From Mustelus asterias (Eukaryota), in the NCBI RefSeq assembly GCF_964213995.1, contig NC_135808.1:20336001-20400000 (forward strand): 64,000 bases of DNA, in the 5' to 3' direction. Shown piece by piece: positions 1 to 64,000 of this stretch. The number at the start of each line of letters is the position of its first letter. The first letter of the stretch is position 1. The notes beneath the pieces were generated by a model, which was given only the letters and a program-made list of their open reading frames with translations, did no database searches and was not told the DNA's origin. The position numbers and the translations under genes are program-made.

Positions 1-578
1 TAACCTGGTGTTGTGAGACTTCTTACTGTGCCCACCCCAGTCCAACGCCGGCATCTCCACATCATAGGAACATAGGGATTAGGAGCAGAAGTTGGCAAAT
101 TCAGCCTTTCCAGCCTGCTCCGCCATTCAATCAGATCATGGCTGATCTCCCCTGGTCTCAGATCCACCTCCCCACCTATTCCCCATGTCCCTTTAACCCT
201 TTTCAAAATGAGAATTGTATCTATCTCTTGAAACCATTTAATGATTCAGATTCCACTGCGCTCTGCGGCTGTGAGAAGTAGTTCCTCCTCAACTCAGTTT
301 TAAATCTACTGCCTCTCAACCTTTCTTTATTCATACATGGGACATGGGCGTCACTGGCTGGCCAGCATTTATTGTCTCTCCCTCTTTGCCCAAGGGCAGT
401 TGAGAGTCAACCATGTTGCTGTGGCTCTCGAGTCACATGTAGGCCAGACTAGGTAAGGATGGCAGATTTCCTTCCCTAAAGGACAACAGTGGAACAGATG
501 GGTTTTACAACAATCGGCAATGGTTTACATGGTTATCAGTAGATTCTCAATTCCAGATTTTTAAAATTTAAATTCAAA

Positions 579-891
579 TGGGTGGCATGGTGGCACAGTG
601 GTTAGTACGGCTGCCTCGCAGTGCCAGGGACCCGGGTTCAGTTCCCGTCTTGGGTCACTGTCTGTGTGGAGTTTGCACGTTCTCCCTGTGTCTGCGCGGG
701 TTTCCTCCGGGTGCTCCGGTTTCCTCCCACAGTCCAAAGATGTGTGGGTTAGGTGGATTGGCCATGCTAAATTGCCCCTTAGTGTCAAGGGGGGAATAGC
801 ATGGAGTTATGTGGATAGGGCCTGGGTAGGATCGTGGTTGGTGCAGACTAGATGGGCCGAATGGCCTCCTTCTTCACTGTAGGATTCTATA
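579..891 (+). mobile_element. tRNA-derived V-SINE (HE1-type), inserted into a second SINE family (328-975)
   Basis: A box GGTGGCACAGTGG, B box GGTTCAGTTCCC, conserved core GTGTGGAGTTTGCACGTTCTCCC..GGTTTCCTCCGGGTGCTCCGGTTTCCTCCCACA, CR1-like tail. Confidence 0.9.
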
Positions 892-1304
892 AATTGCACA
901 ACTCGGGTCCCCAGAATATTAGCTGAGTTTCTGGATTATTAGTCTAGCGTTCACACCACTAGGCCATCCCCTCCCCAAGTCACTTCAGCTCTCAGTCTTA
1001 TTCTTATATAGCCGTCGTCCTATATTGTTTCCGTGAAGCATGTTCACTGAACTGTGCATCATATTTCGATCAGGCATTTGGCAATGTTTTGCACACGACA
1101 GTGCGTTTAAGGTCCATAGATGAGAAACACTGCTCCATCTTCTCGGACAGCTGGTGCCTTGAGTGTTTCTGCCGTGACTGTGTTTTACCTATTCTGGCTC
1201 ATACTTCATTCCTATTATGTCCCAGGTTGTTTCAGGGACCGAGTGAGGAAACCGGTGGCTCTGACCACCAGACTGCAATCCTCTCTGCCGCCAGGAGTGG
1301 CAGA

Positions 1305-1364
1305 GAGTGGACCTGCAGAGCACCACGAGTGGACCTGCAGAGCACCACGAGTGGACCTGCAGAG
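1305..1364 (+). repeat. 22-bp tandem repeat GAGTGGACCTGCAGAGCACCAC x2.7
   Basis: Exact copies start at 1305, 1327 and 1349. Confidence 0.9.
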
Positions 1365-3315
1365 TTTGACTGGCTGTTCTGTCTGGAGACAATACATATC
1401 TTTTTAGCCTGTCTTGATGCTCTCTCCACTCACGTTGTTTGTATCTTAAAGACTTGATTCGCTGTAAGTATTCGCATTCCAACCATTATTCATGAAAATT
1501 GAGTCTGTGTCTTTATATGCCCTGTTTGTGAACAGAATTCCCACTCACCTGAAGAAGGGGCTTGGAGCTCCGAAAGCTTGTGTGGCTTTTGCTACCAAAT
1601 AAACCTGTTGGACTTTAACCTGGTGTTGTTAAACTTCTTGCCAGGAGTGGCGCCAGAGGATTGTAGGACTCTCAAAGTTGTACCCTTGTTTAAAAATGGG
1701 ATGCAGGAACAACCCAAACAATTACAGGGCAGTTATCTTTACTTAGGTAAGAATCATAGAATCCCGACAATACAGAAGGAGACCATTCGACCCAACGAGT
1801 CTGCACCAACAACAATCCCACCTCGGCCTTATCCTTGTAACCCACATACTTACCCCGTTAATTCCTCTAACCTATGCATCCCAGGACACTCAGGAGCAAT
1901 TTAGCAAGGCCAATGCACCTAACCCGCGCATCTTTGGACTGCGGGCATATTATTGGAATCATTTCTACAGGACAGGGTAAAGCCTCATTGAGAAAGGTAT
2001 AGATTTGCTGAGGGAAGTCATCATGAAGTTTTGAGGGAGGGCCTCGTCTGACTATTGTGATTGAATTCTCTTTGAGGATTCGCATGTAAGGTTGCAGAGA
2101 GCAGTGGTCCTGGTCTACATGGACATTAACGAGGCTTTAGACGAGGTCCCCACATGGCAGGCTGTTGAATCAGTAAAAGCTCCTCGGACACCAAAGTAGC
2201 AAGGCAAATTAGATACAAAATTGACTTCCTTACAGCAAGCAAAGGGTGATAGCTGTTGTCAATGCGATTCTGCTGGGTTCAGTACTCCATCCATTGATCC
2301 TGACAGTTCATGATGACCATTTGGACTCCGATGAAGGGGGCAGATGATACACAAAATAGTGGTGTAGTTGACAGCGAGGAGGTAAGTTGTGGGCATGGGA
2401 ATGCAAGAAGAGGGGAAAGGGGCCGAGTGGACTCAAAGGCAAGGGCGTGGGAATGACTGTCGGTGACCCATCTCGCAGTTCTGATCCTCAATCGGGCTCT
2501 GATTGGGAATGACCCCACGGCACGCCCAACTCCCTGCCTTCCGGAGAATGCGAATGCCATTTAATCCGTCGGCCGCCACTGAATTGTGGTGGACTCAGGG
2601 ATAGTTGCTATGAAACAGCTGATGTATGAGTCTAAATCACAGCCCACCGTCAATGGATGGGATTCGCACATCTGCCCTACCCGCTCCTACTAAAATAGGG
2701 CTAGGTCTCCAAATTCCAGGAATTCGGTGGGCATATTCCCGTTCAATCTGGGGGAAGATTTGCGGGTTAACCCTTAACCCTTAACCCTTTCCCCGCCAAC
2801 ATGCCCGCTCATGGTGCCTAAATGAAAATCTACCCTATTCCTCAGGGAAGGTGTGTGAATGTTGCATGACAAACGGAAATGTGAGGCTGGAACATTTGGG
2901 AATCATCATGTTAATGGCAGCGCTGAAGAAATGTCAATCTCCAACTACCCATTACTTTCTTGCCAGTAACAGTGACCCACATCAATAATATTGCTTTAAA
3001 TTAATTGATGGGATGTGGGCATTGCTGCCTACCTCATCAATTACTGCCCATCACTAATTGCCCTTTAAGAAGGTGATGGGAAGCTGCCTTCTTGAAACAC
3101 TGCAGTCACTGTGGTGCAGGTACACCCACAGTGCTGTTAGGGAGGGAACTCCAGGATTTTGACCCAGCTGCAGGGAAGGAACGGCTGGTATATTTTCAAG
3201 TCAGGATGGTGAATGGCTTATAATTGTTTAGTTTCTCCTGATCAATGTTCCTCCCCTTACTGAACACAACAACATTAAGAGTCATAGAATTTTACACCAG
3301 AAAAAGAGACCCTTA

Positions 3316-3618
3316 TCTTATAATTTTATATTTATTAGTGTCACAAGCAGGCTTACATTAACACTGCAATGAAGTGACTGTGAAAATCCCCTCGTCGCCA
3401 CACTCCGGCACCTGTTCGGGTACAGTGAGGGAGAATTTAGCATGGCCAGTGTACTTAACCAACACGTCTTTTGGAAACCGGAGCACCCGGAGGAAACCCA
3501 CGTAGACATGGAGAGAATGTGCAAACTCTACACAGACTGTGACCCAAGCCAGGAACTGAACTCGGGCCCCTAATGCTGTGAGGCAGCAGTACTAACCACT
3601 GTGCCACCGTGCTGCCCA
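3316..3618 (-). mobile_element. V-SINE with alternative 3' tail
   Basis: Same head/core; tail GGGATTTTCACAGT.ACTTCATTGCAGTGTTAATGTAAGCC..CTTGTGACACTAATAAA; also at about 19368-19635, 19710-19890, 40475-40752, 56105-56365. Confidence 0.85.
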
Positions 3619-3709
3619 TACTTGGCCCAACACGTCTGCGCCGGCCACTATACCCCTATCTGTTACAGCACTTGCTCTGTAGCCTTGTATGCTATGCTAT
3701 GTTACATAT

Positions 3710-5898
3710 AGAACATAGAACATAGAACATAGAACATTACAGCGCAGAACAGGCCCTTCGGCCCACGATGTTGCACCGACCAGTTAAAAAAAAAAACTGT
3801 GACCCTCCAACCTAAACCAATTTCTTTTCGTCCATGAACCTATCTACGGATCTCTTAAACGCCCCCAAACTAGGTGCATTTACTACTGATGCTGGCAGGG
3901 CATTCCAATCCCTCACCACCCTCTGGGTAAAGAACCTACCCCTGACATCGGTTCTATAACTACCCCCCCTCAATTTAAAGCCATGCCCCCTCGTGCTGGA
4001 TTTCTCCATCAGAGGAAAAAGGCTATCACTATCCACCCTATCTAAACCTCTAATCATCTTATATGTTTCAATAAGATCCCCTCTTAGCCGCCGCCTTTCC
4101 AGCGAAAACAATCCCAAATCCCTCAGCCTCTCCTCATAGGATCTCCCCTCCATACCAGGCAACATCCTGGTAAACCTCCTCTGCACCCTCTCCAAAGCCT
4201 CCACATCCTTCCTGTAATGTGGGGACCAGAACTGCACACAGTACTCCAAGTGCGGCCGCACCAGAGTTGTGTACAGTTGCAACATAACGCTACGACTCCT
4301 AAATTCAATCCCCCTACCAATAAACGCCAAGACACCATATGCCTTCTTAACAACCTTATCTACTTGATTCCCAACTTTCAGGGATCTATGCACACATACA
4401 CCTAGATCCCTCTGCTCCTCCACACTATTCAAAGTCCTCCCGTTAGCCCTATACTCAACACAACTGTTATTCCTACCAAAGTGAATTACCTCACACTTCT
4501 CCGCATTAAACTCCATCCGCCACCTCTCGGCCCAACTTTGCAACCTGTCTAAGTCTTCCTGCAGACTACGACACCCTTCCTCACTGTCTACCACACCACC
4601 GACTTTGGTGTCATCAGCAAATTTGCTAATCCACCCAACTATACCCTCATCCAGATCATTAATAAATATTACAAACAGCAGTGGCCCCAAAACAGATCCC
4701 TGAGGTACACCACTTGTAACCGCACTCCATGATGAATATTTACTATCAACCACCACCCTCTGTTTCCTATCCGCTAGCCAATTCCTGATCCAATTTCCTA
4801 GATCACCCCCAATCCCATACATCTGCATTTTCTGCAGAAGCCTACCATGGTGAACCTTATCAAACGCCTTACTAAAATCCATATATACCACGTCCACTGC
4901 CTTGCCCCCATCCACCTCCTTGGTCACTTTCTCAAAAAACTCAATAAGGTTAGTAAGGCACGACCTACCTGCCACAAAACCATGCTGACTATCACCTATC
5001 AATTCATTACTCTCCAAATAACTATAAATCCTATCCCTTATAATTTTTTCCAACATCTTGCCGACAACAGAAGTGAGACTCACCGGTCTATAATTCCCGG
5101 GGAAGTCTCTGTTCCCCTTCTTAAACAATGGGACAACATTCGCTAACCTCCAATCTTCTGGTACTATACCAGAGGCCAACGACGACCTGAAGATCAGAGC
5201 CAGAGGCGCTGCAATCACTTCTCTTGCCTCCCAGAGAATCCTTGGATAAATCCCATCCGGACCAGGGGATTTATCTATTTTCAGACCCTCCAGAATATCC
5301 TGCACATCCTCCTTATCAACTGTAATACTGTCTATTCTACTCCCTTGCAACCCAGTGTCCTCCTCAGCTATATTCATGTCCCCTTGCGTGAACACCGAAG
5401 AGAAATATTGGTTCAATGCTTCACCAATCTCCTCCGGTTCCACACATAACTTCCCTCTGCCATCTATAACTGGCCCTAAACTTGCCCTAACCAACCTTCT
5501 GTTCTTGACATACCTATAGAACGCCTTAGGATTCTCTTTAACCCTATCCGCCAAAGTCTTCTCATGTCCCCTTTTAGCCCTTCTAAGCTTGCTCTTCAAC
5601 TCCCTCTTAGCCAATCTAAAGCTTTCTAGTGCACTACCCGAGTGCTCACGTCTCATCCGAACATAAGCCTCCTTTTTCTTTTTAACCAACAAAGAAACTT
5701 TTTTGGTGCACCACGGTTCCCTAGCCCTACCAATTCCTCCTTGCCTGACAGGGACATACCTATCACAGACTCGCAGTAGCTGCTCCTTGAAAAAACTCCA
5801 CATGTCGGACGTTCCCAGTCCCTGTAATCTCCTAGTCCAACCTATGTTTCCTAATTCTCTCCTAATAGCCTCATAATTACCCTTCCCCCAGCTAAAAC
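3710..5898 (-). mobile_element. Young 5'-truncated CR1-clade LINE (HER1-like) with uninterrupted ORF2 RT region (663-aa ORF 3812-5803)
   Basis: RT motifs PGPDG, GNYRPVSLTS, SQHGF, DFSKAFD, GVPQGSVLGP, KFADD; CR1 C-terminus LERRRLRGDLI; 3' (TAGAACA)n tail; possible CATAT TSD; endonuclease domain absent. Confidence 0.95.
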
Positions 5899-5950
5899 CA
5901 TATGACCAAATGGATTAGGTACTGTTTAAACCCTTTGTATCCATACTTAC

Positions 5951-6066
5951 CAGCACAGGAAATGGAACTTTAGGTACGAAGTAGCCGCTTGTCTTTGTCA
6001 AATCGATCACATAGGGCGAGGAGACAAACTTGATATTTTTGATTTCGATTTCCTCCATTTGGCCAC
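5951..6066 (-). CDS. C4: Complement C4 exon 10 (SGQMEEIEIKNIKFVSSPYVIDLTKTSGYFVPKVPFPVL)
   Basis: CAG/GTAAGT, 116 nt; resembles C4 GGEMEEAE..FVSSPFSLDLSKT..VPGAPF. Later exons not found in the window. Confidence 0.94.
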
Positions 6067-7699
6067 CTGTAGGAACAAAGCAGGGTACATGTATTTTAAT
6101 TCATCATTGCATTATTAGGGAAGGAAATCTGCCATCCTTACCCAGTCTGGCCTACACGTGACTCCAGAGCCACAGCAATGTGGTTGACTCTCAACTGCCC
6201 AACAGGAGCAGCTAGGGATGGGCAATAAATGCTGGCCAGCCAGCGATGCCCCATATCCCATCAATGAATAGTCATTTTAATTCAAGATACTGATATTTTT
6301 CTGTAATTTTCATGAATGATATTTAATTGCAATCCTAATGTTTAAGTTTGGTTGCAGTCATTTTAATTTTGTCCAGTCAATTCAGCCAGAATTCAACTTT
6401 GGAGAGAAATTTATTAATGATGGACACATTTCAAAATTAATCAGGCAAGACTCCGTCTCCATATTATTTCTATGTTTCTGTCATTGGATGCCATGCCAGT
6501 GGATGTAAATACGAGGAACAAGTACTATCATGAGTCGGCGGCCATTAATTTTGCTGCAATTTTTCTTCTCAATTCTTTCATGGGATGCCCACATCGCTGA
6601 CAAGATGGGCATTTGTTGCCCATTCGTAACTGCCCACTTGAACTGAGTGGCTTGTTGGGCCATTGCAGAGGGCAGTTTCACATTGCTGTAGGTTTTGGAG
6701 TCATATGGTCTTCAGACCAGGTAAGGAAGGTAGATTTCATTCCGGAAAGGTAGTTTATTTCAAAAAAACATCATTCACGGAATTTGAGCATCATTGGCTT
6801 GGCCAGCCTTTATTGCTCAACCCTAATTGTCTTTGAGAAGGTGGCTTTTGAGCTGCCTTTTGAATCACTGCAGTCTCTGTGGTGCAAGTTAGAAAGTCAG
6901 AAACGTGTTTATAAGATTAATCGAATGCTTTCAGTGCAGAAGGAGGCCATTCGGCCCATTGAACAAAGAACAAAGAAAATTCCAGCACAGGAGCAGGCCC
7001 TTTGGCCCTCCAAGCCTGCACCGACAATGCTGCCTGACTTAACTAAAACCCCCTACCCTTCCGGGGACCGTATCCCTCTATTCCCATCCTATTTATGTAT
7101 TTGAGTCTGCACCCATCCTCCACAGAGCATTTTACCCAGGCCCTATCCCCCTAACCCCTTGTACTTACCCCACTAATTCCCCCTAACCTCCACATGTCGG
7201 GACAATTTAGCATGGTCAATCCACCTAATCTGCACATCTTTGGAATGTGGGAGGAAACCGGAGCACCCGGAGGAAACTCACGCAGACGTGGGAAGAATGT
7301 GCAAACTCCACGCAGACAATTCACTCGTTTATGAGATGTAGGTGTATGGTTTCAAGAAAAGTCCACTGTGATCAACTCTGCCGCTGTGAACGCGATTCCT
7401 GTCACCTGGTCCATCCTGTCAAAAATGGCAGGATCAGCAACTTGTACAGGCCCCTGAGGTGCCTAAATATGACATGGCACTGTTTTCGGCATGAAGCCAG
7501 CTCAGGTTCTGCCTCCCCTTCTGCCCTCCACCACCTCCCGCCCCCCCTTTCATTGCTCTCCTATGGTTGTGGGGAATTGCCACACGGACAGAATACTTCA
7601 ATGCAGTTATGGGAGGATAGTCGGTGGCTCCACCGCAGTTTGGGCCACATCTTCAGAATGACTGATGGAAGCGATCGAAAGTTGGAAAGAATCACTTAC

Positions 7700-7826
7700 T
7701 TGCTGTTTCAAAAACAGTTACCGCCATGTAGAAATTGTGCCCCACCAGATCATTTGCTTGCAAAGGTTTGATCTTCTCGAAGAGTTCTTCAGTTTCTAGG
7801 AAAGATTCCGCCACTCCTTTCTTGAG
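7700..7826 (-). CDS. C4: Complement C4 exon 9 (LKKGVAESFLETEELF...NFYMAVTVFETA)
   Basis: TAG/GTAAGT, 127 nt, phases 0->1. Confidence 0.9.
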
Positions 7827-8149
7827 CTATAAGTGAGAATCAAAATGCATATTAGCCCAATCTAATTCAATGGTCTTTATTTTCTCTCAAGTGTTTCCTC
7901 CTGGTCCCGGGCCACTGTATGGCTTACCAGGCTGTGCCCTCTAAATATCAATGATCTTAGATTCAGAATTTAATGTGAGAACCTCAACTTCAACTGGACT
8001 TAAAGCAATTGTTCAAATGTGGAATTTCAGATGTGCCTCTTGAGCCTTGGTAATGAATTCTCCCAAGGTCAGAGTTTCTGTCAGATTCTAATGCATAAAT
8101 TCATAAGATACCTGGGTGGATGCCCAGTCAACGAGCCAATTAACAAACA

Positions 8150-8890
8150 AGGACAAAGAGCAAGAACAAAGAAAAGTACAGCACAGGAACAGGCCCTTCG
8201 GCCCTCCAAGCGTGCGCCGATCATGATGCCTGCCTAAACTAAAACCGTATGCACTTATGGAGTCCATATCCTTCCATTCCCATCCTATTCATGTATTCAT
8301 CTAGTTGCCCTTAAATGCTGCCATGTACCTGCTCCTACCACCTCCCCGGGCAGCGCGTTCCAAACATTCACCACCCTCTGTGTAAAAGACTTGTCTCGCA
8401 CATCTCCTCTAAACTTTTCCCCACGCACCATAAACCTATGTCCCTAATACTTGACTTTTCTACCCTCGGAAAGAGCATCTGACTATTCACTCTGTCCATG
8501 CCACTCATATCAGACCGCCCCTCAACCTCCGCCATTCCAGTGAGAACAAACCGAGTTGATCCAACTTCTGCTCATAGCTAACACCCTCCAGACCAGGCAA
8601 CATCCTGGTAAACCTCTTCTGTACCCTCTCCAAAGCATCCATATCCTTCTGGTAGTGTGGTGACCAGAATTGTACACAATTCTAAATGAGGCTGAACTAA
8701 GGTTCTGTACAACTGCAGCTTAACCTGCAAATTTTTATACTCAATGCCCTGACCGATGAAGGCAAGCATGCCATATGGCTTCTTGACTACCTTATCCACC
8801 TGCATTGCCACTTTCAGTATCCATGGACAAATATGCCCAGATCGCTTTGCCTGTCAATATTCCTAAGGGTTCCACCATTTACTGTATAAC
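8150..8890 (-). mobile_element. Degenerate CR1 LINE 3' fragment
   Basis: Frameshifted QVDKVVKK..YGMLAFI..GIEYK..LQLYRTLV.PHLE; similar to the 3710-5898 element. Confidence 0.85.
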
Positions 8891-9227
8891 CTCAAACAAA
8901 CTCCGGTGGAAATAAGTCAAGGGCAGTAGCTTAAAACTAGGGAGGACAAATCGATCATCCATTTTACATTTTTGACCATTAGACTTTTGAATGCTACCTA
9001 TATTAAGCTGATCCTTCTCTAAACCCGAGCTATGACTGTAATATTACCTTCTGCACCCTCTCCTTTCCTTCTCCCCTATGTACTCTATGCAGAGTATGCA
9101 TTGTCTGTGTAGCACGCAAGAAACAATACTTTTCACTGTATACTTACATATGACAATAATAAATCAAATCAAATGCCCTGCCAATTTTATGACCCAACAA
9201 ATTCAGGCGACTGATTCAACACTTCGA

Positions 9228-9535
9228 ATCATAGAATCCTACAGTGCAGAAGGAGGCCATTTGGCCCATCAAGTTTGTGCTGACCACAATCCCCCCAGGC
9301 CCTAATTCCGTAACCACCCTTTTAATCCCCTAACACTAAGGGGCAATTTAGCATGGCCAATCCAGCTGACCTGCACATCTTTGTGCTGTGGGAGGAAACT
9401 GGAGCACCCGGAGGAAACCCACACAGACACGGGGAGAACATACAAACTCCACACAGTCACCCGAGGGTGGAATTGAACCCGGGTCCCTGGCACTGTGAGG
9501 CAGCAGTGCTCACCACTATGCCACCTTGCTGCCTT
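9228..9535 (-). mobile_element. HE1-type SINE
   Basis: Full head/core/tail; further minus-strand copies at about 1760-1945, 7100-7318, 10495-10910, 12012-13127 (split), 17640-17999, 19935-20115, 21127-21270. Confidence 0.88.
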
Positions 9536-9960
9536 TTCATCCCAAAGGGAAATCGCAGCCCGTTGTACTACTACTTAGGCTGACTATATATTAAGAATTC
9601 TGCTGTAGCGCCTCAGGTGCCCTGGATTTGAAGTCACACACCTTGATTAAAATAAGTGATCGCAAAGCTGTGGGTCTGGAAGATCATAACCCTTGCAGAA
9701 TGTGTGTCCCTGACACGAAAGGGAGCTTTTCGGTCTAGGTTTACATTCCCACATCTGGGAGTTCGATGGTATCCCTTCTCCCTTTGTATTCCAACAACGG
9801 TGTTTATTTATTAAGGCCAAGATATCTACCAATTATTAAACCTGTGCAACCTGCTAACACTAACTTTCTTGTTAAAATTATAATAAATTCCCATTTCTCA
9901 TGTAGTCTTTTTTGCTGAATCCCGCTAGTTTCTGAAGGTGGGCGGTGGGGAAGCTCTCAC

Positions 9961-10066
9961 CTGCAGCTGTTGTTCCAGGCCCCGCAGGTATTCAAGTTTG
10001 CCTGTTTCATCAATAACTCCAAATCTCACATATGCCATTCCGTCCACTCTTTCTCCGTATGTGTAG
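9961..10066 (-). CDS. C4: Complement C4 exon 8 (DYTYGERVDGMAYVRFGVIDETGKLEYLRGLEQQLQ)
   Basis: AAG/GTGAGA, 106 nt; AYVRFG...RGLE matches C4 (human [21 protein letters not shown]) rather than C3 or C5. Confidence 0.95.
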
Positions 10067-11329
10067 CTTTAACAGATACCCAGAGGTGCGTTACTTGAAA
10101 TGTACCAGACATCAACTGAATAAAAAAATCCCAACAGAGAAACACAACTCAACAGTTTTGGCTTTGGCTCATGAAACATAAGAACTAGGAGCAGGAGTAG
10201 GCCATCTGGCCCCTCCAACCTGTTCAGCCATTCAGCAGGATCATGGCTGGTCTTTTCGTTGACTCAGCTCCACTTACCCGCCCGCTCACCATAACCTTTA
10301 ATTCCTTTACTGTTCAGAAATTTATCTATCCTTGCCTTAAAAACACTCAATGAGGTAGCCTCAACTACTTCACTGGCCAGAGAATACCACAAATTCACAA
10401 CCCTTTGTGTGAAGAAGTTCAGCCTCAATTCAGTCCTAAATTTGCTCCCCCTTAGTTGAGAAGGAACTTCTTCATCTTCGTCTATGCTGAGTTCATAGAA
10501 TCATAGAAACGTATAGTGCAGAAGGAGGCCATTCAGCCCATCGAATGTACACTGATAACAATCCCACTAGGCTCTATCCCCATAATCCAATGCATTTATC
10601 CTAGCCGGACTATGGCGACTAGGGGAATTTCACAGTAACTTCATTGCAGTGTTAATGTAAGCCTTATTTGTGACGAATAAATAAACTCTTACTTTACTTT
10701 ACTCAGCTAGTGCTCCTGACGCTAAGGGGCAATTTAGTATCATTAAGCCACCTAATCCGCACATCTTTGGACTGTGGGAAGAAACAGGAGCACCTGGAGG
10801 AAACCCACGCAGACATGGGGAGAACGTGCAGACTCCAGACAGACAGTGATCCAAGCGGGAATCGAACCCGGGTCTGTGGTGCTGCGAGGCTGCAGTGCTA
10901 ATCACTGTTCCCGAAGTGTTTGTATAAAACTATAACGAGCTCAGGCAATATCCGCAGAGAGAGAAGCGGAGTTAACATTATACGTCTGTGTTCTGATTTC
11001 TGATGATAGGACGCAGACCTGAAATGTAACTTTGTGCCTCTCAACACTGATGCAGCCAATCTGCCGAGTATTCAGTGAATTTTCTGTTTTTCTTTCATTT
11101 TTCCATAATCTCAGAGATTTAGCTTAGTGTCTGTCTAATGTCTTGTCAGATTTGGCTCAATTAACTTGAAAAAGAAAATTTTGATAAATAGATCCTTGCT
11201 TCATTGAAAGCCTGAATTCCCTATCCAACGGGAGGATGGTCAATGGGAGAGGTGGGTCAGCTTGAGAACAAAGCTCATGCCCACATTCGGGAGGTGAATA
11301 CTGACATGTTCTTTCCAAAGCATTACCAC

Positions 11330-12010
11330 TATCTTTATACACTTATGACTGTGGCCAAATTCTGCCCAACTCCATTTTCCAGTTTGCTAATGACACCAGT
11401 GTAGTGGGTCAGATCTGATATGGTGAACTGGTGCAACGACAATAATCTCTCTCGCAATGTCAATAAAATGAAAGAGATAGTCATCAACCTCAGGAAGCAT
11501 GGTGGAGGACATGCCCCTATCGACATCAATGGTGATGAAGTGGAGATGGTGGAAAGCTTCAAGTTTCTAGGTGTTCAGATCACCAACCACCTGTCCTGGA
11601 CCCCCCACACTGACACTATAGTTAAGAAAGACCACCAACGCCTTTACTTTCTCAGGAGGTTAAGGAAATTTGGCATCTCCACTCCAACTCTCACAATTCT
11701 TTACAGATGCACCATAGAAAGCATTCTTTCTGGATGTATCGCAGCTTGGTATGGCTCCTGCTCTGACCAAGACCACAAGAAACTAGAAGGATTGTGAACG
11801 AAGCCCAGTCCATTGCGCAACCCAATCTCCCATCCATTGACTCTGTCTGCACTTCCTGTTGCTTCAGAAAAGCCGCCAGCATAATCAAAGACCCCACACA
11901 CCCTGGACATTCTCTCTTCCACCTTCTCCTGACGGGAAAAAGATACAAAAGTCTGAAAGCACGTAACGACAGACTCAGAACAGCTTCTTCCCTGCTGTCA
12001 TCAAACTTTT
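11330..12010 (+). mobile_element. Rex1/Babar-type LINE 3' fragment (tail resumes at about 13130-13327 after nested insertions)
   Basis: ORF WCNDNNL..NV.K.KEIVI..RK...VESFKFLGV.I...LSW......VKK..QRLYFLRRLRKFG...YRCTIESIL; tail ends in (AATCA)n, tail copies at about 8975-9173, 16740-16866, 29345-29478. Confidence 0.85.
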
Positions 12011-12294
12011 CATAGAACCATAGAATACCTATAATGTAGGAGGGGTCCATTCAGCCCCTCGTGTCTGCACAACAACAATCCCACTGAGGCCCTATCCCCA
12101 TAACCCATGTATTTACCCTGCTAGTCCCCCTGACACTACGTGACCAATCCAGCGATCTTGCACATCTTTGGACTGTGGGAGGAAACCGGAGCACCTGGAG
12201 GAAACCCACACAGACACAGGGAGAATGTGTAGACACCACACAGACAGCCACCCGAGGCCGGAATTGAACCCAGGTCCCTGGCACTGTTTGAGGC

Positions 12295-13082
12295 CATGAT
12301 GTGGAGATGCCAGCATTGGACTGGGGTAAACACAGTAAGAAGTCTCACAACACCAGGTTAAAGTCCAACAGGTTTATTTGGTAGCACAAGCCACTAGCTT
12401 TGGGAGCGCTGCCCCTTCGTCAGGTGAGTGGGAGTTCTGTTCAGAAACAGGGCATATAAAGACACAAACTCAATTTACAAAATAATGGTTGGAATGCGAG
12501 TCTTTACAGGTAATCAAGTCTTAAAGGTACAGACAATGTAAGTGGAGAGAGGGTTAAGCACAGGTTAAAGAGATGTGTATTGTCTCCAGCCAGGACAGTT
12601 AGTCAGATTTTGCAAGCCCAGGTAAGTCATGGGGGTTACAGAGAGTGTGACATGAACCCAAGATCCTGGTTGAGGCCGTCCTCATGTGTGCGGAACTTGG
12701 CTATCAGTCTCTGCTCAGCGACTCTGCGCTGTTGGTGTTGTGAAGGCCGCCTTGGAGAACGCTTACCCGAAGATCAGAGGCCGAATGCCAGTGACCGCTG
12801 AAGTGTTCCCCAATAGGAAGAGAACACTCTTACCTGGAGCCTGGATCTCTTTAACCTGTGCTTAACCCTCTCTCCACTCATATTGTCTGTACCTTTATGA
12901 CTTGATGACCTGTATAGACTCGCATTCCAACAATTATTTTGTAAATTGAGTTTGTGTCTTTATATACCCTGTTTGTGAACAGAACTCCCACTCATTTGAT
13001 GAAGGGGCAGCGCTCCGAAACCTCGTGGCTTGTGCTACCAAATAAACCTGTTGGACTTTAACCTGGTGTTGTGAAACTTCTT
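12295..13082. mobile_element. Penelope-like element, inverted pseudo-LTR arrangement, inserted into a SINE
   Basis: About 250-bp inverted arms; GIY-YIG C-terminal remnant on minus strand; TSD ACTGT(T/G)TGAGGC at 12283-12294 and 13083-13094. Confidence 0.82.
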
Positions 13083-13457
13083 ACTGTGTGAGGCAGCAGT
13101 GCTAACCACTCTGCCACCGTGCTGCCCACACGTTTGAATGGTCCTATCATATATTAAGCTGATCTTTCTCTACACCCTAGCTATGACTGTAACACAACAT
13201 TCTGCACCCTCTCCTTTCCTTCTCCCCTATGTACTCTATGAACAGTATGCTCTGTCTCTATAGCATGTGAGAAACAATAATTTTCACTGTATCTCAATAC
13301 ATGTGACAATAATAAATCAAATCAAATTTCCGGACAGCCTCAGATCATACCGAGTAGGGCTGATTTTCAACTCCCATCAGTTTGAGAGTCAGGTTTTAAC
13401 TATGGCCGCCTGTTTCAGAACTTTCTTGATTTTCGTTCATAGATTTATTTTAGATTC

Positions 13458-14250
13458 TTAGACATGGATAGCACAGGAAGTGACCATTCGGCCCATCATA
13501 TCCACCCCGGTCAACAAAGATCTGACTGCACTAATCCCCTTTCCAGTGCTTGGCCCATAGCCCTGGATGTTACAGCAGTGTAAATGAATATCTAAATACT
13601 TCTTAAATGTAACGAGAGTCTCTGACTCAACCATCCTTTCAGACAGTGAGTTCCAGATTCTCACCACCCTCTGGGTGAAAAGTTTCTCCTCAATCCCCCT
13701 CTTAGCCTTCTACCTTTTACCTTAAATCTGTGTCTCCAGTTATTGACCCATCTACTAATGGAAAAGGTGCCCTCCTATCCATCCTATTTGTCCCTCATGC
13801 TCCTATACACCTCCATCAGCTCCCCTCTCAATCTTCACTTCTCCAAGGAAAACGGCCCCAGCCTATAGAATCTTTCCTCATAGCTCAGACCCTCCAGGCC
13901 AAGCAGTATCCTGGCGAATCTCCTCTGCACTCTCTCCAGTGCAATCACATCCTTCCTATGATGTGGTGACCAGAAATGCACGCAGTGCAACTGTTGTGGC
14001 CGAACTACCATTTTATACAGTTCCAGTATGGCCTTCCTGCCCTTGTACACTATGCCTCGGCGAGTATCGACAAATATCCTATATACTTTCTTAACCACCT
14101 ATCTACCTCCCCTGACAACTTCAGGGATCTGTAGATATGCATTCCAAAATCCCTCTGATCTTCAGTACTCTCCAGGGTCTTAGCATTCACAGTGTAAGTG
14201 TTTACCTTGTTAGCCCTCTCCAATTGCATTATCTCAAATAGTTGAATTCC
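13458..14250 (-). mobile_element. Degenerate CR1 LINE 3' fragment
   Basis: LELYK.VVRPQ...CVHFWSPHHRKDVIALERVQRRF..I..GLEGLSYEERF.RLG.FSLE. Confidence 0.85.
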
Positions 14251-14488
14251 ATTTCCAAAGCATGATTTAACGATGTTGCAATTGTGTCTTTGCCTATATA
14301 TGGCATGTTTATGAACCTACCTCTCCACTCACCGATGAAGGGGCAGCGCTCCGAAAGCTCGCAATTTCAAATAAAACCTGTTGGACTTTAACCTGGTGTT
14401 GTGAGACTTCTTTCTATTTCCAAAGCAAACATAGGAAGCAGGCAGGATATTGTAGGAGAATTGAACCAGATAACGATATTATACTCAC

Positions 14489-14576
14489 TCTGCTGAAATT
14501 GTGAATTCGAATTCCTCGCTTGTTATAAGGTAAAACATTTCAGCTGACTTCACCTCGACCTTGAAGCTGGGGAGAA
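14489..14576 (-). CDS. C4: Complement C4 exon 7 (VLPSFKVEVKSAEMFYLITSEEFEFTISA)
   Basis: AAG/GTGAGT, 88 nt, phases 1->2; VLPxF motif. Confidence 0.92.
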
Positions 14577-15294
14577 CTTTGAAAGATGATTAAGTCAAGT
14601 ATAGTCCCTGAACATAATGGACAATGCAATTCTTGCATTGAGGAGCTGCTAATTTAAGCATTAAACTGCCCAGTCTGCTTACATTCCCTACTTACAATAT
14701 GAACCACAAAACGGCTGAATGTAATTTTAATTTCTGGCGATAATCCAAAATGGACGATAATGGATCATCCATGGGTTATACACACCTCCATCGTTTGCCT
14801 TTCTATTCTGCTCAAGAGAATGTCGAACTGATATCACATATCCCACATTATCACGCAAGCATGGAACTACCCAAAGAATACCTAACATACCCCAAATAGA
14901 TGGTTATATTCTATTATGATATTCATATGATACTATTGACGTTCTTCATTAAGGAATGCACAAATGAATTTGAAATAGACTTGCCTTGGCATTGCAATGG
15001 ACAACATGGCTACTTGAAAAAAAATCTATGGGTGGTTATCCCAACTTCAGTAATATTAAACTTAGAGTCCAATATGCATATTTCTGAGTGCTGATTTCCA
15101 TTGCATTCAATGGGACGGTAAACTAACCAGATCTATAATGGCAGACAGTATGATACCACCCCTTAACAATGCCACCCTGAGTACAAAAGCCTTTGCCATG
15201 GTCTGTGCTCCCCTTCACGTAACAAACAGGGACATCTAGTGTTATGACCTCATCATTGTTTTCATGATGAGACACACATTATCTACACATTTTC

Positions 15295-15670
15295 GCTGAT
15301 GTGGCTGGTTGATGGGTGCGTAGCTGAGTGGATGGATGGATGGAAGGACAGATGGATGGACAGTTGGACAGACTGAAGGATGGATGGATGGGTGAACAGA
15401 TGGATAATTAAATGGATGGACAGTGGATCATCAGATGGACGGTCGGAAGGACAGATGGATGGATGAATGGATGGTCGGATGGACCGAAGNNNNNNNNNNN
15501 NNNNNNNNNNNNNNNNNNNNNNNNNNNNNNNNNNNNNNNNNNNNNNNNNNNNNNNNNNNNNNNNNNNNNNNNNNNNNNNNNNNNNNNNNNNNNNNNNNNN
15601 NNNNNNNNNNNNNNNNNNNNNNNNNNNNNNNNNNNNNNNNNNNNNNNNNNATGGACAGATGGACAGTTGA
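15295..15670. repeat. Degenerate (GATG/GACA)n microsatellite spanning an assembly gap (N 15490-15650)
   Basis: Direct reading. Confidence 0.9.
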
Positions 15671-16164
15671 TGAGCCACCTTCTTGGATCACTGCAGTCCA
15701 CGTGGTGCAGTCGATATTACTGATTGAGATGATGTTCCCCGTTTGTAACCTGGTGACAGTGAAAGAACGGAGGTGTAGTTTCAAGTCAGGATAGTGAGTG
15801 TCTTGGAAGGGACCTCACAGGCAGAAGTGTTCCCATGCATTTGTTGCCCTTGTCACTCTGGATGGTGGAGGTGATGGGTTTGGAAAGTTTGGAAAGGTGA
15901 GTTGTGGTGCGTCTTGTAGATGGTACAGATGGCCAACTGGGTACCTGGAAAGAGCCTTATCAGGGAATATGTGGAGTTTCAAAGTGAAGTTTCGCCTTGT
16001 TTGGATTCACGTTCGTTTGTTTCGCCAGTTGAAAACAAAATGGCAGTGAATCGCACATCAGTTCACATACCGCCTGACCTACATTTCCAATTATTTCAAT
16101 GGCGATTAAAATATGGAGATGGATTGAGACTCTGTGCTGATACCTCACAATGTTTCCCAGTCTG

Positions 16165-16995
16165 TAAACATAGTAACATGGGAATTAGGAGCAAAAGCAG
16201 ACAAATTTAGCCCTTTAAGCCTGCTCCTCCCTTCAATCAGGTCATGGTTGATCTCTCCCTGTCTCAAATCCAGCTCCCTATCTGTTCCCCATATTGCTTT
16301 AACCCATTTATTTTATCAGAAATATATCTATCTCCTTCTTGAAACCATTTAATGATTCAGACTCCATTGCGCTATGGGGCAGTGAGTTCCATAAATTCAC
16401 CATCCTCTGCGAGAAGTAGTTCCTCCTCATCTCAGTTTTAAATCTACTGCCTCTCAATCTATACCCGTGACCTCTTGTTCTAGATTGCCCCACAAGGGCA
16501 TCCATTGGTCTACGTTTACCTTATCACTCCGTTATAGGATTTCAATCAGGTCGTCCCTGATCCTTTTCAACTCCAGCGAGTACAAGCCCAAACTGTTTAA
16601 TCTCTCCTCATGCAGCAATCCCCGGAATCAATGCGCTGAACCTCCTTTGAACTGCCTCCAGTACCACCACATCCTTCCTCAAATAAGGAGACCAAAACTG
16701 GGCATGATACTTCAGATGTGGTCTCACCAACATCCTATCCTGTAACACTACATTCTGCACTCTCTCGTTTCCTTCTCTATGAACAATATGTTTTGTCTAG
16801 CGCACAAGAAATAATACTTTTCTCTATATGTTAATGAATGTGACAATAATAAATCAAATCAAATCAATTGCAACAACACTTCTCTATTTTTATATTCTAG
16901 TCCTTTTACAATAAATGCTAACACCCCATTTGCCTTTTTTTAATCACATGTTGTACCTGCGTACCTACTTTCTGCAATTCATGTCCAGAGACACA
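16165..16995 (-). mobile_element. Degenerate CR1 LINE 3' fragment
   Basis: SRTRGHGYRLRGSRFKTEMRRNYFSQRMVNLWNSLP; related fragments at about 65-320, 10170-10470, 23340-24350, 48925-49310. Confidence 0.82.
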
Positions 16996-17262
16996 TAGAT
17001 AAAAGTTCAATTCATGAACTTTAATCTCCAAGGAAATAAAGTTGAGGTTGTAACGAGACATGGATATAAATAAAAGGGCAACTGTTTTATTGATATTATT
17101 CTCCCCCTTAACTTTATAGACTGTGGATATAAAGTTACTTTGCAACAATGTATTGCCATCAAAAAATGTGATCGTGTAACATGGGTATGAAAAGTGCGAC
17201 TGGAACAATGAAAACTAGTCCATATTTTCCCTGTCTATTTAAGAGTTCTAAAATAATGTTAC

Positions 17263-17345
17263 CGAATTCCTTGACCTCAAACTTCGTTGATACCATGGAC
17301 ATTGGCAATTCGCTAAACTGCGCCTCAATTCTCCAAATTCCGGGC
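17263..17345 (-). CDS. C4: Complement C4 exon 6 (PGIWRIEAQFSELPMSMVSTKFEVKEF)
   Basis: CAG/GTAACA, 83 nt, phases 2->1; GxWxIxA...FEVKE motif. Confidence 0.93.
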
Positions 17346-18004
17346 CTGTTAAGGAAAAGTAAACATTGAAAAATATTCAGTGCTTTCCCCGACTTGATCT
17401 TATAACGGTTACAGATGAATGTTAGGAAAAGTGCAGAAATTCGGCTTAAGTGATGACATTAAATCGACTTATTATATCAGCCACAATTAAACAGGCCCGC
17501 TGATGTCTAGTCCCTTACAAGTTGATGAGAATTATATTTTTAGATGTACGTTCTCTGCTCCTGGCATTCAAGATGCGATTGTCTCAATATTCTACTGATC
17601 AGTTATGAGAATACATATGATAATTAGGCTCAACCAATTCACAGAATCCCTACATTTCACAAAGAGGCCATTCGGCCCAATGGGTCTGCACTGATTCTCC
17701 AAAAGAGCATCCCACCCAGGCCTGCCCCTCGGCCCCATCCCTGTAACTCTGCGCATTTACCATGGCCAATCCACAAAACCACACATCTTTTGACACAGAG
17801 TGGCAATTTAGCACGACCAATCCTCCTAACCTGCACATCTTTGGACCGGTTTGGAGGAAACCGGAGCACCCAGAGGAAGCCCATGGAGACACGGGGAGAA
17901 CGTGCAAACTCCAACCAGACAGTTACCCAAGATCGGATTCGAACCCGTGTCCCTGGCGCTGTGGGGTGCAGTGCTAAACACTGTATAACCGTGCCACCCT
18001 AAAT

Positions 18005-18785
18005 GAAACTAAATTAAACAAACTAAGGGACAAATCAAAGCAGCAGCTCCTTAAACGAATACTGCATCAAACAAAAAAACAAATCACAAAGGAGGCTAAA
18101 AACATTAAACCATAATTTGATTCATGAGATCGATAAAACGCCCCAGTCTCCACGGTGCCTATCAGGCATGGAAGGCCTCGATGGTGCCAGCAGACATTGT
18201 GTACTCCAAGGGACACCCTGCCATGAATGTAGCTATGGGAGATGGGTAGACAGACATCCTTGGTTGCCAGCTGCCTGGATCTGTTGATGGTAAGTTTGGT
18301 CCGGCCCAAGAGCAGCTTTCAGCGCTGGTAATAATGAGCCCATATTTATTTTTACTGTCAAACAAACCTTGTCCTTTAACTTGTCGCTTAAATTAGCGGT
18401 TGCCCAAATGGACAATAAGATTTTTAATTCCCCAAACGGAATTTTCTTAATATGCGGTTCAGGAGGGGGTTCAAGTTCCAACAAGTACATCGCACATGGG
18501 CCAGCATGTCACCAGCACTGACCAAGTGCTTTCCCTGAGCTCTTTAAATCTTCCTCACATGTTCCAATGAGCACACTGCTTCACTTGTGTACTATTTTGA
18601 GTTAAGCCAATTAAACTAAGTTAGACAAACTAAGGGGTAAGTTAAAGGTAACAGTCCCTTAAAGGGACACTGCATCAAACAAAAGCAAATGGCAAAAGAA
18701 GCTTAAATCATTAAAACAAACATTGATTAAATCGGTCGATAAAAATACCCAGACTCCATGGCGGGTATCAGGCATGGAAGGACTT
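18005..18785 (-). mobile_element. Two direct-repeat 3' fragments of a probable Tx1/L1-type LINE
   Basis: 18005-18185 resembles 18610-18785; minus-strand remnant ..SAGTIEAFHA and T-rich 3' region. Confidence 0.45.
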
Positions 18786-19144
18786 AATTTTTATCGGTTT
18801 ACAGTTTTAACAATCTAATGATCGAAATGTTAGTGGTAATATTTTAGTTTGCTGGTAAAATCTGTGGTTGCTGATGTCCAATGAGATTTCCGACCTCATC
18901 CGTGGCTGGGATTGGCCGGTCACGCTGCAGTGAACGCAATTTCGGCTGAGCGTCAAATTCTCCATTCCCGCTGTCCACGAGACTGCAAAATGCTGGCCGT
19001 TGTTTCTGAACTCACTTCTCCAACAACGACCTCTGAGCAGGATAATCACCAGATCTGAAGCATCTTATCATTTTCGTTAAAAACAAAACGTGTTCAGTAA
19101 ATGCATGTGCCGAGTGGAAGTCCCAAAATAATTTCATGACTTAC

Positions 19145-19230
19145 TCTGCGATATCCGGGATCTTTAACTGCCGTTTGAACACTTTACCAGATCGCACGAA
19201 CAAACCGGGGAATTGCACATTTTTGGAATT
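19145..19230 (-). CDS. C4: Complement C4 exon 5 (NSKNVQFPGLFVRSGKVFKRQLKIPDIAE)
   Basis: TAG/GTAAGT, 86 nt, phases 0->2; C4-like IPDIxE ending. Confidence 0.9.
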
Positions 19231-20153
19231 CTAGTAAGGGAATGGAATGTGTTCAATGTGTGAATTCATCTGTGTTGCTTGCATTTGACTCTCCAGTTTG
19301 TATTTGATTACAAGTAAATTACAGAATAATACTCAATAAATCATAAAGTTTTTTTTTTGTTTTAAAAGTTTATTTATTAGTCACAAGGCTTGCATTAACA
19401 CTGCAATGAAGTTGCTGTGAAAATCCCCCAGTCGCCACACGCATGTTCGCGTCAATGCACCTAACCAGCACATCTTTCAGACTGTGGGAGGAAACCGGAG
19501 CACCCGGAGGAAACCCACGCAGACACGGGGAGAATGTGCAAACTCCACACAGACAGTGACCCAAGCCTGGAATCGAACCCAGGTCCCTGGAGCTGTGAAG
19601 CAGTAGTGCTAACCACTGTGTAACCGTGCCGCCCATATTTGGTGAAAGGTGATACATAAATGGAAGTTGTTGTTCTCAATTTCACTGCTCCAATCCATCA
19701 TCCATTAAAATTTATTTATTAATGTCACAAATAGGCTGGCATTAACGCTGCAATGAAGCTACTGTGAAAATCCTGTCGTCGCCACACTCCCGCGCCTGTT
19801 CGGGTATATTGAGGGAGAATTTAGCACCTAACCTGCACGTCTTTCGGACGTGGGAGGAAACTGGAGCACCCGGAGGAAACCCACGCAGGCACGTGGTCTG
19901 CGCAGTAAGTGGTCACGCAATGGTAACGCAGTAACATGGCCAATCAACCTAACCCGCACATCATTGGACTGTGGGAGGAAACAGGAGCACCCGGAGGAAA
20001 CCCACGCAGACACAGGGAGAACGTGCAGTCTCCGCACAGACAGTGACCCAAGCCGGGAATCAAACCCGGATCCCTGACGCTGTGAAGTAGCCACGCCACC
20101 CACTGAGCCATCGTGATCCATTTCTGATAACTCATAATTCCAAAGATACTCAC

Positions 20154-20224
20154 GTATATGGTTACTTCAATATTCGCTGTCACTGGTCTCATATAATGAT
20201 CCAAAGTAAAGATCCTGTATTTCA
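20154..20224 (-). CDS. C4: Complement C4 exon 4 (VKYRIFTLDHYMRPVTANIEVTIY)
   Basis: CAG/GTGAGT, 71 nt, phases 1->0 consistent; resembles C4 VRYRVFALDQKMRP. Confidence 0.93.
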
Positions 20225-21810
20225 CTGCACAAAAAAAGAACGAGAATGGTCACACCATGAGCGATGGTATTGGCTAAACGAGAAACAAACACGGTTTACA
20301 TAAGTGTCATTCAGCTTTTTCAGTCACCATGGGTTTTATAGTATGCCTGGCTGCAAGGTGACGCTTCATAAATGGAATCTACAGGGAAGAAATACGTCTT
20401 GTGCAGTAGCCATATAATGGCGGCATTCATTCTGTCACCAATTGTAACCTGGCTGGATATTCAATCCCATTGATTTGAATAGTACAGAGCAGCAAGCCGG
20501 ACTAATCAACGAGATGCCACTGTTTAGCGTACAAGACATTTATTTTTTAACATCAGTGGGTATAAAATTGAACACAAGCGGAGACGACAAATAAACGGGA
20601 TTGCTTTTGATGCCTGCTATAGCACTCCTTCATTCTCCATTCTATGGAAGTCAATGGAACAGAATATTGAACGGGGAACAATTGCTGCACCATCCATTTT
20701 ACACCCCCTACCTTGTTCCCCATCCCACCCCACCCATGCATGTCCTTATCCAGATGACTCTCTATTTCAGACTAAATCGGTTGTTAAATAAAAGCAATGC
20801 TGAGGGAATTTTAGCACCAATTTGTGATTAAAGTGGACGGGCCTGAAGATGTTATTCTATTCCTCTCTCCACAGTTACTGCCGGGTCCTTTTGTTCTCGC
20901 TCAGGCAGCACAATCAGTACCAGCATCTGCTGCCTATCCCTAATCCAATATAACTGACACCTACAATTGCTTTGAACTGAGAGGCATGCTGGGCCATTTA
21001 ACGATTAATTGCATTGCCGTGAATCGGGAGTCATATGTAGGTCAGATTTTCTTCCCTAAAGGGCATCAGTGGACCAGATGGGTTTTTAAGGACATAGTCA
21101 TTATGACGTTTTTACTTCCAGATTTCATAGAATCATAGAATCCCTACAGTGCAGAAGGAGGCCAATTGGCCAATCGAGTCTGCATTGACCACAATCCCAT
21201 CCAGGTCCTATCCCCATAACTCCACTTATTTACCCTGCTAATCCCCCTGACACTAAGGGGCAATTTACTATGTTTACTTCACTAATTGCTTCATTGAATT
21301 CAAATTTCACTACCCGCCATGTGCTTTTGGAACCCGGTTCCCCAGACTGCATTACTCGCCAGCACCTTCCCTTGCACCATGGGGGATAAAGGTTGCCCAT
21401 TGTAAACTTTTATGCAGCTCTGTGCGGTACGTAACCTGACCTACGTATCACTCCCAATTCACAGCAATGCAGTTGACTATTAAATGGCCCAGCATCCCTC
21501 TCAATTCAAGGCAATTACGTGTGTCAATTATATTTGACCAGGGACGGGCAACAAATGCTGGTCTTGCTTTGTGATATTTTCACTTCAATAAATTGCTAGA
21601 AAATTATACAGGAGTGGAGTTTTCCCCAAGAGCTGTTATACAGCACTGTTGCCAATGGGTTGGATTTTGACTCTGATCTAGCATAAAATGTAGCGAGTGG
21701 GAACCGCATTTTGCACCTCAGCCAATTATTCTTTTGCCCAATTTTCCCAAAGGATGGCCCTGACGCTATTTCAATTCCTTTTAAGTCATGTCCTCTTAAC
21801 TATTGCCCAA

Positions 21811-22132
21811 AGGAGAGGCGATGGTCTAGTGATATTATCCCTGGTCGATTCATCCAGAAACTCAACTGATTATCTGGGGATCCAGGTTCGAATCCTGCCA
21901 TGGCAGGATGATGGAATTTGAATTCAATAAAAAAAATTTGGACTTGAGAATCTACCGATGACCATGAAACCATTGTTGATTGTCGGAAAAAGCCATCTGG
22001 TTCACTAATGTCACTTTAGGGAAGGAAATCTGCCGTCCTTACCCAGTCTGGCCTACATGTAACTCCAGAGCCACAGCAATGTGGTTGACACTCAACTGCC
22101 CTCTAAGGGCGATAAATACTGGCCAGCCAGGG
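21811..22132 (+). mobile_element. Second tRNA-derived SINE family (core AGGGAAGGAAATCTGCCGTCCTTACCCAGTCTGGCCTACATGTGACTCCAGAGCCACAGCAATGTGGTTGAC)
   Basis: B box GGTTCGAATCC; copies at about 328-975, 6115-6270, 23495-23710, 36080-36437, 39440-39717, 46960-47205, 52065-52420, 60430-60670, 63725-64000. Confidence 0.8.
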
Positions 22133-22752
22133 ACACAGTAAGAAGTCTCACAACACCAGGTTAAAGTCCAACAGGTTTATTTGGTAGCAAATGCCACTTG
22201 CTTTCGGAGAGCTGCCCCTTCTTCAGGTAAGTGGGAGTTCAGACACACATGAATGAAAAAAAAAATCTTATCTGTTGAGGCCAAGGTTTTCTCTTTCACC
22301 TATTTCACTAAAATGTTTGCTTTGTTTTGCAATCAAATTTTTTCCCCAGGCAAATATTCATGGCAGAATGGTACTAACCTGGGGATTATCGTCAGTTCAT
22401 CACGAGTTTGGTTGAAGGCAAGTGATCTCAATCTTGGATGAAAGCATAACTAATGGCTGCTACTATAATGATCATAGAATCATGGAATTACTACAGTGCA
22501 GAAGGAGGCCTTTCAGCCCATCAAGTCTCCACCAACTCTTTGACAGACCATCCTATCCTGGCCCTATCCCCGCCTATACCCGGTCATGTAATGTTACCAC
22601 CCAAGACACATGTTTACCAATGTCCTTTCTTGCGTCCAATGTTTGTAACACTTTATTATTGGACCGGCAGAATATTGCCTCTGCTAACCCATTCAGCACC
22701 CAACCTTTGCTCTCATGCTGAAATGTGTGCAGCATTACATGGCAGTACTCAC

Positions 22753-22933
22753 CGGTTTCACTGGGGGTGTATATTGGTTTGTCTGTCTGAATGAATATAT
22801 AGCCCTTCTTTGACGATAGCAACAGTGGGACCAATTTCCTATGTGCGAACAGATCCTGGCATTCAGCAGCAAGATAAATGTGCTTGCTTTTGCGTGACCA
22901 AATGTTGTTTTGCTTGATATGATCAGGAAAAGC
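22753..22933 (-). CDS. C4: Complement C4 exon 3 (AFPDHIKQ...KKGYIFIQTDKPIYTPSET)
   Basis: CAG acceptor, GTGAGT donor, 181 nt; thioester-protein family motif GYIFIQTDKPIYTP. Confidence 0.95.
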
Positions 22934-25356
22934 CTGTGGGATTAGATAGCATGAAGGTCAGCATTACTATATCTAGTTATTTTGCTCATATCACTAATTA
23001 AGTCACGGTGTGGAGATGCCAGCATTGGACTGGGGTGGGCACAGTAAGAAGGCTTACAACACCAGCTTAAAGTCCAACAGGTTTATTTGGAATCATGAGC
23101 TTTCAGAGCACTGCTCCTTCATCAGGTGAGTGGAAAGGTAGGTTTCACAAACACGGCATATATAGACAAAGGCAAGATAATGGTTGGAATGCAAGTCTTT
23201 TCAGGTAATTAAGTCTTTATAGGTATAGAAAATGCAAGTGGAGAGAGGGATAATCGCAGGTTAAAGAGGTGTGAATTGTCTCAAGTCTGGACAGTTAGTA
23301 GGAATTAAGTCACAGTAAGTGCTACATTGCTCACTTTGTTGGGCTAAATGTAAAAGCAGAATATTTTTCAAAAGGCACAGAACTTGTACACTGCGATGCC
23401 CAGATAGATTTGCGAGTACTTGAGCAAGGGACAGAAAAAGTTAACATGTGGGTGCAGCAGGTCATTAAGAAAATAGGTGACATAGTGCATTAATGTCGTT
23501 TAGGGACGGAAATCTGCCACCCTTACCCAGCCTGGCCTACATGTGACTCCAGAGCCACAGCAATGTGGTTGACTGTCAACTGTCCTTTGAAATTGATTAG
23601 CAAGCCACTCAGTGTTTCACGAAAGCAGCTCATCACCACCTTCTCAAGGGCAACCAGGGATGAATAATAAATGTTGGCCCAGCCAGCGACACCCATGTTC
23701 CAAGAATGAATAAAAAAATGTTGGCTTATCATTGAGGGGGATTGGAGTTCAAGAATTGAAAGAAAGTCTTGCTGCTATTATATGGGGCTTTAGTAGGACA
23801 ACATTTGGAGTACAGTGTGAATTTCTAGTCTCCATAGTTAAGGAATGAGACACTTGCATTGGAAGTGTTAGGTTTATTAGGTTGATCCCTGGAATGCGAG
23901 GTTTATGATGAGAGGTAGTGTAAATTGAATGATATTCGCTACCATTTAGAAGAATGAGAGTTGGACCTTACTGAATATTTGAATATAATGAAGGGACTTG
24001 ATCTGGTAGAGTCTGTGTGCTTGTGGTTTTATCACCTGGCCTGAAATCGAGAACAAAGGGGCGGGGTGTAAATGGGGAACGGGGGAATGAAGGGGGTTAC
24101 AACCTTTCAACAAAGGGAAAACCATTCAGGACTGAACTGAGGGCCAGTTTCTTCAATCAAATGGCTGTGAATATTTGAAGTTCTCCACCTAAGAGGGTTG
24201 GAGCTGCACCATCATGAAATGCATCTAAGGCTGAGATAGGCAGATATTGAGGCTCTCAGAGAATCATGGAGTTATATAGATTGAAGGGGAAAGTCGAGAA
24301 TGGCTGAATATGCTTGAACTTCTCCTGCTCAGTTTCTTACGTTCTTACGTTTTTATCACAAGTGCGTTCTGGTGTGGCCAAGCCACAAATACCGGACTAC
24401 CAGAATCCGCATAAAATATAGTCTACCTAGATTTGGAATATTATCTTTACATCTGTGCCATCCTGAATACAAAAGAATAAGTTTTTTTAAATTCATTCAT
24501 GGGACTTGGGCATCGCTGGCTGACCAGCATTTATTGCCCATCCCTAGTTGCCCTTGAGAGGGTGGTGATGAGCTGTCATCTTGAATTGCTGCAGTCAATG
24601 TTCTGTGGGTTGACCCACAATGCCGTTAGGGAGGGAATTCTGGGATTTTGACTCAGCGGCTGTGAAGAAACGGCGGTATATTTCCAAGTCAGAATGGTGA
24701 GTGGCTTAGAGAGGAACCTGCAGGTGGTGGTGTTCCCATTTATCTGCTGTCCTTGACCTTCCAGATGGAAGTGGTCATGGGTTTGGAAGGTGCTGCCTAA
24801 GGAACTTTGATGAATTGCTGCCGTGCATCATGTAGATAGTACACACTGCTGCTATTGAACGTCGGTGCTGGAGGGATTGAGTGTTTGTCGATGTGGTGCC
24901 AATCAAGTGGGGCTGCTTTGTCCTGGATTGTTTCAAGCTTCTTGAGTGTTGTTGGAGCTGCACCATCCAGGCAAGTGAGGACTATTCCATCACACTGCTG
25001 ACTTGTGCCTTTTAGATGGCGGATAGGCTTTTGGGAGTCAAGAGGTTAGTTACTCGCCACAGTATTCCTAGCCTCTGACCTGCTCTTGTAGTTACTGTGT
25101 TTGAGTGGTGATCAAAGTAATCAAAGCAATGTGGGTTGCAAACCAGTCCGTCGCACATATTAGTCAATATGAACTTGAAATTGCGACATGAAACTTCGCG
25201 GATTTGGCCAGAAAAAGGAAAAGAACAAGTAAATGATTGCCTAAGTAATATGGTAATAGTGTCATTCTCGGACTTTGCAATGCATCACTAAAATAATGAA
25301 ATGCCAGGTTTATTTTCACTTCACTGTAAGGTATGCGTCACGGTGGTAATACTTAC

Positions 25357-25549
25357 AATTATATCGTTAATTTGATGGTAACCGTTCTCTGCTGTTAGTC
25401 TAAAATCAATATCGTTCGAATACTTTGTTGACGTGATCAGATCGATTAGATACACTCTAACATTGATATCTTTTTCTATTCCTTCCACTTGAATGGCGAC
25501 GCTCTCCTTCACCCCAACGTGAATGATGTTGGGGGCACTAATTAAGTAG
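25357..25549 (-). CDS. C4: Complement C4 exon 2 (SYLISAPNIIHVGVKESVAIQVEG...QINDII)
   Basis: Pyrimidine-rich AG acceptor, GTAAGT donor, 193 nt; MG1 N-terminus of the C3/C4/C5 family with C4-type HVGVKE. Confidence 0.92.
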
Positions 25550-25804
25550 CTATTGGGGAGAGGGAAAGTCAAACAATGTTTCAATCAATGTTTCAACATG
25601 GAAGTCATCACTGAAAAGCAATGTATGCACACACACACACACACACACACACAAGCTTGGCGGTCAAATGGCCGGGAATTTGTGGGACAATGTCAGGTCT
25701 CTCCGCCATTGCTGTTGTTATGACGTGAAAATGATTTTTCCCTCTGCTCGATTTTGGAAGCCCATAAAGGGATATACCACACCTCATAATCTTGTACGAG
25801 TATG

Positions 25805-26794
25805 TATGAGGCAGAACGGAGTTGTTGGTTTTGGTAAACTAAAGCAGGATCTGACACTCTCTGTCATGAACAATTAATAGGTCTTTATTTTTAAACTGGT
25901 GACAAACTTATTAAAACAATTAACAAACTGAATAAAATTCCCACTAGAACGCTGTTCAAATATTACAAGACTCCTTCAGGAATAATGAAATAAATCATTA
26001 CAGAATTCAGTCACTCTCACTTCATGTACAATGCTGTGGAGATGCTGGCATTGGACTGGGGTGGGCACAGTAAGAAGTCTCACAACACCAGGTTAAAGTC
26101 CAACAGGTTTGTTTAGAATCACGAGCTTTTGGAGCGCTACTACTGCATCAGATGGATTCATCAGGAGACTCACCTGATGAAGGAGCAGCGCTCTGAAAGC
26201 TTGTGATTCCAAGCAAACCTGTTGGATTGTAACCTGGCGTTGTGAGACTTCTTAATGTACAAATAAGCATCTTTTGGAAGTATGACTTTCTCCGGTGATG
26301 CTCATGTCTGGAACACTTTCTGAGTTGGCTTCTGTCTATTTAAATGGTGATTTTATGAAGATATATATGGAACTGCAGGATTTACATGAGAGCCTCACCT
26401 ACACTCCTTCCGATTCAAGAAGTGGCAAGCATACTCTGACAGTTAACCCCCCTTGTCCGGGCTTATATACCTGGAATTACCTCACAGTATTCCTGAAATC
26501 TGAGTTCCGTGAGACTGTCATCAACCCTCACATTTGAATTCTACTGGCTCTGTGTCTCTGCGTGCTGGCTTTAAAATAATTGGTCCAATTCAAAAGTCTG
26601 TTTTGTTTAGGTTGGAACACTGACTGCTCGGCTTTGATACAATGTTGCAAAGGCCTGCTTCTGCAGCCTGCACTCTGCAATTTTAAATCCACTACTCAAG
26701 ACACCTCCTTTTTTTAAAGAGATATTTCTTCTTTTGGGTTTAGCATTTCTTTTCATTATTTACACTTCTCAAACACCACATTTTTAACCTCACA
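25805..26794 (-). mobile_element. Probable old solo LTR in C4 intron 1, itself interrupted by a Penelope fragment (26032-26254, TSD ATGTACAA)
   Basis: Termini TATGAGG...CCTCACA, 4-bp TSD TATG, minus-strand TATA-like GTATATAAG near 26465 and AATAAA near 25885. Confidence 0.5.
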
Positions 26795-28609
26795 TATGCA
26801 ACTTGAAAACACTGTGTAGAACATTATGGTGCCTGAGCATGGACAGTTAAACATGGGAATGAGGTGGTCACCATGAGTAATGCACTGTTTCCACGACAGA
26901 CTGCCCTGTTGCAATCTTTGCAAATGCAAACAGCACCAAAATAAAATCAGTCATCCGATGTCTACTTCAGCTTGTTGTCCATATTTTTACTGAAAAGATA
27001 TCAAATATTTAATGAGAATTCCCTGCTTCTTGTGTTTTTCTTTTTTAAAGCTACATTTGGTACGGTGGCGCAGTGGTTAGCACAGCATCAGGGACCCGGG
27101 TTTGATTCCCGGCTTGGGTCACTGTCTGTGTGGAATTTGCACGTTTTCCCCGTGACTGTGTGGGTTTTCTCCGGGTGCTCTGATTTCCTCCCACAATCCA
27201 AAGATGCGCGGGTTAGGTGGATTGGCCATACTAAATTGCCCCTAGTGTCAGGGGGACTGGCAAGGTAAATAAGTAGGGTTATGGGGTTGGGACCTTGGTA
27301 GAATTATTGTTGGTGCAGGCTTGATGGGCCGAATGGCCTCCTTCGGCACTGCAAGGATTCAATGATAAAATTGATCTGCATTGCAAATAAATCAATTCAA
27401 TATTTCACGTTATTCCCTTTTTCCATTGCCTTATGATTTGGAATCCGCAAGATTTGATTTGTTTCCCTTGGTAATGTGTTAACTATTGCCTCTATCCAAT
27501 ATTTTTATGGCAACTGCCAAGGTAGCCTAATATAATTTAGTGGCAGCACAGTATCACAGTAGCACTACTGCCTTGCAGCACCAGGGACCTAGGTTCGAGC
27601 CCAGTCTTGATTGACTGTGTGAAATTTGCACATTCTCCCCATGCCTGTGTGGGTCTCCTTCAGGTGCTCCAGTTTCCACCCATAGTCCAAAGTTGTGCAG
27701 GTTAGGTGGGTTGGCTATGCTAAATTGTCCTTTAGTGTCCAAAGATGTGTAGATTAGGTGGATTAGCTACGTTAATTGTGTGGGGTTACAGGGATAGGGC
27801 AGTGGAGAGGGCCTGGATAAGATGCTCTGTCAGAGAATTGGTGCAGACTCGATGGGCCAAATAGCCTCCCCTGCGCTGTAGGGATTCTATCATGCTTGGA
27901 AGCAGGAGAAACACTATTGCCTCAAATAAATGCTGAAAATAATGATGTCATCGTGGAAAGGGGAAGAGAATTAATGTTTTGGTCCAAAGATTAGACATTC
28001 ATTTTCAATTTCTGGGCTTAGACGTAGGTCGGATCTGAAAACAGGTAACTTCGGTTTGAAAAGACTCCACGCCCCCTGCTCACTTCATCCTGCTTCTAGG
28101 TTCATTTTTCACCCTGGAAAGCAGACTGGGCAAAATGGAACCTTCACGCCATAGGAACTCGACCAGTTACCCACCAGAGACAGATGAATGGATCATCAGA
28201 TGTATATATAGCAAACGGCAGACATTCGGACTGCCAATTCTAAGTGCTACTGCTTCGTCTGTTGCAACAGATTTTCCAGAAGTTTCAAAATTAAGGAACT
28301 AGTATAACTTAACATGTTTGACTCTTAGGTTAGAAGGTAAACAATGGCACCATGCTGACAAAAACAGATTTCAACACTTTGTACTATTTAGATTGCAATT
28401 CGTATTAGATAAACTAAACTTGACATCATGCAATCAAGTGCACCGCCTGGCATTTTGTTGTACAGCCGCATTGTGTAATTTCACCAAGGGCTGCGTGATT
28501 TTTTTCTTGAGGGTCACGACACAAGATGCAATCCTGCTGCTTGGTAAGGTATCTTGCGTGATTTGCACTCAGGTTGATAGCTTGGAGGCTAGCTTGCTCT
28601 CATCTGACA

Positions 28610-29105
28610 GGTACATACATATACACTCAGACTCGTGTGCACACAAGCACTCTCATGCACATACACATATACACATTCACACAAACTCAGGCTGTTTCCA
28701 TCATAGCAGGCGCCCATTTATTCTCTCTCTCACACACAAACATATTCACACTCGCAAACACACGCGAGTCACACACAGATACCCGGGTACACACCACACA
28801 AAAACTCACACCCCCGACCAAACACACACACAGGCTCTCTCACTCCCACACACACACAAATGCAAACACACACAGACTCACACAAACACTCACACAGGAG
28901 CACACACAGAAACACACGTACACATAAAAACATGCACACGCACCACACAAACACTCAAAGCCCACAAACTTTCACACAAACTCTCACTTACCTGCATACA
29001 CACATAAGCAAACACACACACAGATCACACAAACATTCACACATACGCAAGAACACAGATGCACACAGACACACACACAGACACACATACAGACACACAC
29101 AATTC
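28610..29105. repeat. Degenerate (CA)n low-complexity tract in C4 intron 1
   Basis: Direct reading; source of spurious His/Thr ORFs. Confidence 0.92.
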
Positions 29106-29799
29106 ATACAGGAAGAAATGGATGCACCCATTGCAGATTCTCTAATCATTGGGAAGAGCCTTTAGTCTGAATGAAACTCTCACAGTTTCCTGCCACTAGC
29201 ACAAACTACATCAGCAAAATAAAGGAAGAATTGGAGCACAGGGTGCTCTCGACACATGTTAAGTTATGAAGTACAGTCAGAGGTGCAAGAAAAGTAGCGA
29301 TCAATTTTCACACAATATCCCACATCTCTCTAATAATGTTCAGTATATTCCGCACCTTCTCCTTTCCTTCTCTCCTATGTACCTTAGAACGGTATGTTTT
29401 TGTCTGTATAGCGCGCAAGAAACAATACATTTCACTGCATCCCAATATATGTGACAATAATAAATCAAATCAAATCAACGAGGAATGAATGAAACGATCC
29501 CTTGTTTTTCAGTGCTTTTGAATTGTATTCTCATTCGGAATAGGGATGAATGGCCGGCGTCGCGGAGACATCTCCACTGTGCTTCGAAGTGAGAGCCGCT
29601 CGATTCCAGCCTGGAGTGAAAACCGGTTTAATATCTCCCCAGGAGACGCCACTGGTTCACCAATTTCATTTGCCTTGCAATACATTCAGCCCCTATTCCA
29701 ATGATTTGTAAGAGTGAACGCAATCCACATTAAGGTGATTTTTAAAATATTGCACGCTTCTAATAACTGGAAGCCATTCACAAGGCGTAGCATACTTAC

Positions 29800-29864
29800 G
29801 ATGGAGCTTGTTCAGCAGCAGGTACTAGCACAGAGAACCAGAGGAGGAACACAGCCGGCCCCAT
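29800..29864 (-). CDS. C4: Complement C4, coding exon 1 (signal peptide MGPAVFLLWFSVLVPAAEQAP-S)
   Basis: ATG at 29864, hydrophobic signal peptide, GTAAGT donor; 65 nt, phase 2 joins exon 2 in frame. Confidence 0.88.
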
Positions 29865-29970
29865 TGTTAGAAAGATCTGCCCACTGCTTGCAGGCTGAAA
29901 CAAGCCGAGACAACCAGCCTGTGCTATGAAACAGTCCTTTGGGATGTTTTGTAGATATTCTAGGCAACAG

Positions 29971-30068
29971 TATTGATTTGAAAGTTACTTATTTACACTA
30001 CTAGACATTTAACCTGGACGTGCGTGTGCCAAAAGGATTGCACATGTTCTCCCTGTCTGGGTTTTCCC
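29971..30068 (-). promoter_or_regulatory. Putative liver-type proximal promoter of C4: HNF6-like AAATCAATA, HNF1-like GTTACTTATTTAC overlapping forkhead TATTTAC, kappaB-like GGGTTTTCCC
   Basis: Motif cluster about 105-205 bp upstream of the ATG; motif matching by eye only. Confidence 0.45.
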
Positions 30069-30468
30069 CAGAGCTTGAGCCGAGGATTCAATAAAAAAAA
30101 AGTCCCTCCTTCCTCAGATAAGAGTTTTACCTGGGTGGAGGAGCAAACGGATCTCGGGGTATATCAATCCCAAAAGGTAGCCACCCAGTGAAATAAAGCC
30201 ACGAGAAGTGGCTTTATTTCAAATTACCAAAAGGCAATCTGGTCGGATAGAACTGAAAAAAAGACATCTTGAAATTGTATTGAACCTTTTGTCCGACCAC
30301 TCTCAAAACTAGTGCAAAATTGTGGCCTCTTTTATATATTTATAATTTATCTATATATATATATGTATATATCTACATATATATAAATTATGAATTATAT
30401 GGGCGGATAGACAGATGGATAGACGGACTGAGATAGATAGACATACAAGCGGATGGATGGATTGATGG

Positions 30469-31084
30469 TGTTGTGGGAAATTTACCACTTCAGAGTCAGA
30501 CTTGGAGGTTTCAACAATAAAGTTTTATTTCGGACACAAAGCTTTGGGAGAAAGCACTGGTACTCCGCAGTACTTGGCAGCTACCTTCTCAACTACACAA
30601 TGGTAGTTGATCATTTTTGTACCTTTTAGACAATAGGCAGTACAGACATTAGCCGTTAGCACATCATTACAAGTTGAGTAGACAGATACGGACATCGATA
30701 GTTAACACACCATTACACACAGACAGGTATGGACATGGACAGTTAACATATCATTGTTCATAGAATGGATACATTTATGCAGTTATGTCCTCTATCAATG
30801 ACTGGTTTTGATATATACATTCAGTGGCTGATCTTGTTACATTTATGTATTTATGTCCCCATCTGTGGCTGACCTTATTATCAGACTCATTGTTCTGGGT
30901 CCGCTCTTATCTAAAGTGCCTCAAGCTCTGACCAGCTTCCTGCAGCAATTCAGATACTGCAGGTTTTAACTTTTTGTGTAACTGTCTGTGCCAAAAGCCA
31001 GTGCCTTTTAATGTCCCTTCCCAGGTAACCATTTTGTGTGCCAGGTAACCATTTTGTGTCCATCGCTTTAATTCCACCATAGCA
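30469..31084 (-). mobile_element. Solo LTR (616 bp) inserted in a GATG/GATA microsatellite upstream of C4
   Basis: TG...CA termini with imperfect terminal inverted repeat (TGTTGTGG/CCATAGCA), 4-bp TSD ATGG, minus-strand AATAAA near 30525, internal U3-like tandem repeats (CCAGGTAACCATTTTGTGT x2). Confidence 0.72.
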
Positions 31085-31340
31085 ATGGATAGACAGCTGG
31101 ATAGACAGACTGAAAAACGGATAGATAGACAGACAGACAAACAGATAGATAGACAGATGGATAGGCAGATCGGCAGAAAGATAGATGGGCAGATAGAAAG
31201 ATCGACAGGCAAATGGATGGATGGGTGGGTGGACGGACGGTCGGCTGGATAGAGAGACTGAAAGACTGATAGATGGATAGATAGACAAACTGACAGACTG
31301 ATAGACGGGTGGGTGGGTGGGTGGATGTATGGATGGATCG
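31085..31340. repeat. (GATA/GACA/GGAT)n microsatellite (left part at 30400-30468)
   Basis: Direct reading. Confidence 0.9.
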
Positions 31341-31491
31341 ATATAAAAGAAGAAAGAAGTGAAGTTGGAAAAGCCGTGAAGACGAAACACAAATATTATA
31401 CTATGTTTGAGAGGTTGGAGACATAATGAACGGTTCGAAGATGCTGTATCCCTTTTCTTTACAAAATCCAACACTCGGGTGTTGTGTGTGT

Positions 31492-31572
31492 GGCGGGGGG
31501 GGGGGGGGGGGGGGTGGGGGGGAAGGGGGCGGGGGGGGAGGAGAGGGGGGAGTGGGAGGGGTAGGGGTGGGG
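31492..31572 (+). repeat. Poly-G tract with G-quadruplex potential (similar at 34190-34250, 52558-52640, 63575-63622)
   Basis: Multiple long G runs. Confidence 0.8.
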
Positions 31573-34500
31573 AGACTGCGGCTGGGTGGGTGGTACTCTC
31601 TGATAGGCATCTTTCAGTTAATGCAACCGTTTGATTGCGTCAATGTGCATTAAACGTTCCCTCTTCCGGGGGAAGCAAAGCTGGGCGGCATGAATATAAG
31701 AACACCAGTATTACATCCGACAGTGAACTCGGTAGACTTTTTTTTACCCAGAGAATGTTGAGGGTGTGGAACATGGAGCATGGCTGTATTTATTGGGTGG
31801 ATAAACAGAAAAGGGAGATGGTAGAAAGACGCGCTGATAGGATGAGGGATTGGGGAGGAGGAGCCTTGTGTGGAACAGAAGCCCCACCATGGATTAGATG
31901 GGTCGATTGGCGTCGAACCCTGCTCTATTCTCAATGCCAGCCGATGCGAAGGTGGCAGGGATGGTCGAGGGAATCGCTCAGGGGAAGCTAACATTATTTC
32001 AACCCGCATAAATGTGTTCCTTCCCACTCTCCTATTTAAATATTAGTTCCACGGCAAACACTATCGGATGAGATACCAGATTGCAGTGTCTGGAGCCTTG
32101 CTATGCACACATTCGCCCCATTAGAACTGTGGCGACATTTCAGATGTAGTATAGGGGCTGACAAACCCTTGGCGAAGGGCTGAAATCGCGGTAGTTGTTA
32201 TATAAATGGAATTAAACTAAACCAATTGCTAAAACGGTCTCATTCCTACAGCGAAGTGTCACCAACTCTTCCCATCGGAGATATTTGAGTAGAAAGAGAC
32301 GAAATCTTTATACTGATACTTCGTACTTAGACGTCAACTAGTTTTAATTTGGACTGATGCGTGAGTCATATGTATGAATGAAAGTTTGCAATTATTAGAT
32401 TTGTTTTTCTTAGTCGGAACTCTACCACCCCACCCGCCATGGAATTGGCGCGGGCGAGAGTCTGAAATCTCCGTTGACCTCGGGCCTGAATTTCCCGTCT
32501 CGCCCGAGCAAGGCCGTAAATTTCCGGATGTTGCCGTTGCTTTTGAACATCCAGGTACTGAGGCTGCAGCGTTGGACATTATGTAATCACAGAGAGATGG
32601 CATTTTCACAGCGCACAATGCAAGTGACCGGCTGTTCGTGGGTTCGAGGTTGAGTGGCGGTAATGAGTAACCTCATACTTGCAAATAAACAACACGAATC
32701 GCTGCCAGTGTATGGCAGATAAGCGTGGATCCTTACACGTAATGTTAATGGAGAATTAGGTACCAGTCAGATGTAAAGCAAGTTTTCACTCACTTAGAAG
32801 CACAGAATTGTCACTGCATTAATGCCAATCTATCACCAGGATGTTGCTCGGTATTCTTTCTGGACAATCTCTCTGTGAATTCCAGTCAGTTTTTTGTTGT
32901 TGTGTTGATGTGTGAGAACAACGGGTGAGAAAAATGCTACAATGGAAGGATGCTTAGTTTCATTGAATCTCTCCAATGTCAAAGTAAGTCATTCGGCCAA
33001 TTAGTGTCAGGGAGATTAGCAGAGCAAATGTGTGGGTTTACAGGGATAGGGTCTGGGTGGGATTGTTGTCGGTGCAGGTTCGATGGGCCGAATGGCCTCT
33101 TTCTGCACTGTAGGTATTCTAGGGATTCTATTCATGAGTCTGGACTACTAAACAGCATCCTTTCTCCCTCCCCCGCACTATCCCGGTAACCCCATGCATT
33201 TACCCTGGCTAATCCATCTGATCCTACACATTCTTGGACACTAAGGGGCAATTTATCATGGCCAATCCTATAGATCTTTGAACGGTGGGAGGAAATTGGA
33301 GCACCCGGAGGAAACACATGCTCACATGGGGAGAACTTCCTAACATGTCAAATGGAGATCTACCCTGAATGCAAGTTCTATTTCGCTGAATACTGCTGTA
33401 CAGCTGGGCAGACGGAGAGAAACCCTTAGGTCAGCATTAGCTCAGTTAGTAACCCTCACGCCTGGGAATCTAGGGGGGAGGGGTTTGGGGGGAAGGAGAT
33501 TCTGAGACCGAAAGTCCAGGCTGACAGGTCAACGTAATGCTGATATAGTACAGCATTATCAGAGGTGCCTGATGAGTTGTAAAACCCAATCTCCTTCGGC
33601 ATCGCAAATGGGTTTACACGTGTCTCCACGTTACCATTCCAACTAAGGGCATAGTACAGATCCCTGTTTTCGGACAAATTTAAGCATTCCATCAAACATA
33701 AGAAGGTGCTACAACAAAAACAGAAAATTCTGGAAAATCTCAGCAGGTCAAACAGCATCTGTGGAGAGAGAATAGCGTCAATATTTCAGATCTGTATGTC
33801 CCTACTTCAGAGCTGTTCTTGTTTAGATTCCAGCATCCGCAGTATTATGCTTTTAGAAACATACGCTATTTGAGGGGGCTTCTAGTTTACGGAACACAAG
33901 TGACTGCAATTAGTGCTTCACTGACTGAAACTGGGACATCCTTGGCATGTGAATGGCGTGGTATATTGTCATACTGGATGTGGGCATCACTGTAATTTAA
34001 TGACCATCTCTAATTGCCTTTGAATTGAGTGCCAAGTAGGCCAGACCAGGTAAAACACAGATGTCCTGAAGGACATTAGTGAACCAGCTGGGGTTTGAAA
34101 GAAAATGGTTTCAGACTCATAGATATATATTTTTTAAATTGCAGCGAGAAATTTCCCTTTCCGCCGCCCACCCCGGGAATAGCAGCGGGCGGTGGGGGGT
34201 GGGGGGTGGGGCGGGGGGGGGGGGGGGGTTGGGGGGGGAAGGGGAGGGCGGTAGGAGTAGCGGGTTACCAAGGAAAGGTCCATTAGCCGCTGGAGGAATT
34301 TTCCAGTTTTGGGGCGAACGCTGGTGGAAAATCCCACCCCAGACCTTCGTGGAATGTAGATTTCACCATCAGGATTTGAACCGGGTCGCAAGAGTGTTGT
34401 GTTTCTCTGTGTTTCTCTCTGCAGAGATACTGCTGAGTTAATCCAACTTTATCCAGCATTGCCCTGGATCCAGTGATCATATCCCATGCCAACGCGTTTT

Positions 34501-35184
34501 CTCATGAAGGGCTGCAACTCATATCCATGCTGGAGAGCTTTCCACCATTATAATCTTCTATGTCTAATTATCTCTGGAAGTTAAATGGTGTATTTTTTTT
34601 CTGTGCATTCCTATCCAGTAATTTCCCGTCTACAAACACAAAATAATGGGAAATAAACCAGAACAGTTGCACAATATTGGTTATTGACCGGTGAATTAAG
34701 TCCAGAGGGAGAACTGTTATCATCAGCAAACAGTGGTTAGGATAGATAACAGGATTTATGTTCGTGATCTGCCAGAAGAGTTGGCAGACTAACCAATTTA
34801 GCATCTCTTCCTTATTAGCAATATGTCAGGGCAATGCTTTGGTATGTAAATTATTGGTTATTATCCGGTTATTCGCCCAGATTTAAGATGACTACAATTG
34901 TAGATTACATGGCAAGTTCGTACTCATCTCAACTGCAACATTTGAGATTCCAGAGGGTGAAATAACAGCCCCTTTAAGAAATCAGGAAAGAAATAATAAA
35001 AAGGTAAGCCACTTAGTGCGAATCGACTCTGCTGATCCATGTCAAATCTATTTCCCCACACTATCTTTCTGCCTTCAGTCTCAAAAGTCTACCGAGCAGT
35101 GCCGTGAATATCCTTAACGACTGGACATCCACAGCCTTTTTTATTAGAATCTAAAGATTCTAAATGCTTTCACCGCATAAATGT

Positions 35185-37295
35185 TTCCTTCTCGCATCAG
35201 GGCTGGTGGACAATTGAGCAATTCACTGGAGGAGCCAGCTCCACAAATATCCCCATCCTTAATGATGGAGAGGCCCAACACATCAATGCTAAAGCTAAGG
35301 CTGAAGCATTTGTAATTAACTTCTGCAAAAAGTACAGAGTGGATGAGCCATCTTGGTCTCCTCTGGAGGTCCACAGCATCTGAGATGCCACCTCTCAGCC
35401 AATTCGATTCACCCCATGTGATACGAAAAACGGCTGACGGCAATGGATAATACAAAGGTTATGGGCCCTGATAATATTCTGGCATAGTTCTGGGACGTTC
35501 TGGAGCACTGAATACGTGCTCCAGAACTTCCCATGACCCTAGCCAAGCTGTTCCAGTGCAGCTACTACACTGGAGTCTACCCGGCAATGTTGAAAATTGC
35601 CCAGGTGTGTCCTGCACATAAAAAGCAGGACAAGCCCAGCCTGGCCAATTATTGACCAAGCAGCCTACTCTCAGCCATCAGTCAAGGAATGGAAGGGGTA
35701 ATCAACAGTGTTAATAAGTGGCACTTGCTTAGCAATAACCTGCTCACTAACGGTTAGCTTGGATTCTGCCGGGGACACTCAGTTCCTGGCCTCAGTATGG
35801 CTTTGATTCATACATGGACAAAAGATCTGAGTGCCAGACGTGAGCTGAAAAATAACGGTCCTTGCCACCATGGTCACACTTGACTCGATGTAGCGTCAAG
35901 GAACCCTCGCATAACTGGTGTCAATGAGAATCAAGATGAAAACGCTCCGCTGGTTGGAGTCATGCCTGGCACAAAGGAAGATCGCTGTGGTAGTTGGAGA
36001 TCAATTAATTCAGCTCCAGCACATCACTGCAGGAGTTCCTCAGGATTGTGTCCTTGGCACAATCATCTTCAGCTTTTATTTTATTCATTTATGGGATGTG
36101 GGTGTAGCCGACTGTGTCAGCATGTATTGCCCACCCCTAACTGCCCTCCATTTCAGAGGGCATTTGAGAGTCAACCATACTGTTTTAGATCTGGAGTCAC
36201 GTATAGGGCAGACCAGGTAAGGATGGCAGATTTCCTTCTCTAAAGGGCATTACTGACCAGATGGGTTTTTAGGTTAATCGACAGTGGTTTCACGGTCATC
36301 TTTAAACGTTCAGCTCCAGTTTTTTACTGAATTCAAATCTCATCATCTGCCATGGTGGGATTTGAACCCAGGTCTCCCCCGATATTGCCTGGGGTCTATG
36401 GATTACTCATATAGCGACAATACCACTCCCCACCCCTGCTTCATGAATCAGTTTCCTTCCATCATAAGGTCAGAAGTGTAGATATTCACCGATGATTGCA
36501 CAATGTGCCACACTATTCACAACCCCCCAGATACTGAAACAGCCCATGTTCAAATGCAACCAGATCTGGACAATATCCATGCATGGGCTGACAACTGGCA
36601 AGTAACATTTGTGCCACACAAGTGCCAGGCAAAGGCCACCTCCAACAAGAGATATTTCAATGATCCCTTGACCTTCAACGGCATTACCAAGGTGGAATCC
36701 ACAATGCTCAACATCCTGGATTATCATTGACCAGAAACTGAATTGGACTAGCCATTTAAATACTGTGGCAATAGGAACAAGCCAGAGACTAGTAATCCTG
36801 CAGCGTGTAGTTGACCTCCATATTTCCTGAAAGCCTATCCGTCATCTACAGGGCACAAGTCAGGATAGTGATAGAATATTCTCCACTTGCCTGGATAAAT
36901 GCCGCTCCAACATCAGTCAAGAAGCTTGACACCATCCAAGACAAAGCACACCATCCACAAACATTCATCTCCTCCATCTCTGAAGCAATGTGTACAATCT
37001 ACACGATGTAGGAGCTCACAATTTCGGCAGCACCTTCCAAAACCACCACAACTACCATCTAGAAGGGGAAGGGCAGCAGGCACACCAAACACCAGCACCA
37101 GAAGGTTTCTCTCCATAATGCTCACGATACTGATTTGAAATATATCGCCATTGTTTCACTGCCTCTGAGTCCCTCACAGCACTGTGGGTGTACATATGAT
37201 TCAAGAAGGCAGCTCACCATCACCTTCTCAATGGAACTAGGCATGGACAATAAATGCTGGTCCAGCCAGCAACTTTCACATCCCATCAATGCATT
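35185..37295 (+). mobile_element. Old degenerate CR1-group LINE (second family), interrupted by a SINE at about 36080-36437
   Basis: Remnants LRWLES.LAQRK..VVVG.Q......ITAGVPQ..VLG, QPDLDNIHAWADNWQVTFVPHKCQA, IYRAQVR...EYSPLAW..AAPT..KKLDTIQDKA; an antisense fragment of this family lies at about 24485-25110. Confidence 0.85.
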
Positions 37296-40200
37296 TTTAG
37301 AATGCGAGACTTGTGAGTAGTATGGTCAAATTGATGGCCCATTTGCACCGAGAAACACGGAGGGCAGCACAGTGGCACAGTGGTTAGCACTGCTGCCTCA
37401 CCGCACCAGGGTCCCAGGTTCGATTCCGGCCTTGGGTCACTGTCTGCGTGGAGTTTGCACGTTCTCCCCGTGTCTGCGTGAGTTTCCTCTGCGTCCTTTG
37501 GACTGCAGGATTCCTCCTGCAGTCCAAGGATTTGCAGATTAGGTTGATTGGCCATGTTAAATTGACCCTAGTGTCCTGGGATTAGCAAGGTAAATGCGTA
37601 GGGTTACGGGAATAGGGCCTGGGTGGGATTGTGGTTGGTACAGATTCAATGGGCTGGGTGGCCTCCTACTGTACTGTAGGGATTCTATGAAATCAAATTG
37701 GGAAGCCATGTACCCTGGGACATCCAGTGAAGGTCACCAAAGGCCTGCTGATTCTCCATACTGCTGTTGCTGGAATTCAGAGCTCTAATGACAAGCTGAT
37801 GCTCCACAAGCTGCCATCTCTTCGCGCCTGCAAGGGTTCAGTCAGAATCTACGAGCTCAACAGTTCAGATCCAGCCTCTCCATGTAAGAGTTTCACCCCA
37901 AACCAGCACCCGCCCTTCGCCATAGCAACGCTGGATTTGGATATAGTCCGAGATTAAAACTGGTTGAATTATCGGCTGTCTGCATCCCTTGTGCTATCGG
38001 GAACAATTATGACGCGGTGGGTTCTTGCCCATATTATCCAACAGTGCACAGCACTTCAATTCACGTCCTGTTGCTTCAATGGTGAGACACCATCATTCCC
38101 TTCGCCAATTGGAGATGGATTGCATATTTCTAAGAAGGATGATTCCTTTACAGAGCTGAGTTTAGTCTGAGAGACAATGATTCCTAAATTTGGTCATTGC
38201 TCCCAATGCGTCTTCAATTCCCGCCGGGATCTGGTTCCTTCCCTACCTCCAAAAATGTGTAGGTGAGGTTGATTGGCCATGCTAAATTTCCCCTTAGTGT
38301 CAGGGGGACGAACAGGGTGAATACATGGAATTAGAGGGATAGAGTGGGATTGTTGTTGGCGTAGACTCGAAGGGCCGAATGGCTTCCTTCTGTGCTGCAG
38401 GGATTCTATGATTCGATGATCTCGATTTTGAAATTTCCCTGTCAACCTTTAAGAACTCTGCAGTTCTCTCTCCGCATTGACACGCAGTCCTTAACAATTC
38501 TTCTGGACAACTTTCCCAGTATCTCTTTATGTATCTGGGTGTCAAATTGTTTTTCACAAAATTTCTCTTCAGCGTTTTGAGGCCTTTGAGCGTGCTGAAG
38601 GCATTGTGGAATCTAAGCTGTTGATGCTGCAGGGCATTCACTTGTATCTGTATAGAGCTGTGGGTCCGGCAGACATCAAATTCAAATCTCTATTCATAAA
38701 CCTATTAACTTCGGTTGGTGGAAAGCAAGGAATATGTTTAAAGAACAGACATGTGTGGACTGGGCCTGTTGGACTTTCACCTGGTGTTGTGGACTGGGTT
38801 TCGCCAGAGCTCTTTCCCAATCGGCTACTTCCAATGCTTTTAACCTCTTGTACAGGAGTGAGCGGAATTCTTCTCCCAAGTAAAGCCACAAGCCGACAAT
38901 AGGTTTGAGAAACTGTCGCAGTGGGCACAGCCGGTCTCCAGTTGCCCTGCAACTGCAGATGTATCGGGGCCACTCCAGACTGCTTTAATGCCTGCAGCAA
39001 GTCTACCCGGATAGTACACCTATTCTTTTGAAAGAGATTTCTCGAATTTCGGAACCGTTAATCAATCCGGAATTTTCTGCCTAAGATACTGAAACAAGTC
39101 TCAAAAATGAGCTGATTTATTAAGTTTGACTCAGAGTATCCCATCTGAGATCCTCAATCTATCAATTCTGTGATTTCAAAAATCATTTGTATTTTTATAG
39201 CTTTGGCGATCCCGGCGTCCCAAAGCGCTTTGCAGACAATAAAGTACTGTGGAAGAATGGTCAATGTTGCAATATATAAAATGCAGGAGTACATAGTAAA
39301 CTCACATAGAAAGGAATTTTGATAATGACAAGATAATCTATGTTTTCATTGCATTGTCTGAGGGATCCATGTCGGCTAGGACAATGCGAACTCTGTTCCT
39401 CTTTGAAGTAGTTTCTAGCCGTTTGTTATCAATCTCTGATGGACTTTAAGTGTCAACAACATCGCTGCTAGCCTGGAGTCACATAAAGGCCAGGTAAGGA
39501 AAGCAGATTTCCTTCCCTAAAGGACACTAGTGAACCAGATTTTTACACAAAACGACAATGGTTTGATGGACATCATTAGACTTTTAATTCCAGATTTTTA
39601 TGGAATTGAAATTTAACTATCTGCCACGGTGGGATTAGAACCTGGGTCGCCAGAACAATACCATGGGTCTTTAGATTGCCACTTCCAGTGATTACACCAC
39701 CACGCCATCACCTCCCTTAACAGGTAAAGGAAAATGAAGGACATATGTTAAATATCACATGGGAAAATCGGCTTCAGCGTACCTGTTTTATGTTACTGTA
39801 CCAGTAGATGGCAATGTCTGACTGCCTCTCCCTCGTTATCATTGGTACCGAGACAGAATCGAGCTTTTAAAATTTATTTACGGGATGCAGGTGTCCCTGG
39901 CTAGGGATTGCCCATCCCTATTTTCCCTTGAGGAGGTGGTGGTGAGCTGCCTTCTTGAACTGCTGTGGTGGTTGGGGTATAAGTCCACCCACAGTGCTGT
40001 TTGGCAGGATCTTCCAGGATTTCGACCCAGCCACAGTGAAGGAACAGTGATATATTTCCAAGTCAGGATGGTGAGTGGCTTGGAGAGGAACCTTCAGATG
40101 GTGGTTTTCCTAGGTATCTGCTGCCCTTGTCTTTCTAGATGATAGTGGCAGTGGGTTTGGAAGGTGCTGCCCAAGGAGCCTTGGTGAGAACTGTTACGAT

Positions 40201-43200
40201 ACCAGATCGGAAATCCTAAAGTATGTTATGGAGCCTGAATAGACCCAAACGATGTTCTGTTTTGGCATTTGTGTGAGGATAATTTGTTTCACTCCAGATG
40301 TGATTCTATTGACACATGAGGAAGTTTGTATCAAAAGTGGAAAACCACGACCTGCATTTTTTCCCTCGAAGCAACCCACGATCCTGACTTGGAAGCATAT
40401 CGCCTTTCCTTCACTGTCGCTTGGTCAAAATGCTGAAACTCCCTCCGGAACAGCATTGTGAAAAAGTGAAGTAAATATTATTTATTAATCACAGGTAGGT
40501 TTACATTAACACTGCAATGAAGTTACTGTGAAAATCTCCTCGGCGCCACACTCCAGCGCCTGTTCGGGTACATTGAGGGAGAATTTGGCATGGCCAATTC
40601 ATCTAACCTGCACACTTTTGGACGAAACCAGAGCACCTGGAGGAAACCCACACAGACATGGGGAGAACGTGCAAATTCCACACAGATAGGCACTCAAGCT
40701 GGGAATCGAACCCAGGTCCTTGGTGCTGTGAGGCAGCAGTGCTAACCACTGTGGGTGCACCTGCACCACCAGGGCTGCAGCAGTTCAAAAAGGCACCACC
40801 TTCTTAAGGGAAATGAGGGATGGGAAATAAATGCTGGGTCTAGCTAGTGACGCCCACATCCCATAAATGATTTTTTAAAAAAGAAATGCTGTTTGATATA
40901 ATTCACCGCTAGCTTTTGGATGTATGGTCTACATACAAAGCATCACACTAGAATTGAAATTCATATACTGCATTCGTCATTTGTATAATAGGCAGAAGGT
41001 CTTTTTGGCTTGAGTGCAGCCACCTGTTAGTGGTGAATATCATTTATTGCTCAGGAAAAGGCTTTGATTAATCAGAGTCTAACTGCCTGGTTTAAACTTC
41101 AAACAATGTTGTGCAGTTAACTGTCAGTCACCTGATGCCTCCTCCATAGCAACACCTCTACCAATCAGAGTCTACCTGTTAACTAATCAACATTGTTTTC
41201 TTACATAGGATAAGTTATTTTCCGCATATTCTTGAAAAGTGCCCCGATGAGTGCAAGGTGAAACATTTTGGCAGGTCTCTTTTCTGCAAATCTCAAGTTC
41301 TGTGCTTCTCAATGGATGATGGATATCTCTTTGGAGAAGGAAACCTGCCATCCTTGCCCGCTTTGCCCTGACTCCAGACCCACAGCAATGTGGTTGATTC
41401 TTAACTGCCCCACTGAAATGACCGAGCAAATTACTCAGTTCATGAGCAATAAGGCTGGGCAGCAAATGCAGACAGTGGCAGCGATATCCATTCCCCCTGA
41501 AACAACACAAGAAAATATGCTGGCATCTGTGCTAGCGGATGATGCTGAGTGTTCAGAAGGAAAATGTCTGCGGTGATAGTATGAAGATAGTTTGTTTTTC
41601 CCAGCTCTTTATACCCTGACTCTGGAAATTAAGTGTGATGGGTTTTTAAAAATCATTTCTGGGGATGTGCACACCTCGACAAGGCCAACGTTTATTGTCC
41701 ATCTCCAACAGACCTTGTGAAGATGTTGGTGAACTAACTTCTTGGATTGTTCCAGGTCACCTGATGTAGGTATACCAAATAGTGCAGTTCAGGAGGGAGT
41801 TACAGGAGTGGCTCAGAAAGGAACTTGCAGAAAGAGGTGTTCCCTTTCACCTGGCACCCTTGTCCTTCCAGATGACAAGTTATAGATTCATATGCCAAAA
41901 CCCTCCCATCTCGCCTGCCACGGAATCGGAGCAGATGAGGAGCTAAAAGCGAAAATGTTCGTTGACCTCGGTGGGAATTTCCTGTCTCCTCCAGTGAGGC
42001 AATAAAATTCCGAATTTTACAGCACAAAAAGGTGCCCTGTGGCCCATCGTGTCAGTGTTGGCCATTAAACACCTATCTATTCTCATCCCATTTTGCACCA
42101 CATAGTCCGTAGCCTTGATCGCTACGCCGTTTCAAGTGCTCATTTAAATGCTTCATAAGGGTTCCCACCTCTACCACCCTTTCAGGCAGTGAGTTCCAGA
42201 TTCCCACCACCCTCTGGGTGAAAAAGTGTTTCCTCAAATCCGCTCTAAATCTCCTGCCCCCTTACCTGAAAATATGCCCCCTGTTTATTGATCCCTCTGC
42301 TAATGGGAAACGTTTCTTCCTCTCTCCACTATCTATGTCCGTTCTAATCTCACACACCTCGATCATGCCCTCCCTATAACCCCCCACCCGTTCCACCCCT
42401 CAGCTTTCTCTCCCCCACCGAGGACAACCCCACTCTATCCAGCCTCTCTCCATAGCTGAAACGTTCCAACCCAGGCAACATCCTTGTCAATAAAGGAAAT
42501 GCTGGAAAACCTCAGAAATTCTGACTGCATCTGTGGAGAGAGAACAGAGCTAACGTTTGGAGTCTAGATGACCCATTCTGTTTTTGTTTCAGATTTCAGC
42601 ATCTGCAGCAATTTGCTTTTCACATCCTGGTTAATCTCTACTGCACTCTCTCTAGTGCAATCACATCCTTCCTATAGTGTGGCGACCCGAGCAGCACACA
42701 GAACTCTAGCTGTGGTCTTACGTGTGTTTTATACAGTTCCATCATAACCTTCTTGTTCTCCCACCCTATGCCACGTCTTATAATGACAAATATCCAGTAT
42801 ACCTTCTTAACCACTTGTCCTGTTGTCTTGAAGGATCTATGGACATTTACCCCCAAGGTTGCTCTTATTATCTGTACTTCCTAGCATTCCACCGTTCATT
42901 GTGTATTAGCTTGCCTTGCTAGTCCTCCCATAATGCATCACCTTACACTTTTCAGGTTTAAATCTCACTTCCACTGTTCTGTCCATCTGACCAGTCCTGT
43001 AAGCCAAGGCTTCCTCCTCGTTGTACAACACCGCCAACTTCGTGTCACCTATGAACGTACTGATCATACCTTCCATAGTCACGTCTAAACTATTATTGTA
43101 CACTACAAACAGCAAGTGACCCAGCACCGACAGCTGGGGTGCAGCACTGGACCCGGGCTTCCAGTCACAAAAACAAGCTCCGAACATCACTCTGCCTCCT

Positions 43201-43890
43201 GCCACTAAGCCAATTTTGGATCCAATTTGCCAAATTGCCCTGGATCGCCTTAACTAGTCTGCAATGTGGGATCTTGTCAAAAAGCCTTACTCAAGTCTAA
43301 CTGCATTGTCCTCATCTACACATCTAGTTACCTCCTCAAACAACACAACCAAATTTGTTAGACACGATCCCCCCTTGACAAAACCATGCTGATAATCCTT
43401 GAGTAATTTTTGCCTATCCAAGTGCAGAGTAACTCAGTCCCTCAATTTATTTCCCAATAATTTCCCTTCCACTGCGTAACACAGTGGCTAGCACTGCTGC
43501 CACACAACGCTGGGGACCTGGGTTCAATTCCAGCCTCGGGTCACTGTCTGTGTGGAGTTTGCACATTCTCTCCGTGTCTGCACAGGTTTCCTCCGGGTGC
43601 TCCGGTTTCCTCCCACTGTCCAAAGATGTGCGGGTTAGGCTGATTGGCCATGCTAAATTGATCCTCGTGTCAGGGGGATGAGCAGGTCAAATGAGGATTG
43701 CGGGAGTAGGGCCTGGATGGGATTGTGGTCTGTACAGACTCGATGGGCCGAATGGCCTCCTTCTGCGCTGTAGGGATTCTATGATTCTGATGGTATACTC
43801 ACTGGCCTGTAGTTACCTGGCTCATCCCTAGTTCCATTCTTGAATAATGGTACCGCGTTGGCTGTTCTCCAGTCCTCTGGCACCTCTCCT

Positions 43891-44027
43891 GACTCACCTG
43901 ACGAAGGGGCAGCGCTCCGAAAGCTAGTGGCTTTTGCTACCAAATAAACCTGTTGGACTTTAACCTGGTGTTGTGAGACTTCTTGCTGTGTTTACCCCAG
44001 TCCAACGCCGGCATCTCCACATCATGA
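43891..44027 (+). mobile_element. Short Penelope pseudo-LTR insertion inside a CR1 fragment
   Basis: Same pLTR sequence, TSD ACCTCTCC; similar short copies at about 1-65, 1365-1638, 14260-14412, 22132-22245, 23007-23303, 26032-26254. Confidence 0.8.
43895..43929 (+). ncRNA. Minimal type I hammerhead ribozyme motif in Penelope pLTR
   Basis: CAC-CUGACGA-A-GGGGC/AGC/GCUCC-GAAA-GCU-A-GUG: intact core, stem II, palindromic AGCU stem III, stem I CAC:GUG. Confidence 0.7.
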
Positions 44028-44399
44028 CCTCTCCGGTGGCCAGAGAGGATTTGAAAATTAGTGTCATGCCGTTGGTCTAGAAAGAACTTATCAAATCCTA
44101 ATCACTATAATGCAAGACCAGTGGGCCTAACGCACATTTCCCAATGTAACATTTTCCTCGTGTCGCGTTCCCATATATAATTATCGAATATGGAATATTT
44201 AATTCTCCACTGCTCCTATTAGTCTTTAAACTCTCATTAGAACTCTGCACGAGTGGATAATATTTTCTTTATTGTGTTTCCTTCAGTCCTACTTTCTGTT
44301 CACTGGAGAACAGCCAACGTGGTACAATTATTCAAGAATGGAACTCGGGATGAGCCAGGTAACTACAGGCCAGTGAGTGTTCAACATACCACACTAACC

Positions 44400-44811
44400 A
44401 CGAGGCCGAAAGTGTGCTTTATTTTACACAATTTTTTCCGATCTTTATTTCAGTTGCTTCGGGTTTCCCAGAAGCGGCGAGCAGAGCACTGTCGCGGATT
44501 ATTTTTGAGAACCTGCATCCGAGACATATTTAACAAAGAACTCGAACTGTCAAATAGTTTTTTAAAAGATCTGCAACACACACATACGCGTCCGTCCGAT
44601 GTGCAATCTCGTCTCTGCTATGTTGCAATTGCTCATTACGTGCGACGAAAATCACACTTCAACGCGTATTTGCAGTAACCGCACGGGCTGTAAATAACAC
44701 AAAATCTGCGAGACGGGGGCCTCTCCATCTGCTGTCTAGCGAGACAGTCGAGAAAGAGAGAGAGAGAGGACAGACCACTAGAACCATCACAGAATGAGGG
44801 AGAGTGTAAGC
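44400..44811 (+). promoter_or_regulatory. CpG-richer unique segment; possible promoter/first exon of the NCR3-like gene
   Basis: Locally elevated CpG, RUNX-type AACCGCA, forkhead GTAAATA, GA repeat, GTAAGC donor at 44806; AG acceptors just before the leader ATG at 47878. Confidence 0.3.
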
Positions 44812-45644
44812 GTCTGCAAGAAAATCTGACCCAGAACCCAACAACATCTTTGCAGGTCTGGCAGCATCTGGAAGGAGGGAAAAGTCAAAGGTTCATCTGG
44901 ACTCGACACGTCAGCTCTTTTCTCTCCTTGCAGATGCTGCCAGACCTGTTGAGATTTTCCAGCATTTTTCTTTTGGTTTCAGATTCCAGCATTCGCACTA
45001 ATTTGTTTTTATGCAACAACATCTTATCTCGGGGAATTCGGCTAAATCAATTCTGGGTGGCCCGGTGGCACAGTGGCAAGCACTGCTGCCTCACAGCTCC
45101 AGTTGAACCCGGGTTCGATTCCCCGCCTTGGGTGATTGGCTGTGTGGAGTTCGCACATTCTGGCCATGTCTGCGTGGGTTTCCTCCGAGTGCTCCAAAAG
45201 GCAGGTTGATTAACCATGCTAATTAATGTCCCAAGATGTCTAGGTTCAGGTGGATTGGCCAGGGCAATTGTGTCGAGCCTAGGTACGTTACTCTGTCAGA
45301 GAATGGGTGCAGACTCGATGGGCTGAATGGCCTCTTCGAGGGATTCTAAAAATTCCAATGCGGACGATATTGAATACAAATCACCAGCAGGTGATCTTAT
45401 TTCGGCCATCTTATTTAGAGATTGTCCACCAGACATCAGCCAGGATAATCATTCTGAACACTCTCTCGAATAAACTTCCAAGCGTCATGTAAAACAGTTC
45501 TCAGAGTATGAAATGAATCGCAAAGCTTCTATTCATGAATTCCGGAGAATCCCGGACATACCAAAGTGTTAATATATGAATGCGCTGTCCAGCCGAAAAA
45601 CAAGCCATTAGGTCCACCTGATCTCAGTCAAGCTCCAATGAACG

Positions 45645-45970
45645 CGGCACGGTAGCACAGTGGTTAGCACTGCTGCTTCACGGCTCCAGGGTCCCGGGTT
45701 CGATTCCCGGCTCACTGTCTGTGTGGAGTTTGCACATTCTCCTCGTGTCTGCGTGGGTTTCCCCCGGGTACTCCGGTTTCCTCCCACAGTCCAAAGATGT
45801 GCGGGTTAGGTTGATTGGCCAGGTTATAAAATGTCCCTTAGAGTCCTGGGATGCGTAGGTTAGAGGAATTAGCGGGTAAAATATGTGGGGGTAGGGCCTG
45901 GGTGGGATTGTGGTCGGTGCAGACTCGATGGGCCGAATGGCCTCCTTCTGCACTGTAGGGTTTCTATGAA
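45645..45970 (+). mobile_element. HE1-type SINE (low divergence)
   Basis: Near-consensus copy; further plus-strand copies at about 27060, 27540, 37360, 38270, 43480, 45055, 46463, 49327, 53358, 60062, 61935. Confidence 0.9.
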
Positions 45971-47877
45971 CACTTTTTCACCTTTCCTCATCGACTTCCA
46001 TATTAACCTTTTATTCCCGTCTCCCTCATCCGCGTATCTATCTCCCCATTAAATGCAATGTTCTCCTACTGACACTTGATCTATTTGGCCCACCTCATTT
46101 CCAAGAACCTAGTCGAGAGTGCCTCCTCTCTCGTGGAGTGGAAGCATATTGCGAAGAATTTTTTTTTGAACACACTCGAGGCTCTCTTGTCCCCTTTTGC
46201 TTTTTACACGACTACTATTCCAGTCTATATTTGGATAATTATATATATTGTATCATTTTTGTTCCTCCCTGTAATTTCCATGGAAATTTATTCCACTACA
46301 TCCTTATCTGTAGTTCGTGGTGGATAGACCATTCGCTTCAATCACCCGCTGGTGAGCTCCATCTTCTCAGCACTCCCTGTTTGAGGAATTCTCCATAGGA
46401 TTTCATGGCGGCTGCCTTATATTTAGCATTCCTAGTTATTCTCGAACCCACCACAGCATTTTGGGGCGGCACGGTAGCACAGTGGTTAGCACTGCTACTT
46501 CACAGCTCCAGGGACCTGGGTTCGATTCCCGGCTTAGGTCACTGTCTGTGGGGAGTTTGCACATTCTCCTCGTGTCTGCGTGGGTTTCCTCCGGGTGCTC
46601 CGGTTTCTCCCCACAGTCCAAAGATGTGCGGGTTAGGTTGATTGGCCATGCTAAAAAATTGCCCTTAGTGTCCTGGGATTCGTAGGTTAGAGGGATTAGT
46701 GGGCGGATATGGGGATAGGGCCTGGGTGGGATTGTGGTCGGTGCAGACTCGATGGGCCGAATGGCCTCTTTCTGTGCTGTAGGGTTTCTAAGATTTTCTC
46801 TGTGCATCCACTCTCACAAAACTTTTCGTTAGCGGGCGGGTAAGTGGAACTAAACCACTACCAGATCAGCCATGATCTTATTGAATGGCGGGGCAGGCTC
46901 GAGGGGCTAGATGGCCTACTCCTGCTCCTATTCCTTATGGGATGGCGGGCCAGAGTTCATTGCCCACCAAAGGGCACTTAAGAGTCAACCACTCTGCTGT
47001 GGACCTGGGAGTGGAATATCGGTCAGACCAGGCAAGGACGACAGATTTCCTCTCCGTCAGTGAACCAAAGGGGTTTTCACGAAAATCGACTTTTTTATAA
47101 ATGGAACATGTCACCACTTGCCATGATGAGATTCGAACACTCGTCCTCAGAGCCTGAGTCTCCACTTTACAAGTCCACTGACAATACCATTGCACCACCG
47201 CTTCCCCATCACCACTGCCAAGTCACCTCTCAACCCTACTTTTCAAGAGAAATGAGACCCAGACTGTCAATTATTTCCGACTAGGTGTTTCCACGCCTTG
47301 CTGGGATCATCCCTGCAAACCTTCTCTGCATCCATTGCAGTCATTCCCTCCCTCCGCAACTTTTGGGTATACCTGTAACTTATTTTACAATATGGCGACG
47401 GAATTACACGCAGTTTGGTCCAACCAAGGTTTCGCACAACATCTCACTTTTCAGTTCCATCCCTCCAGAAATAAAGCCTAGTTTATTGGTTTGTTTTTGT
47501 ATAGCTTTGATAACCTGCATCCCAATTTTCAGTGATTAGTGTTTCTGCATTCGGAGAACCCTTTGTTTCTCCCCTACACCTTCCAATTAATGAGTGATTT
47601 TTCAATTTGTCCGATTGAAATCTACCACCTCATATTCATCTGTGATAAGCTTCTGGCACAAGTCCAGAAGGCACAATATCAGCATTTGCGAAACATGCTT
47701 GTGGTGGCGAGAGTAAAGTGCCAACGCACTTTTCTACTCTCCCTGTTCTTCCGGGGCGTCACATCTACTCTGATGGCAAGCGTGACATTTTGCAACTCAC
47801 CCCCGCAAGCTCCCGACTTATTACTTCTGCTGACCGTCGATATTTCTAATTTCATTGATCGTGCAGTGCAGGACCAG

Positions 47878-47920
47878 ATGGATTCCAGATGCATAGTGTG
47901 GATACTGTACTTTTGCTCTG
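47878..47920 (+). CDS. NCR3: NKp30/NCR3-like receptor, leader exon (MDSRCIVWILYFCS-G)
   Basis: ATG, short hydrophobic leader, GTAAGT donor; 43 nt, phase 1 joins the V exon to give ...FCSGMFTEDINVTQSP. Confidence 0.75.
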
Positions 47921-48601
47921 GTAAGTACCGATTGCATACTTCGGTCAGAGAAGGTAACATCTCAAAAAGGTGGTTTAAACAGGCATTCGTGAGGCGTGGT
48001 CTACAATGTAAAGAGTAGTGCAACTTAGCAAGGAAAGTAAGACAATGAAAGTGCACAGAGATAGTTAATTATGGAAACATAGAAAGGTGACAGTGCGTAA
48101 AGAGGAGCTGCCCGGGGAGGTGGTGGGAGCAGGTATGATAGCGGCATTTAAGGGACATCTAGACGAATACATGGGAATGGACTCAGGAAGTGCATACGGT
48201 TTTAGCTTACATAGAAACCCTACAGTGCAGAAGGAGGCCATTTGGCCCATTGAGTCTGCACCGACCACAATCCCGCCCAGCCCCTATCCTCGTAGCCCCA
48301 CGTACTTACCCTGCTTGCCCCCCCTGACACTAAGGGTCAATTTAGCATGGCCAATCCACCTAACCCGCACATCTTTGGACTGTGGGAGGAAACCGGAGCA
48401 CCTGGAGGAAACCCAGGTAGGCAATGGTGGTGCAGGCATCACGATCGGCGCAGGCTTGAAGGGCCGAAGGGCTTGTTCCTGTGCTGTACTGTTCTTTGTT
48501 CTTGTTCTCTTTGTTCATTCAGCCCATCAGGTCCTTTAGGAAGGAAATCTGCCGTCCTTACCCGGTCTGGCCTACATGTGACTTCAGATCCAGAGTGATG
48601 T

Positions 48602-48830
48602 CAAAAGAGAAAATGCTGGAAAACCTCAGCAGGTCTGGCAGCATCTGTAAGGAGGGAAAGGAGTTGACGTTTCGAGTGCAGATGATCCTTTGTCAAAACA
48701 TTTTGACAAAGGGCCATCTTGTCTCAAAACGTCTGCTCTTTTCCCTCCTTGCAGATGCTGCCAGACCTGCCAAGATTTTCCAGCATTTTCTCTCTTGGTT
48801 TCAGATTCCAGCATCTGCAGTAATTTGTTT
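48602..48830. repeat. Foldback (about 190-bp hairpin) repeat, probably derived from a second Penelope-type pLTR
   Basis: About 90-bp inverted arms around TTTGTCAAAA-CA-TTTTGACAAA; TSD AGTGATGT; partial copies at about 10955-11120, 33710-33855, 42495-42620, 44850-45010. Confidence 0.75.
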
Positions 48831-50431
48831 TTAACCACAGTGATGTGGTTGATTCTCAAATGCCCTCGGGTAACTTGGGATGGGCAATGAATTCGAGCCA
48901 GCCAGTGACACCCATGTCCCATGGGGGGATCTCATGGAGACTAATAAAATTGTCACAGGACTAGACAGGGTATTTGCAGGGGAGATGTTCCCGATGGTGG
49001 GGGAGTCCAGAACCAGGGGTCGCAGTCTGAGGATTCAGGGTCGACCATTTAGGATGGAGATGAGGAGACATTTCTTTACCCAAATAGTGATGAGCCTGTG
49101 GAATTCATTACCACAGGAAGTAGTTGATGCCAAAACATTGAATGTATACAAGAGGTGGCTGGATATAGCACTTGGGGCGAAGGGGATCAAAAGTTATGGG
49201 AGAAAGCAGGATTAGTCTATTGAGTTGGACGATCAGCCATGATCGTAATGAATGGAACAGCAGGCTCGAAAGGCCAAATGGCCTCCTCCTGTTCCTATCT
49301 TCTATGTTTCCAGGAATAAAAACTTGGGGCGGCACGGTGGCACAATGGTTAACACTGCTGCTTCACAGCTCCAGGGACCTGGGTTCGATTCCCGGCTTAG
49401 GTCACTGTCTGAGTGGAATTTGCACATTCTCCTTGTGTCTGCATGGGTTTCCTCCGGGTGCTCCAGTTTCCTCCCACGTTCCAAAGATGTGCAGGTTCGG
49501 TTGATTGGCCATGTTTAAATTGCCCCTTAGTGTCATGAGATGTGTAGGTTAGAGGGCTTAGTGGGTAAAATATGTAGTGATATGGGGGTAGAGCCTGGGT
49601 GGGATTGTGGTTGGTGCAGACTCGATGGGCCGAATGGCCTCTTTCTGTACTGTAGCGTTTCTAAGTCTGCGCCGGCCAAAAAAAACCTTGCCATTCGTTT
49701 TAATCCCACTTTCCAGCACTTGGTCCCGAGCCTTTCAGGTTCCAGTGCTTCACTTACAGATCCAGATATCTTTTCAATGGTTTCATTGTTTCGACCACCA
49801 GCTTAGGCAGTGAATTGCAGACACCCATCACCCTCTGGGTGAAAAGGTTTCTCCTCACATCCCCTGTCATCCTTCTATCAAATCCTCTTAAATCCATGCC
49901 TTCTGGTAAGTGACACCTCAGCCAGGGGAAACTAGTCTTTCCTGTCTATCCTGTGTAGGCCGCTCATAATTATGGAGCACCTTAATTAGATCACCCTTCT
50001 CTGTCCTAAAGAAAAAGAACCCCAGCCTATCCAATTTCTCCTCCCACCTAGTTTTGTTAGATTAAATTAGGGACAAAGGACAGTACACATGTTTGGAGTT
50101 CTTAGAATAGAAACATGGAATTTGTGTATCCTCCTTGAACCAGCTGAGAACACAGAGGGCTATCAACTCACTGGTGGACAAATGGTACCTCCAATGCTCA
50201 TCACTCCTTCAGCCCTGCACTGGCATATGAATCTAACATACATGTGATACTGGAGGGAGTCTCCAATCCATAAGCTTGACAAAGGGCCGTGGGTGGAAAA
50301 AAATGATTTCCAAACAAGTGATAGTTATAAAGTTGGCTGGTCTATTATGCCTTCCAATTGAGATACTGGGAAGTATTCAATCATGATTGTTGGGTTCTGT
50401 TAATGAACCAGAAAGGTGCACATCTGAGCCT

Positions 50432-50967
50432 TGTGTGTGTGTGTGTGTCTGAGAGAGAGAGAGAGAGAGTATATGTGCGTGTGAGTGTTTATGTGCGAGT
50501 GTGTGTGTGTATGAATGTGTGTGTGTAAGTGTTTGTGTGTGTGTGAGTGTTTGCGTGTGTGTGCATGTGATTGTGTGTGAGTGAGTGTGCGTGAGTGAGT
50601 GTGTGTGTCACTGTGTGTATGTGTGTGTGAGAGAGTGTCTGTGAGAGGGTGTGTGTGTGAGGGAGAGTGTGTGTGAGTTTGTGTGAGAGAGTGTGTGTGT
50701 TTGTTTGAGTGTGTGTGTGTGAGTGAGTGCATGTGAGTGNNNNNNNNNNNNNNNNNNNNNNNNNNNNNNNNNNNNNNNNNNNNNNNNNNNNNNNNNNNNN
50801 NNNNNNNNNNNNNNNNNNNNNNNNNNNNNNNNNNNNNNNNNNNNNNNNNNNNNNNNNNNNNNNNNNNNNNNNNNNNNNNNNNNNNNNNNNNNNNNNNNNN
50901 NNNNNNNNNNNNNNNNNNNNNNNNNNNNNNNNNNNNNNNNNNNNNNNNNNNNNNNNNNNNNNNNNNN
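50432..50967. repeat. Degenerate (GT)n tract running into an assembly gap (N 50740-50967)
   Basis: Direct reading. Confidence 0.92.
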
Positions 50968-51506
50968 AACTAGGAATAACCGTGGAGTGAAAGATTCAAA
51001 GCAATGCAACCTTTATTTAATGGAAGGAAATTCGTTGGGTTCCATTAGAGGAAATTTCCCCCACATTTTTCATTCTGTCTCCGTCCACGGGATGTGTTGG
51101 GCCACAGCGGTAATATCGACCTCAATGGAAGCAAATCCCCTCGGCTCCTCGCTAGCACTCCTGCGGGTTCCTGTCCTGCGAAGTTCAGGTCAGTTACACC
51201 AGCTGATGGAAAATGGTTACCTGTGCGCCAGAAATGTCCCTGGAGGTTCTCCGCTGCCTCTGGCGCCTGAAGCAGGAGTTGCCTTTGGGGAAAAATACAC
51301 CCAACAGGGTTGACTTTGCTTTGTTTAGAAACACCCTTCCTACGTTTTTCTTTTGGATCAGCGCTGTTGCTCTGGAGTCTACACTTAATGTTTCCCGTGT
51401 CTTAAGTATATTAGTATGTCAATTCCCCCCATCCCTTCCTCCATGTTGATTTTCAGAAGGTGTGGAATGTGGTGCGTCAGAAATTGTCTATTTGATATAT
51501 TAACAG

Positions 51507-51845
51507 GAATGTTTACAGAAGACATCAACGTTACTCAAAGCCCGCTCTTTACCAATGCCACCGAGGGGCAGTCGGTGCTGCTGAACTGCACGTATGAAGG
51601 GCCCTTCGGAGTCGGATTCTTCAGGTGGCACAAAAACACTAGAGACGGAGTGGAGGTCACCGACCAAGCTGTGGAATTCCGAGGGCGGGTGTCCCGGGCC
51701 AGTGCCGATGCCTTTAAGGAAAAGAGGGAGGCCTCCATTCACATAAAGGACTTGAGGCTTTACGATTCAGGGACATATTACTGCCTAGTGGAACTAATGG
51801 AGCTTGAGGGAAAATATGGACCAGGGACAACACTTAATGTAGTGC
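51507..51845 (+). CDS. NCR3: NKp30/NCR3-like single Ig V domain (germline VJ type)
   Basis: CAG acceptor, GTGAGT donor, 339 nt, phase 1-1; canonical Cys (LNCTY), Trp (FRWHK), DSGTYYC and J-like YGPGTTLNV; NKp30-like GxEV....EFRGR and AsIHIkDlR; three NxT sequons. Confidence 0.88.
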
Positions 51846-54152
51846 GTGAGTTGACTGCTTATCATAAACTAAAATGTCCCACGGTAGCCATTGGTTCGGT
51901 CAACCTGTTAGTGCATAGTGGTGGAATTAACGCCGAGGAACTTGCATGTAAAAGAAAGATTTAATAACGTAATGAACCTCTTTACAGGATGCAGGCTTAT
52001 ATCAGTCAACCGACTATTAATATTGCCACACACACCCGTTCTGTTTAACAGTTATCCTTATCATTATTCATTCGTGGGACATGGGCGTCGCTGGCTGGCC
52101 AGCATTTATTGCCCTCCCCTAATTGTCCTTGTTCACAGGGCAATTGAGAGTCAACTACATTGCTGTGACTCTGGAGTCATATGTAGGCCAGACCTGGTAA
52201 GGACGGCAGATTTCCTTCCCAAAAGAATATTCGTGAACCAGATGGGGTTTTCCGACAATGGTTTAATGGTCATTGGTAGATCGTTAGTTCCAGATTATTT
52301 TTTTATTGAATTCAAATTCCACCTTCTGCCGTGGGGGGATTTGAACCTCTATCCCCAGAACATTAGCTGGGTTTCTGGATTAATAACCCAGCGATGATGC
52401 CACTCGGCTATCGCCTCCCCAATCAGATCAGCAAAACATTTAGATCGCAACTGTGAGTAATTCTGCACGTAGACACAATGGGTGGATCAAATATATGGCC
52501 AGATAGGGATAGATCTTACAAACTAAAGGTATATCCAAGAAAACACGAGGTAATTGGAGGGGGAGTGGGGGGGGGGGGGGGGTGGGGGGGGGCGGAGGGG
52601 GGGGGGGGGGTGAGGGGGGGGGGTGGGGGGCAGCGGTGGTGGGCGATGTGGATGTTCCTCTTGGTGGAAGGATTGAAAGCAAAAAAGGTACAGATTTAGG
52701 ATAATTAGAAAAAGAAGAAATGGAGATGTGAGAGTAGGCCAGTAAGTCTGTCCAGTACGCTCCGCCATTTAATGAGATCGAGGCTCATCATCTATTGCAG
52801 TGTGTTTTTATCCGTCACCATTTGACCCTGGAAGCATGATTTTCAGAGTTGGAATGGTGCATGGAGACAGTTTGCAGCATTCGCGGGTCTGACAGCACCC
52901 ATAGAGAGGTGGTCACACCACAGCTGAAGGAACCCGAGAAAGGAACTGAATGGGTGGCTACTAGGCAGTACAAGAGAAACAGGCAGGTAGTTCAAAAATC
53001 CCCTGGGTTCTCGTTCACCACATATTATTCCATTGTGGAGGCTGGGCTTGAAGTTTAGCGGGAATGTGAGGAAAAGCCTATTTTACCCAGTGTGGTGACC
53101 GTCTGGAATACTGTAACTGGAATGGTGGTAGATGTGAGTAGCCTCAAAGCCTTCATAAAGGACATTGATGAGCATTTGACACGTCGTAACGTTCAAGGCT
53201 ATGGTAAGTGGGATGTCAGATGTTCCTAATGTGTCGTTATAGGCTCGATGGGCCAAACGGCCTCTTCTGCACTGTATGATTTCATGATTCTATAATGCTT
53301 GAGATCTTTAATACTCAGAAATCTATCAAGCTGTGTCTTGAACATATTTGAAGATTTGGGGCGGCCCGGTGGCACAGTGGTTAGCACTGCAGCCTCACAG
53401 CTCCTGGGTTTGAATCCAGTCTCGGGTTACTGTGCGGAGTCTGCACGTTCTTCCTGTGTCTGAGTGGGTTTCCTCCAGGTGCTGCAGTTACCTCCCACAG
53501 TCCAAAGATGTGCCGGGTAGGTGCATTGGCCATGCTAAATTGCCCCTTAGTGTCCTGGGATGCGTAGGTTAGAAGGATTAGCGGGGTAAATGTGTGGGAT
53601 TACGGGGATAGGGCCTGGGTGGGATTGTTGTTGGTGCAGACTCGATGGGCCAAATGGCCTTCTTCTGCCTGTAGGGATTATATGGTTTCTATGGAAGATT
53701 GAGCTGGGGTAATAAGTCCCGAAGATTCACCAGCCTCTGATTAAATATATTCCTCCTCATCCCCCTCCGAAACAGTCTGCTCCTTATGCTGACACACTGC
53801 CCACTGGCTCGAGAACTACCCCCTACCCTCCTCCACCCACCATCCCCCAAACCCCCACCCCTCCAGCCAGAGGAAATATCCTTCCTGCAATTATTTTGTC
53901 CAACGTTGTAATAATATTGTACACTGCAATGAGATCAACTATTACTCTTCCAAACGCTAGAGAATACAGGCCCAGTCTCCTCTTTCTCGTGGAACAAATT
54001 TAACATCTCAGGGATTAGTCTGGTTAACTTTATTTGAGGATATACTGTCCGTATCTATGGACAGTATATCCTTCCTTAACTAAGGACAGTAACACTGCAA
54101 ATGATACTCCAGATGTATTCTCAGCACAGCTCTGTACAAGTGCAGCAAGAGA

Positions 54153-55237
54153 TTTAACAACACCAGGTTAAAGTCCAACAGGTGTATTTGGTAGCAAATG
54201 CGATTAGCTTTCGGAGCGCTGCTCCTTCGTCAGATGGAGTGGATATCTGCTCTCAAACAGGACATACAGAGACACAAAATCAAGTTACAGAATACTGATT
54301 CGAATGCGAATCTCTACAGCCAACCAGGTCTTAAAGATACAGACAATGTGAGTGGAAGGAGCATTAGGTACAGGTTAAAGAGATGTGGATTGTCTCCAGA
54401 CAGGACAGCCAGTGAGATTCTGCAAGTCCAGGAGGCAAGCTGTGGGGGTTACTGATAGTGTGACATGAACCCAAGATCCCGGTTTAGGCCGTCCCCAGAG
54501 GCAGAATGCCCGTGACCGCTGAAGTGCTCCACCACAGGAAGAGAACAGTCTTGCCTGGTGATTGTCGAGTGGTGTTCATTCATCCGTTGTTGTAGCATCT
54601 GCATGGATTCCCCAACATACCATGCCTCGGTACATTGAAAATTGGGGAAACTATGCAGACGCTACGACAACGGATAAATGAACACCACTGGACAATCACC
54701 AGGCAAGACTATTCTCTTCCTGTGGGGGAGCACTTCAGCGGTCACGGGCATTCAGCCTCTGATCTTCGGGTAAGCGTTCTCCAAGGCGGCCTTCACGACA
54801 CACGACAGCGGAGAGTCGTTGAGCACAAACTGATAGCCAAGTTCCGCACACATGAGGACAGCCTAAACTGGGATCTTGGGTTCATGGCACACTATCAGTA
54901 ACCCCCACAGCTTGCCTCCTGGACTTGCAGAATCTCACTGGCTGTGCTGTCTGGAGACAACACACATCTTTTTAACCTGTGCCTAATGCTCCCTCCACTC
55001 ACATTGTCTGTATCGTTAAGACCTGGTTGGCTGTAGAGATTCGCATTCTAATCAGTATTCTGTAACTTGATTTTGTGTCTCTGTATGCCCTGTTTGAGAG
55101 CAGATATCCACTCCATCTGACGAAGGAGCAGCGCTCTGAAAGCTAATGGCATTTACTACCAAAATAAACTGTTGGACTTTAACCTGGTGTTGTTAAAACT
55201 CTTACTGTGTTTACCCCAGTCCAACGCCGGCATCGCC
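54153..55237. mobile_element. Penelope-like element with inverted pseudo-LTRs and GIY-YIG endonuclease C-terminal fragment (ORF 54635-54901)
   Basis: IGET.QTLRQRINEH...PVGEHF...R...E..LI..F.T....LN.D.GF; about 330-bp inverted arms; 15-bp TSD ACAAGTGCAGCAAGA at 54136-54150 and 55238-55252. Confidence 0.9.
55113..55149 (+). ncRNA. Minimal hammerhead ribozyme motif in Penelope pLTR (inverted partner at 54201-54237, minus strand)
   Basis: CCAU-CUGACGA-A-GGAGC/AGC/GCUCU-GAAA-GCU-A-AUGG; stem I CCAU:AUGG covaries relative to the CAC:GUG copies. Confidence 0.7.
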
Positions 55238-55916
55238 ACAAGTGCAGCAAGACAGGAAGAAAAATGTTTTAGCTCTGTGTGTGTGTGCGTGTGTGGGTGG
55301 GGTGGGGGGTTGCTGGGGGGAGCGGTGCGAGGAGTTGGAATGTGCTGCTTGAGATTGTTTTGGAGTTGGGTATAATCGCGGCATTCAAGAGGGAATTGAA
55401 TTCTTATCTGAGAAGGAAGAATGTGCATGGCAAATGGGAGCGGCTGGAGAGTGACTAGGGCAAAATACCCCTTCGGAGAGCCAACACAGACACGACCTCC
55501 TGCAGTACAGTAAGCCATCTGTGATTCAATTGCATTTAATCTGGTAGCCACTCATTATGCTGTCCTGCCGTTCCGTTATCCTCTGTTCCTATATCACTTT
55601 GCCCCTCTCCGAATACCCAGCCCATATTGACACATGTGCATGCATCTGACACATATAAAGCCAACTCCTCTCTCATAGAACGATGGGAACAGATTACGCG
55701 TTGAAACATGTTGAATGTTTTGACAATGAATTTGGACACACGAGCGATTAGTCGGTCATGAGCTATGATTGTACGTGTCCTTCTCTCTGGCCATTGAGAT
55801 TGTAGGTCAAAGTGTAGATGTTAGTCCTGGGGCACTGTGAATATTCGTCATCAATGTGGAGAGTGAAATAGGAAATCAGGATCAGGGATGACAAATTCTT
55901 CTTTTCTCCCATTTAG

Positions 55917-56045
55917 GCAAAGCTCCGGAAGAATCGAATACAGAGGAATCCAGCGAATTGCCGAAATACTATACACTCATGTGTATCGGTGCTGGGGCAT
56001 TGGGTGTTTTTATTCTGTTCTCTGCATATTACTGCGTGAGAAAAG
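55917..56045 (+). CDS. NCR3: NCR3-like stalk + transmembrane exon (RKAPEESNTEESSELPKYYTLMCIGAGALGVFILFSAYYCVRK)
   Basis: Strong polypyrimidine/TAG acceptor, GTATGA donor, 129 nt, phase 1-1; about 24-aa hydrophobic helix followed by RK stop-transfer. Confidence 0.85.
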
Positions 56046-56447
56046 GTATGAAAGAACATTATTCCGCTTCCTTGTCTACCCGTAAAATGGATGCATGCAC
56101 GATGGACGGCACGGTGGAGCAGTGGTTAGCAGTGCTGCCTCACAGTGCCAGGGACCTGGATTCGATTCCCAGCTTGGGTGGCTGTCTGTGCGTAGTCTGC
56201 ACATTCTCCCCGTGTCTGCATGGGTTTCCTCTGGCCCTCCCACAGTGCGAAATAAAGTTAGCTGCATTGGCCATGCTAAATTCTCCCTCAGTGTATCCGA
56301 ACGTGTGGCAACTTGAGGATTTTCACAGTAACTTCATTGCAGTAAGCCTACCTGGGACAAGACTAAATTTAAAATACAAATGAAACTAGGACATAAATAA
56401 GGGCATGTGTGAATTCTCACTCCCCTCTTTCATGTTTATATCAACAG

Positions 56448-56469
56448 CTCATGGTTCACAGATTCAGAG
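56448..56469 (+). CDS. NCR3-like tail micro-exon A1 (AHGSQIQR)
   Basis: CAG/GTTGGT, 22 nt, phase 1->2. Confidence 0.7.
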
Positions 56470-56601
56470 GTTGGTCAATCTCCCCTCCACCCTCACCCTT
56501 TGCCCACAAGCATCCCTCTGTTTTTTTCAGAAATTGCCATATATTGCATTTTGTACTTTAAAATAATATGGTTTTTAAAAAGAAATCTGTTTGTGATTCA
56601 G

Positions 56602-56639
56602 AAGCAACGATCGGACTTTTGAAAATATTCCTCACGCTG
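56602..56639 (+). CDS. NCR3-like tail micro-exon B1 (SNDRTFENIPHA)
   Basis: CAG/GTAAGT, 38 nt, phase 2->1. Confidence 0.72.
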
Positions 56640-57008
56640 GTAAGTGACTTGTTCGACATGCATTATTTTACTGCTGGAAACACGTTTCAGTAATGGGCTG
56701 TAAAATAGTCTAGCTGAAATTAGGTAGTGAATAGTTAGCGAGTCAGCATGACTCAGAGGTTTCTGCTTTATTATGGATGGTCTTACCTTGCTTATCTTTG
56801 GTGAAGAGTCCCAATCATTCAGATGGTCCCCTAGTGTGACCGGTGTTCCTCCTTAACTGTTTTAAACATTAACTTTTAGGTTATAACATTTATATTTTGT
56901 GATCTGCAGTGTACTATTTCCTGATTATGTTGAGTAAGATACATTAAATTCTACACTACATATTTTAATATTCAGCAAATGGAGAAGAACAGAAATTGAA
57001 TCAGTTGG

Positions 57009-57345
57009 GGGTGGCATGGTGGCACAATGATTAGCACTGCTGTCTCACAGCGCCAAGGACCCAGGTTCCATCCCCGACTTGGGTCACTGTCTAAATGGGG
57101 TTTGCACATCCTCCCCGTGTCTGCATGGGTTTCCTCCGTGTGTTCTGGTCCCGCCCCGCCCCCCCCCCCCCCCCCCCCGGCACACTCCAAAGATGTGCGG
57201 GTTAGGTTGATTGGCAATTGCCCCTCAGTGTCAGGGGGACTAGCAGAGTAAATATGTGGGGTTACGGGGATAGGTGGGATTGTGGTCAGTACAGACTCGA
57301 TGGGCTGAATGGCCTCCTTCTGCACTGTAGAGATTCTATGATTCT
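57009..57345 (+). mobile_element. HE1-type SINE with internal poly-C expansion, in an NCR3-like tail intron
   Basis: Head/core/tail recognisable. Confidence 0.88.
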
Positions 57346-57475
57346 TTGATTGATTAGATAAACGGGAGTGGTAAAGCTTAGTTGAAATCAGTATCGTATC
57401 TTAGCTGGATTGTGGTTGGAAGGCTGTAAATAAGAGAAGTTAATGATAGCTGTTCTCTATTGCCTTTGATTTTAG

Positions 57476-57503
57476 CAGCACCGGATCCTTCAGCATTACA
57501 ACG
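57476..57503 (+). CDS. NCR3-like tail micro-exon A2 (AAPDPSALQR)
   Basis: TAG (NAGNAG alternative at 57479)/GTCAGT, 28 nt, phase 1->2. Confidence 0.68.
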
Positions 57504-57613
57504 GTCAGTGGACATTGAAGACCAATCTCATAATTTCTTCATTTAAAAAAATTAATTGATATGCTTTCCGACATTCAATTCAGTGACATTATTGTTTTCC
57601 ATTGAATCTAAAG

Positions 57614-57648
57614 CAATTGTGCGCCTTGCGATGTTGTCAATTTGCATG
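57614..57648 (+). CDS. NCR3-like tail micro-exon B2 (NCAPCDVVNLH)
   Basis: AAG/GTGAGT, 35 nt, phase 2->1. Confidence 0.68.
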
Positions 57649-57872
57649 GTGAGTATGTAATAGTAAGTCAATCTCCTTAACAGTTCGATTACTGAATCAT
57701 CATTCAGGCATTCAGAATGATATTTCTCATTAGGAAAGTACTTCATTATATTTTCGAACAATTATTGCATTTAGGAGGTTCATGTGATTGTCACATCTCC
57801 TCACAGTACCAAACGTGCTTGGCGTGTTTGCATTTAATGATAAATCTTAGTTTTTGACTTTTTTTCCCACAG

Positions 57873-57894
57873 AATTAGACACAGAAGTGCAAAG
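57873..57894 (+). CDS. NCR3-like tail micro-exon A3 (ELDTEVQR)
   Basis: Strong TTTTTTTCCCACAG acceptor/GTTAGT, 22 nt, phase 1->2. Confidence 0.75.
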
Positions 57895-57988
57895 GTTAGT
57901 TTCTGGTTATGGCAGTAATGAGACTTTTAAAAAAAATAGTTCTGCGCTTTTGTTTCATATATATGCAATTTTGTTTTATCTTTGGCAG

Positions 57989-58038
57989 ACCCTGTGTGGA
58001 TAGCAGTGTTTCCGCCTATGATGAAATTAACCTACCTG
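57989..58038 (+). CDS. NCR3-like tail micro-exon B3 (PCVDSSVSAYDEINLP; ITIM-like SAYDEI)
   Basis: CAG/GTAAAT, 50 nt, phase 2->1. Confidence 0.75.
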
Positions 58039-58192
58039 GTAAATAAAGCACATTCATAGTACTGAACCTTCTTCTCAGCAGGGTTAGGGAGTACATGTGC
58101 TCTCATGTCTTTTGCATCAGAGCAATGTCATAGGTGATCCGTGACATATGCCAAGCAAACTCCATTTACTCTGGTGGGACATTGTATAATTA

Positions 58193-58515
58193 ATCATAGA
58201 ATCCCTACAGAGCAGAAGGAGGCCATTCGGCCCATTGAATCTGTATTGACGACAATCCCAGCCAGGCCCTATGCCCGTAACCCCACACATTTACCCTGCT
58301 AATCCCCTGACACTAAGTTGCAATTTAGCTTGGCCAATCAACCAAACCCACACATCTTTGGAGTGTGGGAGCAAACCAGAGCACCAGGAGTAAACCGATG
58401 CAGACATGGGGAGTACGTGCAAACTCCACACAGACAGTGACCTGAGATCAAAATTGAACCCCGGTCCCTGGCGCTGTGAGGCAGCAGTGCTAACCACTGT
58501 GCTGCTATGCCACCC
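58193..58515 (-). mobile_element. HE1-type SINE, antisense, in an NCR3-like tail intron
   Basis: Head/core/tail recognisable; inverted relative to the copies at 57009 and 58704. Confidence 0.88.
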
Positions 58516-58703
58516 AATATAAATGGAAGATAATGCCATGTGATTCATGTGATGCCCCTTCCACCATGTATCTCCCCCAACCCTTGTTTATCAACTAACT
58601 ATTCAACTCAGCCATAGCTTAGCTCAATGACCCAGCCTCCACTGCAGAAGAGAATTTCACAGACGAACGACTGCCTGAGAAAATAAAAATGGTCCTAATC
58701 TAA

Positions 58704-59045
58704 TGGGCGGCACGGTAGCACAGTGGTTAGCCCTGCTGCTTCACAGCTCCAGGGACCTGGGTTCGATTCCCGGCTTGGGTCACTGTCTGTGTGGAGTTTG
58801 CACATTCTCCTCGTGTCTGCGTGTGTTTCCTCCTGGTGCTCTGGTTTCCTCCCACAGTCCAAAAATGTGCGGGTTAGGTTGATTGGCCATGCTAAAATTG
58901 GCCCTTAGTGTCCTGGGATGTGTAGATTAGAGGGACTAGCGGGTAAATATGTAGGGATATGGGGGTAGGGCCTGGATGGGATTGTGGTCGGTGCAGATTC
59001 GATGGGCCGAATGGCCTCTTTCTGTACTGTAGGGTTTCTATGATT
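58704..59045 (+). mobile_element. HE1-type SINE
   Basis: Near-consensus copy. Confidence 0.9.
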
Positions 59046-59426
59046 TCTACGCCTTAGATGGGACACCCCTTCTTCGTAAACTATGTCCCCCAGTTCTAGA
59101 TTTGCCCACAAGGGAGAAACATCCTCCCAGTATCCAACCTGCCAAGTCCCCTCAGGATCTTATGTGTTGCAATAAGATCACATCTCATTCTTCTACACTG
59201 AATATTAATCCAACTGTCTGAGTGATAATTTATTTCCAATATGGTTTCCAATAGCATAACTAATCCCCTCATTGAAAAAAAACTCAAGTTTCCCTCTGGT
59301 ACTGTTGTCAATGTAAACCTAAGTTCTATAATCAGTAACCCACCCGTCATGGAAACAGTCTCTTTTATTCAATGTGTCTTCAGATGGATTGTATTAATTT
59401 TTCATCGTTATTCATTGTTCTTGCAG

Positions 59427-59448
59427 AATTTGATCCGACTTTGGAATG
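59427..59448 (+). CDS. NCR3-like tail micro-exon A4 (EFDPTLEW)
   Basis: TTGCAG/GTTGGT, 22 nt, phase 1->2. Confidence 0.72.
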
Positions 59449-59550
59449 GTTGGTGAATCTCAGATTTGATATCTTTTGTCACTTTGATTGGAATTGATCT
59501 GTAGTCTGAGTAAAAATGTAGTGACAACGATCTCTTTTTTTATCACCAAG

Positions 59551-59585
59551 GGATGAGATAGGATATGAAGAAACCATCCTGGATG
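59551..59585 (+). CDS. NCR3-like tail micro-exon B4 (DEIGYEETILD)
   Basis: T-tract + AAG/GTGAGT, 35 nt, phase 2->1. Confidence 0.75.
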
Positions 59586-59796
59586 GTGAGTTTCACCTAT
59601 GAAAGATTTGTGCAATTTTTCCAAAGGCCGCCGTTCAGTAAGATTTCGGTTTCTGGCTAAATAGCTCAGGAGTAGCTTGTGTAATTGGCTGTTTGCTAAT
59701 GCATTGTCCGCCACCTCCTCGTCAAACTCAGACATGGCTAAATGCAATTTTGTTACATAGTTGTGGTCTCTTTATTTATTATTTGTATCTTCACAG

Positions 59797-59818
59797 ACTT
59801 TCCCCAGCCTTTTCAATG
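59797..59818 (+). CDS. NCR3-like tail micro-exon A5 (DFPQPFQC)
   Basis: TCACAG/GTGAGT, 22 nt, phase 1->2. Confidence 0.75.
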
Positions 59819-59924
59819 GTGAGTAGAAATCGGCTAAGATTTCACTTTCTTCCTTCGTGTTCATCTAAGGTGTCCCACATGTTTGGAACCAATGTCACTC
59901 TAATCTTTTTCCTTTGTTGTTCAG

Positions 59925-59959
59925 TGAGGAAGAGTTCTATTCCGAAGTTGCTCAGCTTG
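59925..59959 (+). CDS. NCR3-like tail micro-exon B5 (EEEFYSEVAQL)
   Basis: Long pyrimidine tract + CAG/GTAAGG, 35 nt, phase 2->1. Confidence 0.75.
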
Positions 59960-61130
59960 GTAAGGATTTTTCGTTTTCTCCTTGGCAGATAGTATTGCCC
60001 ATATTAGCCTTTCAAGTACATTTGTTCGAATTTCATTTAGTCCGGTTATGAAAAGAATTAAGACATTCTCCTCGTGTCTGCATGGGTTTCCTCCGGGTGC
60101 TCCGGTTTCCACCCGCACTCCAAAGATGTGCGGGTTAGGTGGCTTGGCCATGCTAAATTGCCCCTTAGTGCCAGGGGGACTAGCGAGGGTAAATACATGC
60201 GGTTATGGGGATAGGGCCTGGGTGGAGATTATGGTCGGTGCAGACTCGATGGGCCGAATGGCCTCTTTCTGCACTGTAGGGGATTCTATGATTCTATGAT
60301 TCCTTGTTGGCGTCACTGACAAGGCCAGCATTTATTGTCCACATGGATTGCCTTTGAAACAATTGAGATGTTTGCTGTACCACTTTAGACATCAGTTATG
60401 GATTAATTACATGTGAAATTGAAAAGCAAGTCGCGTGGTGACCTTGCAACCATAGCCGTTTGTTGGAAAAACCCAACTGGTTCACTGATGTTCTTTAGGG
60501 AAGGAAATCTGCCGTCCTTACCTGATTTGGCCTGCATGCGATCCCAGAGCCACAGCAATGTGGCTGACTCTTAACTGCCCTCCGAAAAGGCTGTGCAGTT
60601 CAAGGGCAATTAAGGATGGGCAACAAACGTTGACATTAACAGCGATGCCCATGCCCCACGAAATAATTAAAGTAAAAACATTGCTGTGAGGCTGGAGGCA
60701 CAGACAACCGAGGGATGGCAGATTTCCTTGAAGAACGTACGTGAAGCAGATAAGAGTTTTGCCACAATCTATTAAAACGCAATAAAGGGAACTCCGTTAT
60801 GTAGCCAACACCTATCGCTGTAGTTAATGAGGGAAAAATAAAGGTCCTTCATGTTAAAGTATATTTTACTATTGTACCGTCAAGTTTTGTCCTGCAATAT
60901 AAAATGTACTGTTCCTTTTTTGTCTTATCGATAAGGTATACGCTGTAACCAAACTATATCGTGTACCATTAGACATTGTACGCAGCGAATGTTACAAACT
61001 GCCTGTTAATGTTATGTGATTGTTTGAACTACAGAATGCTTATCCTCAACGCCTGTATATTAGAACCGCCATGTGCATTTATAGCAACCTATCTGTTGCT
61101 CGTTTCAGAATTGTATTCTTTTGTTTTTAG

Positions 61131-61243
61131 ATGCGATAGATCTGGTTGGTGCGGTGTATGAGACCGATTTAAAGGGTGTGGTACGTACACTTACAGTTAC
61201 TGAAATCGAGGCGAAGAATATATTTCCTGTTTATATATTATGA
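61131..61243 (+). CDS. Candidate terminal exon of the NCR3-like gene (DAIDLVGAVYETDLKGV...VYIL*)
   Basis: TTTTGTTTTTAG acceptor, open in phase 1, another Tyr motif (VYETD), AATAAA at 61321. Uncertain: an internal GTACGT donor and an alternative acceptor at 60935 exist. Confidence 0.3.
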
Positions 61244-64000
61244 TTTAGACTCAACCCCCCGCCCCCCTCCCCCCATGCCAATCAACTGCTTCAGAGTAAA
61301 AACCGCCAGGATTTTCACAAAATAAACCCGCTAATCATTTACCCCGTGGCGGAAGTCCATTATGTAAACCCTGCCTCATTGGGAGATAATTTCACATCAC
61401 AATAGTGGCAACAACGACGTGCATTTAAAGAGCGCATTTGTTTTACGTGTATTATTTCATGAGCTGATGGCGTATCTGACATGGCCAGAGAGTGTTGCTC
61501 CTTCCAAATTGCCCTTGACAAGGTGTCGGGAGTTGTCATCTCGAACCACCAAAGGTCGTGTTGTGTCAGAATCCCACTGTACTGTTAAAGGCGGGGGGTT
61601 TCCAGGATTCTAAACGAGTGTCAGAGAAGGAATCGCGATATAGTTGGAAGGATTGTGTACGGCTTTGAGGAGAATGTACAGATTGGGCCGTTCCCATATG
61701 TCGGCTGCCCATGCCCTTCTCGGTGTTAGTGGTCGCAGGTTTGGAATGAGCTGACGAAGAAGCTTTGATGATTTCGTCTTGTAGAGGGTACATACTAGTG
61801 CCACTGTGTAGCGGTGGTGAAGGAAGCGAATGTTAAGGGTTAGTGGTCGGGATGCCAGTCAAGTTAGTGGCTTTCTTCTGGATGGTGTCAATTTAGTTGA
61901 GTGCTGGAAGCGCACTCTCCCTGGACAATGGATGTCATAGTGGTTAGCATTGCTGCCTCAGCTCCAGGGACTCGGGTTCAATTCCGGTCTTGGGTAACTG
62001 TGTGGAGTTTGTAAATTCTCCCCGTGTCTGCGTAGGATTTCTTCGGATCCTCCGGATGCTCCGGTTTCCTCCCACAGTCCAAAGATGTCCAGGTGGATTG
62101 TCCATGAAAATTGTCCCTTAGTATCCCAGGATGTTTAGATTAGATGGATTGGCCATGGGAAATGTGTCGGTGTACGGGGATAGGGAGATGGAGAGGACCT
62201 GGGTAAGATACTCAGACAGTCGGTTCAATGGGCCGAATGGCCTGTTCTGTACTTTAGGGAAATTACGAATCTATAATCACAGTCCTAATTGGTGCCTTGT
62301 AGGTAGTGGACACTTCTGGGGACACAGGCGGTGAGTTACTCGCTCAGAATCCCAGCCTCCGATCTGCTCTTCCAACCACAGCACTAAGATGGCTAGTCCA
62401 GTTCAGGTTCTGGTCAATGGTGACCCCTAGAGGTTGAATGTTTGGAATTCAGAGATTGTAACGCCGTTGAATTTTAAAGTCAGGTGTTTAAGTGCGTCAT
62501 AGCCTTTGCCTGGCACTTGTGTGGTGCAAATATTGGTAAAACATCTCAATACACTTCATAGCAGCCAATACGAAATAGAATTCGAGTCCCAGAACTAGAG
62601 ACTAGGATAGGCGAACATAAGGTGGGTCAAAGAAATAGACTTCTAGAAATGTCTTAAAAAAGGCGAGTCGAGACAAAGCAGAGAGGCCTCTGCAGAGAAT
62701 TGCAGGGATTCGGGTTCAGAGGGCAGGCCGCATTCTTATCCAACACATCAATCCCTTATCTCTTAGGGATTACTCATATCATTTTATAATTCTCTGGACG
62801 TCTACGTATAATTGATGTGGGTGGCGGGACGTGCTAGTGGCAATGTTACCGGGCTAGCAATCCGCCCAGGCTAATGTTCTGGAGTCATGGGTTGCAACTC
62901 CACCACGTTGCTGGAATTTACATTCACTTAATTAAAAATAAATCTGCATCTGAAAGTTGATCTTAGTCTCAGTCACTATAAAACGATAATTGAAAGTCTT
63001 CATAAAGCAGACGAATTACTGGCCTTTAGAAACTGGAATATTGAACATAAAAGCGAGAACTGATCATAAACCTATATAAACTGTGCTTTGGTTTCAACGC
63101 CCATGGTTTTGGGCGCCACAATTTAGGATGGATGTGAAGGTTGCAGAGAGGTCGCATAATACATACATGAATATGTTTCCAGATATGCGGAACATCAGTT
63201 GCATGGTAAAATTGGGGAAGGTGGGGTTATTCAGCTTGCCCAAGATTTCGTGGAGATTTGATAGATGTATTCTCGATCCATCCACCAGGGGCAGCAGTTC
63301 CTACTTATTCTGTGCAGACCCCTCTCTCCTGTCTCTCACTAAGCCAATGTTGTATCCACACGCCCATTGTCTTGTTAATGTCATGAACTTAGAATTTGCT
63401 AACAGACATACTGCCAAAGGCTATGGGTAAGTTCATACACACAACATTCGCCACGCTATGCTCATCAATCCTTTCTGTCAGTTCATCAAATAATTCAATC
63501 AATTAATCAAGCACAATTTTTCTTTAACAAATCAGTGCTGACTTCTTTGATGAGCCGCCAATTTTTTGGAGTCGTGGGGGGCGGGGGGATGGGGGGGGGG
63601 GGCGGGTGGGGGGGTGGGGGGAGACTATGGTGTAATGCTAATGCTACTGGTCTAGTAATCCAGAGATCCAGCCAAATCTTTTGGGGGCAACTCTTCAAAT
63701 AACACCTTGGGAATTTTAAAAATTTGTTCATGGAATGTGGGTGTCACTGGCTGGTCCAGCATTTATTGCCCATCCCTGAGGGTACTTAAGAGTGAACGAC
63801 ACTGCTGTGGATCTGGAGTCACATATACATAGGCCAGACCAGGTGAAGGCGACAGATTTCCTTCCCTCAAGGGCATTAGTGAGCTAGATGAATTTTTACG
63901 ACAATTAACAATGGTGTCATAGTCATTAGACTTTTCATTCTGGATTTTTATTGAATTCAAATTTCACCATATGCCATGGTGGCATTCGAACCCAGGTCCC

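Follow-up and report, generated by a model that had tools for sequence, protein, structure and literature searches.

A probable shark NKp30 (NCR3)-family receptor gene with a long cytoplasmic tail predicted from five tandem pairs of micro-exons

To our knowledge, NKp30 is the one natural-killer receptor that can be traced from sharks to humans. The mammalian receptor is activating and adaptor-dependent: it has a charged (Arg) transmembrane (TM) residue and a short tail, and signals via CD3 zeta / FcR gamma. A nurse shark NCR3 family (e.g. QTT61898.1) was reportedly published by Kinlein et al. in 2021. ITIM-bearing inhibitory IgSF receptors are recognized by the consensus (S/I/V/L)-x-Y-x-x-(I/V/L) together with an uncharged TM segment, and once tyrosine-phosphorylated they recruit SHP-1, SHP-2 or SHIP; acidic surroundings are typical of tyrosine-kinase substrates. 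The chicken BG genes are butyrophilin-like and MHC-linked; they consist of a leader, one V and one TM exon followed by duplicated very small exons, the exon number ranging from 13 to 36 among paralogues (PMC4046983). The cytoplasmic tail of PECAM-1 (CD31) is spread over many short exons, numbers 9-16; its tyrosines fall on different exons, and its ITIMs lie at Y663 and Y686 (PMC2132561, PMC5314882). Two-exon ITAMs exemplify a tyrosine signalling unit that occupies two exons and has been multiplied through duplication; the pattern is YxxL/I, 6-8 residues, YxxL/I, and the exon border splits the first tyrosine module (PMC4536121).

The window analysed here, i.e. the whole 64-kb stretch of Mustelus asterias DNA, probably carries one shark NKp30 (NCR3)-family receptor gene, and the micro-exon array within it would be the cytoplasmic-tail part of that gene. 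The predicted gene order is a leader, one V exon, one TM exon, ten constitutive micro-exons of two alternating types (A and B), and then at least one more exon. The recognized exons are as follows:

47878..47920, forward strand: leader (signal peptide) exon, with the ATG at 47878 and a phase 1 end followed by GTAAGT
51507..51845, forward strand: single V-set (VJ-type) Ig exon, 339 nt, phase 1 to 1 (Pfam V-set, E 6.5e-12)
55917..56045, forward strand: stalk and TM exon, 129 nt, phase 1 to 1
56448..56469, forward strand: A1, 22 nt, phase 1 to 2, donor GTTGGT
56602..56639, forward strand: B1, 38 nt, phase 2 to 1, with Phe as motif residue
57476..57503, forward strand: A2, 28 nt, phase 1 to 2
57614..57648, forward strand: B2, 35 nt, phase 2 to 1, with Cys as motif residue here and in horn shark
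57873..57894, forward strand: A3, 22 nt, phase 1 to 2, donor 8/9, acceptor 15/18
57989..58038, forward strand: B3, 50 nt, phase 2 to 1, with the best conserved motif, S-x-Y-D-E-I-N, here and in horn shark
59427..59448, forward strand: A4, 22 nt, phase 1 to 2, donor GTTGGT
59551..59585, forward strand: B4, 35 nt, phase 2 to 1, with Tyr as motif residue
59797..59818, forward strand: A5, 22 nt, phase 1 to 2, rich in proline (F-P-x-P-F-Q)
59925..59959, forward strand: B5, 35 nt, phase 2 to 1, Tyr here and His in horn shark

The V exon, which is the sole one in the 64-kb window, has a J-like strand G-x-G-T-x-L at its 3' end, and its best four of 271 PDB matches are human NKp30 (E 8e-12 to 1.1e-11), followed by TCR alpha and SIRP alpha at E 1e-8 or weaker. 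The nearest named public proteins are shark NCR3-like; the closest is a horn shark (Heterodontus francisci) 'NCR3-like' model, retrieved by phmmer with the V exon (P0004, 72% identity), and both lines agree with an earlier note on this DNA, which had called the gene NKp30-like. In tblastn against the window, the nurse shark NCR3 protein P0016 has 43% identity. Further marks of the NKp30 / NCR3 family are binding of B7H6 and linkage to the MHC; no MHC marker was identified within the 64-kb window.

Each micro-exon is flanked by AG and GT and open in its phase, all ten are 22-50 nt and therefore at or under a micro-exon limit given as 51 nt (PMC4317164), and the A-to-B introns measure 132, 110, 94, 102 and 106 nt. 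These positions, lengths and phases reproduce those of the earlier note, as do its frame arithmetic (every A exon is 1 mod 3, every B exon 2 mod 3) and the residue reached by counting seven full codons back from each B exon's 3' end (F, C, Y, Y and Y). AG/GT flanks and an open frame alone do not set the array apart from chance: with the same length classes and intron ranges, 462 A-B pairs are found on the forward and 482 on the reverse strand of the window, in chains of up to 76. What singles out the ten micro-exons from the background is splice-site quality, the mean donor score being 7.2/9 (4.37 for 1297 background GTs) and the mean acceptor score 13.3/18 (8.84 for 1227 background AGs), and not one of 100000 resamples reaches the array's mean for either donors or acceptors. 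At donor ≥6 and acceptor ≥10, thresholds that were chosen after the exons had been seen, 8 pairs are left on the forward strand and 0 on the reverse; 6 of the 8 are the five modules (A2 is found twice, via a tandem acceptor), and they form the sole chain in 64 kb.

Support that is independent of splice thresholds comes from orthology with horn shark, which we regard as the decisive evidence for the predicted tail exons. P0004 belongs to an isoform set (XP_067865360 to XP_067865369) named 'natural cytotoxicity triggering receptor 3-like' or 'signal-regulatory protein beta-2-like', and in this RefSeq gene the coding order is leader, V domain and TM, followed by all five A/B modules in the sequence seen in the window. 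The proteins are automatic, computational RefSeq models, and we found no paper describing them; the suggestion that such a tail was not visible anywhere does not hold, since its architecture is already present in that annotation. In tblastn of the horn shark protein P0161, the leader (residues 1-15, 73% identity at 47878-47922), V, TM, B1, A2, B2, B3 and A5 exons are matched in order. When each exon peptide was aligned locally to P0161 and compared with 500 shuffles, the best match was collinear for 9 of 11 exon peptides (TM plus micro-exons), consistent with the ten micro-exons being coding exons of a long tail, as had been proposed. The TM exon matches residues 134-171 with a score of 94 that none of the 500 shuffles reached (tblastn E 3e-8), and B1 (180-191; score reached by 6/500 shuffles), A2 (193-200; 4/500), B2 (202-206; 12/500), B3 (225-236; 7/500), A5 (259-264; 14/500, with 5/6 residues identical) and B5 (266-273; 17/500) are matched as well. 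The best matches of A1 (174-178) and A4 (242-245) are collinear and weak taken singly, their scores being reached by 238 and 273 of the 500 shuffles; A4 passed the splice filter. For A3 (1/6 residues identical) and B4 (3/11 identical to horn shark B4) the best local match lies elsewhere, and A3 is placed from position and phase only.

Inferred horn shark exon sizes equal those in the window except for B3, and tail identity is 17/32 over A residues and 22/61 over B residues. The horn shark isoforms show one Arg difference exactly at the B1 junction and one Ala difference at the A2 junction, which are the junctions where the window has tandem acceptors: cag then AAG at B1, and tag then CAG at A2, where the splice filter recovers both. 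Counted against a ten-exon tail is P0001, a catshark model that covers the orthologous V and TM and ends directly behind the TM; gene finders would miss such tails because of their geometry of two micro-exon types.

The hydrophobic stretch of the TM exon peptide contains no charged residue, so the receptor probably works without a borrowed ITAM adaptor, unlike mammalian NKp30, signalling or sorting by way of its own tail being more likely. The charged TM and short tail of the mammalian type define mammalian NKp30 function, not necessarily the shark family; the window gene has neither. Its predicted tail, at least 93 full codons long, is acidic (20 D+E vs 1 K+R) and has three spaced YxxI/V/T sites. 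One of them, S-x-Y-D-E-I in B3, fits the ITIM pattern in both the window and horn shark, so that at least one such motif occurs together with an uncharged TM, as in ITIM-type receptors; B4 and B5 of the window fall outside the pattern, with T at +3 in B4 and E at -2 in B5. The conserved site would, after phosphorylation, recruit SH2 proteins. The arrangement is not that of an ITAM, as successive tyrosines (B3-B4, B4-B5) are 19 residues apart and the motif lies wholly inside each B exon.

The modules are mutually related, as serial duplication of a two-exon unit predicts. Comparisons between different modules give a right-anchored score of 2.33 for B exons (null -9.27) and 2.75 for A exons (null -4.88), reached in each case by 0/2000 shuffles, and in horn shark paralogues an A1/B1-like unit recurs in tandem, in one to three additional copies. 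Since the modules are alike above shuffles, an old serial duplication, before the two sharks split, is supported. At the DNA level the alignment of the five units is weak, and no direct repeats besides SINEs were found, so the case for duplication is one of peptide pattern and exon geometry. In the mechanism that we propose, the five units would stem from duplications predating the divergence of the Mustelus asterias gene from that of horn shark, after which tyrosines would have been gained or lost unit by unit. The A exon, usually 22 nt, would supply a short linker rich in proline and glutamine, and after an intron of ~100 nt the B exon, usually 35 nt, would supply an acidic motif in which Y, F, H or C is followed, at +3, by I or V. 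Because an A exon shifts the frame by +1 and a B exon by +2, only a complete A/B pair keeps the frame, and the short A-B intron probably aids joint recognition of the two halves. More speculatively, and in our estimate rather doubtfully, the pair may be a two-exon signalling cassette, self-contained and locked in frame, that undergoes independent multiplication and decay in shark NCR3 paralogues. Copy numbers run from one to three tyrosine-free ones in some horn shark genes to five in the window gene, and the motif residue switches between species, being Y in horn shark B1 and F in the window, and H and Y, respectively, in B5. If this is true, the paralogues would be a natural receptor series of graded phosphotyrosine valency within one V-domain family, to which pair skipping in particular cell types would add an extra layer.

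The name 'phosphotyrosine cassette' given to the unit earlier goes too far: tyrosine occupies three of five modules in each species, but these are a different three (B1, B3 and B4 in horn shark; B3, B4 and B5 in the window), and the A1/B1-like units of the paralogues have T or I instead. Because tyrosine is not conserved in B1 and B5 and is absent from the paralogue units, phosphotyrosine docking may not be the purpose of the module. It is conceivable, though on balance unlikely, that the B module serves as a YxxΦ-type or acidic sorting/endocytosis signal rather than for SH2 docking, or else as an acidic peptide motif, [D/E/N]-I-[P/N], that does not depend on tyrosine, A being a proline-rich spacer or ligand; this reading concerns function alone and leaves the exon model intact. 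Over the two sharks, I or V stands at +3 in 8/10 modules and Y at the motif position in only 6/10, the paralogue units retain D/N-I-P where T or I replaces Y, and the A modules are proline-rich, the tail having 14 P in 95 residues in horn shark and 9 in 93 in the window. Set against this, S-x-Y-D-E-I-N of B3 is kept exactly in both sharks, in acidic surroundings of the sort that tyrosine kinases favour. A separate proposal, that the five frame-neutral pairs are cassettes included, skipped or re-paired (any A with any later B) to tune the number of tyrosine motifs, we consider improbable: none of the nine horn shark RefSeq models drops or re-pairs any of the ten exons, and residues 173-276 are invariant except for the two one-residue acceptor shifts, which, with TM-exon skipping (a 43-residue segment is absent from 3/9) and alternative 3' ends, account for the differences among the models. 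The exon-length arithmetic does permit skipping, but the frame neutrality of a pair is no evidence of regulated skipping, since a pair must duplicate frame-neutral to survive. In favour of the proposal are the weaker A-exon donors (GTTGGT twice, 6/9), as often seen at regulated exons, the alternative splicing of the horn shark gene elsewhere (TM skip, tandem acceptors, three 3' ends), and a 14-residue in-frame tail segment by which paralogues P0155 and P0046 differ. In PECAM-1, too, skipping of tail exons that carry tyrosines is possible and has functional consequences (PMC2132561).

The preferred reading, i.e. a long tail from ten constitutive exons, also has to supply a 3' end: the tail as first described has no stop codon, and therefore at least one further exon was missing from the description. 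The horn shark 3' exons are not recognizable in the window, with the exception of one candidate:

61131..61243, forward strand: candidate for the next coding exon, perhaps the last, with entry in phase 1 and TGA at 61241-61243; low confidence

Among 241 AG sites read in phase 1 (59990-63940), 61131 ranks top against the horn shark post-B5 exon, with a score of 19 (next 8); its acceptor scores 15/18 and an AATAAA lies downstream at 61321-61326. Free local alignment did not single out 61131, and no homologue of the horn shark terminal exons stands out in 59960-64000. The latter result, together with SINE insertions in three introns, would fit a silent or decaying paralogue with intact-looking but unused exons and no proper 3' end. 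Such a copy seems very improbable, as 13/13 recognized exons are open with splice sites that are canonical and above background, both tandem acceptors are retained, and a plausible continuation, with stop codon and AATAAA, exists at 61131. We keep 61131..61243, at low confidence, as a candidate 3' end.

Together, these results suggest that sharks also join the NKp30 V domain to an uncharged TM and a long tail that may signal alone, an arrangement conserved in two sharks. The fivefold repeat of two exon types with complementary phases would be a clear example of the growth of a signalling tail by exon-pair duplication. For annotation, 22-nt and 35-nt exons ~100 nt apart may serve as a template for other cartilaginous fish tails; for immunology, the gene offers a testable set of tyrosines, one conserved and the others species-specific.

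The likeness to mammalian NKp30 and nurse shark NCR3 lies in the single VJ-type V domain, whose nearest solved structures are human NKp30; it does not extend to the uncharged TM and the predicted tail of over 100 residues from ten micro-exons, and the tail of nurse shark P0016 is likewise short, unlike that of the window gene. By analogy, the tail is of a kind with PECAM-1, chicken BG and the two-exon ITAMs. PECAM-1 is similarly an IgSF receptor with a tail from several short exons (ten in the window), and the Y-S-E-V core of its second ITIM recurs in B5 of the window; its tail exons, however, do not repeat a single two-exon unit in tandem, and its tail splicing variation has been shown experimentally, whereas any such variation in the window tail is putative. 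Chicken BG shares the leader/V/TM order followed by an array of very small exons arising by duplication. Each BG exon is a single unit of 21 or 24 nt that is frame-neutral by itself and codes for coiled-coil heptads; in the window, by contrast, two exon types of complementary phase alternate (22/28 and 35/38/50 nt), and the peptides, which have no heptad pattern, would make an acidic, proline-rich and probably unstructured tail. The two-exon ITAMs of CD3 zeta (three ITAMs) and Xenopus FcR gamma (an added ITAM), together with the tails of Xenopus FcR-like (XFL) receptors, are likewise examples of tyrosine units in two exons multiplied by duplication; in the window, the exon border leaves the tyrosine motif unsplit, the tyrosines are ~19 residues apart, and there are five units, on the ligand-binding chain itself.

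SINEs are abundant in the window, which is vertebrate DNA of shark type and carries a single receptor gene, on the forward strand; a tblastn search with 17 family proteins found no further V exon in the 64 kb. The exons upstream of the tail, and one of the tail micro-exons, lie as follows.

47878-47920, + strand: leader exon, placed by a horn shark (Heterodontus francisci) tblastn match
51507-51845, + strand: single V-set exon of 339 nt, phase 1 to 1, with a Pfam V-set match at E 6.5e-12
55917-56045, + strand: stalk/transmembrane (TM) exon, 129 nt, phase 1 to 1, read in the sequence
59427-59448, + strand: micro-exon A4, open in its phase

Downstream of the TM exon, ten micro-exons alternate as five A/B pairs or modules (A1/B1 to A5/B5), the A exons being 22, 28, 22, 22 and 22 nt long and the B exons 38, 35, 50, 35 and 35 nt; all ten are AG/GT-flanked and each is open in its own phase. 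On re-reading, their positions, lengths and flanks agreed exactly with those in the earlier note, a first reading of the sequence alone. The A-to-B introns measure 132, 110, 94, 102 and 106 nt, and the B-to-A introns 836, 224, 1387 and 211 nt; SINE copies have enlarged the longer of the latter, the copies at 57009-57343 and 58705-59045 (direct copies, 82-92% identical) accounting for the B1-A2 and B3-A4 introns. More partial SINE copies, some recognised by eye, lie near 56100-56300, 58190-58500 and 60066-60290. Elsewhere in the window, a 663-residue intact ORF on the minus strand (3812-5803) is a candidate LINE reverse transcriptase by its appearance, and His/Thr-rich pseudo-ORFs at 50400-50732 and 28318-29007 derive from dinucleotide-type simple repeats, the former adjoining a run of N at 50740-50967. 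In the leader intron, a six-residue peptide at 47995-48012, read in the frame of the leader ORF, agrees with horn shark A1 in five of six residues (E 28); this is probably a chance match.

Splice-site quality is what sets the ten exons apart. The earlier note had described the exons by their AG/GT flanks, open frame and lengths, and this bare criterion performs no better than chance: with the same length classes and intron ranges, 462 A-B pairs are found on the plus strand of the window and 482 on the minus strand, and chains of such loosely defined pairs reach 76 in length. By a simple consensus count, the donors of the ten exons average 7.2 out of 9 (versus 4.37 for 1297 background GTs) and their acceptor tracts 13.3 out of 18 (versus 8.84 for 1227 background AGs); neither mean was attained in any of 100000 resamples of ten. 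A filter of donor at least 6 and acceptor at least 10, which serves as a control and not as proof since the cut-offs were picked with the exons already known, leaves eight pairs on the plus strand and none on the minus strand; six of the eight are the five modules (A2 appearing twice through a tandem acceptor), which form the sole chain remaining. The two other pairs, at 36189-36354 and 50213-50415, are isolated and probably due to chance; the second has a simple repeat and an assembly gap as neighbours. No sixth A/B pair 3' of B5 passes the filter.

The decisive evidence for the ten exons is their orthology with the exons of a horn shark gene. When the V exon was run through a full phmmer search, 523 proteins passed E <= 0.001 and 9 of these also E <= 1e-30. 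Among these hits, the horn shark model P0004 (XP_067865368.1, 276 residues) has a V domain 72% identical to that of the window and a C-terminal half that resembles the predicted tail; its cluster mates and the 319-residue P0159 cluster add up to nine models for a single gene (XP_067865360 to XP_067865369), named either 'natural cytotoxicity triggering receptor 3-like' or 'signal-regulatory protein beta-2-like'. Searched against the window by tblastn, the longest of these models matches, in order, the leader, V (E 6e-49), TM (E 3e-8), B1, A2, B2, B3 and A5, each match falling on a predicted exon. Of 11 exon peptides aligned locally one at a time, 9 match that model best at the collinear position, the exceptions being A3 and B4. 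Horn shark exon sizes, inferred from the alignment and from isoform breakpoints, equal those of the window except at B3, which is two codons longer in the horn shark. Identity in the tail is 17/32 residues for the A exons and 22/61 for the B exons, compared with 64-72% for V. Further, horn shark isoforms differ by one residue at two junctions (Arg at A1/B1, Ala at B1/A2; each acceptor shift in two of the nine models), and at precisely these junctions the window has tandem, NAGNAG-type acceptors (B1, 56597-56604, cag-AAG; A2, 57471-57478, tag-CAG), which provides an independent tie between the junctions of the two species.

Single exons or public proteins served as the queries in these searches, never the joined exon model, and later searches of the window excluded a short segment of the TM-A1 intron. 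A motif scan of 167 collected proteins found the A5-type motif only in the nine horn shark isoform models. With P0004 as query, by a method that needs shared five-residue words, relatives came from horn shark, catshark and white shark only; the same kind of search, in which a blank says little, gave no homologues of the ORF around the V exon and none of the horn shark tail alone beyond the horn shark itself. There was no NCBIfam match, as expected of a bacterial library. The catshark model P0001 (Scyliorhinus canicula XP_038671257.1) fuses two V-TM units, the second of which is 63% identical to the window V exon, has a similar TM and ends a few residues past it; P0001 is probably two merged genes with a micro-exon tail missed.

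As a rule, alternative isoforms in RefSeq derive only from aligned transcripts; if that applies to the horn shark gene, its RNA includes the ten exons. For the shark of the window, a look-up of sequencing runs returned none catalogued as RNA that contains this stretch. All nine models keep all ten, and residues 173-276 are invariant save for the two one-residue shifts, so the proposal that pairs are skipped and re-joined combinatorially is without support and has some evidence against it. The models do show three different 3' ends, and the 43-residue TM exon is skipped in three of the nine. The window TM exon is phase-symmetric, and its skipping would join the V domain directly to the 'cytoplasmic' tail; the horn shark form that lacks it may be secreted or may reflect splicing noise. 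Two isoforms of a horn shark paralogue (P0155 and P0046; X5 and X6) differ in a 14-residue in-frame tail segment, indicating that cassette-type variation occurs in a paralogue tail, though outside the A/B units.

The tail as given is incomplete, because B5 ends in phase 1. In the horn shark, B5 is followed by a 17-residue exon and then by one of two terminal exons. Free local alignment of these sequences to 59960-64000 gave scores that 12, 80 and 68 of 100 shuffles attain, none of them significant, and an E-L-Y-S-x-V match at 61109 was discarded because it did not exceed chance. When the sequence following each of 241 AG sites was translated in phase 1, anchored at the exon start, position 61131 scored 19 against the horn shark 17-residue exon and the next best 8; it is singled out by this start-anchored test only. 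Its acceptor tract, at 15/18, is among the best, and the codon split between B5 and 61131 is Asp, as in the horn shark. We retain it only as a candidate for the next tail exon:

from 61131, + strand: candidate exon from the start-anchored comparison; stop TGA at 61241-61243, AATAAA at 61321-61326

Recent duplication of the five units is rejected, because they no longer align at the DNA level (57% mean column identity, with little past the splice sites) and the only direct repeats among them are SINE copies and short chance-like matches. Their peptides are another matter: 3'-anchored, gapless scores between modules are 2.33 for B exons (shuffle mean -9.27) and 2.75 for A exons (-4.88), attained by 0 of 2000 shuffles; the scores pool two species that are not independent, which overstates the number of observations, and the positional signal is real. 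At the motif position, the seventh full codon from the 3' end of each B exon, B1 to B5 have F, C, Y, Y and Y in the window and Y, C, Y, Y and H in the horn shark, and three residues further on I, V, I, T and V versus I, F, I, I and I; the register is fixed in both sharks. Horn shark paralogues (P0046/P0155 and P0153) carry, right after the TM, one to three tandem A1/B1-like units, each made of Q-x-Q-R and then [D/N]-I-P, with T or I at the tyrosine place. On this evidence the two-exon unit is old and multiplies within the family, its five-unit array having arisen before the two sharks diverged; tyrosine is not a constant feature of the unit. The earlier note's picture of an NKp30-like receptor with real coding micro-exons and an old serial duplication holds; its combinatorial tuning is unsupported.

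As to function, the V domain is closest to human NKp30 among solved structures, and the TM contains no charged residue. Over 93 full codons the tail is acidic (20 D+E, 1 K+R) and includes 9 prolines and 3 tyrosines. In B3, S-x-Y-D-E-I-N is identical in both sharks, a motif that we take to fit the ITIM pattern; the YxxT/V sites of B4 and B5 lie in acidic surroundings, and their distance of about 19 residues differs from that within an ITAM. Such a receptor would not pair with an ITAM adaptor and would instead carry its own docking sites in the tail, with the A modules as putative proline-rich spacers. A live rival is that the YxxΦ-like motifs serve in sorting, or that the acidic-Ile-Pro/Asn core has a role independent of tyrosine.

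The module architecture is already present, uncommented, in the RefSeq horn shark annotation. The literature searched (without supplements) gave no description of alternating exon types of complementary phase, five times over, on an NKp30-family chain; a prior one could exist, as the key shark NCR3 study (Kinlein 2021) and two Flajnik-group studies fell outside the search. Known systems offer separate likenesses: the PECAM-1 tail is encoded by exons 9-16, with its tyrosines on separate, alternatively spliced exons (PMC2132561; PMC5314882); in chicken BG genes, 21-nt exons numbering 13-36 come after leader, V and TM (PMC4046983); every ITAM is split over two exons, and ITAMs have multiplied in TCR zeta and Xenopus FcR gamma (PMC4536121); and Xenopus FcR-like tails span one to five exons, one cDNA lacking the TM yet retaining the tail (PMC2413239). 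The shark gene combines the ideas of all four.
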